A stretch of DNA of 64,000 nt from an uncultured Actinomycetota bacterium. Lineage in GTDB: Bacteria > Actinomycetota > UBA4738. The position numbers were made by a program, and so were the translations under genes. The notes under the pieces are model-generated. The model was not told the DNA's origin, did not search any database, and saw only the letters and a program-made list of their open reading frames with translations. Positions 1 through 64,000 of this stretch are shown here, piece by piece (within the stretch, counting starts at the first letter, position 1; every line of letters begins with the position of its first letter). The stretch spans positions 666,107-730,106 of the forward strand of contig CAWAGG010000006.1 of the NCBI GenBank assembly GCA_963781595.1. The letters run 5' to 3'.

Positions 1-845
1 TCGCGGCCGTCCGGATCGCCGCGACGCGCGATCTCGGCCGGGGCGTCCTCTTCCAGCGCGACACGGCCCGCGGCCGCTCGACCGGGCTCGGCTCGGCGCG
101 GTCCTTCGCGATCCGCGGCGCCCTCGGCCCGGCGGTCGTGTGGTCGGTGTCGATGGGGACGTTCGCCTTCGCGCTGGGCCTGCTGGCGGACGACGTCGCC
201 AAGTTCATCCGCACCTCGACGTCGGTCGAGCAGATCCTCGAACGGCTGGGCAGCTCGATCGGGACGGCCCTCGGGTACCTCGGCTACACGCTGGGTGTGG
301 TGACGGTGATCGCCGCCGCCGCGACGGGCTTCCGGGTCGTCGCCGCTCGCGACGAGGAGTCCAGCGGGAGGCTCGAGAACCTCCTGGTGCGTCCCGTCGA
401 TCGGCGCCGGTGGCTCCTCTGGCAGGCGCTCGTCGCGGCGGGCGTCGGGGCCTGCGTCGCGTTCGCGTCGTCCTTCCTCGCGTGGGCCGGCGCGACGGTT
501 CGGGGAACGTCCGTCCCGCTCCTGCGGCTCCTGGAGGGTGGGCTGAACTGCGTCCCCGTGATCGTGCTGTTCGCCGGGCTCGGCGTGCTGGTGCTGGCGT
601 TGGCGCCGAGGCTGACGGCCGCGCTGACGCTCGGCGCGATCGCCGCCTCGTACCTGATCGAGTTGGTCGGCGCACTGGTGCAGGCGCCCGCATGGGTGCT
701 CGATCTGTCGGCGTTCCACCACGTGCCCGCCGTCCCGGCCGTCGGCGCGGACCCGATGGCGTCCGTGGCGCTCATCGGGTTCGGGGTCGTCTTCGCGGTC
801 GTCGGGGCGTCCGCCTTCGGCAGACGGGACATCGCCGGCGCCTGA
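1..845 (+). CDS. ABC-2 type transporter permease, C-terminal part (5-prime end lies outside the window)
   Basis: Frame 3 is open from the window edge to the stop at 843-845. The product is a series of hydrophobic helices (FAFALGLLADD, VIVLFAGLGVLVLALAP, ALIGFGVVFAVVGA). Family assigned from composition and topology only. Confidence 0.6.
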   Translation, partial: AAVRIAATRDLGRGVLFQRDTARGRSTGLGSARSFAIRGALGPAVVWSVSMGTFAFALGLLADDVAKFIRTSTSVEQILERLGSSIGTALGYLGYTLGVVTVIAAAATGFRVVAARDEESSGRLENLLVRPVDRRRWLLWQALVAAGVGACVAFASSFLAWAGATVRGTSVPLLRLLEGGLNCVPVIVLFAGLGVLVLALAPRLTAALTLGAIAASYLIELVGALVQAPAWVLDLSAFHHVPAVPAVGADPMASVALIGFGVVFAVVGASAFGRRDIAGA

Positions 846-866
846 CACCGCGCGGCGGGGTCGGCC

Positions 867-1268
867 ATGATGGGGCGCATGGCCGGACCGCTGACCGATC
901 GCGACCGCGCGCTGTTCGAAGGACGGAACTTCGCGCATCTCGCCACGGTTATGCCCGACGGGTCGCCGCACGTGTCCCCGATCTGGATCGACATCGAAGC
1001 CGGCACGGATCTGATCCTGGTCAACACGGCCCTCGGGCGGGTGAAGACGCGGAACATGGAACGCGAGCCGCGGGTGGCCGTCTCGGTCCAGGACGCCGAC
1101 GATCCGTACACGATGGTGGCCGTACGCGGCCGGGTGGTGGAGATCACGCGCGATGGCGCCGAGGACCACATCGACGTCCTCTCGCGCAAGTACCGGGGGA
1201 GGGACTACCCGAACCACGGCGACCGCGTGCTGTTCAAGGTCGCCGTCGACCACGTCGGCCGGATGTAG
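867..1268 (+). CDS. PPOX-class (pyridoxamine 5-prime-phosphate oxidase family) F420/FMN-binding protein
   Basis: 133 aa. Carries the typical N-terminal pattern LTDRDRALFEGRNFAHLATVMPDGSPHVSPIWI and C-terminal KYRGRDYP. Confidence 0.8.
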   Translation: MMGRMAGPLTDRDRALFEGRNFAHLATVMPDGSPHVSPIWIDIEAGTDLILVNTALGRVKTRNMEREPRVAVSVQDADDPYTMVAVRGRVVEITRDGAEDHIDVLSRKYRGRDYPNHGDRVLFKVAVDHVGRM

Positions 1269-2090
1269 ATGCGACGCGGCGCACCGAGCGGATCCGTGGC
1301 GGGGAGCGCCGAGGCCGACCGGGTGCACGCGGCGTTGCGTCGCAGCTTCGAGGCGCTGGTTCCGCACGTCGACGGCGCGACGTTCGAAGTTCGGGACGGG
1401 TACGTCGTCGCGACGTGCCCGCGCCTTCCGCTCCCGCTGTTCAACGGCATCTGGCTCGAAGGTCCGGACGACGCCCCCGCGGTCCGAGACCTCGAGCGGA
1501 TCGTCGGCGAGTTCGCGATCCGAGGTCTCCCGTGCTGGATCTCGGCACGCTCGGAGCTGGCTCCGGCGAGCCGAGCGGAGGCCACGCGGATCGGGTTCGT
1601 CGAGGACGAGACGCTCCCCGCGATGGTCGCGACCCCTGGCGAGCTGGTGGCGGCCGCCCGCGGGAACGATCCGCCGGCCGAGGTCGTCGTGGTCCGCGAG
1701 GAGGACGGTCTCCGGGAGGCGCACGAGCTGGCCGCCGCCGGGTTCGGTGCGCCGCCGGAGATGATCGCGGCCGTGTTCACGCGGGAGGTGCTCGCGGTGC
1801 CAGGCCTGTCGATCGTCGTCGCCCACGCCGGCGGCCGGGCCGTCGCCACCGCCACGGGGTTCCTGGCCGACGGCAGCGTGGGGATCTTCAACGTGGCGAC
1901 CCCGGCGGAACATCGCGGCCACGGGTACGCGACGGCCGCGACGGCGCGGGCGGTGCTCGACGGGTTCGCGGCCGGCGCGGACCTGGCCTGGCTGCAGGCG
2001 AGCGCGATGGGCGAGCCGGTCTACCGTCGGATGGGGTTCCGCCAGGTCGGCACGTACGTGATCATGGGCCGGCCCGCCGGCGATGGGTGA
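1269..2090 (+). CDS. GNAT family N-acetyltransferase
   Basis: The ATG directly follows the upstream stop. The C-terminal acetyl-CoA binding region reads NVATPAEHRGHGYATAATARAV...YRRMGF. Confidence 0.75.
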   Translation: MRRGAPSGSVAGSAEADRVHAALRRSFEALVPHVDGATFEVRDGYVVATCPRLPLPLFNGIWLEGPDDAPAVRDLERIVGEFAIRGLPCWISARSELAPASRAEATRIGFVEDETLPAMVATPGELVAAARGNDPPAEVVVVREEDGLREAHELAAAGFGAPPEMIAAVFTREVLAVPGLSIVVAHAGGRAVATATGFLADGSVGIFNVATPAEHRGHGYATAATARAVLDGFAAGADLAWLQASAMGEPVYRRMGFRQVGTYVIMGRPAGDG

Positions 2091-2291
2091 ACCCGCCCGG
2101 GCGCCGCACGAGCCTCATCCCAAGGTCCGAGGCCATACTCGGCCGAGGCCGCGTTCGCGGCGTGCCTCGACATCGGCCGCTCCGGTGGGCGCGCGACCTA
2201 GGACGAATGCCCGAGGCCGGAGCGGTCAAGCACCCTTCGTCCGAGGCCGAACATCAACGCAGGAAGGATCCTTTCGATCGGAGGCTGGTCG

Positions 2292-4943
2292 GTGGAGGAA
2301 CACACCGACGTCGCCGTCGCGTGTTCGTGGTGCGGCTTCTTCTCGCGACCCGGCGGCGTATGTGACGTCTGCGGCTCGCCGCTGGAGAAAGAGGCACCGC
2401 GGCTCTCCGTCGAGGATGCGCGCAAGGCGCTGGCGACGAAGGCGCGTCCCGCATCGGTCGCGGAGGGGCGGGACGACCCGTGGGCTGGGGTCGATCGCGA
2501 GATCCGCAAGGCGATGCCCCAGCCGGACGCGAGCGTCCTCTACGACGAGGTCGAATCCGCCCAGCTCGTCCTGTGGGAGCGCCAGGCCGCGCTGGAGCGC
2601 CGCGAGAAGGCGTTCGACGACCAGCGCGAGGCGCTCGAACAGGCGCGCGCGGCCCTGCGTGAACGCGAGCAGCAGTACCAGGGCGCGGTCGCGCAGGCGG
2701 CGGCGGAGCGCGAGGAGTTCGACCGCCGGCTCGCGGAGGTGGCGGAGCGCGAGGCCCGCGCCGCCGAGCGCGAGTCGACGATCTCCGAGCGGGAGACGCG
2801 CGCCGCCGATCGCGAGGCCGGCCACGCGGCCAGGGACGTCGAGCTCGGGGAGCGGGAAGCGGCGTTCGTCGAGCTGCAGGCGGCGGCCGAGGCGCGGCAG
2901 GGCGAGCTCGCCGAGCGCGTCTCGGAGCTCGAGTCACGCGAGGCGGCGCTCGCCGAGCGCGAGCACGGCTCGGGGGAGTGGTACGAGGAGCTGTCCGCAC
3001 GAGAGGCGGCGCTCGCCGAGCGTGAGGCCGGGCTCGGCGAGCGCGAGGCACGGATCGGGCACGGCGACAGCGCGCTGTCCGACCGCGAGTCGAAGCTCGC
3101 CGCGGGCGAGGCCGGGCTCGCCGAGCGCGAGGCCGCGGCCGCCGCGGTAGAGACGGCCCTCGCCCAGGAGCGCGCGACCCTGGCGGACGAGCTGGCGGCG
3201 CTGATGCAGCGCGACGTCGACGTCGACGAACGGACCAGGGCGCTGGCGCGCCGCGAGGCGGCGCTCGCCGAGCGCGAAGCCGGGCACGCGCGCTCCGAGG
3301 ACGGGGTGACGGCCCGCGAGCAGGCGGCGATCGAGCGCGAGCGCGCGCTCGCCGAGGCGGAGGCGGCGCTCGCGGCGCGGGAGACGCAGCTCGCCGAGGC
3401 GGAGTCCGAACGGTGGGCCGGCCACGCCGAGGAGATGGACGCGGAGCTCGCGGCGCGGCTGCGGACCCTCGAGCAGCGCGAGGCCGACACGGCCCAGCTG
3501 GAGGCGATCCTCCGGACGCGCGAGGCCGGGTCGATCGAGCGCGAAGCGGCGCTCGCGAGCCGGGAGGCCGCGGCCGAGGAGCGCGAGGCCAAGACGGCGC
3601 GCCACGCGAAGGAGCTCACGGAGCGCGCAGCGACGCTGGAGGGCGCGGAGGCCGCCGCGGCCCAGCAGGCTGCGGCGCTCGCCGACCGCGAGGCCGCTTC
3701 CGCCGCGCACGAGGCCGCGTTGCAGCAACAGGAGGACGTGCTGCGCGCCGCGGCGGCGCAGCTGGAGGGCCGCGGATCCGAGCTGGCAGGCACGGAGGAG
3801 GCCGCCGCGGCGCGTGAGGCGGTGCTCGTCGCTCGTGAGGAGGCGCTCGCGCAGCGGGTCACCGGCCTGGACGAGCTGGAGATCGGGTTCGCCGAACGCG
3901 AGACGCAGCTCGCCGAACGGGAGACCGCGCTCTCCCAGCGCGAGACCCAGCACGCCGAACGCGAGACCGCGGCCACCGCGCACGGCGCGGCACTCGGGGA
4001 ACGTGACGCCGCCCTCGCGGAACGCGAGACGAGGATCGCCGAGCGGGAGGGCGCGGCTGCCGAGCATGCCGCGGCCTTGGAAGCGCGTGAGGCTGCGCTC
4101 GCCGCCCGCGAGCGGGGATCCTCAGAACGTGAAGGCGCGCTGGCCGCGCGCGCCGAGGCGCTGGATGCCCGCTCGGCAGAGCTGGACGCTCGGGAGCAAG
4201 GCCTGGGAGCCCATCCGCCGGGGGCGCAGCGGACCGAGGGGGCGGCCGCTGCCGCCGCCGCCCTGAGCGCGCTCACGGCGGACACGGCCCCGCCACCGCA
4301 GGCTCCGAAGGCCGCCGCGGCCCCGGCTGAGGGCGACGCGGCCACCCGGCCGGCCGCGAACAAGGGCAAGCAGGCGGCGACCCCTACGCCGGCCGAGCCC
4401 CGCGGCGAGCAGCCGACCAGCATCGGCGCGGAGCTGCGGGACCTGGCCGCGATCGTCGAACCGCCGCCGACGCCGCCTCGACCAACACCGGCGCCTGCAC
4501 CCGCGCCCGACGACTACAAGCCGCCGGGTCCCGGAGCCCGGATCGTGCCGCCGCCCCGGATCGAGGAGCCCGAGCCCGAACCGAAGCGAGCACCTCCCCC
4601 CGAGCCGCGGCCGAAGCCGCCCGCCAAGACCGCGTCCGCGCCCGCCGCGCGTGCGCCGGCGACACCGGAGGCGCCTGAGGCGGGCCGCAAGCGCGGTGGG
4701 CTGCGGATGCCGTCGCTCAAGCGCGATCGCAAGTCGGAGGCCGCCGCGGCCCCGGCGCGGGGCGCTGCCGCTCCGACCGGAGGCACCGCGGCCGTCGCGG
4801 GTGCCGGGTCCGGCGCGGCGGCCGACGCCGCTCCCGCGTCCATCCCCAAGTCGTCGTGCACGAAGTGCGGCCAGCCGTCCGAGCGCGCGATCTGCGAGGC
4901 GTGCCGGGACGCGCTCCAGGAGCTCCACTCGCTCAGCCTGTAG
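2292..4943 (+). CDS. Zinc-ribbon / long Ala-Arg-Glu coiled coil / Pro-Ala-rich linker / zinc-ribbon protein (883 aa), function unknown
   Basis: N-terminal CSWCG...CDVCG and C-terminal CTKCG...CEAC motifs. About 600 aa of EREAALAERE-type heptads sit between them, followed by a PxP/Ala low-complexity region. Confidence 0.75.
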   Translation: MEEHTDVAVACSWCGFFSRPGGVCDVCGSPLEKEAPRLSVEDARKALATKARPASVAEGRDDPWAGVDREIRKAMPQPDASVLYDEVESAQLVLWERQAALERREKAFDDQREALEQARAALREREQQYQGAVAQAAAEREEFDRRLAEVAEREARAAERESTISERETRAADREAGHAARDVELGEREAAFVELQAAAEARQGELAERVSELESREAALAEREHGSGEWYEELSAREAALAEREAGLGEREARIGHGDSALSDRESKLAAGEAGLAEREAAAAAVETALAQERATLADELAALMQRDVDVDERTRALARREAALAEREAGHARSEDGVTAREQAAIERERALAEAEAALAARETQLAEAESERWAGHAEEMDAELAARLRTLEQREADTAQLEAILRTREAGSIEREAALASREAAAEEREAKTARHAKELTERAATLEGAEAAAAQQAAALADREAASAAHEAALQQQEDVLRAAAAQLEGRGSELAGTEEAAAAREAVLVAREEALAQRVTGLDELEIGFAERETQLAERETALSQRETQHAERETAATAHGAALGERDAALAERETRIAEREGAAAEHAAALEAREAALAARERGSSEREGALAARAEALDARSAELDAREQGLGAHPPGAQRTEGAAAAAAALSALTADTAPPPQAPKAAAAPAEGDAATRPAANKGKQAATPTPAEPRGEQPTSIGAELRDLAAIVEPPPTPPRPTPAPAPAPDDYKPPGPGARIVPPPRIEEPEPEPKRAPPPEPRPKPPAKTASAPAARAPATPEAPEAGRKRGGLRMPSLKRDRKSEAAAAPARGAAAPTGGTAAVAGAGSGAAADAAPASIPKSSCTKCGQPSERAICEACRDALQELHSLSL
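3888..4202 (+). repeat. About 15 consecutive 21-bp (heptad-encoding) tandem units inside the coiled-coil gene
   Basis: The translation reads FAERETQ LAERETA LSQRETQ HAERETA ATAHGAA LGERDAA LAERETR IAEREGA AAEHAAA LEAREAA LAARERG SSEREGA LAARAEA LDARSAE LDAREQG. Confidence 0.7.
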
Positions 4944-4974
4944 GCGCGGCGCGCCGCCGCGCCTCGGTTCCGCG

Positions 4975-7104
<2,130 letters not shown>

Positions 7105-7142
7105 GGGTGCACGGCGGTCCTTCCGTGGATACGCTGTCGCGC

Positions 7143-7277
7143 ATGACCGCCACCTCGTCGCAGGGATCGCGCCAGCGGCGCGTGCAGCGGTTCTTCGTCG
7201 GGCTCGCGATGTCGTTCATCGCGTTCGCGCTCGAACGGGTCGTCGTGCGGGCGATCAAGCGCGGCGAGGCGGGGTAG
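7143..7277 (+). CDS. Small (44 aa) single-pass membrane protein candidate, not in the ORF track
   Basis: ATG at 7143, TAG at 7275-7277. Product MTATSSQGSRQRRVQRFFVGLAMSFIAFALERVVVRAIKRGEAG. Almost all third codon positions are G/C. It ends 8 nt before the next gene. Confidence 0.4.
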   Translation: MTATSSQGSRQRRVQRFFVGLAMSFIAFALERVVVRAIKRGEAG

Positions 7278-7285
7278 GGGCTCGG

Positions 7286-9673
7286 GTGGGGTTCAATCAC
7301 CGGCGCCTCGGACCTCGGCTCGTCGAGGCCGCGCGATCGGGCGAACGGAACCGTGACGCCCACGTCGTCCTGGGGGGCACCGGCGCGGTGGGCGGGACGG
7401 CGATCCTGCAGCTGCTCTCGCTCTACGAGGAGATGTTCGCGATCGCGGCACCCGACGACGACGACGTCCCCGTGCTCCTCGCGACCGGGGTCTCGCCCGA
7501 GGAGATCGGCGCGTTCACGAAGCGGCTCTTCCGCCACGTCGAATCCCTCCACGGTCCGGAGTGGCTGCCGCAACGGGTCCGGCGCGGGTACCTGACGCAT
7601 TCAGGCGTGTTCGTCGCGCTCGAACGCTTCACGGTGGGCACGTTGCCGGGGCTCGCCTCCGTGGTCGAGGCCGCGCCCGCGGACCGGGCCGCGGCGGCGG
7701 CGACCTTCCTGGCCTCGCTGGGCGTCGGCGGTGCCGGACCGGACGCCGTGTTCGACGCGCTCGCGGCCGCGATCGAGGCGACGAGGCCGTTCAGCGGGTT
7801 CCTCGAGGCGTACCGTTCCGAGCATCTCGAGCGCCGTGACGTCGAACGGTTCCGCAGCGTCACGCTCGCGATCCCCATCCCCAGCCTCGTCGCGTACCAC
7901 CAGGACGACCTGCAACACCTCGCGCATCAGGTCGAGGGCCTCGGGCCCGAGCACGTCGAACGGCTCAAGGAACGGTTCGTCCTGGCGCTACGCGACGACC
8001 TCGTGCGGGTGCGGTCGGTTGCGGACATCGTGCTCGTGGCCCATACGACCGGCGTCGGCGGCATGTACGACGAGCGCCCGGACGGATCGTCGACGATCCG
8101 GCTGGGGTTCGCGCACGCGGGCCTCGACCTCCGGCTCGCCGAGAAGCAGCGGTTCGCCGACGAGCTCACCCGGCTCTACAGCGCCGCGGGCATCAAGGTG
8201 CTGATCACGGCCGCGGCGATCGGCGTGGACGAGGTCCGGGTGCGCGACCGGATCCCCGTCCACCGGCAGATCCGCGAGCAGCTCCACGACGCGCCCACCG
8301 AGGTCTATCCGGGTTCGAAAGGCGCTGCGCGCCATACGCTCTGCTCGTACCGGCCGCTGACCGTCCCGCTCGACGAGCCGCCGGCAGGCGACGTGACGTT
8401 CGAACGCGGTTCGGAGCTCGTCCCCGCCTACACGGTGCGCAGCGGCGAGAACGGCTTCTTCAGCGTCGCGAACGCCGACGCCCTGTACCGCGTGATGCGG
8501 GTCGCGTCGGCCGGTGAGCTGGGCCTGGTGCTCGCGACCGTCGCGCTGCTCGACGACGATCCCGTGACCCCGTGGTTCCCGGGCGACGTCTGCTACTACA
8601 CGGAGACGGACAACGCGCGCCAGGTCCTGGACTTCCTGTCGCAGCCCTCGCTGATGGCCACCCAGCTGTCCGGCCTCGAGCCCGGCGCGCTGCAGGACCT
8701 GGGCTCGGCGAAGCACCAGGCCGAACTCCACACCCTCACGCTGCTGATCCTGCTCCACCGTCTCCGCACGTTCGACGTGGACGCGATCGATCCGTACGTC
8801 GACCTCGACCACTTCGATCCCGAGTGGTTCTTCGTGCAGAACTCGCGCGCGCTCACGTTCGAGGACGTCGGGGCGTGGGAGTTCGACCGCCTGGTGGCCG
8901 ACCTCACCCGGCTCGCCGGGGCCGAGGAGCCCGACGATCTCCTCGCGCTCACACCGCCGCGGGAGTACGGCCTGTTCCCGCAGCGCCGGGAGGCGCTCCG
9001 GCGGGTGTTGGACCGGGCGCTCCGGGCGGTCTGGACGCCGCCGTCGCTCGGGTCGCCGGTGCTGTTCGAACGTGCCGGCGTCACGATGGTAAGGATGGGT
9101 TACTATCTCGCGCCGCTCGACCTGCTCGTCACCCAGACGGACGCCGCGCTCACGTGGCTCCGCAAGGAGCACGCGGAGAGCGGGAACCCGTGTTCGTTCG
9201 AGGACTTCCGCGACTACCACGTCACCGTGGGAGGGTTCGTGGACCTGCGCGAGCACGCGACCGTGGTGAGCGCCCGGAGCGACCGCGACGACCTCACCGG
9301 CCACGTCGCACGGTTCGGCGACGAGGCGAGCCTCCGCGACCACCTGTGGACCCTCGAGCCGTATTCGTTCTTCTCGACCTCCGGCGTGCTGGCCCTCGTC
9401 TTCCGGCTGAAGGGCCTGTACGCCCAGCTCCGGGAGGTCCTGCTCGAGCTCGGCAGCCTGCAGGGCTATCGCTGGCAGATGCCGAGGGACGAACACGGCC
9501 ACATCCTGGTGGTCCCTGGCGCCGTCGAGGCGTTCCGGATGGTCGCTGAGGGCCTCGAGAAGACCACCGGCACCGAGCGCCTCGACGGGATCTGGGGCTA
9601 CGAGCCGCGACCGGTCGCCGACCGCCGCGGCCGGATCCCGGGCATCCAGCAGCCGAACGGCGACGGCCGGTAG
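7286..9673 (+). CDS. Large (795 aa) hypothetical protein with an N-terminal Rossmann-type GGTGAVGG motif
   Basis: Long uninterrupted frame with a GTG start. VVLGGTGAVGGTAILQ lies near the N-terminus. I recognise no other family signature. Confidence 0.7.
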   Translation: MGFNHRRLGPRLVEAARSGERNRDAHVVLGGTGAVGGTAILQLLSLYEEMFAIAAPDDDDVPVLLATGVSPEEIGAFTKRLFRHVESLHGPEWLPQRVRRGYLTHSGVFVALERFTVGTLPGLASVVEAAPADRAAAAATFLASLGVGGAGPDAVFDALAAAIEATRPFSGFLEAYRSEHLERRDVERFRSVTLAIPIPSLVAYHQDDLQHLAHQVEGLGPEHVERLKERFVLALRDDLVRVRSVADIVLVAHTTGVGGMYDERPDGSSTIRLGFAHAGLDLRLAEKQRFADELTRLYSAAGIKVLITAAAIGVDEVRVRDRIPVHRQIREQLHDAPTEVYPGSKGAARHTLCSYRPLTVPLDEPPAGDVTFERGSELVPAYTVRSGENGFFSVANADALYRVMRVASAGELGLVLATVALLDDDPVTPWFPGDVCYYTETDNARQVLDFLSQPSLMATQLSGLEPGALQDLGSAKHQAELHTLTLLILLHRLRTFDVDAIDPYVDLDHFDPEWFFVQNSRALTFEDVGAWEFDRLVADLTRLAGAEEPDDLLALTPPREYGLFPQRREALRRVLDRALRAVWTPPSLGSPVLFERAGVTMVRMGYYLAPLDLLVTQTDAALTWLRKEHAESGNPCSFEDFRDYHVTVGGFVDLREHATVVSARSDRDDLTGHVARFGDEASLRDHLWTLEPYSFFSTSGVLALVFRLKGLYAQLREVLLELGSLQGYRWQMPRDEHGHILVVPGAVEAFRMVAEGLEKTTGTERLDGIWGYEPRPVADRRGRIPGIQQPNGDGR

Positions 9674-9706
9674 GCCGCCCTTCATCCGGTTCGGCGGTTC
9701 GCCGGT

Positions 9707-10474
9707 TCAGGACTCGACGATCGGCGGGTTCGACTCGAACCGGGCCGCGGTCGCGCGCGCCTCGTCGACGAGGTCCATCGGCACCGGCCCAGGTTCGATG
9801 CCCCGACGCTCCGCGAACGCCTCGACGATCGCGTCGGCGGCGGCGTCCCACGTCAGGCCGGGTCGCTCGTCGGCGAGTGCCCCAACGGTCCGTGGGTCCC
9901 AGTCGAGCCCGAGCGCCCGGTAGACCGGGATCAGGACCTCGCGGATCCGGGCGGATCCGTCGACGACCACGACGCCGCCGACGTGCGCCGCGTGCGACAC
10001 CAACCGCTGGCCGACGCCCATCAGCTTCGTCCGGCCGCCCGCGTTCACGCTATGCTCGCCGGGGCAGTACTCGCCGGGAACGGCTCCCGCCCGGGCGTCG
10101 ATCCCCAACCGTCCGAACGCGCCGACCATCAGCGACGCGAGCTCGTCGAACCGCGCACGGATGCGCGCGCGGGGAGTGGCGTCGGGGAGCACCCACGAGA
10201 ATGCGATCGTGCCCTCGTGGAAGACGGCCGCGCGGCCGCCGGCGAGCCGTTCGACCGCTCCGAACCCGCGGTCGCGGGCCGCGGCCACGGCCTCCGCGTA
10301 GCCGGGTTCGTGCCGATCCTTCGGGCCGAACGCGACCACGGGGCCGGGCCGATACACGCGGAGGGCTTCGGGGTACCGACCGTCCGAGACGCGGCGGAGC
10401 AGGATGGACGACACGGCGGTGTCCAGTGCGGGCGGGGAGGGGAACCCATCGCGGAGCAGCAGTATCGGACCCAT
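9707..10474 (-). CDS. Biotin/lipoate A/B protein ligase family protein (LplA/LipM-like)
   Basis: Internal ATG at 10474 chosen because the upstream 100 codons are Arg/Pro junk overlapping the neighbouring gene. Sequence includes RVYRPGPVVAFGPKD...GGRAAVFHEGTIAFSWVLP...GEHSVNAGGRTKLMGVGQR. Confidence 0.75.
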   Translation of the reverse strand: MGPILLLRDGFPSPPALDTAVSSILLRRVSDGRYPEALRVYRPGPVVAFGPKDRHEPGYAEAVAAARDRGFGAVERLAGGRAAVFHEGTIAFSWVLPDATPRARIRARFDELASLMVGAFGRLGIDARAGAVPGEYCPGEHSVNAGGRTKLMGVGQRLVSHAAHVGGVVVVDGSARIREVLIPVYRALGLDWDPRTVGALADERPGLTWDAAADAIVEAFAERRGIEPGPVPMDLVDEARATAARFESNPPIVES

Positions 10475-10529
10475 GGCGTCACGGAGCACGTCGTCACGGT
10501 ACCGGTCGAGAGCCCCGAGGTGGGGCTCT

Positions 10530-10567
10530 GACCCGCGGGGGCCAGGGGGGGTGAACCCCCGCGGGTC
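10530..10567 (-). terminator. Perfect 12-bp GC inverted repeat at the 3-prime end of the XRE-TPR gene
   Basis: gacccgcggggg (10530-10541) pairs with cccccgcgggtc (10556-10567) around a 14-nt loop. It overlaps the stop codon at 10566-10568. Confidence 0.5.
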
Positions 10568-11849
10568 AGGCGCGGGACCGACTGGGGTTGAGCGCCTCGA
10601 GCCCCGATCGGAGCGCCTCCACGGCTCCGGGCAGATCGCCCTCGGCCAGGTGGAGCTCCCCGACCTCTCGCCAGCAGGACGCCTCCTGCTGTCGAGCTTC
10701 ATGCTTCCCGAACAGCGCCGCGGCCTCCTCGAACGAGCGTCGGCCGACGACGCGGTCCTGCAGTTCCGACAGTGCACGGCCCTTCACGAACAGGGCCCTC
10801 GCCGCCTCGATGTCGTCGGTCTCGATCGCGGCGAGCGATTCGTCCGCGTACCGGACCGCCGCCTCGTAGCGGCGCTCGAGCAGCGCGACACGAGCGCGCT
10901 CGGTCAGGACGTACGCGACGTCCTCCGACGATCCGGACTCCCGAAGGATCGTCTCGGCGTGATCGAGGTGTCCCGAGGCCTCGATCGTCCTCGGAGGGTC
11001 GGCTTCCAGGCAGAGGAACGCGGTGGCGTTGAAGATGCGGGCCAGCCGCCGCCGGTCGTCCATGTGCTCCAGCAGCACACGCGCGCGGGTGATCAGGTCG
11101 ATCGCGTCGTCCCACCGGCCGGTCCCGGCGAGGACCCGGGACGAGTCCCAGTACGTCCGCGCGCGGATCTCGGCCGACGTGTCCTGATCGGCTGCGGCGA
11201 TCGCGCGAGCGGCGGTCCGCTCGGCCTTCACGACATCGCCGCGTTCGAAGTAGATCGCGACGAGCGCAGCCTGGAGGTCCGCGGCGACGCCGGGGTCCAG
11301 CGGCCCGGTGTCCCGGTGCGCGAGGTGCGATTCGATCAGGTCGGCCGCGTACGCCAGGTCGCCCACGCGCCGGTACGCGCGCCCGAGCGCGGCGACGACC
11401 TCGCCGATCTCACGCGCGGGCAGGTCCTCCTCGAGGCACTCCTCGTAGAGATCGATCGCCTCCCGGTGGCGGCCGGTCCGCATCCGCAGATCGGCCTGCG
11501 CCACGCGCGCGCGGGCACGGATGCGCGCCAGCCCAAAGCGCTCGGCGTCCTCCCGTGCGAGCGTGAGCAGCGTCTCTGCCTCGTCGAGACGATCATCCCG
11601 CATCGCCAGCCGCGCATCCTCGATCGTGAACCGGAGTCGATCCTCCTCGCCGTCCGGGATCCCGCTCGCAAGGAACGTGGCCGTGACGTCGAGCCGTTCC
11701 CCGAAGTACGCGAGCGCCTCGGGGGAGGGCATGCGCTTGCCCGCCTCGATCTGGCTGACGTAGCTGACCGTGTACCTCGGCCGCGCGAGCGCCGTCTTCG
11801 TTAGGCCAGCCCTCATCCGCTCGGCCTTCAGGCGCTCCGCCAGGTTCAT
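10566..11849 (-). CDS. XRE-family HTH regulator with a long TPR-type helical repeat domain (427 aa)
   Basis: ATG at 11849 verified in sequence. The N-terminus MNLAERLKAERMRAGLTKTALARPRYTVSYVSQIEAGKRMPS is a classic XRE HTH. The remainder is repeated helical-hairpin TPR-like sequence. Confidence 0.85.
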   Translation of the reverse strand: MNLAERLKAERMRAGLTKTALARPRYTVSYVSQIEAGKRMPSPEALAYFGERLDVTATFLASGIPDGEEDRLRFTIEDARLAMRDDRLDEAETLLTLAREDAERFGLARIRARARVAQADLRMRTGRHREAIDLYEECLEEDLPAREIGEVVAALGRAYRRVGDLAYAADLIESHLAHRDTGPLDPGVAADLQAALVAIYFERGDVVKAERTAARAIAAADQDTSAEIRARTYWDSSRVLAGTGRWDDAIDLITRARVLLEHMDDRRRLARIFNATAFLCLEADPPRTIEASGHLDHAETILRESGSSEDVAYVLTERARVALLERRYEAAVRYADESLAAIETDDIEAARALFVKGRALSELQDRVVGRRSFEEAAALFGKHEARQQEASCWREVGELHLAEGDLPGAVEALRSGLEALNPSRSRA

Positions 11850-11874
11850 CCGAGCACTGTACCCGAAGTCGGGC

Positions 11875-11886
11875 CCTGTTAACAGG
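11875..11886. promoter_or_regulatory. Perfect 12-bp palindrome CCTGTTAACAGG in the divergent promoter region
   Basis: Self-complementary with an AT-rich core in GC-rich DNA. It lies 26 bp upstream of the XRE-TPR start and just upstream of the putative peptide-gene promoter. Confidence 0.4.
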
Positions 11887-11891
11887 TCACC

Positions 11892-11921
11892 TTGACTGGA
11901 AGTTAAGCCGATGAGTACCAT
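11892..11921 (+). promoter_or_regulatory. Putative sigma-70 type promoter for the small peptide gene
   Basis: TTGACT (11892-11897), an 18-nt spacer, then TACCAT (11916-11921). An SD GGAAGGAGG lies at 11938-11946. Confidence 0.35.
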
Positions 11922-11952
11922 CGGGCATCTTGTCGGCGGAAGGAGGCTCCAG

Positions 11953-12057
11953 ATGAAGCGTTGGTTCAGGACCGCGTTGGCGGTCGCGACGACGCTCGCG
12001 TTGCTCGCCGTGTTGAACATGGGCGTGATGGCTGGCTTCCCCTGGTCCGAGCACTGA
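11953..12057 (+). CDS. 34-aa peptide with a signal/TM-like N-terminus: MKRWFRTALAVATTLALLAVLNMGVMAGFPWSEH (not in the ORF track)
   Basis: A strong SD lies 6 nt upstream of the ATG. The peptide has a basic N-terminus, a hydrophobic core and a short polar tail. TGA at 12055-12057, 10 nt before the SARP gene. Confidence 0.5.
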   Translation: MKRWFRTALAVATTLALLAVLNMGVMAGFPWSEH

Positions 12058-12067
12058 TCGGGATCGG

Positions 12068-12904
12068 GTGACGGTCACCTCGTCGCGCGACGGTGCGCCG
12101 CATGGCGCGAACGAGGGGGGCCGTTCCACACGGGCAGCGCCGATCGAGGCGCTGCGGGGGGGGTCTGAAGGATCCAACGGCGCCGCTGGGAGCACCCGGC
12201 TCCGGCTCCTCGGGCGCTTCGAACTCACCATCGACGGTGTCCCGAGGACGGTCCCCATCGCGGGACGAACGGTCCTCGCGCTCGTGGCGCTGGCCGAACG
12301 ACCGGTCCCGGTGAGCGACGCGGCCGCGACCCTGTGGCCCGCGACGGACCCCGGATGGGCGCCGGAGCGCCTCCGGTACGCGATGGAGAGCCTGGAGCGC
12401 GCGGGGCTCGACCTCGTCGACGAGCGTGATGGGATGCTGTCGCTCTGTCCGAACGTGCGGGTCGACGTCGCCGAGTCGCTCGCCACGGCTGCCTGGATCT
12501 CGAGCATGCCCGCAGCCGTGGCCGTCCCGCTCGACGAGGTCGCGGCGGAGGTTCGCCGCTGGGGCGACCTCCTCCCGGGCTGGTCCGACGATCACATCCT
12601 GATCGAACGGGAGCGCGTCCGGCGGATCCGCCTGCGTGCGCTCGAGGAGCTGGCCGAGCGATCGCTCCGTGACGGACGAGCCCGCGATGCGATCGAGGCC
12701 GCGAGCGCCGCCGTCGAGGCCGAACCCCTCCGCGAACGCGCCTGGAGCGCGTTGATCCGTGCCCACCTGGCCGCCGGCGACGCCCCGGGCGCGATACGCC
12801 GCTACGCCGCGTTCCATCGGCTCCTGTTCGGCGAGCTCCGGCGCGTCCCATCGATCGACCTCGAAGACCTGGTGCCCCCGCTGACGGTGGCGCTGACGAC
12901 GTGA
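12068..12904 (+). CDS. SARP/AfsR-type regulator (OmpR-like winged helix plus BTAD domain)
   Basis: LRLLGRFELTIDGVPRTVP...LLALVALA is followed by the BTAD signature EPLRERAWSALIRAHLAAGDAPGAIRRYAAFHRLLFGEL. Confidence 0.8.
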   Translation: MTVTSSRDGAPHGANEGGRSTRAAPIEALRGGSEGSNGAAGSTRLRLLGRFELTIDGVPRTVPIAGRTVLALVALAERPVPVSDAAATLWPATDPGWAPERLRYAMESLERAGLDLVDERDGMLSLCPNVRVDVAESLATAAWISSMPAAVAVPLDEVAAEVRRWGDLLPGWSDDHILIERERVRRIRLRALEELAERSLRDGRARDAIEAASAAVEAEPLRERAWSALIRAHLAAGDAPGAIRRYAAFHRLLFGELRRVPSIDLEDLVPPLTVALTT

Positions 12905-13221
12905 CCGTTCCGTCGTACGAGGGGGTCGAGGGGGTCGAGGGGGTCGAGGGGGTCGAGAGGTCGACCCACGGTCCGGGCTTCGCTCGCGCCGATCCCGACG
13001 CCGAGCGGACCGGGGTCATGGTCATCCGCGTCTGGATGGAGGGAGCCGGTCCGGTCGACGGGGAGGTCCGTGGCAGGATCACGTGGCGCCCGGACGTGGA
13101 TGCGTCCGGCGAGGAGGTGTTGGTCGCGGCCTCGACCGACGAGATCGCCGGGATCGTGGCGCGCCTCCTGGCCTCGTTCACGTGCCGCGACGCGGACCCT
13201 GCGGCCGACCCGCACGCGTAG
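12901..13221 (+). CDS. Small hypothetical protein translationally coupled to the SARP gene
   Basis: GTGA start/stop overlap at 12901-12904. Contains an (EGV)x4 repeat and the block VMVIRVWMEGAG...EVRGRITW. Confidence 0.5.
   Translation: MTVPSYEGVEGVEGVEGVERSTHGPGFARADPDAERTGVMVIRVWMEGAGPVDGEVRGRITWRPDVDASGEEVLVAASTDEIAGIVARLLASFTCRDADPAADPHA
12921..12956 (+). repeat. 9-bp tandem repeat gggggtcga x4
   Basis: Four perfect head-to-tail copies read directly from the sequence. They encode EGVEGVEGVEGV. Confidence 0.9.
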
Positions 13222-13260
13222 ACTGCCGATCCGACGAGTACGTCCGAGGAAGGGCCCGAC

Positions 13261-13743
13261 ATGCTGGCCGAAGGCGCCGTCGCACCGTCGTTCACGCTCC
13301 CGGATCAGGACGGGAACCCGGTCTCGCTCGCCGATCTGGCGGGGCGCTGGGTGGTGCTGTGGTGGTTCCCGAAGGCGTTCACGAGCGGCTGACGGCAGGA
13401 GCTGCAGGGGTTCCGTGACCGAACCCCCGAGTTCGAGGCCGCCGGCGTGGTCATGCTGGCCGCGTCGTTCGACACCCCGCAGGACAACCGGGCGTTCGCC
13501 GAACGGTACGCCTACCGGGGGACGCTCCTGTCCGACGTCGACCGGATCGCGGGCGCCGCGTACCAGACGGTCCGGCCAGCGGACGATCCCTCGGCCGAGT
13601 ACGCGAAGCGCCGAACGTTCGTGATCGACCCGGAGGGCGTGATCCGCCGGGTCTACGCGGTCAAGGACATCCCGGCGCATCCCACCGAGGTCCTGCAGGA
13701 TCTGCGCGAGCTGGGTGCGATCCCGTCCCGGCCCGGTCCCTAA
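13261..13743 (+). CDS. bcp: Bcp/PrxQ-type peroxiredoxin with an in-frame TGA (13390-13392) at the peroxidatic Cys position; candidate selenoprotein
   Basis: ATG at 13261 after GAGGAAGG. The product reads ...WWFPKAFTSG[TGA]RQELQGFRD..., which aligns to the Bcp active site PK..T.GC..E...FRD. The downstream ORF (13447..13743) is in the same frame. Confidence 0.65.
13399..13434 (+). promoter_or_regulatory. SECIS-like stem-loop beginning 6 nt after the in-frame TGA
   Basis: Upper stem GGGGUUC (13407-13413) pairs with GAACCCC (13421-13427) around the loop CGUGACC. Lower stem GAGCU (13399-13403) pairs with AGUUC (13430-13434) across a small internal loop. Confidence 0.45.
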
Positions 13744-15128
13744 GGCGGCGTCCGCATCGAGTCGAGCAGCGATGCGACGCTGCCGGCCGTCGTCAGCGGG
13801 TTGACGAAGCAGAACCGCATCACGCGTTCGCCCTTCCAGGTGCTCGGCAGCACGAACGCCCGCTGCTCGTCGAGCGACCGTCTCGACCAGGTCACGTAGT
13901 CATCCCCGCTCCAGCCCTCGCGGCGGAACACGACGATCGACAGCTCCGGTTCGAGCACGAGCTCGAAGCCGGGTCGGTGCTGGATGTCCTCGGCCACCTC
14001 GCGCGTGAGCGCAAGGACGTGCTCGACGCCGTCCCGGTACGCGTCGGTGCCGTGGGCGGCGAGCGAGAACCAGAACGGGAGGCCGCGCAGGCGGCGCGTC
14101 AGGTGGTACGCGTAGTGCGTCGGGTTCCATCCGCCCGAGATGTTCACGTCCTCGAGGTAGGCGGCCTCCTGCGTGTGCGCCGCCGCCGCGAGCCGGGGAT
14201 CGCGGTAGAGCAGCGCCGCGCAGTCGTACGGGGCGAACAGCCACTTGTGCGGATCGATCACCAGGGAGTTGGCCTCCTCGATCCCGTCGAACGACGGCCG
14301 GGCCGACGGGGCGGCCAGCGCCGCGCCCCCGTAGGCCGCGTCCACGTGGAACCAGACCGAGTGCCGTCGGCAGACCTCTGCGACGCCCGCCAGGTCGTCG
14401 ACGATGCCGACGTTCGTCGTCCCGGCGGTTGCGACGACTGCGAACAGTCCTTCGAGATCCTCGGCCGAGAGCGCCTCGATCGCCGTGGCGAGGTTCGACC
14501 CCGTGAGCCGGCCGCGCTCGTCGGGCGTGACGGGCACGACCTGGCTGTTCATGATCCGGGCGGCGGAGCGTATCGACGAATGCGCCTCGTCCACGGCCGC
14601 GATCCGCCATCGCGCCGGGCGGCCGAGCCCGTCCGCCCGTCGACGAGCGAGGGCGGCGTGGCGGGCGGCGACGAGTCCGCTCAGGTTCCCGGCGGACCCG
14701 CCAGAGACGAAGGTTCCCCCGGCCTCAGGCGGCAGGCCTGCCAGATCGGCGAGCCACCGGAGCGCCTGGTTCTCCGCGTAGACGCCGCCCGCGGCCTCCA
14801 TCCAGGTCGCGCCGACCGTGGAGGACGCGCTCACGATCAGATCGAACAGCACCGACGCCTTCGTGGGGGCCGCCGGCACGAACGCGAGGAACAGCGGATG
14901 GTCCGTGGAGATCGTGGCCGGCGCGAGCCGGTCGCGGTAGATGCGGAACGCCTCTTGCGCGCCCAAGCCCGTGTCGGTGATCGTCGCGCCGACGTGCGCC
15001 GCGAGCGACTCCGGCGACTCCGGCCGGTCGAGGGGTGGGGGATCGAGGGAGAGCCGGCGCGTCGCGTACTCGACGATCGCCGATCCGATCTCGGCGGTCT
15101 CCGGCGTGTAACGGTGCATCCGCTCCAT
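13740..15128 (-). CDS. Group II pyridoxal-phosphate-dependent decarboxylase
   Basis: ATG at 15128 verified (MERMHRYTPE). Motifs include SGGSAGNLSGL, HVDAAYGGAA and the PLP-lysine motif VIDPHKWLFAPYDC. The 257 upstream codons of the track ORF are Pro/Arg junk. Confidence 0.85.
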   Translation of the reverse strand: MERMHRYTPETAEIGSAIVEYATRRLSLDPPPLDRPESPESLAAHVGATITDTGLGAQEAFRIYRDRLAPATISTDHPLFLAFVPAAPTKASVLFDLIVSASSTVGATWMEAAGGVYAENQALRWLADLAGLPPEAGGTFVSGGSAGNLSGLVAARHAALARRRADGLGRPARWRIAAVDEAHSSIRSAARIMNSQVVPVTPDERGRLTGSNLATAIEALSAEDLEGLFAVVATAGTTNVGIVDDLAGVAEVCRRHSVWFHVDAAYGGAALAAPSARPSFDGIEEANSLVIDPHKWLFAPYDCAALLYRDPRLAAAAHTQEAAYLEDVNISGGWNPTHYAYHLTRRLRGLPFWFSLAAHGTDAYRDGVEHVLALTREVAEDIQHRPGFELVLEPELSIVVFRREGWSGDDYVTWSRRSLDEQRAFVLPSTWKGERVMRFCFVNPLTTAGSVASLLDSMRTPP

Positions 15129-15217
15129 CGGGCCGTGGAGTCTAACGAAGGCCGGCTCCCCGGCAGCTCGCGGTCGCGCTGGAGGCAGGCGTGGTTCGCC
15201 CGGATCGAGCGCCTCGG

Positions 15218-16087
15218 TCAGATGGCCCAGATCTGGACCTGGCCGCACTCGGGGCATGTGCCCGCGTAGCGCCAGTCGCTCTCCGGGTCGCGCGGCAGCG
15301 GCACCCCGCATTTCTCGCAGCTGTTGAACCCCTTCTGGCCCAACGCCTGGGACAGACGGGCGAACGCGTTCTCGCGACGGAACCCGCGGATGTCGGGGAC
15401 CGGGCGGTGGCGCATCCGCGGGATCCCGGTCCCGGGGTAGCTCGCCGCAGGGTCGAGCTCGAACGGATCGACGGGCATGGGCTCGCGCGGGGGACGCCGC
15501 GGCTGGATCCGGCGGGGCTCTGGGATCGCGGGTGCCGGGATGCCACGGACAGGCGCCTGGCGGGGCGGGACCGGACGGAGGGGGGCGCGCCGCGCCGGGG
15601 CGCGCCGGGGCGGGGGAACGGCGCGCGGCTGCGCCGGCCGAGGAGCGGGGACGCGCCGGGACGCAGCCGGACGCGGCGCGGTCCTCCCGGGGGTTTGCGG
15701 GGATCGCAGCGGGACCCGCTGGGCCGCCGTCCTGCGCGACGGCAGGCGACGGGGCGGCGCGAGCGGTTCCCAGGGCACGACGAGCGGCGGCGGGCCGTCC
15801 GGCCAGGGCGCGGCCCACTCCTGGAGCGTCCCGCACCGCGGGCACGTTCCGGCGAGCCGCCACTCCCGGTGGTCCTCTAGCGGCAGCGGCAGGCCGCACT
15901 CCCCGCAGCTGTTGAAGCCCTTGATGCTGCCGCGTCCGAGGGGCGCGAGCAGGCCCTCACCGCGATGCGGAGAGGGCCGATCTGCGAACGCCATGAGGCC
16001 GATCGGGATCGCTTCGAGTGCCAGCGCCAGTGCGAAGATGCCGTCCATCTGCGACCTGAAGCTATCGGAGCGGAACGAAGTGGTCAA
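15218..16087 (-). CDS. Membrane-anchored protein with two near-identical zinc-ribbon modules joined by a Pro/Arg-rich linker
   Basis: The two modules are KGFNSCGECGLPLPLEDHREWRLAGTCPRCGTLQEW and KGFNSCEKCGVPLPRDPESDWRYAGTCPECGQVQIW. An N-terminal TM segment reads GIFALALALEAIPIGLMAF. Confidence 0.55.
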   Translation of the reverse strand: MTTSFRSDSFRSQMDGIFALALALEAIPIGLMAFADRPSPHRGEGLLAPLGRGSIKGFNSCGECGLPLPLEDHREWRLAGTCPRCGTLQEWAAPWPDGPPPLVVPWEPLAPPRRLPSRRTAAQRVPLRSPQTPGRTAPRPAASRRVPAPRPAQPRAVPPPRRAPARRAPLRPVPPRQAPVRGIPAPAIPEPRRIQPRRPPREPMPVDPFELDPAASYPGTGIPRMRHRPVPDIRGFRRENAFARLSQALGQKGFNSCEKCGVPLPRDPESDWRYAGTCPECGQVQIWAI

Positions 16088-16169
16088 ACATCCAGGCTGG
16101 ACGCTCGCAGGATGCCCGCCGACCGGCGGTCGATTGAATGGTACGTGTTCGGTACCGGGCCCGGATCGA

Positions 16170-17561
16170 TCAACCCGTCAGGTCGGCCGCCGCCTCCGCG
16201 TACACGTCCGTGTGGCGATCCACGTCCGGTTCGGTGGTCGCCGGGGACATCAGCGCCATGTTGTGGAACGGCGTCAACAGGATGCCCCGGTTCAACGCGA
16301 ACAGGTGCATCAACGCATCGAGTGCCGGATCCGCGTTCGCGGCCGCCTCGCTCCCATCACGCGGCCGTCGCGATGAGAACAGGTATTCGGCGCGGCACCC
16401 GAGCCGGGTGATGTGCCACGGCAGTTCGCCGTCGGCGATGACCCGGTCGACGCCGGCCGTGAGTCGCTCGGCCAACCGGATCATCCGTCCGAAGGCGTCG
16501 TCGGTGAGGACCTGGCCGAGGGTCACGCGGATCGCGGCCATCGACAGCGCGTTGCCCGCGAGCGTGCCGCCGATCCCGCCCGTGTCGGCCTCGTGTTCGC
16601 TGGTCATCGGCTCGAGGCGCGCGGCGACCTCCGAGGTGAAGCCGTAGACGGCGGCCGGCACGCCGCTCGCGATGGCCTTGCCGAGGGTCAGGATGTCGGG
16701 CTGGAGGCCGTTCGCGCGGGTGTACCCGCCCGGCCCGGCGCAGATCGTGTGGGTCTCGTCGATCACCAGCAGCGTCCCGGTCCGCCGCGTGATCTCGCGC
16801 AGGGCCTCGTGGTACCCGGGCTCCGGGAGCACGATCCCGATGTTCGTCAGCGCCGGTTCGGCGAGCACGCACGCGACGTCGCCCGGCGCCAGGGCGCGCT
16901 CGAGGGCGTCGATGTCGTTGAATTCGACCACTTTCGTCGTGACCGCCGGGTCGACGGGCGGCCCGAGGTTCCCATCGCGGGCTTTCACGGAGCCATCGGC
17001 GTGCAACGTGATGAACGACTCGTCGACGGTGCCGTGATAACACCAGTTGTAGACGAGGACCTTCGGCCGCCCGGTCAGCGCCCGCGCGAGGCGGATCACG
17101 AACCGGTTCGCGTCGGTGGCCGTGAGGGCGAACTGCCAGAACGGGAGGCCGAACCGCCGGGCCAGCTCCTCGCCGACCCACGCCGAGTCCTCGGTCGGGA
17201 GCATGAACGTGATCCCGAGCGCGGCCTGCCGGGCGATCGCCTCGACCGCCGGTGGCGGCGCGTGTCCTGCCATCGCGCCCGTGTCGCCCAGGCAGAGGTC
17301 GACGTACTCTCGACCGTCCACGTCCGTGAACCGTGCGCCGTGCGCTTCGTCGACGAACACCGGGAAGCCACCGGCCCAGCGCGTCATCCAGTTCATCGGC
17401 ACGCCCGAGAGCAGCGAGCCCTTCGCGCGTTCGAACAGCGCCATCGAACGCGGATGCTCCTGGACGAACCGACGCTCCTCGCGTTCCATCAACGACGTCA
17501 ACCGGTCGCGATCCACGGTGGTCACCGGGCGCAAGCCTCCTCCTGGTCGGCGGACGGCCAA
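16170..17561 (-). CDS. Class III (GSA-aminomutase-like) PLP aminotransferase
   Basis: Motifs DLCLGDTGAMAGH, LVIDETHT and TLGKAIASGVP are present over a length of 463 aa. Confidence 0.8.
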   Translation of the reverse strand: MAVRRPGGGLRPVTTVDRDRLTSLMEREERRFVQEHPRSMALFERAKGSLLSGVPMNWMTRWAGGFPVFVDEAHGARFTDVDGREYVDLCLGDTGAMAGHAPPPAVEAIARQAALGITFMLPTEDSAWVGEELARRFGLPFWQFALTATDANRFVIRLARALTGRPKVLVYNWCYHGTVDESFITLHADGSVKARDGNLGPPVDPAVTTKVVEFNDIDALERALAPGDVACVLAEPALTNIGIVLPEPGYHEALREITRRTGTLLVIDETHTICAGPGGYTRANGLQPDILTLGKAIASGVPAAVYGFTSEVAARLEPMTSEHEADTGGIGGTLAGNALSMAAIRVTLGQVLTDDAFGRMIRLAERLTAGVDRVIADGELPWHITRLGCRAEYLFSSRRPRDGSEAAANADPALDALMHLFALNRGILLTPFHNMALMSPATTEPDVDRHTDVYAEAAADLTG

Positions 17562-17638
17562 GCCTAGCCGTCATCCGGCCTCGTGCCGATCGACGGCCGC
17601 GAACCTCGCCGGCGCGGTCCCGGCGCTAACGTAGGCAG

Positions 17639-18544
17639 ATGCCGGAGCTTCCGGAGGTGCAGGCGCTGGCCGAGCGGCTCGAGGCCGTCCTCGCCGGCGC
17701 GGAGCTGGCCGCGCTCCGGCCGCTGCAGTTCTCCGCGCTGAAGACGTTCGATCCGCCGCCCGAGTCGGTGATCGGCCTGCGCGTCGAGCACGTCGGCCGG
17801 CGCGGGAAGTTCCTGGTGTTCGGGTTCGGCGTGGAAGCGCCGCGCCTGCTGATCCACCTCTCGCAGGGCGGCCGGATCGACGTCGAGTCGCCGCCGAAGG
17901 ACACGAAGCCGAAGGGCTCGGTGCTGCGGCTGCTGTTCCGCGGCCCGGGCCGCCCGTCGATCCTGGTCAAGGAGTTCGGCACCGAACGCAAGGCGGGGTG
18001 GTGGGTCGTGGCGCCCGGCGACGACGGGCCGCTCGCGAAGCTCGGGCCGGAGCCGGATTCGGAGGGGTTCGCAGAGCTGATCCTGCACGGCGACGACCGG
18101 CGGCGGGTCCACACGATCCTGCGTGACCAGCGCTCGGTGGCTGGGATCGGCCGCGGATACACGGACGACGCATTGCACTGCGCGCGCCTGTCGCCGTTCG
18201 CCTCCCTCGCCGGCCTGGACGACGAACAGCGCCGAACGCTCCTGGGTTCGATCCACGAGGTCCTGGACGAGGCGTTGGAGGGCGAACGCCAACGTGAGGG
18301 CGGGCTGCCGCCGAAGCTCGGGGACCGGTTCGTCGCGCACAACCGGTGGGGGACGCCGTGTCCGCGGTGCGGGGACGACCTGCGCCGGGTGTCCTATGAG
18401 AGCCACGAGGTCACGTACTGCCCGACGTGTCAGACCGGCGGCCAGATCCTGGCCGATCGCCGCATGTCCCGGCTGCTCGGCAAGCCGGCTACGACGAAGA
18501 GCCGCAGCGCCGCGCCCGTCGATGAGGAGGCGCCGGCCTCGTGA
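17639..18544 (+). CDS. Fpg/Nei family DNA glycosylase/AP lyase
   Basis: N-terminal MPELPEV. C-terminal zinc finger CPRCG...CPTCQ. Confidence 0.85.
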
Positions 18545-19530
18545 GCGCCCCCTGGGACGAGCTGGACCGGCGTTCGGTCCAGACGAACGGCATCGAGCTG
18601 TCATCCGTCGAAGCGGGCCCCGGCTCCGGCCCGCTCGTGGTCCTGTGCCACGGGTTCCCCGAGCTCGGATACTCGTGGCGCCACCAGGTGCCGGTGCTGG
18701 CGGATGCTGGGTTCCGTGTGGTGGTGCCGGACATGCGTGGGTACGGCGCCAGTTCCCACCCTTCGGCCGTCGAGGGCTACGATCTGGTCAACCTGGCTGA
18801 CGATATGGCCGGGCTGCTCGACGCCTTGGGTGAGGAACGCGCCGTTTTCGTCGGGCACGACTGGGGTGCTGCGGCCGTGTGGACGCTCGCCACGGTGCAC
18901 CCGGAGCGCGTCGCCGCGGTCGCGGCCCTGAGCGTCCCGTACCGGGCTCGGGGGAAGCGCCCGCCGACCGAGAGCCTGCGGTTCCTGTTCGGCGACACGT
19001 TCTTCTACATGCTGTACTTCCAGGCGGTCGGTCCGGCCGACGAGGAGCTGGCGCGCGACCCGCGGCGGTTCCTCGCGTCGTTCTACTACAGCGCGTCCGG
19101 GGACGACCCCGCCGGGTTCTCGAAGGTGGTCGACCGCCACGGCGCCGCGCTGTTCGACGTCCTGGACGAACCGCCGACGCCCCTCCCGGCGTGGCTCTCG
19201 GACGACGACCTCGATCGGTGCGCGTCGGCGTTCGAGCGGACCGGCTTCACCGGCGGTCTGAACTACTACCGGAACATGGATCGAACGTGGGCGCGGACGG
19301 AGCACGTCGCGGATGCGCACGTGACCCAACCCGCGCTGTTCATCGCCGGCGACCGTGACCTGGTCCTGCGGATGAGCCCGCCGCAGGTCATGGACGGCCT
19401 CGTGGACGACCTCCGCGCGACGGTCCTGATCCCCGGTGCCGGCCACTGGGTCCAGCAGGAACGCCCGGACGAGACGAACGCCGCCCTGCTGAGGTTCCTC
19501 GGCGACCTCGGTTCGCGGCTCCGCTCATAG
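18541..19530 (+). CDS. Alpha/beta hydrolase, epoxide-hydrolase-like
   Basis: GTGA overlap with the Fpg stop. Motifs [15 protein letters not shown] and the nucleophile elbow GHDWGA. Confidence 0.8.
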
Positions 19531-19542
19531 GCGAGCCCCGCG

Positions 19543-20445
19543 ATGGATCGGACCGCCGACGGATCCTTCCAGGAACGGCACGTGGCGGGCCGCGAGTACC
19601 TGGACCTCGTCACGACCCTCCTGCAACGCGAGCGCTTGGCGGATCCGGAGCGAGGCCTGTGGGAGGCGGCCGACCTGCAGTGGTGGTGGCGCCGCGACCA
19701 GCATCGCGAACCCGCCCGCCAGCTGTTCTGGTTCTCCGGGGCGGATCCCGTGGCTGCGGTGATCGTCACGGACTGGGGAGACCGATGGGGGTGCGATCTC
19801 GTCGGCGCCGGGGGCGGCTCCGGGTTGGTTCGGCTCGCGTGGACCCGGGCGCTCGAGATGACCGACGGACTCCCCCACCGACCCGTGGAGATGGCGGTCC
19901 GGGAGGGCGACGGGGCGCTGCTCGACGCGGTCACGTCGGCCGGGTTCGTGGATGCCGGCGAACGGTACGCGACCCTGTGGATGTCCTCCGACGCGCGAGC
20001 CGCCGTACCGCGGCTCCCGGAGGGGTTCGTCCTCCGCTCGAGGGAGGAACTCCAGGGCGCCCCGCATCACATGATCCCCCGGAACGGCGAACACGTGGCC
20101 GAACGACTGGCCGAGTGCACCCTCTATCGTCCGGAGCTCGACCTCGTCGTCCTCGCGCCGACCGGCGAGGCAGCAGCGTACGGGCTGTTCTGGCCCGACC
20201 CGGTCACGCGCGTGGGCCTGGTCGAACCGATGCGAACCGAGGACCGGTACGGCGGGATCGGCCTCGCCGGACACGTCCTGCGCGAGGGCATGGACCGCCT
20301 CGCGCGCCACGGGTGCGCACGGCTGAAGGTCGGGCACGTGATCGGGAACGAAGCCGCACGACGGCTGTACGTGGGCGCGGGCTTCGAGCCCCGTTCGTTC
20401 GAGCGAACGTACGTGCGTCCGGCCGGCGCGGCACACATGCGTTGA
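19543..20445 (+). CDS. GNAT family acetyltransferase
   Basis: The C-terminal region reads YGGIGLAGHVLREGMDRLARHGCARLKV...ARRLYVGAGF. Confidence 0.65.
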   Translation: MDRTADGSFQERHVAGREYLDLVTTLLQRERLADPERGLWEAADLQWWWRRDQHREPARQLFWFSGADPVAAVIVTDWGDRWGCDLVGAGGGSGLVRLAWTRALEMTDGLPHRPVEMAVREGDGALLDAVTSAGFVDAGERYATLWMSSDARAAVPRLPEGFVLRSREELQGAPHHMIPRNGEHVAERLAECTLYRPELDLVVLAPTGEAAAYGLFWPDPVTRVGLVEPMRTEDRYGGIGLAGHVLREGMDRLARHGCARLKVGHVIGNEAARRLYVGAGFEPRSFERTYVRPAGAAHMR

Positions 20446-20637
20446 CAGATCGCGCGCAAGCGTGGTGGAGTGGCGTTTCGAATCCCTATCTTCGGAGTCG
20501 GAATTGATCAGGACGCGGTGCGCAGGGGTGGTCGGGAAGATGATCCCCGACCGCGTGTGTTGTCCGGGCTCATCGCCCGCAGGACGGGCACTTCCCTGAG
20601 CCGCAGCCCGTAGTTCCACCGCGAGTTCGTACCGAGA

Positions 20638-20667
20638 GGGCCGCTGCGGCGGCCCTTCGTCGTTGTT
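20638..20667 (+). promoter_or_regulatory. GC hairpin plus T-rich tail inside the 275-nt leader of the rhodanese gene (attenuator/terminator-like)
   Basis: gggccgc-tgcg-gcggccc (20638-20655) is followed by ttcgtcgttgtt. It lies about 55 nt upstream of the ATG at 20721. Confidence 0.3.
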
Positions 20668-20720
20668 GGGGGGGAGGCATCACGAGTCTCCCGGAGGAAG
20701 GAAGAAGGAGGAAGGATCGC

Positions 20721-21563
20721 ATGGGTGGATACGCGAACCCGGACGCGCTGGTCTCCACGGACTGGCTCGCCGAGCATCTGGACGACCCGGGGATCAGGGT
20801 CATCGAGGTCGACGAGGACACGTCGGCCTACGACACGAACCACATCCGTGGCGCAAGCGGATGGAACTGGAAGTCCGACCTGCACGCCGCGGTCGGACGC
20901 GACTACGTCGACGCCGCGGGCCTGCAGGGCCTGCTCCGCGCCGCCGGCGTGAACGACGGCACGACCGTGGTCCTGTACGGCGGGAACAACAACTGGTTCG
21001 CCGCGTACGCGTACTGGATCGCGAAGCTCCGGGGGTTCGACGACGTGAAGCTCCTGGACGGCGGCCGCAAGAAGTGGGAGCTGGAGGGCCGCGAGCTGGT
21101 CACCGACGCCCCGTCGGCCGGCGAGGGCAACGTGACGGTCTCCGGCGCCGGCAACGGCTCGATCCGTGCGCTCCGCGACGAGGTCCTGTCGAAGGCCGGC
21201 GGCGGGTCGTTCGTCGACGTACGTTCGCCGGAGGAGTTCCGCGGCGAGAAGCTCGCGCCGGACCACCTCCCGCAGGAGCAGTCGCAGGTCCCCGGCCACA
21301 TCCCGGGCGCGGCCAACATCCCGTGGGCGAAGGCCGCGAACGACGACGGCACGTTCAAGTCCTCGGACGACCTGCGGGCGCTCTACGAGGGCGCCGGCGT
21401 GACCGGCGACGCCGAGGTCATCGCCTACTGCCGCATCGGCGAGCGTTCGTCCCACACCTGGTTCGCCCTCGTGGAGCTCCTCGGCTACCCGAACGTCAAG
21501 AACTACGACGGCTCCTGGACCGAATACGGCTCCCTCGTCGGCGCGCCTGTGGAGGTGGGGTAG
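20721..21563 (+). CDS. Thiosulfate/3-mercaptopyruvate sulfurtransferase (tandem rhodanese)
   Basis: Contains HIRGA...WNW and the active-site loop YCRIGERSSHTWF. A purine-rich SD lies upstream. Confidence 0.85.
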   Translation: MGGYANPDALVSTDWLAEHLDDPGIRVIEVDEDTSAYDTNHIRGASGWNWKSDLHAAVGRDYVDAAGLQGLLRAAGVNDGTTVVLYGGNNNWFAAYAYWIAKLRGFDDVKLLDGGRKKWELEGRELVTDAPSAGEGNVTVSGAGNGSIRALRDEVLSKAGGGSFVDVRSPEEFRGEKLAPDHLPQEQSQVPGHIPGAANIPWAKAANDDGTFKSSDDLRALYEGAGVTGDAEVIAYCRIGERSSHTWFALVELLGYPNVKNYDGSWTEYGSLVGAPVEVG

Positions 21564-21632
21564 CGGTCTCGCGCCAAGGGCCGCCACCGGGTTCGAGGAT
21601 GAGGATCCGAAGCGAGAAGGAGGTTCGAACCG

Positions 21633-22127
21633 ATGCCCGTGACGGATGAACTGATCGAGGCGAACGCGAGGTTCGCCCAGGACTTCGACCGCGGCGACCT
21701 GCCGATGCCGCCGGCCCGCAACGTCGCGGTGCTCGCGTGCATGGACGCGCGCCTGCACCCGGAGACGTTCCTGGGGCTCGACATCGGCGACGCGCACATG
21801 ATCCGCAACGCAGGCGGGCGGGCGTCCGACGACGCGATCCGTTCGCTGATCATCTCGAACCGGCTGCTCGGGACGCGCGAGTACCTCGTGATCCACCACA
21901 CGGACTGCGGGATGCTCACGTTCTCGAACGACGACCTGCACGGGAAGCTCGCCGACGAGACCGGCGAGGACGCGACGCACATCGACTTCCTGCCGTTCGC
22001 CGACCTCGAGCAGAGCGTCCGCGACGACGTGCAGCGGATCAAGGACTCACCGTTCCTGCCGGACGACGCGCCGGTGGCGGGCTACGTCTACGACGTCACC
22101 GACGGCCGCCTGTACCCCGTCGAGTAG
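21633..22127 (+). CDS. Beta-class carbonic anhydrase
   Basis: Zinc-ligand motifs CMDAR and HHTDCG are present. Length 164 aa. Confidence 0.85.
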   Translation: MPVTDELIEANARFAQDFDRGDLPMPPARNVAVLACMDARLHPETFLGLDIGDAHMIRNAGGRASDDAIRSLIISNRLLGTREYLVIHHTDCGMLTFSNDDLHGKLADETGEDATHIDFLPFADLEQSVRDDVQRIKDSPFLPDDAPVAGYVYDVTDGRLYPVE

Positions 22128-22140
22128 CACCGACGAGAGA

Positions 22141-22168
22141 GGGGAGGGGCCCGCGACGGCCCCTCCCC
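22141..22168. terminator. Perfect 11-bp GC hairpin between convergent genes
   Basis: ggggaggggcc (22141-22151), loop cgcgac, ggcccctcccc (22158-22168). Confidence 0.55.
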
Positions 22169-22220
22169 GTTCCTCCGGGAACCTGCCGCCTGCGGCACAC
22201 GGACGCGGGAGCTGCGTCGG

Positions 22221-22898
22221 TCAGTTCGACTGCTTCGGGAGCTGTGGGATCAGCCACTGCACGAAGCCACCCGCGCTCCGCGTCTGGATGTAGATCCGGC
22301 CCGGGCCCGTGAGGTCCACGACCAGGCCCTCGCCGCTGAAGATGGTCTGCTTCCAGCCACCGACCTTGCGGACCTGATACTGCATCCCCTCGGTGAAGGC
22401 GACCATGTGTCCCGTGTCCATCACGTCTCGCTCGCCCGCCGCGAGGTCCTTGGCGTGGATCGCGCCGTAGCTCGACAGGAGCAGGTCGCCGCTCCCGGTG
22501 GCCTTCAGCATGAACAGCCCCTCGCCCGAGAAGGACGTCTTCGCGCCGCCCCACTTCGTGTCGATCGCGATGCCGGCCGCGGAGGCCATGTCGGAACCCG
22601 ATCCGATGTACAGCGTGTGCCCGGCGAGCGGCAGGTTCACGACGTCGCCCGGCAGCGTCGGGGCGAGCGTGATCTCGGCGCCCTCCTCGGTGGCCGTGAA
22701 CGTGTTCATGAAGAAGCTCTCGCCGCCCAGCGTCGCCCGCTTCAGGCCGGCGAGCATGCCGCCCTTGGCCTGCGTGTCCATCTGGATGGAGGGCGACATG
22801 CTGACCATCGCGCCCGCCTCGGCCTGGATCTGTTCTTCCTTCGCCAGCGTCAGGATCGCCAGCGAATAGGACGGCCGGTACTGGATGTCGATCTCCAT
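22221..22898 (-). CDS. AIM24/TIGR00266 family protein
   Basis: Start taken at MEIDIQYRPSYSLA. Contains the typical GESFFMNTF and GEGLFMLKATGSGDLLLSSYG blocks. Confidence 0.8.
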   Translation of the reverse strand: MEIDIQYRPSYSLAILTLAKEEQIQAEAGAMVSMSPSIQMDTQAKGGMLAGLKRATLGGESFFMNTFTATEEGAEITLAPTLPGDVVNLPLAGHTLYIGSGSDMASAAGIAIDTKWGGAKTSFSGEGLFMLKATGSGDLLLSSYGAIHAKDLAAGERDVMDTGHMVAFTEGMQYQVRKVGGWKQTIFSGEGLVVDLTGPGRIYIQTRSAGGFVQWLIPQLPKQSN

Positions 22899-22993
22899 CC
22901 CCATCCCCTTTCCCCCCGGGTGCATCCGGACGCGCGAGAGCGTACGCGCAGCCCTCGCCCCACGGCCCGGGAGCCACCTGATAGGTTCCGGCC

Positions 22994-24115
22994 GTGATCG
23001 CCTTGCGCGTCCTGGCGTTCATCGTCGGACTGTGGATCGTGGTGGCCACGTTCGCCTCGTCGCTGCGCACGACGGTTCTTCCGCGCGGCGTCCCCGCCCG
23101 GATCGGCCGACGGGTCTTCCGATCCGTGCGATGGGTCTTCAGCCTCTGGATCGGCAAGAAGGCGTCCTACGAGCGCCGTGACCGTGTGATGGCCTACTAC
23201 GGCCCCGTGGCGCTCCTGGTCCTGCTCGTGACCTGGCTCACCGCGATCGGCATCGGGTTCCTCCTGATGTATTGGGCCGTCGGCGTGTCCGACCTCCAGC
23301 ACGCGTTCTACCTCACCGGTTCGTCGATCTTCACGCTAGGGTTCGAACGGCCGGCGCATGTCTGGGTGGCGCTGCTCGCGATGACCGAGGCGGCCCTCGG
23401 GCTGGTCGAACTGGCGCTGTTGATCACGTACCTCCCGAGCATCTATCAGGCGTTCTCGCGGCGCGAAGCGCTCGTCACGGCGCTCGAGGTTCGCGCGGGC
23501 AACCCTCCCGCCGGCGCCACGATGCTGATCCGGTTCTCCGTGCTCGGGCGCCTCGAGAGCCTGTCCGACGAGATCTGGTCGAGGTGGGAGGACTGGTTCG
23601 TCGACATCGAGGAGAGCCACACGTCGTTCCCGTCGTTGGCCTTCTTCCGCTCGCCCACGCCCGACCGGTCGTGGGTGGCGGCCGCCGGTGCGGTCCTGGA
23701 CGCGGCGTCGCTGTATTCCTCGACCCTGGACGTCGAACGCGACGTGCGCGCCGACATCTGCATCCGCGCCGGCTACATCGCACTGCGGCGGGTCTGCGAC
23801 TTCTTCCTGATCGGGTACGACCCCGAACCGCAACCCGGCGACCCCGTCTCGATCTCCCGGGCGGAGTACGACATGGTGTGCGAACGTTTCGTCGAGGTGG
23901 GCATCCCGCTGAAGGCCGATCGGGAGCAGGCCTGGCGCGACTTCGTCGGATGGCGGGTGAACTACGACACGCCGCTGCTCGCGCTCGCGGCGCTGACCGA
24001 CGCGCCCGAGGTCCCGTGGTCGTCCGATCGGATCACGGGCAACTACCGGGACCTGCTGGCGCAGGCACGGGAGGCGAAGCGCCACCCGCGCACGGACGAC
24101 GCGCAGGAGCGGTGA
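22994..24115 (+). CDS. Integral membrane protein with a pore-loop-like segment and a soluble C-terminal domain, function unknown
   Basis: Several TM helices. The segment SSIFTLGFERP between helices resembles channel pore loops. No firm family call. Confidence 0.6.
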   Translation: MIALRVLAFIVGLWIVVATFASSLRTTVLPRGVPARIGRRVFRSVRWVFSLWIGKKASYERRDRVMAYYGPVALLVLLVTWLTAIGIGFLLMYWAVGVSDLQHAFYLTGSSIFTLGFERPAHVWVALLAMTEAALGLVELALLITYLPSIYQAFSRREALVTALEVRAGNPPAGATMLIRFSVLGRLESLSDEIWSRWEDWFVDIEESHTSFPSLAFFRSPTPDRSWVAAAGAVLDAASLYSSTLDVERDVRADICIRAGYIALRRVCDFFLIGYDPEPQPGDPVSISRAEYDMVCERFVEVGIPLKADREQAWRDFVGWRVNYDTPLLALAALTDAPEVPWSSDRITGNYRDLLAQAREAKRHPRTDDAQER

Positions 24116-24136
24116 CGCGGGCGCGTTCGCGCGGGG

Positions 24137-24340
24137 TCACGCGCCGGGGAGCACGACGCCGAACCCCTTCCGTGCGAGCTTCAGGATCACCTGGCACGCG
24201 ACCTTCCACGGGGCGGGCGTCGGGCCGCCCGCGTCCCACGCGTCGCGCGCGTCGAGGTAGAGGCCCGCGAAGATCAGGTCCCAGCGTTCGACCCGCTCGG
24301 CGTCGAGGAACCCGCCGCGAGCGACCTCCTCGCCGACCGC
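24137..24340 (-). pseudogene. Possible DUF5995-like gene fragment
   Basis: Only the block GGFLDAERVERWDLIFAGLYLDARDAWDAGGPTPAPW is recognisable. No nearby start codon, and the frame ends prematurely. Confidence 0.3.
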
Positions 24341-24377
24341 TCGCGTGGTTCGCCGGTCGGTATTCGATGGTTCGCGA

Positions 24378-24779
24378 TCAGCGGCCGTTGCCGTGGTCGT
24401 CGCCGCGGTCGTGGTTCGGGCCGTCGTCGGCCCCGCGGCCGTGCTGACCCTGCTGGTCCTCGGCGCCGCCGCCCGGGCCGCGGTTGCGGCCGTGGGCATC
24501 TGGTCCGCGGTTCTGCCCGCGATCGTCGCCCATCTCGCGCTCGCCCTCGGCGACCCGGCCCCGGGCCTCGGCCTGACGGCCGCGGTCGTCGCCGGCCTGC
24601 GTCTCGCCCTCGGCGATCCGGCCGCGGACCTCCGCCTCGTGTCGCTGCTCGGCGACCGTGGTCACCTTGGCGGGGCGCTCTCTGCCGCCCGCCGACGCGA
24701 CCGCGCCGATCCCGAGGCCCGACAGGATCGTTGCACCGGCTGCGGTGGCGATCACGAATCTCCTCACCTGCACCTTCAT
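24378..24779 (-). CDS. Small secreted Arg/Asp/Gly/His-rich protein
   Basis: Signal peptide MKVQVRRFVIATAAGATILSGLGIGAVASA. Internal repeat AEVRGRIAEGETQAGDDRG / AEARGRVAEGEREMGDDRG. Tail GDDHGNGR. Confidence 0.55.
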   Translation of the reverse strand: MKVQVRRFVIATAAGATILSGLGIGAVASAGGRERPAKVTTVAEQRHEAEVRGRIAEGETQAGDDRGRQAEARGRVAEGEREMGDDRGQNRGPDAHGRNRGPGGGAEDQQGQHGRGADDGPNHDRGDDHGNGR

Positions 24780-24924
24780 GTCGTTCCCTCCTTCCCTCGG
24801 TGGTTCCGGACAGAGACCACGCTAGGGAGGGCCAGGGAAGCACCACGGTTCGGAGCGGTGAATGGTTCGTTAGGATCCGGTTAGAAGACCGGATGCCGGC
24901 GGCCGAGCCGCCCGGACGGGGAGG

Positions 24925-25332
24925 TCAGTCGTCCCCGCCGCCGTGGCCGCGGCCGTCCTTGCCCCCGCCACCACGGTCGTCCTTGCCGCCGCCGCCGTGA
25001 TCGTCCTTGCCCCCGCCGGAGCCGCCACCGGAGCCGCCGCTCGAACCGCCGCTGCCCGAGTCCGATCCGCTGCCCGACCCGCCGCCGTGGCCGCTCGGGC
25101 TCGAGGTGGACCCCTCGTTCGAACCGTCCTCCGAGCCCTTGTCGTTCCCGGACCGGTCTTCGGACGGGGTCGGGCTCGCATGGATCGTGGTGGAGGGGCT
25201 GGGACGAACGGGGAGCGGTACGGAATCCGCGGAGGCGCCGAGGCTCGACACGATCAGGTACCCGGCGAACGCCAGGGCGACCGGAAGGATCACGCCGGCG
25301 GCCGTGAGCAGCGCGGTTCTGGCTCCCCTCAT
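24925..25332 (-). CDS. Small membrane-anchored/secreted Gly/Ser/Asp/His-rich protein
   Basis: ATG at 25332 verified. N-terminal TM segment MRGARTALLTAAGVILPVALAFAGYLIV. Tail GGGKDDHGGGGKDDRGGGGKDGRGHGGGDD. Confidence 0.55.
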   Translation of the reverse strand: MRGARTALLTAAGVILPVALAFAGYLIVSSLGASADSVPLPVRPSPSTTIHASPTPSEDRSGNDKGSEDGSNEGSTSSPSGHGGGSGSGSDSGSGGSSGGSGGGSGGGKDDHGGGGKDDRGGGGKDGRGHGGGDD

Positions 25333-25379
25333 CGTCCCCACGGTACCGGCGCCTTCCCCAAACCTTCCCAAAGCGACGG

Positions 25380-26933
25380 TTAAGGATCGGTAGGTGGAAC
25401 GCTGGCGACAGGTTCCGGCTTGGCCTCCGGCGCCGCCCGGCCCGCGGGCACGGCGCCCCGGCCGGGGGCGGCCGGGAACGAGGCCTCGAACCGCGTCCCG
25501 TCGACGCCCGTGACGTCCGTCAGGCGGACCTCGCCGTTCCATCTGCGCACCAGCTCCGCGACGATCGCGAGGCCGAGCCCGGTGCCCGGGCCCGAGGACA
25601 GGCCCGTCGAGCCCCGGTAGAAGCGTTCGAAGATCCGCTCGCGCTCCTCCGGCGGGATGCCCGGTCCGTCGTTCGCGACCGCCAGCGTCGCCGTTCCGGC
25701 GGAGGACACGGCCTCGATCGTGACGTCGCCGCCCGGTGGCGAGTACCGGATCGCGTTCTCGATCAGGTTGTCGAGCACGTTAGCGAGGTCGCCGGGATCC
25801 GCGATCATGGTCACTGGGTCGCACCGCCCGATCGAGAGCGCCGCATCCTGCGCGCGGGCGGTGTCGCTCCAGCGGTCGGCGGCCTCGTGGACCGCCGCGC
25901 TCAGGTCGACCCGCGAACCCGCGGTCCCGACCGACGATGCGCTGGCCAGCGCGAGCAGGTCGTCGACCAGCGACCCCAGCCGCGCGAGTTCGGCCTGGGC
26001 CTTCGACGCCTGTTCGCCGGGGAACCCGCCCTCCCCTTCGATCGCCTCCAGTCGGAGCCGGATCCCGGTCATCGGGGTGCGGAGCTGGTGCGACGCGTTC
26101 GCGACGAAGTCCCGTTGCGCGCCGAGGTTCGCCTCCAGCGCGTCGGCCATCCGGTTGAACGATTCGCCGAGGCTCGCGATCTCCTCGGGACCCTCCACCG
26201 GCGCGCGGGCCTCCAGGTCACCCCGGCCCAGATCTTCGGCCGTTCGCTCCAGACGCTCGACGGGGCGGGCGATCGAGCGCGCGAGGAACCACGCCAGGAC
26301 GAGGCCCACCACGATCACGGAGAGCCCGATCAGGGCGAACGCGACCCACGATCGGTAGATCGTCGCGTTCACCTGCGCCGTCGGGTAGGACGCACGGACG
26401 GCGCCGATCACCCCGCGATCGTGGATCACGGGGGCGGTGACCAGCAGCAACGGCTCGCCGGCCGACTCGCTGTCGCGGGTCCGCCGGTCCGGGAGCGTCG
26501 TCTGGCCCTGGGAGAGGATCGCCGCGAACTCCGGACGCGCCGGCGTCGCGAACAGCGAGCCCGGCGCCACCTCGTGGGCGGTGTCGTAGATCAGCCGCCC
26601 GTTCGCGTCGACCACCACGATCCGCGCGTGCGAGGCCTGCGCGGCGAAGTCGGCGACCTGGGCGACCGCCTGCTCGGGGTTGGGGAGGGCCTTGTTCGGC
26701 GTCGCGATCGCCGCCACGTCGTCGTTGATCGCCGAGGCGACGATCTCCGTGTACGTCACGATCGTCGACTCGATCGCGCGGTGCTCGTCCCGGGCGATCG
26801 TGATCGCGAGCGGGATCTCCAGCGCGATCACGACCACCGTCAGGATGTACGCCGCGGCCAGCATCAGCCGGCCGCGCAGGCTCATCCGCTTCTTCCGTCC
26901 GGAGACCCGGCGGTCGGTCCGGTCGCCCGCCAC
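25380..26933 (-). CDS. Sensor histidine kinase (2 TM, HAMP, HisKA, HATPase_c)
   Basis: H-box FVANASHQLRTPMTGI. N/G boxes DNLIENAIRYSPPGG and GTGLGLAIV. Confidence 0.9.
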   Translation of the reverse strand: MAGDRTDRRVSGRKKRMSLRGRLMLAAAYILTVVVIALEIPLAITIARDEHRAIESTIVTYTEIVASAINDDVAAIATPNKALPNPEQAVAQVADFAAQASHARIVVVDANGRLIYDTAHEVAPGSLFATPARPEFAAILSQGQTTLPDRRTRDSESAGEPLLLVTAPVIHDRGVIGAVRASYPTAQVNATIYRSWVAFALIGLSVIVVGLVLAWFLARSIARPVERLERTAEDLGRGDLEARAPVEGPEEIASLGESFNRMADALEANLGAQRDFVANASHQLRTPMTGIRLRLEAIEGEGGFPGEQASKAQAELARLGSLVDDLLALASASSVGTAGSRVDLSAAVHEAADRWSDTARAQDAALSIGRCDPVTMIADPGDLANVLDNLIENAIRYSPPGGDVTIEAVSSAGTATLAVANDGPGIPPEERERIFERFYRGSTGLSSGPGTGLGLAIVAELVRRWNGEVRLTDVTGVDGTRFEASFPAAPGRGAVPAGRAAPEAKPEPVASVPPTDP

Positions 26934-26939
26934 CGCGGA

Positions 26940-27653
26940 TCAGGCGGGTTCGCCCGCCAACTCCTCGGCCGAGGAGAACCGGAAGCCGACCCCCCGGACC
27001 GTGTGGATGTACCGGGATTCCACCGGGTCGTCGCCCAGCTTCTTGCGCAGCGAACTCACGTGCACGTCGAGCGTCTTCGTCGACCCGTACCAGTTCGGGT
27101 CCCAGACCTCGTCCATCAGCTCGGTTCGGCTGACGACCTTGCCCGCCTGTTCGATCAGCATCCGGAGGAGCTCGAACTCCTTCAGCGTGAGGTCGAGCGT
27201 CTCCTCGCCCTTCGTCACCGTGTGGGTGTCGAGGTTCACCACGACGTCGCCGACGTCGATCGACGACCGGCCGGCGGCCGACGGTGCCGACGTCCTGCGC
27301 AGCACGGCCCGGATCCGGGCGATCAGCTCGGCGGCGCCGAACGGCTTGACCACGTAGTCGTCGGCGCCCAATTCCAGGCCCACCACCTTGTCCAGCTCCT
27401 CGCCGCGGGCGGTCAAGACGATCACCGGGGTGCGGGCGGTCGCACGGATCTGGCGAAGCACCTCGCGCCCATCGCCGTCGGGGAGCATCAGGTCCAGGAG
27501 GACCAGGTCCGGGGATCGAGCCTTGAACGCCTCGAGGCCCTCGGCCACTGTGGCAGCGACGAATGGTTCGAACGACTCCCGCCGGAGCGCCGCCTCGAGC
27601 GGATCGGAGATCGATCCCTCGTCCTCGATCAGGAGGATCCGTCGTCCCGACAT
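26940..27653 (-). CDS. OmpR/PhoB-family response regulator
   Basis: Receiver motifs ILLIEDE and DLVLLDLMLPDGDG. The winged-helix C-terminus reads YIHTVRGVGFRF. Confidence 0.9.
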   Translation of the reverse strand: MSGRRILLIEDEGSISDPLEAALRRESFEPFVAATVAEGLEAFKARSPDLVLLDLMLPDGDGREVLRQIRATARTPVIVLTARGEELDKVVGLELGADDYVVKPFGAAELIARIRAVLRRTSAPSAAGRSSIDVGDVVVNLDTHTVTKGEETLDLTLKEFELLRMLIEQAGKVVSRTELMDEVWDPNWYGSTKTLDVHVSSLRKKLGDDPVESRYIHTVRGVGFRFSSAEELAGEPA

Positions 27654-27834
27654 GGCGCCATGGTAGCTGGGACGGCGCCCTGGCGCGGGGACGCGACGCG
27701 CCGAGCGGAATCCTCAACCGGTCCTAACCCGCCCTTACCCCTCGCTGGGCATCCGCTGACCGGACCCCCCGTAGACATGGGTATACGGAAGCGCCGGACC
27801 GACCGGCGCAGGGGACATGGAAAGGGGAATCGGC

Positions 27835-28224
27835 ATGAAGAGGGCGATCCGTTTCGGACTGGCAGGGCTGCTCGCCGCGGGCCTGCTGTCGGCCGCTCCG
27901 GCCGCGCTCGCGAAGGGCGGCGGCGGGGTCAGCAAGTCGGGCAACTGCAGCGCCTCCAGCACGTGGAAGCTGAAGGCCAAGCCCGACAACGGCAAGATCG
28001 AGGTGGAGTTCGAGGTCGACACCAACGTCAACGGTCAGACCTGGAACGTGGTCCTGAGGGACAACGGCACGCAGGTGTTCAAGGGCAAGAAGACGACCCA
28101 GCCGCCCAGCGGGTCCTTCACCGCCCGGAAGCTGATCACGAACCAGGCGGGGACCGACAAGATCGCGGGCAAGGCGAAGAACCCGGCCACCGGTGAGAGC
28201 TGCGTGGGCTCGGTGAGCCTGTAG
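27835..28224 (+). CDS. Small secreted beta-rich protein with two Cys, divergent from the two-component operon
   Basis: Signal peptide MKRAIRFGLAGLLAAGLLSAAPAALA, followed by STWKLKAKPDNGKIEVEFEVDTNVNGQTWNV. Confidence 0.6.
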   Translation: MKRAIRFGLAGLLAAGLLSAAPAALAKGGGGVSKSGNCSASSTWKLKAKPDNGKIEVEFEVDTNVNGQTWNVVLRDNGTQVFKGKKTTQPPSGSFTARKLITNQAGTDKIAGKAKNPATGESCVGSVSL

Positions 28225-28245
28225 GCACCACGCGACGAGAGCGAA

Positions 28246-28278
28246 GGAGCTCTGCGCCGACGAACGGCGCCGGGCTCC
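28246..28278. terminator. Hairpin between convergent genes
   Basis: GGAGC..GCGCCG acgaa CGGCGC..GCTCC. Confidence 0.35.
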
Positions 28279-28310
28279 TCCGTGTGCGGGCAGACCCGCG
28301 GCCGCCGCGT

Positions 28311-28895
28311 TCAGCCTGCGGGATGGGTTCCCGACGGGTACGTCGGTAGGGGATCGGGCTTCTTTCCTACGAGCACCATCAGTCCCATCGAAAGCAGCGA
28401 CAGGACGATCGCGACGACGATCGCGCCGAGGAACATCGGCGCGACCGCGGAGCCCAGCGCTGGTCCTCCTTCAGACGGAACCCGCAGTCCGTGGATCGCC
28501 GGAAGGAGCCCATCGACCATCCAAGCCTCACCGTCGGATCCGCCGGTCGTCGGACACAGATTCGCCGTTCCCATCTCGGTGCGCCCGTCCAGGGTCACGA
28601 CGCGGTACGGGACGAGCGTTTCGGGGTCGCACGGGTGGAGGCCGGGTACGAGGACCGTGGCGCTTGACCCAACCTCGATCACGTCGAGCTGGCCGGGGTC
28701 CTTCGCCCGCCATCCTGGGAGGATCCGGTTGCTCAGGTCGTTCGGTGCGTAGAGCTCGAGCTGGCCGGCCTTGCCCTGGTTCAGCGCCAGGAGCCAGCGT
28801 TCGACGATTCCCTCCGGGCGTTGCGTCGAACCGCACGCGGACAGCATCGCCGTGGCGACGGCCGCCATCGCGATGGCCGCGGCACGGCGCCTCAC
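28311..28895 (-). CDS. Lipoprotein with a C-terminal TM helix, function unknown
   Basis: GTG at 28895 overlaps the upstream stop (GTGA). Lipobox AMLSACGS. C-terminal helix FLGAIVVAIVLSLLSMGLMVLV. Confidence 0.6.
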   Translation of the reverse strand: MRRRAAAIAMAAVATAMLSACGSTQRPEGIVERWLLALNQGKAGQLELYAPNDLSNRILPGWRAKDPGQLDVIEVGSSATVLVPGLHPCDPETLVPYRVVTLDGRTEMGTANLCPTTGGSDGEAWMVDGLLPAIHGLRVPSEGGPALGSAVAPMFLGAIVVAIVLSLLSMGLMVLVGKKPDPLPTYPSGTHPAG

Positions 28896-30201
28896 AGGGC
28901 CGCCTGCCACTCGAGCGCCGCGTCGAGCGCGTCCAGGTCGACGCCCTTCGTCTCCCCGACGTAGCGCCAGACGATCACCAGCACCGGGATCAGCGTCGCG
29001 ATGAACACCGCGGTCATCGCCGCGCCGATCGAGCCGAGCGGCCCGGTCGTGTGGTCGCCGAGGACCCCGACGGTGAACGGCCCCAGCATCCCGCCGGGGA
29101 TCTCGAACGCGTTCCGGCACCACGCGGCCGCGCGGCTCCGCACGTAGGTCGGGAAGAACTCCGTCGCGAAGGCCGACGTCATGCACGCCGAGCCGAGTCC
29201 GAAGAAGATCGCCAAACACAGCAGCGGCAGCATCAGCGGCACGCTCCGCGTCTGGAACAGCCAGATGCCGAACACCCCCGACGCCGCGGTGTAGAGCAGG
29301 AACGACGGCCGCCGCCCCCAGGCCTCCATCAGCCGGCCGCCGACCTGGAAGCCCGCGGCGCCGAGCACGCCGGCGACCGCGAGGTAGATCCCGGAAAGCG
29401 AGAACGACATCCCGACTTCCTGCTGCGCGTAGTACGGCCACCAGAACACTTGCGGCGGCCACCGCGTAGTACCGGAAGAAGTGCATCAGCCCGACGGCCA
29501 GCAGGTTGTAGCGGAACGGGCGCTTCCAGGGTTCGAACAGCCCGCCGTGGTCGAGCCTCGCGCCGACGGCGCTCGCGCGGACGTTCGCGTAGCGCTCGGT
29601 CTCGCGCATGCCGCGGCGTGCGAACGCCACCACGATCAGCGGCACGATCCCGACGACGTAGAACGCGCGCCAGCCGATCGGCGTCGAACCGAGCCCGACG
29701 AACCCGAGCACGCCGACGAGGATCGCCCCGAGCGTCAACATCGCGACCAGGATCGCCAGGCTCCGGCCGCGTTCGTGCGACGGGAACTCCTCGACGACGA
29801 TGGTGATCGCGACCGCCCATTCAGCGCCCAGGAAGACCTGCGCGACGAACTGCGCCGCCGTGAGCATCGCGAGGTTCACGGACAACGCCGTCGCGATCAC
29901 GGCGATCGTGTAGGCGGTGATCGTGATCAGCAGCAGGCGCTTGCGCCCGATCCGGTCGGCCTGCGCGGCCAGGAAGAACGCCACGACTGCGCCACTCTGC
30001 GCGATCAGTTGGATCGTGCCGGCTTCGGCCTGCGTGCCGTTCAGATCGATCAGGATCAGTGACAGGACGAACGGCAGCACGAACCCGTCGTAGCCGTTGA
30101 AGAACGTTGCCGTCGATAACAGCCCCAACAGCTTGCGTCGGTACGCGTGCTCACCCCCGGTTCGGGTCCGGGGTCCTCGGCACGTCCGTGGCCTCTGCCA
30201 T
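28892..30201 (-). pseudogene. MFS transporter (metabolite:H+ symporter-like) interrupted by two apparent +1 frameshifts as sequenced
   Basis: The N-terminal half (YRRKLLGLLSTATFFNGYDG...) and the C-terminal half (FWWPYYAQQEVGMSFSLSG...) are in different frames, with the junction near 29445-29460. The only ATG (30201) is separated from the body by a C5/G5 run at 30154-30158. Length mod 3 = 2. Confidence 0.6.
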
Positions 30202-30256
30202 GCCGGCGATTCTCGCCCGAAGCGGCGCCGAGCGCGAGCGCCTATCCTCCCGGTGC

Positions 30257-30908
30257 ATGGATGACGCGAAGCGGGACGCGCTCGACGCCGAGATCCGGCG
30301 GCTGCTCGACCGCTACGACCACCCGGTCCTGCTGGAGATGGAGGCCGAAGCCGAGCAGACGCGACTTCCCGGCGATCGGGCGGACGGTCGGTGTCGTGGT
30401 CGAGATCCTCGCGCGATCGATCGGCGCACGGCGCGTGTTCGAACTGGGCTCGGGGTTCGGGTATTCGGCGTACTGGTTCGCCCGCGCCGTCGGCGACGGC
30501 GGCGAGGTCCACCTGACGGAGTTCGACGAAGCGAACATCGTAAAGGCACATGACTACCTGGGCCGCGCCGGGCTCGAGCGGCGGTGCGCCTTCCACACGG
30601 GCGACGCGCTGTCGTCCTTCGCGTCAGTGCCGGGCGAGTTCGACATCGTGTTCTGCGACATCGACAAGCATGGGTACCCGCGGGCGTTCCGCGAGGCGCG
30701 TAGCCGGATCCGCGCCGGTGGCCTGTGGATCTGCGACAACTCGCTCGGGATCGGCGCCGGCACGATCGTGGACGACCTCCCGGGGCGGGCCGGAGAGATG
30801 ATCCAGGGGATCAGGGAGCACGACGAACTCGTCTCCGCGGATCCCGACTTCGTCGCGACGATCCTCCCGATCCGCGAGGGCGTGATGGTCGCCCTGCGCC
30901 TGCGCTGA
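30257..30908 (+). CDS. Class I SAM-dependent O-methyltransferase (family 3), frame broken once as sequenced
   Basis: The N-terminus MDDAKRDALDAEIRRLLDRYDHPVLLEMEAEAEQTR is in one frame. FPAIGRTVGVVVEILARSIGARRVFELGSGFGYSAYW... is in the next frame (switch near 30355-30370). Length mod 3 = 1. Confidence 0.6.
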
Positions 30909-31046
30909 CGTCGTCGCCCTGCCCGACCCCTCGCCTGCCCTGAGGCAGGCGTAGGGGAATCCCTGATGTTCCGCGTCCCCGCGTCGTGCAGGCTTGGACG
31001 CGTGACGGTCCTCGACGAGACGTGTGCACAGCCCGAAGGCGTCCGG

Positions 31047-31595
31047 ATGGGTCCGGACGTCGCCCCCGGCGTCGCCCGGTCCCCGGCACCTGGGCTGACG
31101 ATCCAGGTCCGATCGGGCATCGGAACCGGCCCGACCACGCTCGCGGCGTTCGACGCGGCGCTCCGGTACGCCGGCGTGGCGAACCACAACCTGATCCGGC
31201 TCTCCTCCGTGATCCCTCCGGGTTCGACGGTCGCCGAGCCGACGCGGGACGGGTTCACGCGCCAGGGCGAATGGGGGGATCGTCTCTACGTCGTGATGGC
31301 CGAACGGCGCACCGATGTCCCGGGCGACGAGGCGTGGGCGGGGATCGCGTGGACGCAGGAGCAGCGGAGCCGCAAGGGGCTGTTCGTCGAGCACGAAGGC
31401 CTGTCCCGGGAACGCGTCGAAGCGGACCTGAGGGCCTCGCTCACGTCGATCGCGGGAGCGCGCGGAGTGACGTTCGGACCTCAGCGGATGCGGGTCACGG
31501 GTGCGCGCTGCGCCGGAATCCCCGTGTGCGCGTTGGTGCTGGCCGTGTACCGAGCCGAACCGTGGACGCCCGCCGGCCCGGCCGGTGGGCGCTAG
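31047..31595 (+). CDS. pdaD: Pyruvoyl-dependent arginine decarboxylase
   Basis: Contains GPTTLAAFDAALRYAGVANHNLIRLSSVIPPG with the Ser-Ser self-cleavage context. The start is uncertain (31047 or upstream). Confidence 0.75.
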   Translation: MGPDVAPGVARSPAPGLTIQVRSGIGTGPTTLAAFDAALRYAGVANHNLIRLSSVIPPGSTVAEPTRDGFTRQGEWGDRLYVVMAERRTDVPGDEAWAGIAWTQEQRSRKGLFVEHEGLSRERVEADLRASLTSIAGARGVTFGPQRMRVTGARCAGIPVCALVLAVYRAEPWTPAGPAGGR

Positions 31596-31672
31596 AGGCG
31601 ATGGCTCCCGCCGCGACCGTCGGCGAGACCGTGATCATCGCCGGCGGGTCGGTTGCATCGGGCCTCCCGCGA

Positions 31673-32251
31673 TCAGGCCTCGACCTGGAACGTCACCGAA
31701 TCCAGCACGCGCGGGGAGAACGGCAGGTGATCCGCGGCCACGTACTCCGCGACGAGGATGTGCGAGCCGGGGGTCACGTTCACCACGGTGGACTCGGACG
31801 TCGTCATCGCCACGATCGCGCCGTCGATCAGCACGTGGATGTGACCCGTGGTCGGGCTCAGCTTCGTCGTGGTGAACGGAACGATCCGCCCACCGATCAC
31901 CCGCACGCGGATCGGCACGCTCGCCGGGTCGCCACGGAACACGTCGCCGGCGCGCGGCGAGACGATCTCGATACGCGCCGGGCTGGATGGACGTGTCGCT
32001 CGGACCGGCCGGATGATCGGGGGCAGGACCAGCGCGAGGATCACGCATCCCACCGCTCCGGCCGCGGCGGCCCATCCGAGCGCCGCCGGGAGGCGGAGGA
32101 ACCCCTTCCCTCGGAGCCGTGCCACGGCGATCCACCCGAGCAGCAGCGCCCCGATGAAGAGCAGGCTGGCGACGCCCTGGTCGAGCGTTCCGGCGCCGTC
32201 GGCCACGATCGCCGCGACCGCCGACGCGCCGCGCCTCGCCGACGGGATCAC
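31673..32251 (-). CDS. Membrane protein with a C-terminal DUF4399-like beta-sandwich domain (GHIHVLIDG)
   Basis: GTGA overlap with the upstream stop at 32248-32251. Two TM helices, then a domain paralogous to 34837..35289. Confidence 0.6.
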   Translation of the reverse strand: MIPSARRGASAVAAIVADGAGTLDQGVASLLFIGALLLGWIAVARLRGKGFLRLPAALGWAAAAGAVGCVILALVLPPIIRPVRATRPSSPARIEIVSPRAGDVFRGDPASVPIRVRVIGGRIVPFTTTKLSPTTGHIHVLIDGAIVAMTTSESTVVNVTPGSHILVAEYVAADHLPFSPRVLDSVTFQVEA

Positions 32252-33027
32252 GAGGAGCCGAACTCCCGCTCGCCGCGGTCGCGGAACCGACGGATCACGC
32301 GGGGCGACGTCACCAGCAGGATCAGCAGGACGACCGCGCCCGCGATCAGCAACGGCAGGAAGGAACGCGATGGCGCACGCGCGGTGCCGCCGCCCGATCG
32401 CCCGACGGCGAAGTACCCGAGCTCCTGGACCTTGGCGGACGCCTGATGCGACGTCGGCAGGTCCGTCGTGGACAGGATCTGCCACGAACGGCCGTCTGCC
32501 GACGCGAGGATCACGTGCTTCAAGGAGCCCGCGCCGAAGGTCGCGTCCGCCGGATACACCAGCGCCAGGTCGCCGGCGGTCGCGAGCGTCGGGATCGACG
32601 CCCCTCCGGGCCGGTACGCGGCCTTGATCCGGTACGCGTTCCCGTCGAACGAGAGCGACGGCGGCGCGTCGCCGAGCGTGCCCGGGTCGACCGGGTCGAC
32701 GGTGACCTGGACCGACCGCTGTCCCTTCGATGCGGGGACCGAACCATTCTGGAGGATCAGGGTGGCCTGCTGGTCGTTCGTGACGACGACCCCACCCTGG
32801 AACGTGCCGCCATCGAACGCGAAGGTGGCGTCGGCGGGCGTGGGCGGTTCGTTGTCCGGCGCGAGCGGTGGCGGCGGGCTGACCCACCGGTACGGCTGGG
32901 GTGGCGCGAGCCCGTCCAGCAGCGGCCGGCGGGCGAGCGGGCTCAGGTGCCCGCTCACGGACGCGCCCACGAGGTACACGGCCACGACGCCGAGGCCGAT
33001 TAGCAGCGTGCGCCGGCCCAGCGTCAC
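32248..33027 (-). CDS. Bitopic envelope protein (TM helix at each end), function unknown
   Basis: GTGA overlap at 33024-33027. N-terminal TM LLIGLGVVAVYLVGA and C-terminal TM LLIAGAVVLLILLV. Confidence 0.55.
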   Translation of the reverse strand: MTLGRRTLLIGLGVVAVYLVGASVSGHLSPLARRPLLDGLAPPQPYRWVSPPPPLAPDNEPPTPADATFAFDGGTFQGGVVVTNDQQATLILQNGSVPASKGQRSVQVTVDPVDPGTLGDAPPSLSFDGNAYRIKAAYRPGGASIPTLATAGDLALVYPADATFGAGSLKHVILASADGRSWQILSTTDLPTSHQASAKVQELGYFAVGRSGGGTARAPSRSFLPLLIAGAVVLLILLVTSPRVIRRFRDRGEREFGSS

Positions 33028-34277
33028 GGTTCGATCGGGATCACGCGGAGCGGTTCGGTCGCGAACCGGGGCGGCCACACGACCCCTCGCCAGTCGGGCG
33101 AGGTCCACTCCCAGATCACGCTGGACGCGCGCAGGTTCGACCCGGCCGTCGACGAGCCGGCCGCGCCGAACGCGAGGCCGCTGCCGTTCGGCAAGCTCCC
33201 GGTCGCCAGCCGGACTCGGCGCGCCTCGGCGGCGACCCCGGTCGGCGTGAGGTCGGATGCCTCCGGCATCACGTCGTGGAACAGCGCCCACGCGGCCGAG
33301 AACCCGGCCAGCGCCGGCGCGTCCATGTGCTCCTGGTACCGATCCTGGTACGCGGCGTCCGCCCGGGCCAGGAGCGCACGCGCCGCCGGCCGGAGCCCCG
33401 TCGGGGCGATCGCGTCCGCATCGGGCTTGTCGGAGGCGAACAGGCCGACCGCGTCCTTCCCGAGTGCCTCACCGAACGCTGGCATGCAGTAGCTCGACGA
33501 CGAGCCGATGTTCGCCACCAGGCGCAGGTGCTGGGAGACCATCGCCCGTCGGAGGGCGACGCCGTCCTCCACGTACGCGGAGACGAACAGCACGTCCGGC
33601 TTCAGCGCGGCGATCCGGTGCACCGTCGCGACGGGGTCGGATCCGCGCGGGTCGTAGGGCACCTGCCCGGCGAACGGCAGGCCGAGCCGGTGGATCTCTT
33701 CGACGGCGCCGTCCGCGACCCAGCTCCCGTACACGTCGTCGACGTTCGCCACGGCGTAGCGGAGCGACCGGGCGGAGCGATGCATGCGCGGGAGGAGCTG
33801 ATCGGCGATGAACGAGATCGCGCTCCCGCCGAGGACCGCGCCAGACGGCGCGACGCGGAACACGAGCTGGCCTCGCCCCGGCCCGAGCATCTGCCCGACC
33901 TCGCCGGTCTCCCAGAACAGCATCCCGTGACCGACGGCCGCATCCGCCGCCGGGTTCGAGATCGTGCTCCCGTAGCTCCCGAGGACGAACCGAACCCCGC
34001 GCTCGCTGAGGCCGTCGATCGCGGCCGGCGCGGCGTCGGCCGAGGGCACGTCCACCGGGACGAGCTGGAGCTGCTTCCCCCGGACGCCGCCGTCACCGTT
34101 CGTCATGTCGACGGCCAGTCGCACGCCCCGGAATTCGCTCACGCCACCACGTCCCTGCGAGCCGGAGAGCGGGTAGATCGCGCCGACCTGGATCGTCGGT
34201 CGCGCGGTCGAGCACGAAGCGAGCAGCGAGCCGGCGATCGCCACGCTCAGCGCGGCCGCGACGTGCGCACGCCTCAT
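33024..34277 (-). CDS. ABC-type substrate-binding lipoprotein (LivK/Peripla_BP_6-like)
   Basis: ATGA overlap at 34274-34277. Lipobox LLASCST. Also QVGAIYPLSGSQGRGG...GVRFVLGSYGS. Confidence 0.75.
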   Translation of the reverse strand: MRRAHVAAALSVAIAGSLLASCSTARPTIQVGAIYPLSGSQGRGGVSEFRGVRLAVDMTNGDGGVRGKQLQLVPVDVPSADAAPAAIDGLSERGVRFVLGSYGSTISNPAADAAVGHGMLFWETGEVGQMLGPGRGQLVFRVAPSGAVLGGSAISFIADQLLPRMHRSARSLRYAVANVDDVYGSWVADGAVEEIHRLGLPFAGQVPYDPRGSDPVATVHRIAALKPDVLFVSAYVEDGVALRRAMVSQHLRLVANIGSSSSYCMPAFGEALGKDAVGLFASDKPDADAIAPTGLRPAARALLARADAAYQDRYQEHMDAPALAGFSAAWALFHDVMPEASDLTPTGVAAEARRVRLATGSLPNGSGLAFGAAGSSTAGSNLRASSVIWEWTSPDWRGVVWPPRFATEPLRVIPIEP

Positions 34278-34840
34278 CGCAGCACCGCCAGGAGGTTCGC
34301 GAACGCATGGGTCGCGGCCGGTACGCTCCAGCGACCCGACGCGGCGCGTTGCCACGAGAACAGCAGCCCGGCGCCGAGGTCGACGGGGAACGCCGTCCAG
34401 CCGTACAGCGGCACGTGGATCGCCGCGAACGCGAGGGCCGAACCGACGACCGCCGCGCCGGGGCTCCACCGTTCGAGCCTGCCGAAGAGGAACCCACGGA
34501 AGAACGCCTCCTCCGCGACCGCAGCGGCGGTGTTGAGCGCGACGACGGCGAGACCGGTCGGGAGCGGCGGGGCCGGCCCCGCCGCGAGCCGTGCGATCAG
34601 GACCGCGGCCGTCCCGAGGGCCAGCGGAAACCAAGGGTCGGCCGCACGCGCCGCGGTCGCTCGGCCTACGACCGTGGCCGAGGTCACGCCGAGCGCGATG
34701 TATCCGATCGCCAGCGCCGGCGACCCGAGCGTGCCGATCGCCGACCTCGACAGGAGGAACCAGACGGCGCCGAACGGGAGCGCCAGCGCGAGCGTTCGCG
34801 CCGTGCGCTCCCTCCCCGGTGCGACCCGAACGGCGTTCAC
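34274..34840 (-). CDS. CPBP (CAAX) family intramembrane metalloprotease
   Basis: GTGA overlap at 34837-34840. Motifs EEAFFRG, FAAIH and HAFANL. Confidence 0.75.
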   Translation of the reverse strand: MNAVRVAPGRERTARTLALALPFGAVWFLLSRSAIGTLGSPALAIGYIALGVTSATVVGRATAARAADPWFPLALGTAAVLIARLAAGPAPPLPTGLAVVALNTAAAVAEEAFFRGFLFGRLERWSPGAAVVGSALAFAAIHVPLYGWTAFPVDLGAGLLFSWQRAASGRWSVPAATHAFANLLAVLR

Positions 34841-35289
34841 GGCTTCACCTCGAACGTCACCTCCACGAAGACGCGCGGATCGAACGGCGCATGGTCGGTC
34901 GCGACGAACTCGACCTTCAGCGTGTGCTGTCCCGGCGTGACCTCGTGCAGCGTCGCGTCGGCCTGGTAGTTCATGCTCACGATCTGGCCGTCGAGGAACA
35001 GGTGCAGGTGGCCCTCGTTCGGCTTGAGGTTCGTGCTGGTGATGGGCACGATCTTCGCTCCCTCCAGCGAGACCCTCACGGGGACGGTGGAGCCCGTGAA
35101 CGACTCGCCCTGCGTCGGCGACACGAGCGTGAGCTTCGCCGTGCTGCTCGGGCGGTCCTGCGCGGTCGCCTGCGTCGTGGTCGCACCGCCGTTCCCGCCG
35201 CCGGAGCACGCGGAACCCACGAGCACGATCGCGACCGCCATGCCGATCGCGAACGGCGCTCTGTTCGTCATCGCTGCGCTGCGTCTCAC
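34837..35289 (-). CDS. DUF4399-like lipoprotein (GHLHLFLDG)
   Basis: Lipobox LVGSACSG. Paralogous to the C-terminal domain of 31673..32251 (LVSPTQGESF.., GHLHLFLDG, PGQHTLKVEFVATDHAPF). Confidence 0.65.
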   Translation of the reverse strand: MRRSAAMTNRAPFAIGMAVAIVLVGSACSGGGNGGATTTQATAQDRPSSTAKLTLVSPTQGESFTGSTVPVRVSLEGAKIVPITSTNLKPNEGHLHLFLDGQIVSMNYQADATLHEVTPGQHTLKVEFVATDHAPFDPRVFVEVTFEVKP

Positions 35290-35389
35290 GTCCGATCTCC
35301 TCCACGGGGTTCCGGCTCGGCGGCGAGCCGCACCGCCTACCGTACGTTGGCCGCCCCGAACGCGCTCGCCCGTCGGCGGCCGACCAGCG

Positions 35390-35845
35390 TCACGTCCTGC
35401 GCGGCACCCCCTGCAGCGCGATGGCCACGAACAGGACGAACGTCAACAGATGCACGACCGTGCACCACAGGCAGATCGCGCCGATCGGGAACAGTTCGGC
35501 CCACACGAGGTACAGGACGAACGCGACGCCGAGCGTCGCCAGGCCGATCCGGAGCCACGCGAGCCGCGGATCGTCCGATCGCCACGCCCCGGGCGACGTG
35601 AGCGCGGCCATCGCGACGAACCAGATCAGGCCCAGGATCGCCACCGGGATGCCGACCAGCGTCGAGTACGGCCCGGTCGTCACCCGCGCGCAGTCCACCA
35701 GGCCGGAGCCGGCGCAGACGAGGATCTGCGAGGACGTGAAGTGCGCCACAGTCAGGTACGCGGACACGGCGAGCCCCGCCAGCGAGGCCCCGAAGGTCAC
35801 GATCACGGTCGAGCGCGCCGGCGCGGCGGTTCGAGCCTCCCTCAC
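35390..35845 (-). CDS. Vitamin K epoxide reductase (VKOR) family protein
   Basis: GTGA overlap at 35842-35845. Loop cysteines CAGSGLVDC and active site CLWC. Four TM helices. Confidence 0.8.
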   Translation of the reverse strand: MREARTAAPARSTVIVTFGASLAGLAVSAYLTVAHFTSSQILVCAGSGLVDCARVTTGPYSTLVGIPVAILGLIWFVAMAALTSPGAWRSDDPRLAWLRIGLATLGVAFVLYLVWAELFPIGAICLWCTVVHLLTFVLFVAIALQGVPRRT

Positions 35846-36810
35846 CCGGCGCTCCGCAGCAACGACCGCGCGGCCACGACGCCGGGGGCGTCGCAGACGT
35901 TCGCCGGTGCCCCGTTCGTCGTCTGGCAGATCGCGGCCGTGATCACGTTCGCGCTCCCGTCGATCGCCCTCGCGACGTCCGACGACGGATCGCTGAGCGC
36001 GTCGGCGATCTGCTGCGTCGTCAGGCCCTGGAGCACCGTCGGATCGAAGGTCGCGCCGCTCATCGCGTAGGCGCCGCCGATGTCGACGAATGGGATGCCG
36101 CCGGCGGACGCGACGTACGGGGGTACGTCGTAGGTCGCGATCAGCTGCCGCTGTTCGGCCGTCGGCGTCTCGAGCGGCTGGTACCCGCCCCCATCGGCAG
36201 GTTGGTTCGTCGTGGTCTCGACCGGCTCGAAGGCGATGTACGGGCTCGTGTACGTCGAACCGTGGAACGTGAACGTCTTCGTTCCCGGGAAGATGTCCGT
36301 GGTCGAGGACTCGGTCGCGCCGAGGCCGTCGAACGTGCCGAACCGGCTCAGCGCCACCACCATCGCCCATCGCTCCGCTGCGCAGTACGGGCAGTACTCG
36401 GCGCCGACGTAGAAGATCTTCGGGAGGTCTCCCGACCGGAGCGCCGGCGTGCCGCTGGGCAGCGCGCTCGGTCCGGTCGTCGCGGTCCCCACCCCGACGG
36501 TGTCCAGCGTCGACGCCGGAACGGAGGTTGCCGCAGCGACCACCGCGGCCGGCGCTGGCGTGCTCGCCGTCGACGCCGACGGCTTCGACACCAGCTTCAC
36601 GACGACGAACGCCGCGACGATCGCGGCCACGGTTCCGATCGCGATCCACGCGATGCGTCGCCCCGGCTGTGCGGGGGCGGTCGGGCGCTTGCCGGCGGGC
36701 GCATGGCCCTTCGCGGCGTTCCGTCTGCGCGCGGCCCTGTCTCCCCCGCGCGGCCGCGCCTGGGTACCGCGCTTCGGTTCCGTTCCTTGCGTTCCCTTGG
36801 TGCCGCTCAT
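35842..36810 (-). CDS. DUF929 thioredoxin-like membrane-anchored protein
   Basis: ATG at 36810 verified. One TM helix. Hallmark FYVGAEYCPYCAAERWAMVVALSRFGTF. Confidence 0.8.
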   Translation of the reverse strand: MSGTKGTQGTEPKRGTQARPRGGDRAARRRNAAKGHAPAGKRPTAPAQPGRRIAWIAIGTVAAIVAAFVVVKLVSKPSASTASTPAPAAVVAAATSVPASTLDTVGVGTATTGPSALPSGTPALRSGDLPKIFYVGAEYCPYCAAERWAMVVALSRFGTFDGLGATESSTTDIFPGTKTFTFHGSTYTSPYIAFEPVETTTNQPADGGGYQPLETPTAEQRQLIATYDVPPYVASAGGIPFVDIGGAYAMSGATFDPTVLQGLTTQQIADALSDPSSDVARAIDGSANVITAAICQTTNGAPANVCDAPGVVAARSLLRSAG

Positions 36811-36869
36811 GGTGTTCCATTCCTCCGTCCGGCCGCGGGCGCTCATCCAGCCCGGGCGCTGTCTCGTCA

Positions 36870-38861
36870 TCAGCCGATCTGCTGTGTGAAGTACGCGGTG
36901 ATGGCACCACCATCGGCCCTGGTCGCGTCGATACGGAAGGTCCATCTGCCCGCGGTGAGCGGGGCGTTCGCCACGAAGTGACCCGCGCTGAACCGGATCA
37001 GCGAGAGGGGCTGGTCGTCGCCAGCCGGGTCGGTCGCTGTGGCCGTTGCGTCGGAGACGGGCTGCTCCGAGCCGGTCGCCGTGAAGAACGTGAAGTGGAC
37101 CTGGTTCGGTCCGACCGTGGCCGGATCGACGTAGCTCTGCATCGTGCCGCCGCCCGGGAGGGTGATCGTGTACAGGGTGGGCTGCCCGGGCACCTTCGAC
37201 ACCTGGATCTGCTCCGGTGGCAGGCGCGTCCGGATCTTCAGCGGCACCTCGATCGCGCCCGTCGCCTGCTGGATCACGACGCTCACGTCCCACGTTCCGT
37301 CGATCGAGAGCTGTGCGCCCTGACCTCCCCAGACACCACGCGCGGCGCGCTTCAGGGCCAGCGTCGAGGACCCGATGCCGGGCTTCGATGGGAGGCTGAA
37401 CCGCAGCGACACCTGCTCGGCCACGACCGGCGCGCCGGTGTCGTAGTCGTTCAGGTGCGCGACGAACCCGTTCGGCCCGACGGTGCCGGGCGCGACGGTG
37501 AGCCGGACCCTCGTCGTCGTTCCGAAATCCGAGCCCCTCACCGTGATCGCGGCGGGCGCGGTGCTCCCCGGTTTCGCCTCGGCCTCGTACGCGGCCGGCG
37601 GGAGCTGGCTCAGCACGGCGGTGACGGCGACGATCGCGATCGCCGCGACCACCTCCCACCGGATGGTCCTGCGGACCCGCGTGATGCCGGGGTTCGCCGT
37701 CTCCATCCGCGGGATGTTGCGGTACCGGTTCAGGGCGCCCAGCGCGATCAGGCCCGCCACCAGCGCGGACTTCACGAGGAGCGTGATGCCGAACGACGTG
37801 TCGAACAGGTTCCGCCAGCCGCCGAGCTCGGCCCAGGCCCGGCCGACGCCCGTGAGCACCGTGACGGCGAGCGCGACGCCCGCCAGCGTGGAGAAGCGCC
37901 GAACCGCGGCCCTGCGCTCCTCGGAGTCCGCGCCGCGGATCGCCAGCAGCAGCCAGACGAGTCCGCCAACCCAGGCGCCCACGGCCATCAGGTGGAGCCA
38001 CTGAACCCCGACGTTGAGCCACTCCGGCGACTCGCCGGCGGCGTGACCCGAGAGCGCCACGACGAGCATCGTGGCCGCGGTCGCGACGGCCAGGAACACC
38101 ATCGACTCCCACCTGGGTCTGATCAGCGCGACGATCACCATCACGAGCGGCGCCAGGAGCGCGAAGCCCTCGGAGACCAGATCCTGGCCGGCGGCGGAGC
38201 CGAGGAGCGTGCCGAACGAGACCCCGATCGCATCCTTCTCGGAGACGGTGAGCGCGACCAGGCCCGCCGCGGCGAGGACCCACGCCCCGATCAGGAGCGC
38301 TCGGTGACCCGGGGCGGACCGGCGGGTCACCCACGACCCGACGACGCCGGCCCCGAACAGCAGGACCAGTCCCCACGCGAGCGCCCACGTTCCGGCCACC
38401 GAGAGCGGCCGGACCGGAGTGCTCCTCGTCTGCTCGGCAGGCGACCCGCCCCCGCCCGTGGCCGGGGCGCCGACGCCGAACGCGAACGAACCCGAGGTCA
38501 CGTGACCGTCGGTCTCCGAGAGCGTTCGCCAGGCGACCGTGTACACGCCCTGCGGAAGGCTGGGGAGCGGCAGTCGCAGCTCCAGCGGGCTCCCGGCCAC
38601 CGGGTCGGCGGGCTGCTTCGACACGGTCCGGCCCGTCGAGTCCAGCGCCTGCACGCTGGAGAGCTTCGGATCCGGCCGCTCCGTGAACGTGAGCAGGACC
38701 TGGCTCGGCGCGGTCGCGAGGACCGCGCCGGCCGCCGGGTCCGAGGACGCCAGGAGCGCGTGTGCGGACGCCGGCGCCGCGGTGGCCAGCACCCAGCAGG
38801 CCGCGATCGCCGCGCAGAGCGCGGCGATCGCGGCCACCCGCCGGCGTCCGCCCGAGCCCAT
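36870..38861 (-). CDS. CopC-CopD fusion copper resistance/uptake protein (YcnJ-like) with a C-terminal extracellular domain
   Basis: Signal peptide, then the CopC start HALLASSDPAAGAVL...YTVAWRTLSETDGH. Multiple CopD TM helices follow, then a beta-rich tail. Confidence 0.85.
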   Translation of the reverse strand: MGSGGRRRVAAIAALCAAIAACWVLATAAPASAHALLASSDPAAGAVLATAPSQVLLTFTERPDPKLSSVQALDSTGRTVSKQPADPVAGSPLELRLPLPSLPQGVYTVAWRTLSETDGHVTSGSFAFGVGAPATGGGGSPAEQTRSTPVRPLSVAGTWALAWGLVLLFGAGVVGSWVTRRSAPGHRALLIGAWVLAAAGLVALTVSEKDAIGVSFGTLLGSAAGQDLVSEGFALLAPLVMVIVALIRPRWESMVFLAVATAATMLVVALSGHAAGESPEWLNVGVQWLHLMAVGAWVGGLVWLLLAIRGADSEERRAAVRRFSTLAGVALAVTVLTGVGRAWAELGGWRNLFDTSFGITLLVKSALVAGLIALGALNRYRNIPRMETANPGITRVRRTIRWEVVAAIAIVAVTAVLSQLPPAAYEAEAKPGSTAPAAITVRGSDFGTTTRVRLTVAPGTVGPNGFVAHLNDYDTGAPVVAEQVSLRFSLPSKPGIGSSTLALKRAARGVWGGQGAQLSIDGTWDVSVVIQQATGAIEVPLKIRTRLPPEQIQVSKVPGQPTLYTITLPGGGTMQSYVDPATVGPNQVHFTFFTATGSEQPVSDATATATDPAGDDQPLSLIRFSAGHFVANAPLTAGRWTFRIDATRADGGAITAYFTQQIG

Positions 38862-38869
38862 CGGTCTTC

Positions 38870-39532
38870 TCAGGCGCGCTTCCGCGTGAGCGCGACGACC
38901 GCCACGATCAGGCCGACCGCGCCGACGACGATCCCGATGATGCCGAACGTCTTCGCCGAGTCGGCCGCGTCCTGCGCCGACGCCGCTGCGGCGTCCGCCT
39001 GCGCCTGCACCCTCGCGGTCTGGCGGTCGAGCTTGGCAGACAGCTCGGTCGCGGACGGGACCTTCGTCGGGAACTGGATCGTCTGCGGGTCGATCGCGGA
39101 CGAGAACGTCGTCGGCGACGACGAAACGGTCTCGTCGATGTCGGTGCTCCCGATCTTCCCGAAGATGTGGAACGTGTAGTCACCGGGCTCCGTCGGGATG
39201 AAAGCTCCGCGATAGTCGCCCGGCGACCCGCCCGAGTCCTCGTCGAAGTTCGGCTCCAGCGTCACGTCCATCGACTTCGATCCGAACGTGACCTCCGCCT
39301 TGAGCGTGTCCGCCGCCGTGTCGACACCAGCATCCGTCTTCGTCACGTGGATGATGACCTCGATGCTGTTCGGGAAGCCGACGTACGCCGGCTCCGTGCC
39401 GAACCCGATCGCGACCGTGTACGGCCCGATCTCCTTCTCCGCGTGCGCCAACGCGGCGGTCGCCGGCAGGATCACCAGGGCCGCAGACACTCCGAACACG
39501 GCCAGCCCGGCCAGGATGCTCGCTCTGTTCAT
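38870..39532 (-). CDS. Secreted, C-terminally anchored protein whose predicted mature N-terminus is His (candidate Cu-binding partner of CopCD)
   Basis: Signal peptide ending ATAALA|HAEKE. Beta-rich domain (PGDYTFHIFGKIG), an Ala/Gln coiled segment and a terminal TM IIGIVVGAVGLIVAVVAL. Confidence 0.65.
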   Translation of the reverse strand: MNRASILAGLAVFGVSAALVILPATAALAHAEKEIGPYTVAIGFGTEPAYVGFPNSIEVIIHVTKTDAGVDTAADTLKAEVTFGSKSMDVTLEPNFDEDSGGSPGDYRGAFIPTEPGDYTFHIFGKIGSTDIDETVSSSPTTFSSAIDPQTIQFPTKVPSATELSAKLDRQTARVQAQADAAAASAQDAADSAKTFGIIGIVVGAVGLIVAVVALTRKRA

Positions 39533-39615
39533 CGTCTCCCTTTCGCTCTTCGACGCCCCGAAGTGAACGGGTCACGCCGAACGACGGCCGCCCCACGGGG
39601 CCGCGGGATCGGCCT

Positions 39616-40227
39616 TCAGCCGTTCCGTATCGGGAGCGAGGGAGGCGCGCGCGTGAGGCGGGCGGAGCCGGCGACGTCGAACGCCACGGTCGGTGCCGCC
39701 GGCAACACGAACCGGACGCGCGCCCGGCGCGCGCGCGGCGGCTCGGCCAGCGCCCGCCCGATCGCCTCGGCCGTGCGACCGAGCCACGTCAGGACGAGCG
39801 CCAGGCCGGCGGCCACGAGCACCTGCACTGCGAGCCCGAGCGCGACGAACCCGTCGTGCCCCAACCCGCCGAGCGGGGCTCCGGCGTGGAGGCGTTCCAC
39901 GACCTCCTGCACCGCGAACGCCGACGCCTGGAGCGCGGCCAACCGCAGCGCCGTCGTCCGGTAGCGCTCCCATCCCGTCGAGGGGAAGACCTCGCGTCGC
40001 GTCCCGCGGCCCAGGTGACGGACGACGGTCCCCGCCGCCGCGGCCGCCCCGAACACGAACGCGAGCGCCACCGCCGTCGGCCAGTAGCCGTGTCCCGTCT
40101 GCGCGAGGAGCGCCTCCCGTGGGCCGGCGCCGGGGACGGCGACGACGTACGCGATCCAGTGGCCGACGACCACGCCCGCGATCGCGGCGAACGCGGTCAG
40201 CGGCACCCGAGATGGAGCGCGAAGCAT
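39616..40227 (-). CDS. Four-TM membrane protein, function unknown (first gene of the copper cluster)
   Basis: Hydrophobic helices. Several His residues (GHWIAY, TGHGYW, LHAGAPLGGLGH). Confidence 0.55.
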   Translation of the reverse strand: MLRAPSRVPLTAFAAIAGVVVGHWIAYVVAVPGAGPREALLAQTGHGYWPTAVALAFVFGAAAAAGTVVRHLGRGTRREVFPSTGWERYRTTALRLAALQASAFAVQEVVERLHAGAPLGGLGHDGFVALGLAVQVLVAAGLALVLTWLGRTAEAIGRALAEPPRARRARVRFVLPAAPTVAFDVAGSARLTRAPPSLPIRNG

Positions 40228-40313
40228 CGCCCAAGGATACGCCCGACCTCCGGCTGCGGAAGGACGGATCGCCGTCGTTGACAGGTGCGTTCCGCGGGCG
40301 TACGAACCCTCGC

Positions 40314-41570
40314 ATGAGCTACGAACTCGATCGCCTCGTGGAGGCGACGCCGGAGACGCGCGACCGGTTCATGGACTTCCTGCGAGCCGCGAGCATCGTC
40401 GCGGTGGTGTTCGGGCACTGGTTCATCGGCATCATCTGGTGGCAGGACGGCCTGATCCGGAACACCAGCGCGGTGGGCGTCACGTCGGGGCTGTGGCTCG
40501 CCACCTGGTTCTTCCAGGTCATGCCGATCTTCTTCTTCGTCGGCGGCTTCTCGAACATGGTCGCCTACGACGCGACGAAGCGCCGCGGCGATCCCACGTG
40601 GTCGTTCGTGCGGTCGCGGCTGTGGCGTCTGTTGCGCCCGTCGCTGGTGTTCGTCGGTGTCTGGTCGGTCGTGATGATCGTGCTGCACCTGGCCGACATC
40701 GGGGCGCCGGCCGGCCTGCGGCTCTGGGGCGAGACCCGGATGCTCCGCGGGGTTCGGCCGCCTGGGGCGACGATCCCGTTCGGGCCGCTGTGGTTCCTCG
40801 GCGTCTACCTCATCGTGGTCTCGATCTCTCCCGCGACGATCTGGCTCCATCGCCGGTTCCGCCTGTGGGTCCCGGCCGCGATGATCTTCGGCACGTTCGT
40901 CGCTGACTACGTCGGGTTCGTCCTCGGGCACCCGGGCTTCCGGTGGTTCAACGTGGCGTTCGTGCTGCTGTTCCCCCACCAGATCGGGCACTTCTACGCG
41001 GACGGCAGCCTCGTCCGGGCGTCGAAGCGCGTCTACGCGTCGATGGCGGCCGTCGGGCTGGCGGCGCTGATCTTGCTGACGGACCCGTGGCTCTTCCGGC
41101 CGTTCGGCGGTCGCTTCCGCTGGTTCCCGGGGATCGGGAACTACCCGAAGAGCCTGCTGGGCACCGACGTCGAGAGGATCTCGAACGCCTACCCGCCGAC
41201 GCTGTGCTTCCTGTTCGCCGGCATCTGGGCGATCGGCGCCGTGATGCTACTCCGGCCGGTCCTGTCCAGGTGGCTGTGCCGACGCGGGCCGTGGATGGTC
41301 ACGATCTACGTGAACAGCATCATCATGACGCTGTTCCTCTGGCACATGACCGCGTACCTGCTGGCGATCCTCGTGCTCTGGCCCCTCGGGCTCGGCCACC
41401 AGCACGACAGCACCGCGATCTGGTGGCTCGAACGGCCCGTCTGGATCCTGGTGCCCGGGGCGATCCTCGCCGGGCTGGTGGCGATCTTCGGACGATTCGA
41501 GCGGCCGTCGACGAGCCGTGTGCCGCCGCCCGCTCAGGCCCCGCTGAAGTCAGATAGTAAGGTAGACTGA
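40314..41570 (+). CDS. Acyltransferase family 3 membrane protein
   Basis: ATG at 40314, in frame with the track ORF. Contains FMDFLRAASIVAVVFGHW and PIFFFVGGFS. About 10 TM helices. Confidence 0.8.
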   Translation: MSYELDRLVEATPETRDRFMDFLRAASIVAVVFGHWFIGIIWWQDGLIRNTSAVGVTSGLWLATWFFQVMPIFFFVGGFSNMVAYDATKRRGDPTWSFVRSRLWRLLRPSLVFVGVWSVVMIVLHLADIGAPAGLRLWGETRMLRGVRPPGATIPFGPLWFLGVYLIVVSISPATIWLHRRFRLWVPAAMIFGTFVADYVGFVLGHPGFRWFNVAFVLLFPHQIGHFYADGSLVRASKRVYASMAAVGLAALILLTDPWLFRPFGGRFRWFPGIGNYPKSLLGTDVERISNAYPPTLCFLFAGIWAIGAVMLLRPVLSRWLCRRGPWMVTIYVNSIIMTLFLWHMTAYLLAILVLWPLGLGHQHDSTAIWWLERPVWILVPGAILAGLVAIFGRFERPSTSRVPPPAQAPLKSDSKVD

Positions 41571-41588
41571 CGAACCGAGCGCGAAACC

Positions 41589-42347
41589 CTACCTCGATCG
41601 ACCCCAGGTGATGTGCGCGTGCTCGCGCCACTCGCGAAGGACGGTGTCGTCACCGTCGACGTCGAGACCTCCGGGGAGCCGGCGGTTCCACATCAGGAGA
41701 TAGAGGTCGGAGGTCGAACCGACGACCGAGCAGTCGGCGTCGCCGCGCTCCCTGCGGGTCTCGACGCCTTCGGGGCCGATCCGGAGCAGCCATCCGGCAT
41801 CGGCGCCGTCGTTCGGGCGGAGAGACAGTGTCCGTGTCGGGATATCGCGGGGCTCCCGAGGCGGTCGGCCGAACAACCCGAACAGAAGCTCGTCGAGGCC
41901 GTCCGCAGCGAACGGCGGGTCGAACGGCGTCGCGGGTCCCTTCGGGCTTTCGGCATCCGCGCGGTGGATCGCGGTCTCGTGCGCCTGGCGCCGCGCCCAG
42001 AAGGCCAGCGGCGACGGAGCCGGGAGGAACGACCAGCACTCGACGTCGGCCGGTGCCGACCGGAGCGTCTCGACGAGGTGCGCGTGGCCGTCGCGGTACC
42101 ACCCCAGGAGGTCGTCGTCCTCGGGCAGCGGGCCGGCGACGCCCGCGACCTCGCGGATCGGTTCGGTCCGACGTTCGGCGACGTGGGCCGCCGCCCACCG
42201 ATGGACGTCGCCGACGTGGCGAACGAGGTCGCGCATCGTCCAGTCCGGACAGGTCGGGATCGGTTCTCCGAGGGCGGTTCGCTCCGCGGTGTCGCCGAGC
42301 AGCGTGCCCTGCCGCTCGAGGGCGGCGATGTGTTCGGCGATCTCCAC
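41589..42347 (-). CDS. Mycothiol-dependent maleylpyruvate-isomerase-type (MDMPI/DinB-like, TIGR03083) protein
   Basis: Contains CPDWTMRDLVRHVGDVHRWAAAHV and a C-terminal wHTH-like part. GTG start at 42347. Confidence 0.75.
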   Translation of the reverse strand: MEIAEHIAALERQGTLLGDTAERTALGEPIPTCPDWTMRDLVRHVGDVHRWAAAHVAERRTEPIREVAGVAGPLPEDDDLLGWYRDGHAHLVETLRSAPADVECWSFLPAPSPLAFWARRQAHETAIHRADAESPKGPATPFDPPFAADGLDELLFGLFGRPPREPRDIPTRTLSLRPNDGADAGWLLRIGPEGVETRRERGDADCSVVGSTSDLYLLMWNRRLPGGLDVDGDDTVLREWREHAHITWGRSR

Positions 42348-42466
42348 GAATGGCGAGTCTATCCAGGGCGGCGTACGCGACGGCCCGAGCGTGACTACGG
42401 AAGCGGGCGCGCGGATGCCGATAGAGAGGTCACCGGTGGACGGTCCACGGGTGAGGAGGAGGAACC

Positions 42467-43486
42467 GTGCGGAGGCGCCTGATCGTCGCGTTGGGATCCG
42501 TGGCCGTGCTCGCCTCGTTCGCGGCGGCGCAGCCATCGTCGGCGGGCCCTCGGGCGATGTCCGCGGCGGCGCCCGGCCCGTGCGCGTCGCTGCAGCGCGT
42601 GGCCGGTTCGTCCCAGGTGCTCTGCACGCACGGTGGCGACCCCGTGTTCCCGTTCCTCGGCATGGCGGCGCGCCTCGCGGGGCACCGGCCCGCGGCGACC
42701 TCGGCCGTCCCGTGCGCGACCGGTAACGACGTGATCCGCGTGTTCTACGGGTGGCCGAAGGGAACGACGTCGCACTTCAAGACCGCCAAGCCGTTGATCG
42801 TCCAGGCCGTCGAGCAGGACGACGCCAACCTCGGCGCGTCCGGCGCGGCCGGCTACCACTACCGCTGGTACTGCGTGGGATCGCACCCGAAGATCAAGAT
42901 CACGAAGGTCAAGCTGGTCGCGATCGGTTCGGACAAGTCGTTCACCTACAACGACTACGTGAACTCGATGCAGAACCAGATCTCGCTGGGCCTGGGCAAG
43001 ACGAACTACGACCTGGGGACGTTCGACTACGCGACGTTCATCGACAACATCCAGGGCGTGTACCCGTACGGCGGCCAGGGTTCGATCTACGGCGACGACC
43101 GGCCGGACCCGAACCAGAACCTGAACAACGCGTCCACCGGGGTTCACAAGTACGCGATGATCAACTTCGTCCCGGCGTGGGGCGTGAGTTCCCTCGCGCT
43201 CATCCTCGGCCACGAGACGGGCCACAACCTCGGGAACGTTCAGCTCTCGGCGCCGCATTCGAGCGGCGGATACCACTGCTACGACGAGTACGACCTGATG
43301 TGCTACAACGACGGCGGTTCCTACTTCCAGAACGGCGGCTCGCTCCAATACCTCTGCGCGGACCCGCTGGGGACGGGCGCCGAGTCGGACTGCGGACACG
43401 ACGATTACTTCAACGCCAGCCCGCCGGGTGGTTCCTACCTCGCGACGCACTGGAACCAAGCGAACAGCTCCTGGGTCACGCACTGA
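42467..43486 (+). CDS. Secreted zincin metallopeptidase (HExxH)
   Basis: Signal peptide MRRRLIVALGSVAVLASFAAA. Active-site block ILGHETGHNLG. Cys-rich. Asn/Lys/Tyr-rich composition, atypical for this window. Confidence 0.7.
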   Translation: MRRRLIVALGSVAVLASFAAAQPSSAGPRAMSAAAPGPCASLQRVAGSSQVLCTHGGDPVFPFLGMAARLAGHRPAATSAVPCATGNDVIRVFYGWPKGTTSHFKTAKPLIVQAVEQDDANLGASGAAGYHYRWYCVGSHPKIKITKVKLVAIGSDKSFTYNDYVNSMQNQISLGLGKTNYDLGTFDYATFIDNIQGVYPYGGQGSIYGDDRPDPNQNLNNASTGVHKYAMINFVPAWGVSSLALILGHETGHNLGNVQLSAPHSSGGYHCYDEYDLMCYNDGGSYFQNGGSLQYLCADPLGTGAESDCGHDDYFNASPPGGSYLATHWNQANSSWVTH

Positions 43487-43590
43487 GGTCACCGGCCGGG
43501 GTGCAGCCGACCGAGCCGGTTTCCTGCACTCCGCCCGTTCGGGGTAGGGTGGAGCGCAGCGGCTCGGTGACGACAGGAGGTGGCTCGGGA

Positions 43591-43785
43591 ATGAAGAAGT
43601 TGCTCCTGATCATCGGTTTGATCGCGGCGGTCGGTGCGATCCTCATGGTGCTGCGCAACCGCGGATCGGACATCTCGGTCTCGGACTGGGACGACGTGCA
43701 GGGCGTCGCCTCGGATGTGTCCGCGTCGGCGAAGGACGCCGTGTCGGATGCCGCCGAGGCCGCGAAGGACGCGACGAACGCCTGA
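43591..43785 (+). CDS. Small (64 aa) membrane-anchored protein
   Basis: SD AGGAGG at 43575-43580. Product begins MKKLLLIIGLIAAVGAILMVL, then an acidic Ala/Ser/Asp tail. Confidence 0.55.
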   Translation: MKKLLLIIGLIAAVGAILMVLRNRGSDISVSDWDDVQGVASDVSASAKDAVSDAAEAAKDATNA

Positions 43786-43917
43786 GGTCGACGGACCGCG
43801 CGGCCCGTTCCGGTCGGGTTCCGCGCGCGAGGACGAACGGCATGTTACGGCCGCCGGCTCGGCATCGAGGAGCCGGCGGCCGCGCCATCTCCCGACGACC
43901 CGGTCCTGGCGCTCGGC

Positions 43918-45337
43918 CTACCGGAGGATCGAGCGGAGCACCCGCCGGCGGACGTACGTGTACGGCGGGTACTGCAGCGGCACCTCGGGCCTCGTCGGCT
44001 TCCACAGGACCGCCCGCCGGTGGCTGAACGTCTCGAAGCCGTGCCGGCCGTGGTACGCGCCCATGCCGCTGTGGCCGATCCCACCGAAGGGCAGGCCGGG
44101 CACGGCCAGGTGCACGACGCAGGTGTTCACGCAGGCCCCGCCCGACCGGGTGGAGCCGATGACGCGGTCCGCCGTCGCCTCTGAACGCGTGAACACGTAG
44201 AGCGCCAACGGTTCCGGGCCCGGCCCGTACCGTGGCGATCGCCTCGGCGATCTCGTCGAACGCGATCACCGGCAGGATCGGTCCGAAGATCTCCTCGCCC
44301 ATCAGCGGCGCATCCGGCCGCACGCCGCGCACGATGGTCGGCGCGATGTACCGTTCGGCCTCGTCCCGCTGGCCGCCGAGCACGAGCTCTTCGTAACCGC
44401 CGCCGTCGATGAGTGCGGCCAGACGGCGGAAGTGGTTCGCGTTCACGATCCTCGCGTAGTCTGCGCTGTGCCTCGGATCGGGCCCGTAGAAGCCCCCGAC
44501 CTCGGCGACGAGGAGCTCCAGCAGGCGCGCTTCCACGCGACGGTCGACGAACACGTGGTCGGGCGCGACGCACGTCTGGCCGGCGTTGATGAATTTCCCG
44601 TACGCGATGCGGCGGGCGACGACCGGGAGGTCCGCGTCAGCGGCGACGATGGCCGGGGACTTCCCGCCCAGCTCGAGCGTTACCGGGGTCAGGTGCGTCG
44701 ACGCGGCCTCCATGACGATCCGCCCGACGCGCGCGTTCCCCGTGTAGAAGATGTGGTCGAACCGCTCGGCGAGGAGCGCCTGGGTCTCCTCGACGCCTCC
44801 CTCGACGATCGCGACCCCGTCCGGGTCCAAGTAGCGCCGGACCAGCCCGGCGAGGGCCTCCGATGTCGCGGGCGCGAGCTCGGAGGGCTTGCCCACCACC
44901 GCATCACCGGCGGCGATCGCGGCCGCCATCGGGGCGAAAAGGAGCTGGACCGGGTAGTTCCACGGCGCGATCACGAGCGCCACGCCGACCGGCTCCCGGA
45001 CGATCCGCGCGCGGGCCGGTTGCAGCACCCAGCGAACCCGGACGCGTTCCGGGCGCATCCACGCGTCGATGTTGCGGAGCAACCCGTCGATCTCGCCGAG
45101 GACGAACGAGATCTCGCTGACCCAGGTCTCGATCGGCGGCCGGCCCAGGTCCTCGCGGAGGGCCGCCTCCAGCGGGCGCGCTCCGTCGCGGAGGAGCCGT
45201 TGCATCGCGCGGAGCTGCGTCCGGCGCCACGCCAGCGGACGCGTGCGCCCGGCCTCGAACCCGCGGCGGAGCCGGCCGACGACTTCCGAGGCCGTCCGGC
45301 CGGGCGTGGCATCCACGGCATCCATCAGGAGGGTCAT
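43918..45337 (-). CDS. Class-3-like NAD(P)+ aldehyde dehydrogenase, frame broken once as sequenced
   Basis: Motifs VIAPWNYP, ELGGKSP and GQTCVAPD, up to ..IATVRAGP, are in one frame. EPLALYVFTRSE...FGGIGHSGMGAYHG is in another (switch at 44211-44223, context gggcccgg). Length mod 3 = 1. Confidence 0.7.
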
Positions 45338-45543
45338 GATCGACGGTCCTCACGCTACGTGCCGCGCATGAAGCGGTCGCGGGCCACCCGGCCCTGCGTT
45401 CGCCCGTCCAAACGTCCGGCCGTAACCGTCGAACGGTCGCCGGGTCGAAGGCCTCGCACCGAAGCTATCGTCTCCGATGAGCGGCCGCGCTATCCGAGAG
45501 CGTGCCGGATCTCCGCGGAACGGGATCACGGAAGGAGCGAGCG

Positions 45544-46140
45544 ATGACGGTGGACTCCGGCGACCCGGTCGACGACCTGTCCCGCGCGATCGACCAGACG
45601 GGCGCGGTGATCGCGGCCACCCGGCCCGATCAGGCGACGCTGCCGACGCCATGCCGTTCGTGGGACGTCCGTACGCTCGTCGGCCACGTCGTGCGCGACG
45701 TCGAACAGTTCACGGCGACCGCCAGCGGCGAGGCGTGGATGCCGAACGACGACGACGACGCGATCGGCGACGACTGGTCGAGCGCCTACCGGAGCGCGGG
45801 GGACGCGCTCCTTGCCGCGTGGCGACGCGCGGGCGTCGTCGGCAGGACGATCGAGCGTCCGTTCGGCACGCTCCCGGCGACGTGGTTCGTGGGCCAGCAG
45901 ATCGCGGACCTGGTCGTGCACGCATGGGACATCGCGATGGCGACCGCGCAGCCCACGGAGTTCGACCAGGACCTGGGGGAGCGATCGCTCGAGTGGGCGA
46001 CGCAGAACCTCCGCCCCGAGTACCGCGGCGACGAGGCGAGCGGGCGGGCCTTCGGACCCGAGGTTCCGGTGCCCGAGGATGCGGGCGCGCACGACCGGCT
46101 CGTGGGGTTCTTCGGCCGCGATCCAGGGTGGGCTCCCTGA
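45544..46140 (+). CDS. TIGR03086-type mycothiol-dependent/DinB-like protein
   Basis: SD GGAAGGAG upstream. Contains PTPCRSWDVRTLVGHV and VHAWDIA. Confidence 0.75.
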   Translation: MTVDSGDPVDDLSRAIDQTGAVIAATRPDQATLPTPCRSWDVRTLVGHVVRDVEQFTATASGEAWMPNDDDDAIGDDWSSAYRSAGDALLAAWRRAGVVGRTIERPFGTLPATWFVGQQIADLVVHAWDIAMATAQPTEFDQDLGERSLEWATQNLRPEYRGDEASGRAFGPEVPVPEDAGAHDRLVGFFGRDPGWAP

Positions 46141-46159
46141 GCGCCGCGACCGCGATGCG

Positions 46160-46816
46160 TCAGGCCGCTTGCCGCTGCCGACCGCGACCCGTGCGCTCGG
46201 CCCGTTCCTTCAGCCCGAGCAGCTCCCTGCGCATCATCGGGAAGTCGCCGAACTCGAACAGGATCAAGGACACGAGCGCCATCGCCGGAGAGCGCCAGTC
46301 GTACCGATCCTTCAGGCGCACGACCAGGCACGTTCGGCGCCCGTCGTCGAGCGGGGTGAGCCGCCAGACCCAGATGCTGTGTGGCTTCGTCCACAGCAGC
46401 GACGCGTTCGGTTCGAACGCCGTCACCCGGAAGGCGGTCGTCTCGTTGACGGTTCCCGACATCGGCACCCAGTCGCCGACGTGCGGATCCTGGTACTCGG
46501 GCAGGATCTCCGTCGCACTCGGCCGGGCGCCGTTGTCGAACAGGTCGTAGCTGTAGAAGCCCGCCTTCCCGGTGCCGATCTGGACCAGCCACGGCCATAC
46601 CGCCTCCGGCGGAGCATCGATCGTGATCGCGCTCGTCGCGCAGAACGACGGGTTCGGCACCATCTCGTCGCCCGGCATCGAGCCGGTCACCTCGTCGTCG
46701 GTCGCACCCCACCGCAGGTGTCGACGGCGCCGGAGGGGCGCCGTCGCGAACGACGGGAGCGCGACGAGCGCGTCTCGGACGCTGCCTGCCAGGTCTCGCT
46801 GCACGTCGTGACCCAT
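46160..46816 (-). CDS. SRPBCC (START/Bet v1-like) superfamily protein
   Basis: ATG at 46816 after GGGAGGG. Contains IDAPPEAVWPWLVQIG..KAGFYSYD. Confidence 0.65.
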   Translation of the reverse strand: MGHDVQRDLAGSVRDALVALPSFATAPLRRRRHLRWGATDDEVTGSMPGDEMVPNPSFCATSAITIDAPPEAVWPWLVQIGTGKAGFYSYDLFDNGARPSATEILPEYQDPHVGDWVPMSGTVNETTAFRVTAFEPNASLLWTKPHSIWVWRLTPLDDGRRTCLVVRLKDRYDWRSPAMALVSLILFEFGDFPMMRRELLGLKERAERTGRGRQRQAA

Positions 46817-46985
46817 CTCAGGCCCTCCCTCGTCTCGGACCGTCCCTCCGCACCGAGACTCCGTCTCGCGAGCGGACGCGTGTCGAGGCGATAGTCCTGA
46901 CCCGATCCGGCCGAACGACCGGTTCGTCAGCCATGGCGTTGCGCGAGCCGATCGAGCATCTGCTCGCCGCATGAGTGGGCGGCTC

Positions 46986-47306
46986 TCACTCGGAGACGTC
47001 GAGGTCGACGCGGAACCGGTCGATCACGGATGATTCGTCCCAGGCTTGCCGATGGTCGATCGCCAGGCGCCGCCGGCCGCCGGCCGAGACCCGGAATCGG
47101 AAACTGCGCATCCCTCCGCTGCCAACCTGCGGATGAGGAGCGAGCTCGAACGAGTCCGCCTCGGGCTGGAGCGCGTCGTCGGCTCGCTCGACCTGCCATC
47201 GGTAGCCGGTGGTCGGGTTCTCGCGCAGTCGAACGACGACCTCATCGCCCACATGGACCGCGACCGCCTTCCCGTTGTCCGCTTCGGTGAGCGTCACGGT
47301 CGCCAT
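46986..47306 (-). CDS. Chagasin/ICP family (I42) cysteine-peptidase inhibitor, no signal peptide
   Basis: 106 aa. Contains VAVHVGDEVVVRLRENPTTGYRWQ (the NPTTGY loop) and later FRFRV. Confidence 0.8.
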   Translation of the reverse strand: MATVTLTEADNGKAVAVHVGDEVVVRLRENPTTGYRWQVERADDALQPEADSFELAPHPQVGSGGMRSFRFRVSAGGRRRLAIDHRQAWDESSVIDRFRVDLDVSE

Positions 47307-47329
47307 CGTCGAAGAGCCGGCCCGGCGCC

Positions 47330-47728
47330 CTACGTCTTCCTCGTCCGTGATCGCCTGGCGGGTGCGGATGCTCCGGCGACGTCATCCGGCGCCGGCGGTT
47401 CGGCCGCCCCGCCGAGGGCGGTTCCCAGCTCCTCGAGCGACATCGGAGCCGGTGGGCCGCTCGCGCCCTCGAGACCAGCCAGGTCCTCCGGCGCCGGCGC
47501 GCCGCCGAACCCCGGTGCCCCGAGGCTCTCGATCGGCATCGGTCCGGCCGCGCCGCCCATGGCGGCCGCCGATCCCAGGTCACCGGGCGCCGGGCCACCT
47601 GCGCCGACCGCGCCCGAGGGCGATCCCAGCTGGTCGAGCGGCAGAGGGGCCGGCGATGTCGTCGAGACCTGCGATGCGGCCGCCGCGTCGGACGGCAGCG
47701 AGATGTGGATGGTGACGTCAGATCCCAC
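47330..47728 (-). CDS. Pro/Gly/Ala-rich repeat protein (six P-x-P-acidic-Leu-Gly units)
   Basis: GTG at 47728. Repeat units are PLPLDQLG, PAPGDLG, PMPIESLG, PAPEDLAG, PAPMSLEELG and PAPDDVAG. About four fifths of third codon positions are G/C by eye. Competing + strand ORFs exist. Confidence 0.45.
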   Translation of the reverse strand: MGSDVTIHISLPSDAAAASQVSTTSPAPLPLDQLGSPSGAVGAGGPAPGDLGSAAAMGGAAGPMPIESLGAPGFGGAPAPEDLAGLEGASGPPAPMSLEELGTALGGAAEPPAPDDVAGASAPARRSRTRKT

Positions 47729-47820
47729 GGGCTACCTCTCCTCCCTCGGGTAGGCGCCGAACCAGGCTACGGGTTCGGCGACGTGCCCTCCATCGGTCTG
47801 GTGTCGGAGCGCTGAGCCTT

Positions 47821-48033
47821 CTACATGTAGGCCGCCGTGATGTTCTTGCTCGCATCCTGCACGATGTAGACCGACTTGCCTGTGGCTTTCGCCGCACACA
47901 GGAGCACGAACACGTTCGTGACGCCGTCGGCCGCGCCGGTGAGGATCTTGTGCCATGCGCTGTCAGACGCCAAGTGAGCCCAGCAGTTCTGCGAGTCCCT
48001 GCTCGCGTACACCTGATTGATCGTCGTCCACAC
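47821..48033 (-). CDS. 70-aa protein homologous to the C-terminal extension of the adjacent C1 protease
   Basis: AGGAGG lies about 10 nt upstream of the GTG. It aligns with protease residues ~300-367 (YASRDSQNCWAH..DGVTNVF..AKATGKSVYIV vs YATRDAQNAWAY..DGVTNML..AKANGRPVTIY). Confidence 0.65.
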   Translation of the reverse strand: MWTTINQVYASRDSQNCWAHLASDSAWHKILTGAADGVTNVFVLLCAAKATGKSVYIVQDASKNITAAYM

Positions 48034-48065
48034 CGTTCACACACCTCCTGAACCGTTCGTCTCGT

Positions 48066-49169
48066 TCACAGCATGTATGCGATGTACACGTAGTCGGCGT
48101 CGGCGTAGATCGTGACCGGCCGACCGTTCGCCTTCGCCTGCCCGAACATGGTGAGCATGTTCGTGACGCCGTCCGAGGCGCCTGGGTGGATGCGACGCCA
48201 GCCGAGGTTCTGGAAGTACGCCCATGCGTTCTGCGCATCGCGGGTCGCGTAGGTCTGGACCACGGAGACGTTGCTCTGCCATGCGCTCGGAAGCGTGACG
48301 CCCGCGACGGAGTACATCATCCAGGATGAGTCGATCAGCAGGTCCGGCTGTCCGTACCGGATCCGGACGAACCCGCCGTCCCCCCAACCCGCGCCCCAGC
48401 TGTTCTTCAAGATCCAGCATTGCTGTGCGTCGTCGTAGCCGACGCAGCTGATGCAATGGTAGCCGGCCAAAGGTGATCCCGCGGTCTTCACGTAGACGCC
48501 ACTGTGATACGCGAAGAAGTCGTTGAAGACGGCCATTCCCGCGAGGACCGGACCGATGGATGCGATCGCGTTCTTCCGGGCATCCATGGTGGCGTAGCCC
48601 GTGTAGCTCGAGATCTTCGTCAAACGGTTCGCCCAATCGGCACACCGACTGGTGGCGCAGTTCATGTCCGGGGGCGCCGCGTACGGCATGCACGCCTCGT
48701 CCGTGACCCCGGTGCTCTTCGCGAAGTCGAGTCCCGAGGTCAGGCCCCATCCGTCACAGCTTCCGCCCCCGCAGAACTGCAGGAAGCCCTCCGAGAGATC
48801 GATGCTGTACGAGGGATTCCCGAGCTTGATGCGGACGGCGGACTCGATCGTGGAGCATGTGCAGAACGAAACGCACGACCCGCATTGGAGTTGGTTCTTC
48901 ACCGGGGTGACGTAGCTCTGACCCCCGACGTTCCGCCAGTCGACGGACGTTGGAGCCCCCACGGCGGCGGCTGCGACCGAACGTTCTTGCACTGCGGTCT
49001 GATGGAACTCGGCGACCATCCGTTGGTGTTCGTCGGGTGTCACGATCAGCCCGAGGACGCTCTTGCGATCCTCCGCGGGGAGCTTGGTCAGTTCGTTCTC
49101 GCTGGCCGTCCAGGGCAGCTGCTCGCTCTCGATCGCTGACGCGATCGCCCGGATCTCTTCCTTCGCCAT
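48066..49169 (-). CDS. Papain-family (C1A) cysteine protease with a short pro-region and a novel C-terminal domain, no signal peptide
   Basis: Contains PTSVDWRN..VTPVKNQLQCGSCVSF (catalytic Cys), GYHCISCVGYD (His) and ILKNSWGAGWGDGGFVRI (Asn). SD GGAGGTGG precedes the ATG. Confidence 0.85.
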   Translation of the reverse strand: MAKEEIRAIASAIESEQLPWTASENELTKLPAEDRKSVLGLIVTPDEHQRMVAEFHQTAVQERSVAAAAVGAPTSVDWRNVGGQSYVTPVKNQLQCGSCVSFCTCSTIESAVRIKLGNPSYSIDLSEGFLQFCGGGSCDGWGLTSGLDFAKSTGVTDEACMPYAAPPDMNCATSRCADWANRLTKISSYTGYATMDARKNAIASIGPVLAGMAVFNDFFAYHSGVYVKTAGSPLAGYHCISCVGYDDAQQCWILKNSWGAGWGDGGFVRIRYGQPDLLIDSSWMMYSVAGVTLPSAWQSNVSVVQTYATRDAQNAWAYFQNLGWRRIHPGASDGVTNMLTMFGQAKANGRPVTIYADADYVYIAYML

Positions 49170-49334
49170 TGGCCACCTCCAATGCGCTCACGTGCCCGCG
49201 CATCTCTGGATACGGCCGAGGCCCGAGGCCTCGTCGTCGCCTTCCCCCTTCCTCCTCGATCGTCGCACTCCGCCGATGCCATGCGCACCTGAGCGCAGTT
49301 TGGCGCCTGGTCGTCACGCTGGTGTCATGCGAGC

Positions 49335-49370
49335 ATCACCCGAGCGTCACGCGATCATCACCCGAGCGTC
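49335..49370. repeat. Direct repeat ATCACCCGAGCGTC x2 with a 22-bp period, upstream of the protease cassette
   Basis: Copies at 49335-49348 and 49357-49370, read directly from the sequence. Confidence 0.8.
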
Positions 49371-49536
49371 GTTCGAGCCCGCTTGAACAGGCATTCGGGT
49401 CGCTGGTCACGGCCGATCAGACCGCGTCCAATCGCTCTTCCGAGGTGAACCGGCGCTCGCCCGGCTACGCGACGTCGGATCTCGCGTCGACGGCGATGAC
49501 GCGATCGGCGCTGGCGGCTCGCCGCCCGCCCTCACG

Positions 49537-49791
49537 ATGGTGCACGGCCCGGCTGCCGGTTTGACGGTGCTGGATCCCGTCGACGAACGGCTGGCCGGTC
49601 ACCAGCGCCTCGACGCGGTCCGTGCGCGGCTATCGGAGATGGCGGGTGAGACGGAGGCCGCGCTCGCGGCCTATCGCATCGCGGTTCGGCGGACCACGAA
49701 CGTTCCGGAACGGGACTACCTGACGGCGCGAGCCGCTCGACTCAGGGTCAGCGATCATGCGCACACCCTCGCCGGGGACGACGCGAGCTGA
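49537..49791 (+). pseudogene. 3-prime remnant of an ECF-type sigma factor gene (C-terminal TPR-like tail only)
   Basis: MVHGPAAGLTVLDPVDERLAGHQRLDAVRARLSEMAGETEAALAAYRIAVRRTTNVPERDYLTARAARL matches the conserved tail of a large actinobacterial sigma-24 family. No sigma region 2/4 lies upstream. Confidence 0.45.
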
Positions 49792-49956
49792 TCCTGGGCC
49801 TCGAGCCATGCCGGCCATGTCGTGCGCCGCATCCCGACCATGAGCCCCCCGCCCGCCCGTTCTCCTCGATCGCCGGAGGTAGTCGGTGCTCCTCGCTCGA
49901 CGGATGGCCCCACGTTTGGCATTGACATGGCACACGAATGATGCCATCATGACGCC

Positions 49957-50499
49957 ATGGAGCTCGAACCGTACGTCGAGAGCATCACGCACCAGCTCGA
50001 GACCGCCGCCGAGGCTGGTGGGGACGAGGCTCGGGCCTTGGCCGACCGCCTGGTCGCGCCGCTCGACGCCGCGATCCGGCTGGCCGTCCAGGATGCGTTG
50101 GCCAGGGCGGCGGAAGAGATCACCCTCGAATTGACGCCTGGCTCCGTCGAGCTGCGGCTGCGCGGGCGCGAGCTCGAGTTCGTGGTCAGCCTCCCCCCGG
50201 CCGACCCATCCGCCGAGGGTGTCGCCGCCGAGGACGTCCTGGCGAGAGGGTGGCTGACCCGGGCGTCGGGGCAAGGCGACGGGGCCGGCGTCGACGACGC
50301 CACGGTGGCACGGATCAACCTGAGGCTGCCGCAGCGCATGAAGGCCCGTGTCGAGCAGGCGGCCGGGAGCGAAGGGCTCTCCGTCAACGCCTGGCTGGTG
50401 CGAGCGGCCGCCGCGGCGTTGGAACGGGGGGAACCGGTGGGTCGACGCGAACGACGAACCGCGCACGGCGCGCAGCGCTACACGGGCTGGGCGCGCTAG
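49957..50499 (+). CDS. Ribbon-helix-helix (Arc/CopG/HicB-like) domain protein
   Basis: C-terminal RINLRLPQRMKARVEQAAGSEGLSVNAWLVRAAAAAL. This family commonly precedes DUF4097 genes. Confidence 0.65.
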   Translation: MELEPYVESITHQLETAAEAGGDEARALADRLVAPLDAAIRLAVQDALARAAEEITLELTPGSVELRLRGRELEFVVSLPPADPSAEGVAAEDVLARGWLTRASGQGDGAGVDDATVARINLRLPQRMKARVEQAAGSEGLSVNAWLVRAAAAALERGEPVGRRERRTAHGAQRYTGWAR

Positions 50500-50568
50500 C
50501 AAATGGGAGGTGTCTCGCGAATGACCCTCGAGCAGGAGCCCGACGGCAGGTACCGAGGAGGAAGACCG

Positions 50569-51453
50569 ATGCCCACCTTCGATACACCCGAACCGATCTC
50601 ACTCACCCTGGACGTCGGGGTCGGCGACGTCCGGATCGATGCGACCGATCGCGACGACACGACCGTCGATGTGCAGCCGAGCAACCCTGCGAAGAGGGCC
50701 GACGTGACCGCCGCCGCGGAGACCCGCGTCGAGTACTCGAACGGCACCCTGCTGGTCAAGGCGCGGAAGGGATGGCGCCAGTGGACGCCGTGGGGCGGCA
50801 ACGAGTCGATCGACGTCCGGATCGAGCTGCCGACGGGCTCGACGGTGCAGGGCGCGTCGGGGGTCGCGGCCCTGCGATGCACCGGACGGCTCGGCGCCTG
50901 CCGGTACCGGACGGGCGTCGGGGACATCGCGCTCGAGCGGACCGGCCCGGTGGAGCTGAGGACCGGCTTCGGCGACGTGTCCGCGGACGTCATCGGAGGC
51001 ACGGCAGAGATCCGGACCGCCGGGAACATCAGGGTCGGCAGGATCGATGGGCCGGCCGCGATCAAGAACTCGAACGGCGACACGTGGATCGGCGAGATCG
51101 CGGGCGAGGCTCGCGTCAACGCGGCCAACGGCGCGATCTCCATCGACCTCGCGCGCGCGGGTCTCGAGGCCAAGACCGCCAACGGCAACGTCCGTCTCGA
51201 CGCGGTCGCGGGCGGTGCCGTCGTCGCTCAGAGCGCGCTCGGGTCCCTGGAGATCGGTGTGCCGGACGGGGTTCCCGCCTGGCTGGACCTGGAGACGCGG
51301 TTCGGCAACGTCCGGAACGACCTGAACGACCTGAACGACGCCGAGCGTCCCGCGCCCGGGGAACGCGCCGTCGAGGTCCGCGCCCACACCTCGATGGGAG
51401 ACATCACGGTCCACCGCTCGTTCGCGAGCAGCACGAGGGAGGAGGAGCGATGA
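50569..51453 (+). CDS. DUF4097 (beta-helical adhesin-like repeat) protein
   Basis: SD GGAGGAAG upstream. Product begins MPTFDTPEPISLTLDVGVGDVRI. Repeated G.G.I.. strands, and a tail SMGDITVHR. Confidence 0.75.
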   Translation: MPTFDTPEPISLTLDVGVGDVRIDATDRDDTTVDVQPSNPAKRADVTAAAETRVEYSNGTLLVKARKGWRQWTPWGGNESIDVRIELPTGSTVQGASGVAALRCTGRLGACRYRTGVGDIALERTGPVELRTGFGDVSADVIGGTAEIRTAGNIRVGRIDGPAAIKNSNGDTWIGEIAGEARVNAANGAISIDLARAGLEAKTANGNVRLDAVAGGAVVAQSALGSLEIGVPDGVPAWLDLETRFGNVRNDLNDLNDAERPAPGERAVEVRAHTSMGDITVHRSFASSTREEER

Positions 51454-52409
51454 CCACCACCGTCGCGCCCGCGGCGCTCGAGGTGACCGGCCTCCGCAAG
51501 TCGTTCGGCGACAAGGTAGCCCTGGACGGGATCGACCTGAACGTCCCCGAGGGCTCGATCTTCGCGCTGCTCGGGCCGAACGGCGCCGGCAAGACGACGG
51601 CCGTGCAGATCCTGTCCACGTTGATCCGTGCCGACGCCGGTGAGGTTCGCGTCGCTGGGAACGATCCGGTCCGCCACCCGGAGGCGGTGCGTGAGGTGAT
51701 CGGCGTCACCGGCCAGTTCTCCGCCGTGGACAACATCCTCACCGGCGAAGAGAACCTGACCCTCATGGCCGACCTGAACCACCTGGCACGGGACGAGGGC
51801 CGGCGACGCGTTGCCGACCTCCTCGAGCGACTGAACCTCGTGGAGGACAGCCGGAAGCCGGCCGCGACCTACTCGGGGGGGATGCGTCGCAGGCTCGACC
51901 TCGCGATGACCTTGCTGGGCGAGCCTCGGATCATCTTCCTCGACGAGCCGACGACCGGACTCGACCCGCGGAGCCGCCGCACCGTGTGGCGGATCGTCCG
52001 TGAGCTCGTGGAACGGGGGGTCACGATCTTCCTCACGACGCACTACCTGGAGGAGGCCGATCAGCTCGCCGACCGCGTGGCGCTCCTCGACCACGGGAGG
52101 CTGATCGCCGAGGGCAGTCCCGACGAACTCAAACAGCTCATCCCAGGAGGGCATGTCCGCCTGGAGTTCGCGGATGCGCAGGCGCTCGAAGCGGCGGCAA
52201 CGGCGCTCCCGCGGTCCAGCAGAGAGGACGACGCCCTCGCCCTCGAGATCCCGGGCGACGGGGGGGTCCGGTCGCTCCGAGCCCTGCTCGACCGGCTCGA
52301 TGCGGCGTCGATCCAGGTCGAACGCATCGCGATCCACACGCCGGATCTCGACGACGTCTTCCTGGCCCTCACGGGCCATCCCGAGGAGGAAGGAGGAACG
52401 CTCCGATGA
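51450..52409 (+). CDS. ABC transporter ATP-binding protein (DrrA-like)
   Basis: ATGA overlap with the upstream stop. Walker A GPNGAGKTT, signature YSGGMRRR, Walker B IIFLDEPTTGLD. Confidence 0.9.
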   Translation: MTTTVAPAALEVTGLRKSFGDKVALDGIDLNVPEGSIFALLGPNGAGKTTAVQILSTLIRADAGEVRVAGNDPVRHPEAVREVIGVTGQFSAVDNILTGEENLTLMADLNHLARDEGRRRVADLLERLNLVEDSRKPAATYSGGMRRRLDLAMTLLGEPRIIFLDEPTTGLDPRSRRTVWRIVRELVERGVTIFLTTHYLEEADQLADRVALLDHGRLIAEGSPDELKQLIPGGHVRLEFADAQALEAAATALPRSSREDDALALEIPGDGGVRSLRALLDRLDAASIQVERIAIHTPDLDDVFLALTGHPEEEGGTLR

Positions 52410-53227
52410 CGACGCGCTCGTACGCGGTGAGGGACTCGGTCACGATGCTGCGGCGGAACCTGAAGCACATGCAGCGGTACCCGTCGCTGTCGCTGCTGGT
52501 CGTCGGCCTCCCCGTGATCCTCCTGCTGCTGTTCGTCTACGTCTTCGGCGGCACGATGGGCGCCGGGCTCGGCGTCGTGACGGGCGGCCGGGGTTCATAC
52601 GTGAACTACGTGACGCCCGCGATCATCCTGCTGGCGGTGGCCGGCGTGGCCCAGGGTACGGCCATCGCGGTGTCGATGGACATGGCCGACGGCATCATCG
52701 CCCGGTTCCGCACGATGGGGATCTCTCGCGGCGCGGTGCTCACCGGCCACGTCCTCGGCAGCACGATCCAGACGATGCTCGGCATGGCGATCGTCATCGG
52801 CGTCGCCCTCCTGATCGGGTTCCGGCCCGACGCCAGCCCGGTCGAGTGGATCGCGGCGATCGGCCTGCTCGCGATGATCACGTTGGCGGTCACGTGGCTC
52901 TCGGTCGCCCTCGGTCTCAAGGCCAAGAGCGTCGAGAGCGCGAGCAACATCGTCATGCCGCTGATGCTGCTGCTGTTCCTCGGTAGCGGCTTCGTCCCCG
53001 CGGCCTCGATGACGGCCGCGCTCCGCGGGTTCGCCGAGTATCAGCCTTTCACCCCCGTCATCGAAACGATCCGCGGGCTGCTCATGGGCACGGCGATCGG
53101 GCACGACGCGATCCTGGCGGTGGCCTGGTGCGCGGTGATCGGGTTCGGCGGGTACGTGTGGGCGATGCGCCTATACGACCGCGATCCAACGCGCCAGGTC
53201 CGGCTGCTCAGCGCCGGCCGCGCGTAG
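52406..53227 (+). CDS. ABC-2 type permease (DrrB-like)
   Basis: ATGA overlap with the upstream stop. Six hydrophobic helices. Confidence 0.85.
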   Translation: MTTRSYAVRDSVTMLRRNLKHMQRYPSLSLLVVGLPVILLLLFVYVFGGTMGAGLGVVTGGRGSYVNYVTPAIILLAVAGVAQGTAIAVSMDMADGIIARFRTMGISRGAVLTGHVLGSTIQTMLGMAIVIGVALLIGFRPDASPVEWIAAIGLLAMITLAVTWLSVALGLKAKSVESASNIVMPLMLLLFLGSGFVPAASMTAALRGFAEYQPFTPVIETIRGLLMGTAIGHDAILAVAWCAVIGFGGYVWAMRLYDRDPTRQVRLLSAGRA

Positions 53228-53290
53228 GCTCGGTTGGGTCGGCGGGGCAACCGTCGCCTTGACCGAGCACGTGTTCGGCCGCCGCATCCG

Positions 53291-53332
53291 TGCCCCCGGC
53301 AGGAATCGAACCTGCGACACACGGTTTAGGAA
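53291..53332 (-). other. tRNA-Arg(CCU)-like 3-prime half (anticodon loop to discriminator) without a 5-prime half: candidate att site or island boundary
   Basis: The minus strand reads TTCCTAA-ACCGT-GTGTC-GCAGG-TTCGATT-CCTGC-CGGGGGC-A. That is exact tRNA geometry (loop 7, stem 5, variable 5, T-arm 5-7-5, acceptor 7, discriminator). No GCCCCCG acceptor strand or D-arm lies upstream. Confidence 0.6.
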
Positions 53333-54315
53333 ACGCCGTGCCGGGAATTCTGTGCGTAGGAGATGGTCCCTGGGACCGGCACGCGGATTGCATATTCTCG
53401 TGTGCACGGTCACCTTTCCGTCCAGCGACGGTAGCGTGACGGTTGCTCGCTGTCCTCACAACCACGAGGCGCCCGGACCGCCGGACCGACACCGCGACCC
53501 GCGCGGAATCCCGAGGGTCGAACCTCCCACTGACCTGGTCGGATGCGCGGTCCGAGCGCGTCAGGAACCGGGGAGGGAAGTGGGTCGTAATGGAGCCGGA
53601 AGTGATCCGAAACGATGCAGGAACGCACGGTCAATGCGCCGAGTAGCGCTGAGGAACCGGTCGGAAAGCGCTGGCGAGCCATTGGGCCGAGACGCCGACA
53701 CCGGCGACTTCGGGCTGCCAGACGATGCACATTGCAGGCGGCCGACTCCGTCCAGCTGACGCGGACCTACCGTCGGACCAGACCGATGCTACGCCGAGGA
53801 GGCGAACGCGTTCCTGGGCGCTCGCCCCCCTGCGACGATCCCGACGTCAGCTGGCCAGAGCCGAATGGTCTGCCCGAGCTACCATCCGGCGAGCCGGACC
53901 AGGGCCGATCGCATGCCTTCCCCCTGGAGGTGTACTGAAGTCTGCGTCGTCGCGTGGGAAGCCGAACGTCGGCGCGGCCTGCGACCGCGGGATCCCAGGG
54001 TGGGTCGGCGAGCGCGCGGCCGCACATGTCGGCGAAGGACGCCGTCAGGGAGGCCGAGCGGCTGGACCTGGGCGTTCACCTCTGGGAAGAGCGCCATCGC
54101 GCGATCGACGAGCCGTTGCGTCGCCTGACCGCGGCTAGCCGTCGTCGTCTCGGGCCCGGGTCATCCGGCGGTCGACGGTTCGACGAAGTGAGTAGCGACC
54201 GAGGCGCCAAGTAAACACAAACGGACAGGCTGCCGATACATCCGATTGGGGAAGCCGCGCTTCACGTTCGCGCCGGAGGGTTGATCGACCGCGCCCAAGG
54301 GACGCAGGAAGGAAC

Positions 54316-54969
54316 ATGATGGCAAAGCGCCCCGACCAGTACCCACACCCATGGAGCGTTCCGAGCGATGAGGACGCGAGCCCGAAGCCTCCAGCTCGCA
54401 GTGCGCTCGGGAGCGCGAAGAAGGCGAGCCGCGCAGGCACGAGCGGCGCTGCGCGCCGGCGCAGCACGCCGAAAGCCGCTGACGCCCCGCCTCCGCCCGC
54501 GATCCCTCTCCGTGCGCGCAGGGGCCGCCCGCCCGGTTCGGTCTCCCTGACGAAGGAGACCGCCGACACGATCGTCGTTTACGTCGGTGCCGGCGCCGCC
54601 CTTTCCGCGGCGGCGGAGGCGGCCGGTATCTCCGAGCGGACGCTCTACGACTGGCTCGCGCGGGGGGAAGGGCGACACCCGAGCCGCAAGGCCACGCCCA
54701 AGCTCAAGCGGTTCGCCCGTGACGTCCGCAGGGCGAACGCCCGCGCCCGGGTCGTCGCCGAGACCGAGGTCTTTAGGACCGATCCCAAATGGTGGCTTAC
54801 CCGCAGGGACCGCTTCGAGCCCGGCCGGTCCGGCTGGGGCGACCCTCTCAGGGACCCGACGCAGCCGCCGGTGAGCGACGAGCAGATGAAGGACGCGAAG
54901 GAGCGCCTCCTGGCCAAGCTCGAGGAGACCGCCGAGCGCGCACGCGCGACCGACCCGGAAGCCTCCTGA
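54316..54969 (+). CDS. Phage-type HTH protein resembling a terminase small subunit
   Basis: SD GGAAGGAA upstream. Contains GRPPGSVSLTKETADTIVVYVGAGAALSAAAEAAGISERTLYDWLARG followed by KRFARDVRRANARARV. Confidence 0.55.
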   Translation: MMAKRPDQYPHPWSVPSDEDASPKPPARSALGSAKKASRAGTSGAARRRSTPKAADAPPPPAIPLRARRGRPPGSVSLTKETADTIVVYVGAGAALSAAAEAAGISERTLYDWLARGEGRHPSRKATPKLKRFARDVRRANARARVVAETEVFRTDPKWWLTRRDRFEPGRSGWGDPLRDPTQPPVSDEQMKDAKERLLAKLEETAERARATDPEAS

Positions 54970-55057
54970 GCGCCGAGGAGACCGCACCTCCAGTAGGAGC
55001 CGATGCCGGCTGCGGCCGGGTTGGGCTCGTCGTACACACGGAAGGGAGAACACTCCG

Positions 55058-56232
55058 ATGAGGGACGCGAACGCGACGAAGAAGCGGTCCGCGACGGGCG
55101 CAAGGCGAGGCGCCCGACCCGGACGGCGGATGGTGCGGGACCGCGTGGTGGAGCTCATCCGCGTCCGGGCGGGTGAGCTGACCCCGAACCCTGCGAACTG
55201 GCGCCGGCACCCGGAGCGCCAGCGCTCCGCCCTGCGCGGGCTGCTGCGGGAGATCGGGTACGCGGACGCACTCCTGGCGCGACGCGACGGCGGCTCCCTC
55301 GTGCTCATCGACGGACACCTCAGGCAGAGCCTGAACCCCGACCAGGTGGTGCCGGTCCTGGTCTTGGACGTCACGGCCGAGGAGGCCGACACCCTGCTGG
55401 TGACCCTGGATCCTCTCGCGGCCCTGGCCGTCCCCGATCCTCCGGCCCTGGCGGCCCTGCTGGAGCGGGTCCACGCCTCCAACCAGGCGGTGGCCGAGCT
55501 CCTGGCCGGCTTGGTCCGCCAAGCCGGGCTCCCGAGGGTCCGGCCGCTCGCCGACCCCAGGAGATCCCGGCCGTTCCCTCGACCCCCCGGACCCAGCGCG
55601 GCGACCTGTGGGAGCTTGGGGAGCACCGTCTCCTGTGCGGTGACGCGACGAGTGAAGCGGACCTCGCCCGTCTGATGGCCGGGGAGCGGGCCGAGGTCCT
55701 GTGGACCGACCCCCCGTACGGGGTGCGCTACGTCGGCAAGACCAGCCGGCGCCTGCGGATCGCGGGCGATACTGAGCCCGGGCTCGAGGCCCTGCTCGAG
55801 GCGTCCCTGCGGGTGGCCGGCGCCCATCTGGCCCCGGGGGCCCGGATCTACCTGTGTCACCCGGCCGGGTCTCTGCAGGTGGTGTTCCTCCAGGCCTTCA
55901 TCGCCCAGGGATGGCGCCTGCACCAGACCCTGGTCTGGGTCAAGGACTCCATGGTTTTGGGCCACGCGGACTACCACTTCCGACACGAGCCGATCACCTA
56001 CGGGTACGCCCAGGGGCCGGGACGGTGGGGACGGGGGGCGAAGGGATGGTACGGGCCGAGCTCCCAGGACTCGGTGATCGAGGTGGCCCGGCCCAGAGCG
56101 TCGCGGGAGCATCCAACCGCCAAGCCCGTGGAGCTCGTCCGGCGATGCCTCGCCAACAGCTCAACCGACGGCGACGGGGTCCTCGATCCGTTCGCAGGCT
56201 CGGGCTCGACCCTCCTGGCTTGCGAGATGTGA
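55058..56232 (+). CDS. ParB-like nuclease domain fused to an N4/N6 DNA methyltransferase; frame broken once as sequenced, and the 3-prime end abuts the IS
   Basis: ParB part: ELTPNPANWRRHPERQRSALRGLLREIGY..LIDGHLR. After a C4 run at 55555-55558, the next frame reads QEIPAVPSTPRTQRGDLWELGEHRLLCGDAT...TDPPYGV...TAKPVEL..DPFAGSGST. The stop TGA (56230-56232) is the first 3 nt of the IS inverted repeat. Length mod 3 = 2. Confidence 0.7.
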
Positions 56233-56269
56233 ATCACCCTGGGTTTGATGGAGGCTCGGGACGTTGGGT

Positions 56270-57154
56270 TTACGCCACCTCCTCCCTCTCGGCGAGCGCC
56301 CGATAGTAGGCCGCTTCGAACTCCACCGGTGGGACGCCGCCACATGCGCCGTGTAGCCGTCGCTCATTCCACCACCCCACCCACTCGGCGGTGGCGAGCT
56401 CGACCTGATCGACCGTGCGCCAAGGGCCCCGGGGACGGATGAGCTCGGCCTTGTACAGCCCGTTCACGGTCTCGGCCAGAGCATTGTCGAAGCTGTCCCC
56501 CTTGGATCCGACGGAGGCCACGGCGCCGCACTCGGCCAGGCGCTCGGTGTAGCGGATGGACAGGTACTGCACGCCGCGATCGGAGTGATGCACGAGGCCC
56601 TCCAGAGCGCTCTTGCGGCTCCAGATGGCCATCTCCAGGGCGTCCAGGGCGAGATCGGCCCGCAGCGAGGAGGAGACCCTCCAGCCCACGATCATGCGGG
56701 AGAACGCGTCGGTGATGAACGACGTGTAGCAGAAGCCCGACCAGGTCGAGACGTAGGTCAGATCCGAGACCCAGAGCAGGTTCGGAGCCGGAGCGGCGAA
56801 GATGCGCTCGACCAGGTCCGCCGGACGGGCGGCCTGGGCGTCCGCGACGGTGGTGCGCCTGCGCTTGCCCCTCCTGACCCCTTCCAGGCCCAGGACGCCC
56901 ATGAGACGGGCGACCCGGTCCCGGCCGACGTCGACGCCCTCCCGGTTCAGCTGCCGCCAGAGCTTCTCCGCTCCATAGACCGAGAAGTTCTCGCGGTGGA
57001 CCCGGGTGATCTCAGGCTTCAGCTCGGCGTCGCGGAGCGACCGGGCCGACGGAGGGCGGCTCCGGTGCGCGTAGTAGGTGGATGGGGCGAACTGCAGCAC
57101 CCTGCAGATCGGCTCGACCCCCCATCGGTGACGGTGCTCCTCGATGAAGGCCAC
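56270..57154 (-). CDS. IS3 transposase orfB (DDE rve integrase core)
   Basis: In the -1 frame relative to orfA and open upstream of the orfA stop. Contains LWVSDLTYV (D), HHSDRGVQYLS (D) and NALAETVNGLYKAE (E). Confidence 0.85.
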   Translation of the reverse strand: MAFIEEHRHRWGVEPICRVLQFAPSTYYAHRSRPPSARSLRDAELKPEITRVHRENFSVYGAEKLWRQLNREGVDVGRDRVARLMGVLGLEGVRRGKRRRTTVADAQAARPADLVERIFAAPAPNLLWVSDLTYVSTWSGFCYTSFITDAFSRMIVGWRVSSSLRADLALDALEMAIWSRKSALEGLVHHSDRGVQYLSIRYTERLAECGAVASVGSKGDSFDNALAETVNGLYKAELIRPRGPWRTVDQVELATAEWVGWWNERRLHGACGGVPPVEFEAAYYRALAEREEVA

Positions 57155-57525
57155 TACCTCGGCAGTCGCGGGTCGAGCTCCCGCGCGAAGAAACTTGCCG
57201 CGGCCTTGAGGATCTCGTTGGCCCGGCGGAGCTCGCGGACCTCCCGCTCGAGCTCGGCCGTGCGCCGGCGCTCCTCGGTGCTCACCCCGGAGCGGCTCCC
57301 GGCGTCGACCTCGGCCTGGCGGACCCAGGTGCGCAGCGACTCCGCGCCGATCCCGAGCTGGCGGGCCACCCGGGTCACCACGCCGAAGCGCTCCCCGCCG
57401 TTCTCCTCGATGCCCTGCTGGACCATCCTGATCGCCCGCTCACGAAGCTCCGGCGGGTACCTCTTCTGGGACTGGTTGGCTGCCATGACTCCATCTTCCT
57501 TTCCAAGCGATGGAGCCTCCACCAT
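57154..57525 (-). CDS. IS3 transposase orfA (HTH_Tnp_1)
   Basis: Contains KRYPPELRERAIRMV and a leucine-zipper-like tail ELRRANEILKAAASFFARE. The likely true start is the ATG at 57486, inside the track ORF. Confidence 0.85.
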   Translation of the reverse strand: MVEAPSLGKEDGVMAANQSQKRYPPELRERAIRMVQQGIEENGGERFGVVTRVARQLGIGAESLRTWVRQAEVDAGSRSGVSTEERRRTAELEREVRELRRANEILKAAASFFARELDPRLPR

Positions 57526-57551
57526 TCCCAGGGCGATTCAGTCGAGAAAGT

Positions 57552-58072
57552 CTAGACGGGCCTACCGACAGTCCTAGCCGAGTAACTCCAGCTCGACCCA
57601 ACCGCGGGCCACCCCTCCCGGACGGGTCTCCGTTTCGATGGGCCGCCCGCACTCCAGTGGGAGATCGCGAGCCGTGCGAGGCTGCCTTCGAGCGACGAGC
57701 GAGCAGCGGTGCGCGAGCCGCTCCTCATGCGTTTGGCCTCGACGACCGTGAGTCGCAGGACGTTGGCCTCGCACTCCAGGAAGAAGCCGTCGAACTCGGT
57801 TACCTGTGTCGGCCCTTCGTACGCGATCACTGGAGCCATCGCCACCGCGACGCAAGCGGCCGGTCGTTGCCGGAGCGTTCGCGCGAGCATGAGTATCTCC
57901 GTCGAGCGCGACGCCGGCACCTCCTTCCGTTTGGCTTCGCGCTCAGGGATCCGACGGGCGCTTCGGCGAGGCACCAGGAGTGCTCCGTCCCACGAACCCC
58001 GCGCCCCCACTCCCAGGTGACGGCGGGTCGGAAGCACAGGGGAACGCTCTGGAGCAACGAATGCCGGCTCAT
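57552..58072 (-). CDS. Fifth gene of the Ubl operon: PD-(D/E)xK-like nuclease candidate, frame broken once as sequenced, 3-prime end 12 nt from the IS
   Basis: The ATG at 58072 overlaps the E1 stop (ATGA). The first ~50 codons (MSRHSLLQSVPLCF...) are in one frame. The next frame reads ...VIAYEGPTQVTEFDGFFLECEANVLRLTVVEAKRMRSG (D...E-A-K). Length mod 3 = 2. Confidence 0.35.
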
Positions 58073-59456
58073 CGCCGCGCCGCGACCGATGTCCGGATGT
58101 AACCCGGGTTGACCGGTGCCCGCGGTAAGGGGTTCGGGGACGTGTGGATGAATTGCGGGGTCCTGAGGTCGACCTCGGTCCATTGGAGGGCGAGGCCACC
58201 GGCGAATTCGCGAAGTACCGCTGCGAGCGACAGCGATCCAGCGATTGCGCCCACGAAGGACGCGCCTATCGATAGCCCGGCGATCTGGCGCACGCCGCAG
58301 CTGGCATCGCCTGGATCGGAGCCTTGGTCGATGAGACGTCGGGTCTCCAGCGCGTACGCATCCACGTCGGGTGCGCGCCGTGGAGCGGTGGGCAGGAAGA
58401 CCTTGGCGGGATCCAGCCCTGAGGGGAACTCGTACAGCATGATGTCGAGGTAGTCGTCCTCACGACCCCCGATCCCCGCGTCGATGACCCAGGGGAAGCG
58501 GTCGCCCAGGAGTTGTCGCGGCACATGATGGTCGAACCCGGCCAACGCGATCGCTGGTTCTTCTGGCCGTCGGCGGAATGAGTCGTCGAAGGGACGCTCG
58601 ATGATTGCGGTACGGAACCCGAGCGCTTCGAGCCGCCGGCTCACGACCCGCGTCTTCCGCTCATCGACATCTCCGTGCAGGGCGAGAAGCGAGGTCGCGA
58701 GGTTGCCCTCGACGACCGAATCGAAGTCCTGCAGTACCACCTCCACATCGCCGTGCCGCTCGCCGTAAGGCAGACAACCGAGAGCCCACGCGTTCCCTTG
58801 TCCGAGATGGCCGAGGCCGATCAGCCACAGTTGCTGGGGGAGCAAGGTCAGCTCTGGGCCGTCGGATGCGTCCTCGAGCCACTCGAGGTCTGGGCGCCAT
58901 AGCGAGATGCCCGCAGACCGACGACCGGCGACCGGTGTCCGGGTGACGTTCTGGAAGCACTCGGATACGGCGATCGCGCCGGCAACGCCACCCGCCAGAG
59001 GGAGCGCGTTCGCTTCCCCGAGACGCTCGGCCCCGTTCGCGACCACGCCGCCTCGCCATCCTTGCCATGTCGTGCGCACGATGATGGAGCCCGGGGTAGG
59101 CTGGACCGGACGGCCAATCACGATGGTCGGGTGATCCTCATCGAGCTCGTCGCACGGGGTTCCCCCGAAGGCTTGGACGGCCGCAGAAGCCATCGCGCCT
59201 GCGCCCCAACCGTGCGTCAACGCTTCGTCGGATTCGAGCCGGACCTTCAGGCGCCGAGGAAAGCCCGGCGGCCCGCGTTGATCGCGGTGAGGAGCGCGTG
59301 CGTCGCCGCGCTGTCGTTGGCCAGGCCTGGCCCGACGTCGATCTGGAGGATCCATCCCTTTAGCCGTTCTTCCGCTTCCTGAAGGGTCTTGGCCTTGCCC
59401 GTGTCGACGAGCAGCTTCGCCGAGCGATGGAACCCATCGGCAGACGGTTGCCTCAC
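58069..59456 (-). CDS. E1-like ThiF-family adenylating enzyme with an N-terminal extension, frame broken once as sequenced
   Basis: The GTG at 59456 overlaps the JAB stop (GTGA). Rossmann motif LWLIGLGHLGQGNAW, then VVLQDFDSVVEGNLATS. The N-terminal 69 codons (..INAGRRAFLGA) are in a different frame from KVRLESDEAL... (switch at 59247-59256). Length mod 3 = 2. Confidence 0.7.
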
Positions 59457-59956
59457 GGGCGCTTCCCCACGTAGAGCCGTCGTCGGGCGGCGCGGCCGGT
59501 CCAATGGCGCCAGGCCGTCCCTTCATAGAGATGCACGCCGACATCCCGAGGACGAACGGGTTCCCGAGCGAACCGAGGAACGATCAGCGCGACGTGGCCG
59601 CGTGCGGCGACCATCGGATTCGTTCTGTCGATGTCGCTCTGGTCGACCCAGGTCGCAGGGTGGGTGTGAACGTCGCCAACGACACGGAGTTGCTCCTCGT
59701 GGCAGAGGTCCCACAATGCACCGTATGCCCGGCCGCGAAAATGGATGCCACCCTGAAGGCACGCCGGGTCGAGATCGTCGAGATACACGACCCGAACGAT
59801 CCTCCGGGGATGGTCGGTGCGAGAAGCCAGGAGGAACGCACCAGCCTCCCGCTCGCCGTTGCCGCGTCGACCCAACTCGCTGATGAGCCCCCGCCATGCC
59901 CTGCGGTCGAAGCGAATGAGCGCGGAACTCCTAGACACCTGCGTAGCCCGGGCCAT
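59453..59956 (-). CDS. JAB/MPN (JAMM) metalloisopeptidase
   Basis: Upstream Glu in EREAGAFLL, and the full JAMM motif HTHPATWVDQSDID (H-x-H-x7-S-x2-D). Start at ATG 59956 or GTG 59938; both overlap the end of the E2-like gene. Confidence 0.8.
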   Translation of the reverse strand: MARATQVSRSSALIRFDRRAWRGLISELGRRGNGEREAGAFLLASRTDHPRRIVRVVYLDDLDPACLQGGIHFRGRAYGALWDLCHEEQLRVVGDVHTHPATWVDQSDIDRTNPMVAARGHVALIVPRFAREPVRPRDVGVHLYEGTAWRHWTGRAARRRLYVGKRP

Positions 59957-60413
59957 TGAGGGCGTCGCTAACCTGCCGAACGTAGAAGACGATCGTACGA
60001 TCCGGTGTCCATGCCGCGCGGGGATGCTTCTGGGTCCACTCCGGATGCGAGCCGAGCGCACGCCGATCGAAGGCGGCGTACAGGGCGACCCCCCCCTCCC
60101 AGTCCGTCCGGAAGATCACGCCTGCCACCTCGCCCTTCGGGTAGAGGCCCGGATCGAGCTGAGCGTTCCTCTCCAGATCCCACGGCATGGCCGTCGGGGC
60201 GTCCTGCGGGTAGTTGACGAGCTCGAACCGGAGCGCGACCTCCGCCGGCGCGTCTGGCCGGGGCTCGGCCCTGACCGCGATGATCGCGTGGGGCCACGTC
60301 AGATCGACCAGCCGCCACCTACCGGCCCTCTCGGCTGCCACGAAGCCGCCTCCGCCCAGGTGCAGTCGGAACATCCGCTCGTCGGGGTCCACCCCTGGCT
60401 GTTCCGACGTCAT
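59931..60413 (-). CDS. E2/UBC-fold-like protein with no cysteine in the frame as read
   Basis: The ATG at 60413 overlaps the Ubl stop (ATGA). EVALRFELVNYPQDAPTAMPW matches the UBC/RWD YP..P...W strand-loop pattern. 160 aa with zero Cys. Confidence 0.55.
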   Translation of the reverse strand: MTSEQPGVDPDERMFRLHLGGGGFVAAERAGRWRLVDLTWPHAIIAVRAEPRPDAPAEVALRFELVNYPQDAPTAMPWDLERNAQLDPGLYPKGEVAGVIFRTDWEGGVALYAAFDRRALGSHPEWTQKHPRAAWTPDRTIVFYVRQVSDALNGPGYAGV

Positions 60414-60898
60414 CCCTCGAATCGATCCCTGGGGGCGAGGTCGAGGCAGAGGGCGCAGTCGCTCGGCCGAGGAAGCGAGCCGATGTGGATCGACCGGTCG
60501 AGGAAGTGGTCGGCGCCGCAAACGGCGAGCACCAGGTTCGCCACCTGGTCCTCGGGGATGTCGAAGCCGTGCTTGCCGACGGCCCACTTGAGCACCCGCT
60601 CCACCTTGGCTGATGGGGGGAAGAGGTGCTCCTTCTCGCCGTTGTGCCGGACGGTCACCTTCAGTCGCCGGCACCGCCCGCGGTGGAGATGCGCGTGCTC
60701 ACCGATCCCGACTTCGGCCAGCACTGTGTCCGCGTCCAGGGGCTCGTCGCCGTCCTCGACCCAGATCATGTCGCCTTCGGCCTTGCCGCCGGAGGCGAGG
60801 ATCAACGCCTCGGCGGTCGTGGTGTTGGTGAACTCCACCAGGCGGGGCTCCTCCTCGCCTTCGATGTGCAGGAACAGCTCCATGAGCGACCTCCTCAT
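60410..60898 (-). CDS. Tandem beta-grasp (ISG15-like / multiubiquitin-type) Ubl protein ending in ...RFEG
   Basis: Two ~75-85 aa halves (MELFLHIEGEEEPRLVEF...HLHRG and RLKVTVRHNGEKEHLFPP...LCLDLAPRDRFEG). The best start is the ATG at 60883, preceded by GAGGAGG. The C-terminal residue is Gly. Confidence 0.6.
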   Translation of the reverse strand: MRRSLMELFLHIEGEEEPRLVEFTNTTTAEALILASGGKAEGDMIWVEDGDEPLDADTVLAEVGIGEHAHLHRGRCRRLKVTVRHNGEKEHLFPPSAKVERVLKWAVGKHGFDIPEDQVANLVLAVCGADHFLDRSIHIGSLPRPSDCALCLDLAPRDRFEG

Positions 60899-60994
60899 CC
60901 CCCACTCCGAGAAGCGGAGCGGTAGAGTCCTATACGTGTTCGGTTCATCGTATCAGAATGCTGTACCTGGCGGGTAAAGTTTTCTCCGTGCGAC

Positions 60995-61342
60995 ATGGAG
61001 CTCACCTTCGATCGCGTCGAGCTCGCCGAGGTCTGCAACTCTGCGCCGCTCATGAGAGCGCGTTGGGGTGATGAGGGGTTCGAGGCCGTGGCCCGCCGGC
61101 TGGGAGAGTTGGCCGGAATCGAGTCGCTCGCGGACATCACCTACCTACCCGGCGCGCGCATGAGGGGAGACGGTTCGGGCATGATGCTCCTCGGCTTCGG
61201 AGCGAGCGTCGTCATACAGGGGATTACGACCGACGATGCGGGTGCTCCTGTGTCCGTGGATGGGGATCGACCCGTGACCTGCTTCAGGGTGCATGAGGTC
61301 GAATACTTGGGGAAGGAGAACGTCGATGGTGCCCTCGGCTGA
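60995..61342 (+). CDS. HigB-like (RelE superfamily killer protein) candidate
   Basis: MELTFDRVELAEVCNSAPLMRARWGDEGFEAVARRLGELAGIESLADITYLPGARM follows the HigB N-terminal pattern. It overlaps the downstream HigA-type gene by 17 nt. Confidence 0.4.
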   Translation: MELTFDRVELAEVCNSAPLMRARWGDEGFEAVARRLGELAGIESLADITYLPGARMRGDGSGMMLLGFGASVVIQGITTDDAGAPVSVDGDRPVTCFRVHEVEYLGKENVDGALG

Positions 61343-62408
61343 CCTCGCCTATCGGCCGGACCACGTCATCGCTCCGGGGGCGACCCTGCGCGACCGGCTC
61401 GCGGAGATTGATGTGTCGCAGGCAGAGCTCGCTCTGCGAGCGGGCCTGTCACCGAAGCATGTGAACCAGATCGTCCAGGGCCAGGCATCGATCACGCCGG
61501 AGACGGCCCTCATCCTCGAGCGGGTGACGGGGACGCCGGCGAGGATCTGGAGCGCGCTCGAATCACGCTACCGCCAAGCCAAGATGAGGGAGCAGGCCAG
61601 AACGCTGTCGCCCGAGGACGTCGCGTGGGTGGATTCCCTCCCTACCGCGAGCCTTCAGAAGATGGGCTATCTCCCCTCAGCGATCCCTCGCGGCGAGCTG
61701 TTCGAGGCGCTCCTCTCGTTCTTCGGCGTCGCCGACCGCGCGGCGTGGGAGCGCCTCTGGCTGCAGCCGGTGGCGAGTTTCAAACGCGCGACGGCGTTCA
61801 AGAGCGATGGACCGATCGTCGCGACCTGGCTCCGCTTGGGGGAGCTCGATGCACGAGACATCAAGACGGCGAGCTTCAACGCCTCCGACTTTCGAGCAGC
61901 ACTCTCGCACATCCGCGGGCTCACTCGAGCGGCCGACTTCTCAGCCGAGTTGGTCGCGGCGTGCGCGAAGGCAGGGGTGGCCCTCGTGTTCGTGCGGGAG
62001 ATCGGCGGCGAGCGAGCGAGCGGGGCGAGTCGATGGCTCAGTGCGTCCCGTGCCCTCATACAGCTCAGCGACCGCTACAAGCGGGAAGATCATTTCTGGT
62101 TCGCCTTCTTCCACGAGGCTGCCCACGTCCTATTGCATTCGAAGAAGCAGACGTTCATCCATGACGGCAGCGAGGATCCGAGACTCGAGGGGGAAGCGAA
62201 CAGATTCGCGAGTGACGTGCTGATCCCGCGTTCGCAGGCTCATCGCCTTCCGCACCTCACAACTACCTCGGACGTTCTTCTCTTCGCAGATGAGATCGGT
62301 ATAGCGCCGGGCATCGTCGTCGGGCGACTTCAGCATGATCACTTCTGGTCCTGGAAGCGAGGCAACGATCTCAGGGCCCCTGTCCGGATCGTGTCCTCAG
62401 ATCGGTAG
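61326..62408 (+). CDS. HigA-type XRE HTH fused to an ImmA/IrrE (M78) metallopeptidase domain
   Basis: HTH: VIAPGATLRDRLAEIDVSQAELALRAGLSPKHVNQIVQGQASITPETALILERVTG..IWSALESRY. Peptidase: FAFFHEAAHVLLH plus EANRFASDVLIP. Confidence 0.75.
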   Translation: MVPSADLAYRPDHVIAPGATLRDRLAEIDVSQAELALRAGLSPKHVNQIVQGQASITPETALILERVTGTPARIWSALESRYRQAKMREQARTLSPEDVAWVDSLPTASLQKMGYLPSAIPRGELFEALLSFFGVADRAAWERLWLQPVASFKRATAFKSDGPIVATWLRLGELDARDIKTASFNASDFRAALSHIRGLTRAADFSAELVAACAKAGVALVFVREIGGERASGASRWLSASRALIQLSDRYKREDHFWFAFFHEAAHVLLHSKKQTFIHDGSEDPRLEGEANRFASDVLIPRSQAHRLPHLTTTSDVLLFADEIGIAPGIVVGRLQHDHFWSWKRGNDLRAPVRIVSSDR

Positions 62409-62728
62409 ATTAGATGGCATCGTGGCCAGATTCACCCAGCGGGGTCTCTGCACGTTGGTGTTCCTCCGGGCCTTCATCGCGCAGGACGATTGACGACCTG
62501 GCTGGCGACGACCATCGGTTCATCGCCCAAGCGTTCTGCAACACGCCGAACGTACTGATCATGGTCTGCGAGTCGACGGCAACAGGCCGCATCGCACCGG
62601 GGTGTTCGCGTTTCGTGCCGGCTATACACAACGCCACTTGACTGGCGCGTACCCACGGGTGCGCGCAGAAGCATGCCTCCATCCGTCCCCCCGAGGAGGC
62701 TTGAGTTCCGGAGAACTCGGCAGGCCCG

Positions 62729-63286
62729 TCATCTACCTACGCAGTATTCCTCGCTGGCGCTATCACGCCGCCCACACGCTGCCACGTCGACAACACGATA
62801 ACCCCCGCCCTGATCGCCGTTAACCGAGAAGAGGATGGACCGATCTGCATCCGTCGTCGAGCAGGTGAGGCTGGTCCGGTTCACCCAACTGCAGTAGTCG
62901 GGAGGCGGATAGCGTGGCTCCCAGCGGATCGCGAAGAGCGTTGCGGCGGCGGTCTTCGTGGCAACGATGCCGGCATCGGACCTGTTGAAGGTGCGCCAGT
63001 CATCGTAGAGCCGTTGCGCGGTCACGAGAGCGGCCGCTGGATACGCGTTCGTCGTCGCGGGTACCGACGTTCCACCCGGGCTCGCTGGAGAGGTCGGAGC
63101 CTTCGCGCACGAGACGGCGAGCGAGAGCGCGATCAGCGCCATCGCGCAGCCGGCAGCGCGCGCGCCGAGAAGACGGGTCCCGCTCACGGTGGATGAATCG
63201 GCTCGGTGCTCTCTAACCTTGAGGTGCTTAGGTTGCCAATTGCCCGGTCCCCACGTGTGGGGCCTACGCGATGCGTATCCTTTCAT
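62729..63286 (-). CDS. Lipoprotein-like small protein immediately downstream of the Rhs toxin tip (possible immunity protein)
   Basis: ATGA overlap with the Rhs stop at 63283-63286. Internal lipobox ALSLAVSCAK. Four further Cys. The true start may be internal. Confidence 0.45.
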   Translation of the reverse strand: MKGYASRRPHTWGPGNWQPKHLKVREHRADSSTVSGTRLLGARAAGCAMALIALSLAVSCAKAPTSPASPGGTSVPATTNAYPAAALVTAQRLYDDWRTFNRSDAGIVATKTAAATLFAIRWEPRYPPPDYCSWVNRTSLTCSTTDADRSILFSVNGDQGGGYRVVDVAACGRRDSASEEYCVGR

Positions 63287-64000
63287 CGCCGGCCTCGGTC
63301 AGGCCTGAGAGCAAAGAAACAGACCTGCTGGGACCATTCGTCCCTTGCCAGGCCCGTATAGACATCCAAGATCTCGGCAGGATCCCCGGTAACGCCGACG
63401 TATCGAGCGACGAACGCCCATGCGACGGTCTCGGTCGGATTGTGCTTGGGGAATATCCGCAGGCAATCGAGTGCGATGCCCGGAATGATGAGTCGTACGG
63501 CTGTGCCGTGGCAAGGGCCACCAGCACGATAGAAGTCCATGGTGTCATACGCCGCCGAGTACAGCTGCCCGAGCGCATCACAGGCCGCACTGAGGTTCGG
63601 ACAGAGTCCAGATGGGTCCGGTTGAGTAAGTGGTTGATTGTCGCCGTACGGATACGGTGATGTCAGTGGAGACGCGTGGGCTGAACCGAGTGGATCTGCC
63701 TGGTTGAATCGTCCGAGCGAAGGGTCGTAAACACGAGCCCGCAGGTCGTACAGGCTCGAAGCCGAGTCGAGGAGCTGTCCATTGAATCGCATCACGTTCG
63801 TCGGGGGGCTCCCGCCCGAGGAGGTCGCCGAGGTCGCGACCCCGAACGCGTCATAGGCGTACGTCCACCGGGTCGCGCCGCCTGAGGTCGTGATGTTCGC
63901 GACGTTGCCGTACGCGTCCAGGTGGTCGTAGTACGTCGATCCGGCACCTGTCGTCATCGAGTCCAGGCCCTGGCCGTGCGCGTAGTCCCGGAGCGTCGAT
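63283..64000 (-). CDS. Rhs/YD-repeat protein, C-terminal end with a variable toxin tip (5-prime part outside the window)
   Basis: YD repeats (YDHLDAYGNV, YAYDAFG). Core end RFNGQLLDSASSLYDLRARVYDPSLGRFNQADP and the DPSGL boundary, then a ~105-aa unrelated tail. Confidence 0.8.
   Translation of the reverse strand, partial: STLRDYAHGQGLDSMTTGAGSTYYDHLDAYGNVANITTSGGATRWTYAYDAFGVATSATSSGGSPPTNVMRFNGQLLDSASSLYDLRARVYDPSLGRFNQADPLGSAHASPLTSPYPYGDNQPLTQPDPSGLCPNLSAACDALGQLYSAAYDTMDFYRAGGPCHGTAVRLIIPGIALDCLRIFPKHNPTETVAWAFVARYVGVTGDPAEILDVYTGLARDEWSQQVCFFALRPDRGRR

Follow-up and report, generated by a model that had tools for sequence, protein, structure and literature searches.

Does the gene at 13261-13743 on the plus strand encode one selenocysteine (Sec)-containing peroxiredoxin, or is it the debris of a broken one? 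The window, by which we mean the whole 64,000-nucleotide stretch of uncultured Actinomycetota DNA that was analyzed, carries at this locus a gene that is present in public records only as fragments of 43 aa and 98 aa. An earlier note made from the sequence alone had read the same interval as one 160-aa Bcp/PrxQ-like protein produced by read-through of a TGA, and comparison with protein families bears this out. The interval is a single 161-codon frame whose sole internal TGA (13390-13392) is in frame with both ATG 13261 and TAA 13741-13743, and the 116 codons that follow the TGA are fully intact (Table 1). The read-through product matches the Pfam AhpC-TSA family (PF00578) over residues 5-130 (E = 2.7e-33; 115 bits, cut-off 26). 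In the PDB, 141 peroxiredoxin sequences match it at E ≤ 1e-3, the top matches being archaeal and bacterial Bcp proteins (best 2ywn, E = 7.8e-21). Translation from 13261 is supported by a good Shine-Dalgarno-like sequence in front of an ORF that, without read-through, would give 43 aa.

Table 1. Features of the candidate selenoprotein locus, in window coordinates.
Feature	Coordinates	Strand	Remarks
Shine-Dalgarno-like GAGGAAGGG	13246-13254	+	6 nt 5´ of ATG 13261; from sequence
Probable selenoprotein gene, BCP/PrxQ-type peroxiredoxin	13261-13743	+	160 aa, U = residue 44; stop TAA 13741-13743
UGA, candidate Sec codon	13390-13392	+	peroxidatic Cys position, U44
Extended helix with lower stem GAGCU/AGUUC	13399-13434	+	MFE structure; conserved only in part
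SECIS-type hairpin	13407-13427	+	GGGGUUC 13407-13413, loop CGUGACC 13414-13420, GAACCCC 13421-13427
R117 codon	13609-13611	+	aligns with the peroxiredoxin active-site Arg (KR-RTFVID) in 2ywn and 5enu

Active site and conservation of the TGA

Upon alignment with the Bcp structures 2ywn and 5enu, P37, T41 and U44 of the window protein fall on the P-x3-T-x2-C motif, and the TGA thus occupies the peroxidatic Cys column, exactly the catalytic position to which it had been assigned. The window protein and the products of 24 other Sec-type genes contain no Cys at all, and the Acidimicrobiia-type Sec genes encode a single one, at residue 63. The resolving Cys at +5 (CxxxxC), which is kept by the distant Cys-type homologues at genome loci with the exception of L080, is absent from the window protein. 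Because the proteins of the window's clade lack Cys, they are predicted to be 1-Sec enzymes that require an external reductant, and the window protein is, on the evidence of its residues, such an enzyme and not a typical CxxxxC Bcp. By family scores it is closest to BCP/PrxQ, yet lies in a divergent clade, with Bcp (NF006960, 81.6 bits, cut-off 140) and PrxQ (NF053650, 78.2 bits, cut-off 260) as the best NCBIfam families. None of the dedicated NCBIfam selenoprotein models covers it: PrxU (NF040737) gave 41 bits against a cut-off of 270 and Prx-SUH (NF045827) 19.6 against 298, and membership in either family was ruled out by scores so far under the curated cut-offs.

A tblastn scan in which each GTDB species was represented by one genome gave 80 related loci, and the matches in these 80 genomes run across the TGA position, from residue 1 to ~151. 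The closest homologues found are 47 sequences that themselves carry TGA at the U44 codon, comprising 46 genome loci (L001-L043, L045, L049 and L070) and a metagenome contig (L084), all with in-frame homology on both flanks of the TGA. TGC or TGT occupies the column in more distant loci. We checked the orthologues for Cys/Sec interchange at this position and counted 48 Sec-type genes, the window included, and 37 Cys-type genes; none of the orthologues carries a true truncation at the TGA. Most hosts of the TGA-type genes are uncultured Actinomycetota and Acidimicrobiia; one belongs to the Terriglobales and another to the Neomarinimicrobiota. In comparisons with relatives, dN/dS is about 0.1-0.3 upstream of the TGA; downstream of it dN is about 0.25-0.42 and dN/dS is mostly < 1. 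The A at 13392 was also checked: a Logan assembly made independently from run ERR11718635 (L083) is 100% identical to window positions 12928-14075 (1148 bases), TGA included, with no TGC or TGT at the codon.

Public protein sets misannotate this clade systematically. NCBI, ENA and Logan split the gene into 43-aa and roughly 98-aa fragments (e.g. P0008). Of the best 120 relatives, about two thirds are on record as C-terminal stubs whose 88-117 aa begin immediately behind the TGA. Several JGI proteins (P0001, P0006, P0009, P0010 and P0016) carry W at the Sec site, these calls having evidently applied a code in which TGA is read as Trp; the codon was checked for P0001, which comes from L084, and is TGA. 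The translation of P0001 also reads through a second, spurious TGA.

In a neighbor-joining tree computed with the Sec/Cys column masked, and which carries no support values, several Cys lineages are nested in a mainly Sec clade, with P0002-P0004 sister to the window plus L001, and the Sec forms L045 and L049 sit among ordinary 2-Cys BCPs. The nested Cys lineages, together with the placement of L045 and L049, suggest that Sec and Cys have switched repeatedly in this family. The Terriglobales gene (L045, position 508) is a Sec-type BCP that keeps the +5 Cys (Cys49) and has a differing downstream hairpin, which suggests independent Cys-to-Sec conversions; the Neomarinimicrobiota gene (L049, position 10130) is a Sec-type BCP without any Cys.

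A hairpin downstream of the TGA

The earlier note had described a two-part helix 3´ of the UGA, GAGCU/AGUUC followed by GGGGUUC/GAACCCC with the loop CGUGACC, and this equals the minimum free energy (MFE) structure that we predicted. Numbered from the U of UGA, the lower helix pairs nt 10-14 with 41-45 and the upper helix nt 18-24 with 32-38, which places the lower helix 6 nt, the upper hairpin 14 nt and the loop 21 nt from the UGA. The predicted MFE is -10.5 kcal/mol for the hairpin alone and -17.8 kcal/mol with the lower helix. The bacterial SECIS (bSECIS) model specifies a loop of 3-9 nt, an upper stem of 4-16 bp, a UGA-to-loop distance of 16-37 nt and an MFE ≤ -7.5 kcal/mol, with a G within the first two loop positions that often is followed by G or U (2026 review, PMC13188914). 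With its 7-nt loop, 7-bp stem, G-U at loop positions 2-3 and 21-nt spacing, the window hairpin agrees with the published constraints (PMC13188914) on all four counts, and the geometry that had been claimed for it holds. A covariance model scanned against the window matched this hairpin site only, and an Rfam search matched no family to it. Judged as a single sequence, the hairpin stands out weakly from dinucleotide shuffles (z = -1.49) and from synonymous-codon resampling (p about 0.06). Since it is unremarkable alone, its significance rests on comparative data.

Among the 47 Sec-type genes, 44 have a 6-7-bp stem that begins at nt 18 or 19 and a loop that starts CGUGA, and no comparable hairpin was found at the same offset in Cys-type genes. 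The stem sequence is specific to the clade (GGGGUUC/GAACCCC, GGGGCUC/GAGCCCC, GGAGUUC/GAGCUCC, GGCCUG/CAGGCC, GGCUCUG/CAGAGCC, GGCACUG/CAGUGCC, GAGCCUG/CAGGCUC and GGGAUUC/GAAUUCC), and across clades the loop is 7, 6 or 5 nt long. We applied one fitting rule to Sec and Cys genes alike, with the 5´ arm fixed and the loop length picked from 5-7 nt; under this rule, 33 of the 48 Sec genes form 7/7 pairs, 14 form 6/7 and one forms 5/7, whereas 5/7 is the most that any of the 36 Cys genes reaches. In a structural alignment across clades, for which loop length was fitted and whose 48 phylogenetically related sequences include 19 distinct ones, 94.7% of the cells pair and changes on both sides, that is, compensatory changes, are seen in six of the seven pairs. 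The observed pairing and covariation were reached by none of 500 shuffles, and shifting the partner by one column lowers pairing to 44-54%. Covariation in the hairpin, which the earlier note had named as a check, is present across the clades; in the clade of the window itself, 99.4% of the stem is paired and there is hardly any variation.

The lower helix behaves differently along its length. Three of its pairs (10-45, 11-44 and 12-43) form in every sequence of the window's clade and are invariant or changed on one side; pair 13-42 is open in 21 and pair 14-41 in 18 of the 22 clade sequences, and these two are specific to the window. Membership of the lower helix in the conserved element was ruled out on these grounds, as the upper helix alone is conserved in relatives.

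Part of the pairing follows from the protein. The hairpin encodes the peptide G-F/L-R-D-R/Q-x-(P), a conserved peroxiredoxin motif that alone forces about 5/7 pairs, and resampling of synonymous codons under an independent codon usage gave p values between about 0.05 and 0.14 for individual sequences, with a median of 0.076. The choice of codons adds to this. For the Arg in the loop, 46 of the 48 Sec genes use CGT, as against none of the 28 Cys genes with Arg at this position (23 CGC and 5 CGG), and it is CGT that supplies the G-U expected by the bSECIS loop consensus. CGT and CGA make up 8% and 9% of the Arg codons of this genome, and the window hairpin uses both. In addition, dS falls to 0.12-0.6 over codons 45-62, compared with about 0.4-2.6 in flanking segments, and paired amino-acid swaps preserve the pairing, as in F(TTC)...R(CGA) versus L(CTG)...Q(CAG). 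The CGT bias, the rare CGT and CGA codons and the drop in dS exceed what the protein requires and mark a constraint at the RNA level.

The closest true Cys forms, L085-L087 (TGC, about 70% identity), no longer have the canonical hairpin, as their sequence diverges 3´ of FRDR. In L085 (737-784), a different 6-bp hairpin, CCGCGA/UCGCGG, lies ~5 nt further downstream with a predicted energy (-15 kcal/mol) similar to that of the canonical one; this shifted hairpin may be a remnant or may have arisen by chance where the sequence is rich in GC.

Selenocysteine decoding and rival readings

TGA ends 10 of the window's 15 confident genes, more than any other genuine stop, and the standard code therefore applies; genome-wide reassignment of TGA was ruled out on this count. 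We scanned the window for further selenoprotein genes and found none that was convincing. ARAGORN detected no tRNA-Sec in the window and 46 loci, and Rfam matched nothing in the window but an ALIL pseudoknot. The E. coli proteins SelA, SelB and SelD, searched for by tblastn in the window and about 1.2 Mb of related loci, gave weak GTPase matches only, the sole SelB-like match in a Sec-type locus (L003) being an EF-G-family protein. The absence of sel genes from the window weighs little, since its 64 kb, part of a contig of 3,060,016 bp, are about 2% of the genome. In the Acidimicrobiia, selA, selB, selC and selD have been reported in all 84 complete genomes of the order Actinomarinales (preprint, bioRxiv 10.64898/2026.04.03.716425).

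We consider it very probable that the gene encodes a Sec-containing peroxiredoxin of the BCP/PrxQ type and that the hairpin serves as a bacterial SECIS. Translation would begin at ATG 13261 and would not terminate at the UGA, where the hairpin 14 nt downstream would act as the SECIS and recruit SelB with GTP and Sec-tRNA(Sec). Sec would be inserted at the peroxidatic site of the PxxxTxxU motif, and translation would proceed to the TAA; selA, selB, selC and selD would all be expected in this genome. The selenolate of the finished enzyme would reduce H2O2 or organic hydroperoxides and be converted to a selenenic acid. Its recycling, we infer, would fall to an external reductant; thioredoxin and a low-molecular-weight thiol are examples, as is, in some relatives, a neighboring AhpD-like protein with a CxxU motif.

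Other accounts of the locus have to be weighed against this one. The lineage may once have used Sec and this genome since have lost the sel machinery, leaving a decaying gene that yields a 43-aa fragment. Such a history would agree with the lack of a sel gene or tRNA-Sec within the 64-kb window, with the frequent loss of selenoproteins and of the Sec trait in bacteria (PMC1794560), and with the Cys lineages nested in the Sec clade, among which P0002-P0004, as sister to the window, point to Sec being abandoned here. Against decay stand an ORF that is intact in all codons after the TGA, a hairpin without a mismatch (7/7 pairs) to which a lower helix is added, the retention of the rare CGT and CGA codons in its loop and stem, and a good Shine-Dalgarno sequence before the ATG. 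Given, too, how small a share of the genome was available for finding sel genes, we regard this history as improbable. No better, and if anything marginally worse, are the prospects of a reading in which the UGA is recoded to a residue other than Sec, either Cys, by way of a tRNA-Sec-like tRNA and a SelB-like factor, or Trp or Cys, by near-cognate read-through. SECIS-dependent insertion of Cys has been described in the literature, and all of the evidence would fit it equally well, as sequence data cannot tell which residue is inserted. Sec is nevertheless the only well-established outcome for an architecture of this kind, and Sec-containing peroxiredoxins have been verified experimentally (PMC13188914). 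Plain read-through, for its part, would not require the hairpin to be conserved, to covary and to keep its distance from the UGA, and an enzyme with Trp as its peroxidatic residue would be inactive; the active-site Trp of several database proteins was rejected as a gene-caller artefact, the codon in L084 being TGA.

We give next to no credence to the reading with which public gene calls agree, namely that the 43-aa and 98-aa ORFs are what is left of a Cys-type bcp gene broken by a nonsense mutation, turned into a pseudogene or misread in sequencing. The identical, independent Logan assembly rules out a sequencing or assembly error. The 47 other sequences that share the TGA come from several classes and phyla and are conserved in frame, and with the conservation on its two sides they rule out a pseudogene. 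Purifying selection before and after the TGA, combined with the RNA-level constraint just downstream, likewise argues against a broken gene.

Upstream of the peroxiredoxin gene (prx), the window contains a gene for an HTH-TPR regulator on the minus strand, one for a BTAD-domain regulator, and a 106-aa ORF without a family; downstream, convergent genes encode a PLP-dependent decarboxylase and a class-III aminotransferase, and an Fpg/Nei DNA glycosylase gene follows (17630-18544, +). The glycosylase gene also is linked to prx in L001, L006, L011, L013 and L019, and in many Cys-type loci (e.g. L053, L061 and L071, at about 9140-9999), often directly adjacent, a pairing that fits a role in defense against oxidative damage. 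The 106-aa ORF (12901-13221, +) ends 39 nt 5´ of prx, is in the prx frame, has a start that overlaps the stop of the BTAD gene and matched no Pfam family. Near its N-terminus, a perfect 9-nt tandem repeat (CGAGGGGGT, 4.4 copies, 12918-12957, +) encodes (EGV)n. Further away, 57083-57199 on the minus strand matches the Rfam ALIL pseudoknot (RF01497, 80.7 bits, E = 5.8e-19), the frameshift-stimulating element of IS3-family transposases, and probably marks an insertion sequence. The GC content near the end of the window (62-64 kb) is 0.63, compared with about 0.71 overall.

Some relatives carry a second gene with an in-frame TGA beside prx. Directly 5´ of it in L020, L021, L031, L032 and L033 is an AhpD/CMD-like gene in which the TGA completes a CxxU motif (VVNEC-H-Y-U-VPTHIALG). 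These are Acidimicrobiia-type loci; in L021 the gene spans 9386-9991 with the TGA at 9632, and the copy in L022 looks degraded. From its sequence, the AhpD-like gene looks like a second selenoprotein gene next to the Sec-peroxiredoxin gene, and by analogy with AhpC/AhpD its product could be the reductant partner. Directly 3´ of prx in four loci of the window's clade (L009, L014, L015 and L016), a rhodanese-CBS gene has an in-frame TGA where the CX4R loop has its catalytic residue (VYCWDxA-U-DLSPRAAW), making its U-x4-R product a candidate selenoprotein of the rhodanese type; the gene lies at 3922-4638 in L016 (TGA 4123), its TGA is at 10676 in L009 and at 8562 in L014, and the window has no copy. 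AhpD-like proteins and rhodaneses both are among the selenoprotein families listed in the GOS survey. The occurrence of TGA at catalytic positions in these genes beside prx indicates that the lineages concerned decode Sec.

Relation to known Sec-peroxiredoxins

That Sec-containing peroxiredoxin-like proteins exist in bacteria, as the earlier note had stated, is well established: Sec-Prx (PF00578, PxxxTxxU) is an experimentally verified family of bacterial selenoproteins (PMC13188914, PMC1794560, PMC5029168). It ranked among the top ten selenoprotein families, in 78 organisms, in a 2016 survey (PMC5029168), five Cys-to-Sec conversions were inferred for it in 2006 (PMC1794560), and Actinobacteria are listed as a phylum rich in selenoprotein families. 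The window gene is a new member of the Sec-peroxiredoxins, or stands for a sizeable unannotated clade within them. A search of the accessible literature found no paper that describes a Sec-BCP/PrxQ clade as such. A more far-reaching proposal, which is possible but which we advance with considerable doubt, is that soil Actinomycetota and Acidimicrobiia harbor a large, so far unannotated clade of Cys-free 1-Sec BCPs that has its own type of SECIS (loop CGUGA), that has switched repeatedly between Sec and Cys and that, in some lineages, would form an all-selenium relay with a neighboring selenoprotein, either the AhpD-like CxxU protein or the CX4R rhodanese.

Under the Sec reading that we favor, the annotation of the locus is corrected from two fragments to one selenoprotein gene. 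The finding would imply Sec decoding in this actinobacterium and in dozens of related uncultured soil lineages, and the Sec-peroxiredoxins would gain a Cys-free, BCP/PrxQ-type clade that escapes the present selenoprotein models of NCBI. With many Sec and Cys forms nested in it, this clade would offer a natural system for asking when selenium beats sulfur in peroxide defense. Our understanding of selenoprotein function is unchanged.

Like the catalogued Sec-Prx proteins, the window protein has the AhpC/TSA fold, Sec predicted in PxxxTxxU, abundant Cys homologues, a bSECIS hairpin within the ORF and a family history of repeated switches; its clade differs in being BCP/PrxQ-like, about 155 aa long, Cys-free and found in uncultured soil Actinomycetota and Acidimicrobiia. 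In PrxU of Eubacterium acidaminophilum (NF040737), a verified Sec-Prx, Sec likewise replaces the peroxidatic Cys, but PrxU is about 233 aa long and belongs to another subfamily, as the score of the window protein against its model indicates. With E. coli Bcp and Deinococcus PrxQ, which are thioredoxin-dependent atypical 2-Cys enzymes, the window protein shares its length and the PK..T.G[C/U]..E...FRD context, whereas it would have Sec in place of Cys, lacks the +5 resolving Cys and scores under the curated cut-offs. Finally, the hairpin resembles the SECIS of the E. coli fdhF type in lying within the ORF 3´ of the UGA, in its small loop with an early G-U and in its spacing within 16-37 nt, but has no resemblance to it in sequence, and its CGUGA loop motif is specific to the clade.

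What the first reader, a model, noticed from the sequence alone, without database searches (positions are those of the whole stretch)
46986..49169. Cytoplasmic papain-like protease co-encoded with its own chagasin-type inhibitor and two accessory proteins in a lower-GC cassette
Four co-directional genes have short gaps of 32, 92 and 23 nt. They encode: a C1A protease with all catalytic motifs (QCGSC, GYHC..VGYD, NSWG) but no signal peptide; a 70-aa copy of the protease C-terminal domain; a Pro/Gly/Ala repeat protein; and an I42 chagasin/ICP inhibitor (NPTTGYRW), also without a signal peptide. Chagasin-family proteins are tight inhibitors of C1 peptidases. A bacterial operon pairing enzyme and inhibitor in the cytoplasm resembles a toxin/antitoxin or a triggerable protease module. 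The cassette is visibly more A/T-rich than its flanks (not quantified) and abuts a truncated sigma-factor gene, which suggests insertion.
Basis: partly seen in the sequence, partly recalled or inferred. Interest (0 to 1): 0.75.

Follow-up and report, generated by a model that had tools for sequence, protein, structure and literature searches.

The report
Leaderless protease cassette with own inhibitor
A four-gene unit that recurs in the same order in MAGs named Actinomycetota and Rhodospirillales encodes a papain-type protease without an export signal, its own chagasin-type inhibitor, and two accessory proteins that also accompany at least four other protease families, which points to an undescribed way of organising proteases.

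Summary
Four minus-strand genes (49169-46986) encode a C1A protease without a signal peptide, a 70-aa copy of its C-terminal domain, a Pro/Gly/Ala repeat protein and an I42 chagasin-type inhibitor.

The same four genes, in the same order, occur in all five other distinct loci examined, with unrelated flanks. Two of them are MAGs named Actinomycetota and Rhodospirillales. It is therefore a conserved cassette that sits in different genomic contexts.

The main new result concerns the 70-aa unit. It is a confidently modelled OB-fold whose best structural matches, none statistically significant, are AB5-toxin B subunits and the inclusion protein CipA. The same domain ends leaderless proteases of other families (M6, M10, M12A, S8). 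Each is again followed by a free ~70-75-aa copy and, wherever the contig reaches far enough, an acidic proline-rich protein. I42 is the extra gene specific to the C1A version.

I read I42 as self-protection of the producer, and the OB domain, its free copy and the repeat protein as an assembly or scaffold module. This mechanism is inferred, not shown.

The toxin/antitoxin reading is neither supported nor excluded. The low GC affects only two of the genes and comes from amino-acid composition. The truncated sigma-factor gene is real. The promoter carries five hexamers at 11-nt spacing, resembling SARP activator sites.

The parts
49312..49361 (-). Five direct hexamers, (G/A)TGA(C/T)(G/A), at exact 11-nt spacing, 143-192 nt upstream of the protease start codon. 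Candidate binding sites for a SARP (BTAD) family activator.
   Evidence: Read from the sequence. The pattern GTGAYG-N5-GTGAYG-N5-GTGAYG occurs once in the 64-kb window, with 0 expected from shuffles. It also lies upstream of the protease in L088 and beside the BTAD gene in L087. Near-matches lie upstream of the protease in L086 and L087. That these are SARP sites is inferred from the known heptad/11-bp architecture of such sites.
48960..49169 (-). Protease N-terminal about 70 aa: a short pro-region-like extension with no signal peptide.
   Evidence: The ORF cannot be extended upstream, and a GGAGGTGG ribosome-binding site lies 5 nt before the ATG. The strongest hydrophobic 12-residue window in the first 60 aa scores 0.57. 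Query residues 20-271 align to residues 67-313 of a 331-residue cathepsin L-like chain, 3qj3; that the chain is a proenzyme is my reading. The region is conserved in 42 of the 80 distant prokaryotic C1 loci.
48285..48959 (-). C1A (papain-family) catalytic domain.
   Evidence: PF00112 matches residues 73-274 at E=4.7e-40. Best PDB sequence matches are cathepsin C, ananain and cathepsins L/S/K. Q93, C99 and N256 are invariant and H238 nearly so, and ten cysteines are conserved.
48066..48284 (-). Protease C-terminal domain (about residues 296-367), an OB-fold module shared with other protease families.
   Evidence: 43% identical to the 70-aa protein. The AF2 model shows strands 296-308, 315-319 and 323-327, helix 335-347, then strands 351-356 and 360-366, with block-mean pLDDT about 65-83. 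A profile of the 70-aa family finds this domain at the C-terminus of M6, M10, M12A and S8 proteases.
47821..48033 (-). Free-standing 70-aa OB-fold paralogue of the protease C-terminal domain.
   Evidence: 88 further homologues were found, nearly all exactly 70 aa and 51-84% identical. AF2 gives pLDDT 94.5 with topology b1-b2-b3-helix-b4-b5. Foldseek best matches are CipA 7xhs, the LT/CT B subunit 3efx_G (TMq 0.73), SubB and CfxB, and APSE-1 P7 in the viral library (TMq 0.71). All E-values are 0.05 or higher. An AGGAGG ribosome-binding site precedes the GTG start.
47330..47728 (-). Acidic Pro/Gly/Ala-rich repeat protein: N-terminal strand motif 'VTIHISLP', six PxP-centred repeats 15-20 residues apart, and a basic C-terminal tail.
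   Evidence: Conserved in position and architecture in the window and five other distinct C1A loci (alignment A3). PxP sites lie at residues 26, 46, 63, 78, 93 and 112. Analogous third genes follow in M6/M12A, M12A, M10 and S8 cassettes, including an AT-rich genome. No Pfam match.
46986..47306 (-). Leaderless chagasin-family (I42) inhibitor.
   Evidence: PF09394 at E=5.2e-17. A profile of the cassette I42s matches P. aeruginosa ICP 2wgn and T. cruzi chagasin at E about 1e-18 to 1e-19. The NPTTG motif, G62/G64 of the G-x-G-G motif and the W of the third loop are invariant in six orthologues. The protein begins directly at the domain, with no signal or Tat motif.
49390..49791 (+). Boundary marker: a 3' fragment of an ECF-type sigma factor (DUF6596 family) gene that lacks its N-terminal two thirds. 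It diverges from the cassette.
   Evidence: tblastn against plasmids: residues 48-121 of the 134-aa fragment are 50-58% identical to regions annotated 'sigma-70 family RNA polymerase sigma factor' or 'DUF6596 domain-containing protein'. No Pfam hit. Frame read.
12068..12904 (+). SARP/BTAD-like regulator (278 aa), a possible but unproven activator of the cassette, about 36 kb away.
   Evidence: 33-40% identical to the BTAD regulators that sit next to the cassette in L086, L087 and L088. Those three are 40-46% identical to each other.

Best explanation
The four genes form one conserved operon found in unrelated genomic contexts.

Gene 1 makes a papain-family (C1A) protease in the cytoplasm. It has a short pro-region, an intact catalytic Gln-Cys-His-Asn set and a C-terminal OB-fold domain.

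Gene 4 makes a leaderless chagasin-type inhibitor. I infer that it blocks the protease active site with its three loops and so protects the producer cell. This is an immunity role, as staphostatins play for staphopains and emfourin for protealysin.

Genes 2 and 3 are a free copy of the OB-fold domain and an acidic proline-rich protein with five to six short repeats. They form a protease-organising module that is not specific to C1A. The same triad accompanies leaderless M6, M10, M12A and S8 proteases.

The most likely mechanism is inferred, not shown. The fused OB domain co-assembles with the free paralogue into a hetero-oligomer, in the way AB5 B subunits or CipA oligomerise. The protease-resistant Pro-rich protein acts as a multivalent ligand or scaffold. 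The result would be an inhibited, stored protease complex, made on demand under a SARP-type activator. It would act after release from the cell or after loss of the inhibitor.
For: Shown:
- Gene content and motifs.
- The identical four-gene order in the window and five other distinct loci with unrelated flanks, two of them MAGs named Actinomycetota and Rhodospirillales.
- 21 further contig lengths are shared between the protease and 70-aa homologue lists, which I take to mean the same contigs.
- I42 matches solved chagasin/ICP sequences at E about 1e-18 and keeps all three inhibitory motifs.
- The 70-aa protein is a confidently modelled OB-fold (pLDDT 94.5). Its best structural matches are oligomerising OB proteins: CipA, LT/CT-B, SubB, CfxB and APSE-1 P7.
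- CipA is an OB-fold tetramer resembling LT-IIB B subunits (PMC9530169). Per an abstract listed, Cip proteins cluster enzymes fused to them into inclusions.
- The same domain ends proteases of families M12A, M6, S8 and M10.
- The order protease-CTD, then free copy, then Pro-rich protein recurs in L089, L090, L094, L115, L122, L123 and L125.
- In Cryobacterium sp. MLB-32, a Pro-rich N-terminal extension is fused to the free OB paralogue. Such a fusion hints that the two interact.
- SARP-like boxes lie in the promoter, and homologous BTAD regulators adjoin three cassettes.

From the literature: co-encoded inhibitors of bacterial proteases are established precedents (PMC7863939; PMC9505478).
Against: - No interaction, inhibition, localisation or phenotype has been measured.
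- All Foldseek E-values are 0.05 or higher, so only the fold is established, not homology to AB5 B subunits or Cip proteins. A sequence profile finds no solved relative.
- The full-length protease model is poor (pLDDT 58.6), so the position of the OB domain relative to the active site is unknown.
- No export or lysis function is encoded in the cassette, so how or whether the protease leaves the cell is unexplained.
- The non-C1A cassettes mostly lack a recognisable inhibitor gene (L089, L122). The triad therefore does not always need one.
- The third protein could be a substrate rather than a scaffold.
Confidence: 0.45

Rival explanations
1. One reading: a toxin/antitoxin-like or phage/stress-triggered intracellular protease. 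The protease is a cytoplasmic toxin held by I42, and loss or displacement of the inhibitor unleashes proteolysis of host or phage proteins (abortive infection or programmed death).
For: All components are leaderless. The cassette sits in unrelated genomic contexts. I42 diverges faster than the protease and the 70-aa protein: 36-55% identity against 60-75% and 51-84%. Swapping of catalytic classes on a constant accessory module is a pattern also seen in defence systems. Deleting emfourin led to an earlier decline in culture density in Serratia, which the authors suggest may reflect protease toxicity.
Against: No PADLOC match for any of the four proteins or their neighbours. Flanks are mostly metabolic, biosynthetic and transport genes in no recurring context, not defence islands. 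I42 has no DNA-binding or other antitoxin-like domain. The protease comes first in the operon. All partner proteases belong to families that are typically secreted and digestive. They have pro-regions and conserved cysteines; that these sit at extracellular-type disulfide positions is my inference. Regulation appears to be by a SARP-type activator. The DNA pattern gave one viral-contig match, and it carries no CTD domain.
Confidence: 0.2
2. An AB-type protease toxin. The OB-fold domain fused to the protease, together with free OB subunits, forms a B-like ring. The ring binds a surface ligand on another cell (eukaryotic or bacterial) and delivers the protease. I42 is the immunity protein.
For: Five of the top eight PDB fold matches are AB5 B subunits (LT/CT-B TMq 0.73, SubB, CfxB), and the best high-TM viral match is APSE-1 P7. 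SubAB, whose chains are among the fold matches (4bwg, 'subtilase cytotoxin'), is to my knowledge a precedent for a serine-protease A subunit with an OB-fold B pentamer. The third protein carries five to six repeats, a number that would fit a pentameric or hexameric ring. A few family members do carry signal peptides (P0275, P0355).
Against: Neither the protease nor the free subunit has a signal peptide, whereas AB5 toxins assemble after Sec export (established knowledge). The fold matches are not statistically significant, and the OB-fold is very common. No secretion or lysis gene is linked. The named hosts are environmental MAGs with no known host association.
Confidence: 0.15
3. A peptide-maturation cassette. 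The Pro-rich repeat protein is a multi-core precursor that the protease cuts at each repeat to release short peptides, and I42 times the processing.
For: Five to six regularly spaced repeats such as PAPMSLEEL/G, each followed by Leu-Gly or Leu-x, would suit a papain-type P2-hydrophobic preference. The gene lies in the protease operon.
Against: Similar Pro-rich proteins accompany proteases with unrelated specificities (M6, M10, M12A, S8). Their repeat sequences differ, for example LPTPF and IPPPPT. No modification enzymes or exporters are linked. Repeat sequences are poorly conserved apart from PxP. Proline-rich sequence is generally protease-resistant (general knowledge).
Confidence: 0.1

Closest known systems
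Staphopain-staphostatin operons of Staphylococcus aureus (C47 protease with I57 inhibitor)
   Same: A papain-fold cysteine protease has a specific endogenous inhibitor (PMC7863939). That the two are co-transcribed and that the inhibitor is leaderless and guards the cytoplasm is my own knowledge, not shown in the passages read.
   Different: Staphopains are secreted. The inhibitor is a beta-barrel of family I57, not an Ig-like I42. There is no OB-fold domain, free paralogue or Pro-rich protein.
Protealysin-emfourin operon of Serratia proteamaculans (M4 protease with its inhibitor)
   Same: An intracellular protease of a normally secreted family has its inhibitor in the same operon. The authors propose an effector/immunity role (PMC9505478).
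   Different: It has two genes only and a different protease and inhibitor family. It has no C-terminal OB domain and no accessory proteins.
Chagasin/ICP family I42 (T. cruzi chagasin, P. aeruginosa ICP, Pseudomonas Cpi1)
   Same: Gene 4 has the same fold family and the same three inhibitory loop motifs. It matches these solved proteins at E about 1e-18.
   Different: The characterised bacterial members are Sec-exported lipoproteins aimed at host plant proteases (bioRxiv 10.64898/2026.06.02.729523). This one is leaderless and paired with a bacterial C1A gene.
AB5 toxins, especially subtilase cytotoxin SubAB
   Same: An enzymatic subunit (a subtilase-family protease in SubAB) is combined with small OB-fold subunits. 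The 70-aa model superposes on B subunits at TM 0.6-0.73.
   Different: AB5 components carry signal peptides, and the A subunit docks through an A2 helix rather than a fused B-like domain. No sequence similarity was detected. An oligomeric state has not been shown here.
CipA/CipB crystalline inclusion proteins of Photorhabdus
   Same: CipA is the top Foldseek match (7xhs, probability 1.0). It is a cytoplasmic, leaderless, self-assembling OB-fold protein (PMC9530169). Engineered enzyme-Cip fusions co-assemble with free Cip into inclusions (abstract listed). That is the architecture seen naturally here: an enzyme-OB fusion next to a free OB protein.
   Different: No sequence similarity. Cip proteins are about 100 aa with an N-terminal arm. 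No natural protease fusions, Pro-rich partner or inhibitor are known for them. Inclusion formation is untested here.
Type II toxin-antitoxin modules
   Same: A potentially harmful enzyme and its neutralising protein are co-encoded in a cassette found in unrelated genomic contexts.
   Different: This cassette has four genes. The neutraliser has no DNA-binding domain and comes last. The enzyme belongs to a digestive protease family and has a pro-region. There are no PADLOC hits.

Membership tests
Peptidase family C1A (papain family) | Match to the family profile above the curated threshold | tested here: met
   PF00112: 138.4 bits against a cutoff of 20.7, E=4.7e-40, residues 73-274. Best PDB matches are cathepsin C, ananain and cathepsins L/S/K.
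Peptidase family C1A (papain family) | Catalytic Gln-Cys-His-Asn residues | tested here: met
   Q93, C99 (in QCGSC) and N256 (in KNSWG) are invariant, and H238 (in GYHC) is nearly invariant, across 23 homologues.
Peptidase family C1A (papain family) | Synthesis as a secreted or vesicular pre-pro-enzyme with a signal peptide | tested here: not met
   No hydrophobic N-terminal segment in the window protein or in 120 homologues. The start codon is fixed by an upstream stop and a ribosome-binding site. A short pro-region-like segment is present.
Peptidase family C1A (papain family) | Proteolytic activity | not testable with these tools
   Requires enzyme assays.
Chagasin / ICP inhibitor family I42 | Match to the family profile above the curated threshold | tested here: met
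   PF09394: 62.4 bits against a cutoff of 27.2. A profile of cassette orthologues hits 2wgn, 2fo8, 2nnr and 2nqd at E=4e-19 to 4e-18.
Chagasin / ICP inhibitor family I42 | Three inhibitory loop motifs: NPTTG, G-x-G-G and (R)P-W | tested here: met
   NPTTGYRW, GSGG and Q-A-W are present. N30-G34, G62, G64 and W89 are invariant in six orthologues. The Arg-Pro before the Trp is not conserved.
Chagasin / ICP inhibitor family I42 | Tight inhibition of C1 peptidases | not testable with these tools
   Requires kinetics with the co-encoded protease.
Co-encoded bacterial protease/inhibitor operon (staphopain-staphostatin, protealysin-emfourin type) | Protease and cognate-class inhibitor conserved in one operon, with a leaderless inhibitor | tested here: met
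   Linked in the window and all five other distinct loci of the close family and in about 10 of 80 distant C1 loci. The inhibitor starts directly at the domain.
Type II toxin-antitoxin system | Two-gene module whose antitoxin carries a DNA-binding domain and autoregulates | tested here: not met
   Four genes. I42 has only the inhibitor domain. The promoter has activator-type direct repeats.
Known anti-phage defence systems (PADLOC-DB v2) | Match of any component to a defence-system protein model | tested here: not met
   No hits at E<=0.01 for the four proteins or three neighbours.
AB5 toxins | OB-fold B subunit | tested here: inconclusive
   The topology is b1-b2-b3-helix-b4-b5, with TM 0.56-0.73 to LT/CT-B, SubB and CfxB. 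E-values are 0.2-0.4, and there is no sequence-level match.
AB5 toxins | Sec signal peptides on the A and B subunits, with periplasmic assembly | tested here: not met
   No signal peptide on the protease or on the 70-aa protein.
AB5 toxins | Pentameric B ring holding the A subunit | not testable with these tools
   Multimer prediction and biophysics were not available.
Cip-type crystalline inclusion proteins | Leaderless OB-fold protein that self-assembles in the cytoplasm | tested here: inconclusive
   Top Foldseek hit is 7xhs (probability 1.0, TMq 0.65, E=0.05). There is no sequence similarity. Self-assembly is untested.

The most novel reading that the evidence does not exclude
The cassette is one branch of a widespread, undescribed protease-organising system. 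In this system, leaderless zymogen-type proteases from four identified catalytic families (C1A, M6, M10, M12A, S8 make five with this one) plus one unassigned 368-aa protein are each fused to a Cip/AB5-B-like OB-fold domain. Each is co-encoded with a free copy of that domain and a protease-resistant, multivalent proline-rich scaffold. Together they would self-assemble into a cytoplasmic protease depot or an AB-type particle. This would be a natural counterpart of engineered Cip-fusion inclusions and a signal-peptide-independent route to deploying extracellular-type proteases. Class-specific inhibitors such as I42 would serve as immunity proteins.
Probability: 0.3. Interest if true: 0.85.

Novelty: new variant of a known kind. 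Interest (0 to 1): 0.72.

Why it matters
Co-encoded protease-inhibitor pairs are known in bacteria. An endogenous bacterial C1A/chagasin pair, leaderless on both sides and conserved as a four-gene unit in unrelated genomic contexts, did not turn up in the five literature searches I ran.

The characterised bacterial chagasins are exported lipoproteins aimed at host enzymes. This cassette would give the family an endogenous bacterial target.

More broadly, the shared OB-fold C-terminal domain has no Pfam or NCBIfam model. With its free paralogue and Pro-rich partner, it links proteases of five identified families. That suggests a general, unrecognised way in which bacteria store, assemble or deliver degradative proteases made without signal peptides.

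If the co-assembly idea is right, it would be a natural precedent for enzyme-scaffold inclusions and a new modular toolkit for biotechnology.

The system is directly testable. It is small and self-contained, and a variant is present in a non-MAG genome record, Cryobacterium sp. MLB-32.

Tried and rejected
- NCBIfam and PADLOC scans of the four proteins and neighbours found nothing relevant.
- Pfam gave no hit for the 70-aa protein, the repeat protein or the sigma fragment. The sigma fragment was identified by tblastn instead.
It was useful for I42 adjacency but not for close relatives.
- My own degenerate DNA pattern gave 30 matches, of which only 2 (L094, L115) were real.
- The same pattern gave one chance match in viral contigs, with no domain there. 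There is thus no sign of phage carriage.
- AF2 of the full protease from a shallow alignment was poor (pLDDT 58.6) and was not used for fold search.
- A profile of the OB domain against PDB sequences gave only spurious hits to designed TIM barrels.
- BNR/Sortilin-repeat proteins found by the OB profile (P0326, P0337, P0343) were rejected as motif look-alikes of the Asp-box.
- Consensus promoter and terminator scans found nothing in 46700-49600.
- No tRNA gene lies in the window, so there is no tRNA integration site nearby.
- The GC argument for recent transfer was rejected because GC3 is host-like.
- Five of six literature searches found no description of this cassette or of the shared domain.


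Full report
**1. What is in the sequence**

On the minus strand of the window lie four co-directional ORFs:
- 48066-49169 (367 aa)
- 47821-48033 (70 aa)
- 47330-47728 (132 aa)
- 46986-47306 (106 aa)

They are separated by 32, 92 and 23 nt. The first three are preceded by GGAGG-type ribosome-binding sites. The first ORF cannot be extended upstream.

Pfam assigns ORF1 to Peptidase_C1 (E=4.7e-40, residues 73-274) and ORF4 to Inhibitor_I42 (E=5.2e-17). ORF2 and ORF3 have no family. NCBIfam and PADLOC give nothing.

ORF2 is 43% identical to residues 302-366 of the protease (E=2e-15).

The protease N-terminus, MAKEEIRAIASAIESEQ..., has no hydrophobic segment. I42 starts directly at its domain. None of 120 protease homologues has a hydrophobic N-terminus.

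**2. Composition and boundaries**

Only the protease (GC 0.639) and the 70-aa gene (0.610) fall below the window mean (0.707, sd 0.028). The repeat gene is 0.759 and I42 is 0.682.

GC3 of the four genes (0.82-0.89) is close to that of the flanking genes (0.85-0.92). The dip therefore comes from codon positions 1 and 2, that is, from amino-acid composition. This is weak evidence for recent acquisition.

The upstream + strand frame at about 49390-49791 encodes only the C-terminal part of an ECF-type sigma factor. By tblastn it is 50-58% identical to regions annotated 'sigma-70 family RNA polymerase sigma factor' or 'DUF6596 domain-containing protein' (frame read). The truncated gene is real and marks a rearrangement at the cassette's upstream edge.

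No tRNA gene lies in the window.

**3. The cassette is conserved in unrelated genomic contexts**

The protease has 657 homologues at E<=0.001. The 119 best besides the window's own protein are 60-78% identical, nearly all about 365 aa long, and aligned over their whole length. The few that carry a source name are labelled Chloroflexota, Chloroflexia, Thermomicrobiales, Actinomycetota or Rhodospirillales.

The same order was found in all five other distinct loci whose neighbourhood I could read: protease, then a 70-aa gene, then a 131-152-aa gene, then an I42 gene. These loci are:
- a MAG named Actinomycetota (L082/L083)
- a MAG named Rhodospirillales (L084/L085)
- three long unnamed ENA contigs (L086-L088)

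Their flanking genes are completely different. L001 is a Logan re-assembly that carries the window's own four proteins.

Beyond the window's own contig, 21 contig lengths are shared between the protease list and the 70-aa list. I infer that these are the same contigs.

The 70-aa protein is exactly 70 aa in nearly all 88 further homologues and 51-84% identical. The I42 orthologues are more divergent, 36-55% identical. They keep the NPTTG motif, G62/G64 of the G-x-G-G motif and the Trp of the third loop. They match solved ICP and chagasin sequences at E of about 1e-18 to 1e-19.

Among 80 loci with more distant C1 genes, about ten have an I42 gene next to the protease. One is Cryobacterium sp. 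MLB-32. Another group consists of leaderless 640-680-aa C1 proteins.

**4. The protease itself**

Q93, C99 and N256 are invariant and H238 nearly so.

The first 70 or so residues behave as a short pro-region. Query residues 20-271 align to residues 67-313 of a 331-residue cathepsin L-like chain, 3qj3; that the chain is a proenzyme is my reading. The segment recurs in 42 of the 80 distant prokaryotic C1 loci, most of them encoding long multidomain proteins.

Ten cysteines are conserved. From my knowledge of the family, several sit at the positions of the papain disulfides. That is unexpected for an enzyme meant to work in a reducing cytoplasm. This is an inference and was not tested.

**5. The 70-aa unit is a new, shared protease domain**

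AF2 models the 70-aa protein with pLDDT 94.5 as b1-b2-b3-helix-b4-b5, the OB-fold topology.

The best Foldseek matches in the PDB are:
- the Photorhabdus crystalline inclusion protein CipA (7xhs, probability 1.0, TMq 0.65)
- AB5-toxin B subunits: LT/CT-B 3efx_G (TMq 0.73), SubB and CfxB

The best high-TM match among viral models is APSE-1 P7 (TMq 0.71). All E-values are 0.05 or higher, so only the fold is established. CipA is itself described as an OB-fold tetramer that resembles the LT-IIB B pentamer (PMC9530169).

A profile of the 70-aa family, searched against 1.84 billion representative proteins, found 156 hits. Many are free proteins of about 73-76 aa. The same domain also forms the C-terminus of other proteases:
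- astacins, M12A (P0223, P0282)
- InhA-like M6 peptidases (P0234, P0291)
- subtilases, S8 (P0330, P0319)
- matrixins, M10 (P0342, and the L115 protein)
- P0323, a 368-aa protein with no Pfam match

Reading their N-termini shows no signal peptides. Three family members do carry a signal or transmembrane segment (P0275, P0355, P0260).

**6. The triad is general**

In every locus I could fetch, the order is protease-CTD, then a free 71-75-aa copy. A small acidic Pro-rich protein follows wherever the contig extends far enough:

| Locus | Protease(s) | Free copy | Third gene |
|---|---|---|---|
| L089 | M6, plus an astacin (M12A) after the free copy | 75 aa | 128 aa |
| L090 | astacin (M12A) | 71 aa | start only |
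| L115 | M10 | 73 aa | 126 aa, then a 144-aa fourth ORF |
| L125 | M10 | 73 aa | start only |
| L094 | S8 | 73 aa | Pro-rich ORF of about 110 aa |
| L122 | S8 | 74 aa | 72 aa, in an AT-rich genome |
| L123 | unassigned, 368 aa | 73 aa | 113 aa |

The third proteins share three features:
- An N-terminal strand motif in 11 of 13: VTIRISV.PEG, HIVFNVNIPGDG, QITINISICPEG and DITITITVSGAGG.
- PxP-centred repeats. Nine of the eleven full-length products have four to eight, roughly 15-25 residues apart. The two shortest have two or three.
- A net negative charge.

In Cryobacterium sp. MLB-32, the free OB paralogue carries a Pro-rich N-terminal extension, and no separate third gene is present. This fusion hints that the two proteins work together.

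I42 is thus the class-specific addition to a general module. The 144-aa ORF in the M10 cassette of L115 is a candidate analogue.

**7. Regulation**

Upstream of the protease, at 49312-49361 on the minus strand, lie five hexamers (G/A)TGA(C/T)(G/A) at exact 11-nt spacing.

The triple pattern is unique in the window, with 0 expected from shuffles. It recurs upstream of the protease in L088 and beside the regulator gene in L087. Near-matches lie upstream of the protease in L086 and L087.

BTAD (SARP-type) regulators, 40-46% identical to one another, sit next to the cassette in L086-L088. The window has a 33-40% identical homologue 36 kb away, at 12068-12904.

Direct repeats with an 11-bp period are the known architecture of SARP sites (established knowledge). 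I infer activator-dependent, conditional expression.

**8. How it most likely works**

Shown: the gene content, the conservation of the arrangement, the intact catalytic and inhibitory motifs, the lack of signal peptides, the OB fold and the cross-family triad.

Inferred: I42 neutralises the protease in the producer. This is the role of staphostatins (PMC7863939) and emfourin (PMC9505478).

Also inferred: the fused OB domain co-assembles with the free paralogue, and the Pro-rich protein serves as a multivalent, protease-resistant scaffold. Engineered enzyme-Cip fusions that co-assemble with free Cip proteins into inclusions give a close artificial precedent (abstract listed).

The complex would store an extracellular-type protease in inhibited form until release or triggering. 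Confidence is about 0.45.

Rivals:
- a triggerable toxin or defence module (0.2)
- an AB-type toxin (0.15)
- a peptide-precursor system (0.1)

**9. Comparison with what is known, and novelty**

ORF1 meets the sequence criteria of C1A but not the secretory feature. ORF4 meets the sequence criteria of I42.

The cassette works like a protease/immunity operon. It fails the defining features of type II toxin-antitoxin systems and of AB5 toxins that I could test: no DNA-binding antitoxin, and no signal peptides.

The characterised bacterial chagasins are exported lipoproteins aimed at host proteases. Searches of the held literature found no description of this cassette or of the shared domain.

I rate it a new variant of a known kind, the co-encoded protease-inhibitor operon. 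It carries an accessory module that may prove to be categorically new.

**10. Limits**

There are no experimental data and no multimer prediction. The full-length protease model is poor. The fold matches are below significance.

The survey of non-C1A cassettes rests on seven loci, several of them cut by contig ends. Most taxonomy rests on MAG labels.

Noticed in passing
window 43643-45337 (-), with 43918-44208 (-): The aldehyde dehydrogenase ORF matches Pfam Aldedh only over residues 18-369. The expected C-terminal part is in another frame. This is an apparent frameshift, either a pseudogene or a sequencing error.
   Followed up: partly
window 12068-12904 (+): A 278-aa SARP/BTAD-like regulator, 33-40% identical to the regulators that sit next to the cassette in L086-L088. 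It may control the cassette from 36 kb away.
   Followed up: partly
window about 61200-63900: A second stretch with GC below 0.645 in 1.1-kb windows, as low as the protease region. Its content was not examined.
   Followed up: no
window 49957-52409 (+): A HicB/Arc-like 180-aa protein, a DUF4097 'toastrack' protein (50503-51453) and a probable ABC-transporter ATPase (read from Walker A/B and signature motifs, no Pfam scan) follow the sigma-factor fragment. This looks like a small stress-sensing and export cluster unrelated to the cassette.
   Followed up: partly
L082/L083 12322-14072: In the MAG named Actinomycetota, a PG_binding_1 protein and a second, shorter C1 peptidase (308 aa) lie 2-3 kb downstream of the cassette.
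   Followed up: no
L052, L056, L057, L060, L061 (protease match from about 8001; 6491 in L061): A separate group of leaderless 640-680-aa C1 proteins, each followed by an I42 gene, some overlapping the protease's end. MAG labels are delta-proteobacterium, Chlorobium, Thiotrichales, Proteobacteria and Anaerolineales. Leaderless C1/I42 pairing is therefore broader than this cassette.
   Followed up: partly
L115 1891-2325 (+): In an M10 cassette, a 144-aa fourth ORF overlaps the stop codon of the Pro-rich gene and has no Pfam match. It is a candidate cognate metalloprotease inhibitor, in the position that I42 holds here.
   Followed up: partly
L003 6879-7630 (Cryobacterium sp. MLB-32): A three-gene variant in a non-MAG genome record. 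The free OB paralogue carries a Pro-rich N-terminal extension. In the I42 gene, the NPTTG motif has degenerated to NQIGGAG.
   Followed up: partly
P0275, P0355, P0260: A few members of the OB-domain family carry an N-terminal signal peptide or transmembrane segment, unlike the rest. The only context I could fetch (L124) was too short to interpret.
   Followed up: partly
L089 675-3999: One cassette carries two different proteases, M6 and astacin. Each ends in the OB domain, and they share one free paralogue and one Pro-rich protein.
   Followed up: yes

Follow-up and report, generated by a model that had tools for sequence, protein, structure and literature searches.

A Type I BilABCD-like operon with a cysteine-free E2 protein in an uncultured Actinomycetota bacterium

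We analysed a stretch of 64,000 nucleotides (here called the window) and found that it almost certainly carries a horizontally acquired Type I BilABCD (bacterial ISG15-like) anti-phage operon, accompanied by a divergent, putative HTH/M78 regulator module and adjoining an IS3 element. Systems of this type protect against phage by attaching a ubiquitin-like protein to phage proteins such as those of the tail. The operon falls in a large clade with its centre in Actinomycetota and Chloroflexota, and its E2-like protein has an aromatic residue in the column of the catalytic cysteine. The locus is an unremarkable representative of a known system and may be decayed. Identity, proposed E2 step and state of this copy taken together, we consider this the probable explanation.

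Results

Identity of the locus

Four overlapping minus-strand genes (58069-60883) follow the canonical Ubl-E2-JAB-E1 order, bilA-bilB-bilC-bilD. The features of the locus are:

60410..60883, minus strand: bilA, ISG15-like tandem-Ubl protein, 157 aa (PADLOC BilA 2.4e-42, full length)
59931..60413, minus strand: bilB, E2/UBC-fold protein, 160 aa, without cysteine (PADLOC BilB 1.2e-49; Pfam DUF7665/BilB-like 5e-40)
59453..59956, minus strand: bilC, JAB/JAMM isopeptidase, 167 aa (PADLOC BilC 2.5e-59)
58069..59456, minus strand: bilD, E1 with inactive adenylation domain, active adenylation domain and Cys loop (PADLOC BilD 1.5e-112, with a second piece at 2.1e-16)
57575..58183, minus strand: ORF 5, frameshifted remnant of a member of a small, uncharacterised protein family that carries E-x-D-G ... 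E-A-K (homology to P0154)
60995..61342, plus strand: small conserved protein, 115 aa, divergent from bilA, with 111 bp between the two genes (a homologue is found at the equivalent place in about 17 related loci)
61326..62408, plus strand: HTH_3 and Peptidase_M78 (ImmA/IrrE) protein, candidate CapH/CapP-like operon regulator (Pfam HTH_3 3.7e-09, Peptidase_M78 9.8e-11)
56230..57540, minus strand: IS3-family insertion sequence with HTH_Tnp_1 and rve domains (orfA 57154-57525, orfB 56270-57154)

A PADLOC run, suggested in the first-pass annotation, matched all four Bil profiles. Together with the Pfam matches it upholds the earlier view of the locus as a ubiquitination-like antiphage cassette of Bil type with Ubl, E2, JAB and E1 genes. 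PADLOC and Pfam profiles and a Foldseek search with the BilB model bear out each of the beta-grasp, UBC, JAMM and E1 assignments. The survey of homologous loci, likewise suggested, showed an identical Ubl-E2-JAB-E1 order across all 80 related genomic loci, with E2 and JAB genes present at every related locus examined. The cassette had been described as unusual in composition and outside any described subtype; its gene content, gene order and protein sizes proved to be those of a textbook Type I BilABCD. The mobile setting described earlier was confirmed: the locus lies in a stretch that is lower in GC and flanked by an IS and Rhs.

Neither the adenylation domain of BilD, which is distantly ThiF-like (among solved adenylation domains, that of ThiF is nearest), nor the common combination of a beta-grasp protein and a terminal Gly gives more than a negligible probability to a sulfur-carrier/cofactor pathway (MoaD/ThiS-ThiF type) or a CBASS Cap2/Cap3 accessory module in place of Ubl-conjugation defence. 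The BilA-D profile matches are specific (E-values 1e-42 to 1e-112), the E2 and JAB genes are always there, and no biosynthetic or CD-NTase neighbours were found within the window. Among the related loci, homologues of the operon were not seen consistently inside sulfur-carrier or cofactor operons. Cap2/Cap3 is further rejected as E2 and E1 are encoded by separate genes, and no CD-NTase or CBASS profile was matched among the scanned neighbours. Profile and synteny data thus rule out both readings.

Comparison with known systems

The window operon matches the Type I BilABCD or ISG15-like system of Collimonas sp. OK412 (Millman 2022; Hör 2023/2024) gene for gene and in identical order, and the encoded proteins are of similar size (Collimonas versus window: BilA 163 and 157 aa, BilB 161 and 160, BilC 173 and 167, BilD 461 and 462 after repair). 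Both have a di-Ubl BilA that terminates in Gly, a JAMM motif and the cysteine of the E1, and their BilB proteins are 36% identical (MAFFT). The systems differ in that Collimonas BilB has an essential C113, whereas the window protein has F115 and cysteine nowhere; only the window has the divergent small-protein and HTH/M78 pair and a frameshifted bilD.

Type II BilABCD of Ensifer aridi (8TZ0/8TYZ/8TYX) shares the gene order, the IAD-AAD-CYS architecture of the E1 and CapH/CapP-type regulators upstream and divergent. Window BilB finds its best structural match here, and BilC matches weakly in sequence (DUB(BilC), 8tyx). However, its Ubl is a single domain with a processed (cleavable) tail, while window BilA is tandem and ends at Gly, and its E2 has a CEHH motif with C138, which the window protein lacks. 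A profile-profile comparison of the window family with E. aridi BilB (hhalign) was insignificant, at a probability of 1%. A Type II assignment was rejected on the missing CEHH motif and on the tandem BilA ending at Gly.

Bub (6E/DUF6527) operons are also ubiquitination-like, defence-type cassettes with an E2 that lacks a catalytic Cys. They use an E2 Ser and an E1 crossover-loop Tyr as nucleophiles and always include the BubE serine protease; the window E1, by contrast, has its conserved Cys and the E2 site is Phe. No ORF gave a DUF6527 match (Pfam), and this class was rejected too.

Gene boundaries, bilA and bilC

All four start/stop junctions described earlier are found in the sequence. ATGA 60410-60413 joins the bilA stop to the bilB start, GTGA 59453-59456 joins the bilC stop to the bilD start, and ATGA 58069-58072 combines the bilD stop with an ATG within ORF 5. 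The bilB stop (59931-59933) lies downstream of two in-frame bilC start options, ATG 59956 (26-nt overlap) and GTG 59938 (8 nt), of which the PADLOC BilC alignment favours the former. For bilA, an alternative ATG at 60898 would give 162 aa; the 157-aa start is likelier because an SD-like GAGGAGG precedes ATG 60883.

The predicted BilA is a tandem-Ubl protein of about 160 aa ending in Gly: its C-terminus reads RFEG-stop, and the terminal Gly is retained in nearly all relatives. The identical bilA gene in an independent Logan contig (L001) matches Pfam BilA_UBL_2. The earlier call of a complete JAMM isopeptidase is borne out, as the E..HxH..S..D motif of BilC (E..HTHP..S..D) is intact, with its residues invariant in 75/75 relatives.

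State of bilD

The four Bil genes are not all intact, since bilD is split. At about 59250-59255 one nucleotide is deleted (GGCGGCCTG to GGCGCCTG), which brings in a stop at 59247-59249, so that GTG 59456 opens a frame of only 69 codons; the remainder, to 58069, is read in a different frame. On the PADLOC BilD profile the pieces cover positions 5-68 and 68-451. Once repaired, BilD (462 aa) aligns end to end with homologues of 455-471 aa at 97-99% coverage. GLGHLGQ and C387-G are invariant in this alignment, C387 (codon 58297-58299) being the catalytic Cys. The first-pass annotation was right about a ThiF/E1 adenylation domain, though bilD is not one ORF. What it took for an N-terminal extension is the family's normal inactive adenylation domain (Pfam BilD_N).

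The deletion is also present in contig L001. An assembly error is possible because the window contains another, unrelated gene that is likewise broken by a frameshift, that of an aldehyde dehydrogenase (43643-45337). Whether the Bil copy in this genome is inactive, through the 1-nt deletion and the immediate stop, or the assembly is in error we regard as an even choice.

ORF 5

ORF 5 is an unrelated pseudogene and not a Bil component. The first-pass annotation had read it as a nuclease-like extra effector, the fifth gene of a new Bil/Bub-like subtype with a trailing D..EAK protein. In favour of that reading, the bilD stop is overlapped by ATGA and the E-x-D-G and E-A-K residues are invariant within the small ORF 5 family. 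Homology to P0154 is, however, spread over three reading frames, and at least two frameshifts are needed to read through it. It may begin upstream at ATG 58183, inside bilD, in which case the ATG of 58069-58072 may be an internal Met. An ORF 5 homologue was found beside none of the 80 related Bil loci, which also have no conserved gene downstream of bilD. Searches of Pfam, PADLOC (defence profiles) and NCBIfam gave no match to ORF 5. A PDB search with the AF2 model of P0154, its closest homologue (pLDDT 86), returned no significant fold (best E 0.03, TM 0.2) and no nuclease, which leaves the nuclease call resting on the motif and a PD-(D/E)xK assignment rejected despite the motif-like residues. 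The frameshifts, the absence from 80 loci and the missing nuclease fold largely refute the five-gene reading, which we consider very improbable.

Neighbourhood of the operon

The pair divergent from bilA had been called TA-like. The 115-aa protein has no family-profile match. The second protein has a HigA-type HTH and matches PADLOC PD-Lambda-2_B (4.6e-24) and RmrA more strongly than capP (5.4e-07). The two genes are adjacent to and divergent from the operon in 19/42 aromatic-clade loci and in 0/33 Cys-clade loci; this recurrence makes a CapH/CapP-type regulator module of the operon the more likely reading, judged on gene context. Like CapH/CapP and the RosmerTA RmrA/PD-Lambda-2_B proteins, it combines HTH_3 with an M78 peptidase, divergent beside a defence operon. 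Unlike in these, HTH and peptidase are here fused in one protein of 360-371 aa that follows the conserved 115-aa protein.

On the other side, the IS3 element abuts ORF 5 and truncates a DNA methyltransferase gene. It has terminal inverted repeats of 28 nt (56230-56257 and 57513-57540), and no target-site duplication was found at its ends. Contig L001 ends exactly at 57541.

The catalytic column of BilB

The AF2 model of BilB (pLDDT 95) returned the UBC fold in Foldseek, with E. aridi BilB (8tz0/8tyz) as top matches followed by UbcH7-type (eukaryotic) E2s. In the MAFFT alignment F115 (codon TTC, 60069-60071) occupies the catalytic-Cys column and pairs with Collimonas C113, whose mutation to Ala (C113A) abolishes defence in that system.

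At this column, 73 related genomic loci have Cys (33), Trp (29), Phe (8) or Tyr (3), i.e. 40 aromatic residues, encoded by TGY, TGG, TTY and TAY. A single base change turns a Cys codon into one for Trp, Phe or Tyr; Ser, Arg and Gly, also reachable by one change, were never found there among the related loci. Nineteen of the 42 aromatic-clade BilBs are entirely free of Cys, and the residue reaches at most 7/42 in any column. Across the family, 28/120 representatives carry Cys at the catalytic column and 92/120 do not. Three of five experimentally validated Bil operons have Trp or Tyr at the C113 column, so that, with the 92/120 representatives, the C113 cysteine does not define the family as catalogued. 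The first-pass annotation was correct that the product has no Cys; it is no outlier, however, as a large clade and validated Bil systems share this state. The cysteine-free E2 is real and not a private mutation of the window. We found no discussion of an aromatic replacement of the BilB catalytic Cys in the Bil literature examined.

The operons of Caulobacter sp. Root343 and Thiomonas sp. FB-6 (Trp) and of Paraburkholderia caffeinilytica CF1 (Tyr), scored defensive by Millman et al., combine the aromatic residue with a retained E1 Cys and terminal Gly. In Paraburkholderia, HTH and ImmA/IrrE genes likewise lie upstream, though separate and co-oriented. The BilBs of these three are only 25-30% identical to that of the window and form separate lineages. 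The Caulobacter-like Trp subfamily has another conserved Cys (75/77) at window position 65, without counterpart in the window clade. Caulobacter and Thiomonas may therefore have moved the catalytic Cys and are no proof of cysteine-free function. The validated Bil systems lie outside the window's own clade. Only the Paraburkholderia Tyr system is without both cysteines, and its Tyr could form an oxyester.

Constraint within the clade

In the aromatic clade the BilD cysteine (41/42), the JAMM residues (42/42), nearly all BilA terminal Gly residues and the BilB motif Y112..D116-R117..H123..W126 are retained. BilB is apparently as constrained as BilD and under purifying selection: mean pairwise identities are 0.50 and 0.49, and median dN/dS values 0.38 and 0.39, in comparisons that are saturated and GC-biased. 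In a crude NJ tree one Cys-bearing locus (L042) is nested inside the aromatic clade.

It is quite unlikely that aromatic-E2 operons, or at least the window copy, are dead or decaying and that the Cys loss is a plain inactivating mutation. For the clade, such decay is opposed by all four ORFs being full length and in canonical order in 40 genomic loci, by conservation of the E1 Cys, JAMM site and terminal Gly, by the equal constraint on BilB and BilD, and by a site that tolerates aromatic residues only. An Amnibacterium plasmid (pAKP20), on the other hand, combines Ala at the E2 site with a frameshifted bilD. In the window, besides the frameshift in bilD (which may be an assembly artefact), ORF 5 and the nearby methyltransferase are disrupted. 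Its proteins show unusual substitutions at conserved sites, deviating at 18/201 clade-conserved columns (median 1.9%); a copy so deviant and with a broken bilD may say nothing about function.

Discussion

The conserved sequence features support each step of the mechanism considered here, which itself comes from published work on Collimonas and E. aridi. The C-terminal Gly of the di-ubiquitin-like BilA would be adenylated by BilD, and BilA would then form a thioester on the conserved BilD cysteine, C387 after repair. BilA would finally be joined to lysine residues of a structural protein of the phage, and BilC (JAMM) would trim or remove the conjugates.

The step in between is the one affected by the aromatic residue. 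With Trp, Phe or Tyr at the C113 column and no conserved Cys elsewhere, no thioester is possible on the clade's BilB. We put slightly less than even weight on BilB being a non-covalent, UEV-like or E3-like partner, which would stabilise and place BilD~BilA and the target while BilA goes straight from the E1 cysteine to the lysine. This direct route is one that we infer. UEV pseudo-E2s (Mms2/Uev1a) offer a precedent for a cysteine-less UBC fold as non-catalytic partner, and archaeal SAMP-UbaA for E2-independent, E1-only Ubl ligation; both are unrelated to BilB in sequence and serve as functional analogies only. A Ubl~E2 thioester was undetectable even in Collimonas (Hör et al.), and BilB is required for E1 solubility and has been proposed to act in target recognition (Chambers et al.). 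Collimonas requires its BilB cysteine, an observation that runs against a non-covalent role.

Bub-like oxyester chemistry, in which BilA would pass to a BilB hydroxyl (the invariant Tyr112, the Cys-replacing Tyr of some members, or Thr74), seems unlikely. Bub operons do conjugate through E1-Tyr and E2-Ser oxyesters without catalytic cysteines, BilB Tyr112 and Thr74 show little or no variation, and Tyr occupies the site in the validated Paraburkholderia system. But Trp or Phe, found in most clade members and the window, cannot be a nucleophile, and the E1 keeps its Cys, unlike in Bub. The Cys-bearing forms conserve Tyr112 and Thr74 to the same degree, so these residues are not a clade-specific replacement.

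Returning to the non-covalent BilB, we tentatively suggest that the window clade represents functional defence without a covalent E2 intermediate: BilB may be a selected pseudo-E2 with a functional aromatic residue, and the E1 Cys may hand the Ubl straight to the target. Since Cys at the catalytic column is the minority state (28/120), the published E1-to-E2-to-target model would then not describe most Bil systems.

Identity of the locus

The minus-strand genes were read directly from the sequence, and all four start/stop overlaps proposed in the first-pass annotation were found: an ATGA at 60410-60413 joining bilA to bilB, a bilB stop (59931-59933) overlapped by in-frame bilC starts at ATG 59956 and GTG 59938, a GTGA at 59453-59456 between bilC and bilD, and an ATGA at 58069-58072 at the end of bilD. 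Two candidate ATGs exist for bilA; GAGGAGG precedes ATG 60883, giving a 157-aa product that ends in RFEG-stop. The JAMM motif of the third product, BilC, is complete. The PADLOC run that had been proposed matched all four Bil products, BilD in two pieces:

PADLOC matches of the Bil products
BilA: E-value 2.4e-42
BilB: E-value 1.2e-49
BilC: E-value 2.5e-59
BilD, C-terminal piece: E-value 1.5e-112
BilD, N-terminal piece: E-value 2.1e-16

The E2 matched DUF7665 in Pfam (5e-40); newer Pfam labels for Bil products are BilA_UBL_2, BilB-like and BilD_N. An AlphaFold2 model of BilB (pLDDT 95) was searched with Foldseek, as had also been suggested, and returned a UBC fold: the best PDB matches were to BilB of Ensifer aridi (chains 8TZ0/8TYZ), with UbcH7-type E2s next. 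When each GTDB species, represented by one genome, was scanned with a BilD profile, 80 related loci emerged, and the proposed survey of gene order found bilA-bilB-bilC-bilD in every one of them. The idea that the cassette is of unusual composition had to be dropped: in gene content, order and sizes it equals the Type I BilABCD operon of Collimonas. The locus belongs to this known, experimentally characterised defence family. Taken alone it is of small value: a further Bil operon, possibly broken, lying in mobile DNA of a high-GC genome.

The BilB active-site column is aromatic in a clade of related loci

The E2 had been described as cysteine-free, and this is real: the window BilB contains no cysteine at all and has F115 at the catalytic column. 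In Collimonas BilB (sequence from Millman Table S2) the residue is C113, the Cys of LYIPCDR, and C113A abolishes defence (Hör et al.). MAFFT placed F115 and C113 in one column. The 33 closest BilB proteins share one conserved Cys column, with the motif LY-x-P-C-D-R, a column where the window has Phe and several of the others have Tyr, Phe or Trp. Neither hhalign of the BilB family against E. aridi BilB nor a PDB sequence search with a BilB profile gave anything useful; the equivalence of the columns was settled by the AlphaFold2 model with Foldseek together with the alignment to the Collimonas sequence.

Among the related loci the C113 column holds Cys in 33, Trp in 29, Phe in 8 and Tyr in 3. 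The codons used are TGY, TGG, TTY and TAY, each aromatic residue being one base step from Cys; Ser, Arg and Gly, the other one-step products from Cys, never occur at this column in the related loci. In a crude neighbour-joining tree built on BilA, BilC and BilD, the aromatic loci formed one clade with a single Cys-bearing locus, L042, nested inside, and the window Phe form adjoined Trp lineages, at a distance from the main cluster of Phe forms. L042 (Chloroflexi bacterium UBA4730) and a further locus, L021, have a Cys-bearing BilB but the E1 Cys loop and tree position of the aromatic clade, and may be intermediates or reversions in a Cys-to-aromatic switch.

The partners of BilB are retained. 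The BilD catalytic Cys was present in 41 of 42 aromatic-clade loci (the remaining one is a truncated contig), the JAMM residues in all 42 and the BilA terminal Gly in nearly all. BilB itself keeps Y112, D116, R117, H123 and W126, and near the site the clade has its own changes (Trp to Arg at 91, Lys at 93 and Leu to Ala at 113, window numbering). When a relocated cysteine was sought, 19 of the 42 aromatic-clade BilBs proved Cys-free and no column had Cys in more than 7. Within the clade, mean pairwise identity was 0.50 for BilB against 0.49 for BilD, and median dN/dS, read with saturation caveats, was 0.38 against 0.39. Taken together, these findings show that the non-Cys site is kept by selection and is no lesion peculiar to this locus. 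Two residues before the E1 Cys, the Cys clade has Asp where the aromatic clade has Ala, Ile or Val; this candidate covariation was rejected, as it fails in the experimentally validated systems.

Validated systems and the wider BilB family

Five Bil operons were scored as defensive in E. coli by Millman et al., and we read the same column in each:

C113 column in the validated operons
Collimonas: Cys
Cupriavidus: Cys
Caulobacter: Trp
Thiomonas: Trp
Paraburkholderia caffeinilytica CF1: Tyr (Y119)

The Paraburkholderia BilB, re-read from the plasmid, has a Cys at its extreme C-terminus only. The ISG15-like operons of Millman et al. also include that of Lentzea albidocapillata (L035), a Phe-type member of the window's clade. 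In the wider family, the 120 cluster representatives listed by the profile search had Trp in 83 cases, Cys in 28, Tyr in 4, Phe in 3, and Val and Ile in one each. All 77 Caulobacter/Thiomonas-like representatives (P0173-P0249) have Trp; 75 of these 77 carry another, conserved Cys at window position 65, in the motif L-x-C-D-G-(F/Y)-P, where the window residue is the Leu of RFELVNYP. Of the 33 Cys-clade loci, 21 have Cys in this column too. The position-65 Cys may have taken over catalysis from the usual site or may act as a second catalytic residue. BilB homologues were present on 22 plasmids; 50,697 phage records yielded zero BilB matches.

According to Chambers et al., the Cys/His pair of Type I and Type II BilB is 'highly conserved'. 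No description of a natural Cys-less BilB was found in the Bil literature searched, an absence of evidence and nothing more. The lack of cysteine in this E2 is real and the feature is widespread; we found no explanation for it in that literature.

The bilD frame break and the state of this copy

bilD is not one open reading frame. The frame opened by GTG 59456 stops after 69 codons (59247-59249), the rest of the gene, to 58069, lies in another frame, and the two pieces meet at PADLOC profile position 68. A conserved Gly-Gly is encoded by GGCGGC; the window has GGCGCC-TGA, i.e. one G has been deleted, which creates an immediate stop. Programmed frameshifting was rejected, since a slippery site is absent and GGCGGC has simply lost one G. 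With one G put back, the 462-aa product aligned over 97-99% of its length with homologues of 455-471 aa and had 916 homologues at E<=1e-10. An inactive adenylation domain was described for the BilD N-terminus by Chambers et al. Because the repaired protein aligns nearly end to end with its homologues, what had been taken for a ~150-aa extension is this inactive domain of the family; the E1 adenylation domain itself was correctly assigned.

An independent Logan assembly (L001, run ERR11718635) matches window 57541-63869 at 100% identity and shows the same frame breaks. Of 201 columns conserved in the clade, 18 deviate in the window proteins, where the median is 1.9%; three of the 18 lie in the frameshift zone. 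These deviations and the bilD stop are consistent with decay, and the window copy is possibly inactivated. An aldehyde dehydrogenase gene (43643-45337, minus strand) is also split, by a frameshift in a GGGCCGGGCCCGG run with the break near 44208-44230; its pieces match Pfam Aldedh 33-388 and 399-461 in different frames. The split points either to indel errors in the assembly or to pseudogenisation that is widespread in the genome, and because of it assembly indels are still a possible cause of the breaks.

The Bil operon of Amnibacterium kyonggiense plasmid pAKP20 (L083; NZ_OP178894.1, 4059-7400), which has a divergent regulator-like pair, is apparently a second decaying copy. Its bilD is frameshifted between the N-terminal domain and the remainder in a completely sequenced plasmid, and in its BilB the C113 column is occupied by Ala, with the Cys-clade Trp retained at position 91.

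ORF 5 and the genomic neighbourhood

The following features flank the four genes:

56230-57540: IS3-family element with 28-nt inverted repeats
57575-58183, minus strand: ORF 5, spread across three frames
60995-61342, plus strand: conserved 115-aa protein, divergent from bilA with 111 bp between
61326-62408, plus strand: fused HTH_3/Peptidase_M78 protein, upstream of and divergent from bilA
62729-63286 and 63283-63957, minus strand: Rhs tip and 185-aa ORF, running off the window end

ORF 5 had been put forward as an extra, nuclease-like effector, a proposal that we do not uphold. It had zero Pfam, PADLOC or NCBIfam matches and only nine relatives (P0154-P0162) among 1.84 billion representatives, the best being P0154 (201 aa, 2.4e-25). 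The domain of this family stands alone (150-200 aa) or is C-terminal in ~600-aa proteins. Homology to P0154 crosses three window frames and may start at ~58162, within bilD; at least two frameshifts would be required for read-through. E-x-D-G and E-A-K are invariant across the small family; a model of P0154 (pLDDT 86) had no significant PDB match, which leaves a nuclease fold unsupported. No ORF 5 homologue was found by tblastn in the 80 related loci, and clustering of their downstream ORFs gave no conserved fifth gene 3' of bilD. ORF 5 is not part of the Bil system. It was also considered as a 3' remnant of a gene split by Bil insertion, and this was rejected, as tblastn with the long homologues found no N-terminal pieces elsewhere in the window.

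On the other side, the HTH_3/Peptidase_M78 protein gave its best PADLOC match to PD-Lambda-2_B, with RmrA and capP also matched. The pair that it forms with the 115-aa protein occurs in 19 of 42 aromatic-clade loci against 0 of 33 Cys-clade loci; it holds the same positions in L035, L011, L013, L016, L022-L025, L029, L032, L033, L037, L038, L044, L045 and L083. The first-pass annotation was right that a pair lies here, less so in its toxin-antitoxin reading: the pair may be a regulator or a toxin-antitoxin pair, and by analogy with the CapH/CapP modules that adjoin Type II Bil (Chambers et al.) it is probably the Bil regulator.

The IS and Rhs neighbours noted earlier were both recovered. A 185-aa ORF without a family match comes after the Rhs repeat-associated core and C-terminal tip (TIGR03696, 1.1e-18); the tip is probably a toxin and the ORF its immunity protein. 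The IS3 element truncates an N6/N4 DNA methyltransferase (PADLOC MTase_II, 2.4e-38; flank 55675-56232), its other side (57541 onward) abuts the ORF 5 relic, and no target-site duplication was found. The two flanks were therefore perhaps not adjacent at first, and an IS-mediated rearrangement may have joined them. The Logan contig L001 ends exactly at the IS3 boundary. GC in the 57-64 kb stretch is below that of the rest of the window, and no tRNA was found there.

A possible role for BilB without a catalytic cysteine

In the characterised pathway, attachment of BilA to the central tail fibre of the phage blocks tail assembly (Hör et al.). Sequence conservation indicates that an adenylating E1 with its Cys, a Ubl with a free terminal glycine and a JAMM peptidase are all retained, and we infer that aromatic-clade BilB is unable to form a thioester at the canonical site. 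A Bub-like oxyester route could be open to the Tyr forms; the Phe and Trp forms could not use it. We favour, at a little under even confidence, a non-covalent BilB with direct transfer from E1~BilA: BilB would support E1 and present the target, and the E1~BilA thioester would be resolved directly by a target lysine. Precedents exist in UEV proteins and in archaeal E1-only SAMPylation. Three published observations fit a non-covalent BilB: it solubilises BilD and has a proposed target-recognition loop (both Chambers et al.), and a Ubl~E2 species was undetectable even in Collimonas (Hör et al.).

In a large clade under purifying selection, and in three of five validated operons, Trp, Phe or Tyr stands in place of the cysteine regarded in the literature as catalytic for BilB. 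If conjugation does proceed without an E2 thioester, these loci would hold a natural non-catalytic UBC-fold protein, or E1-direct ligation, within a complete ubiquitination-like cascade, and this would bear on the evolution of E2 function.
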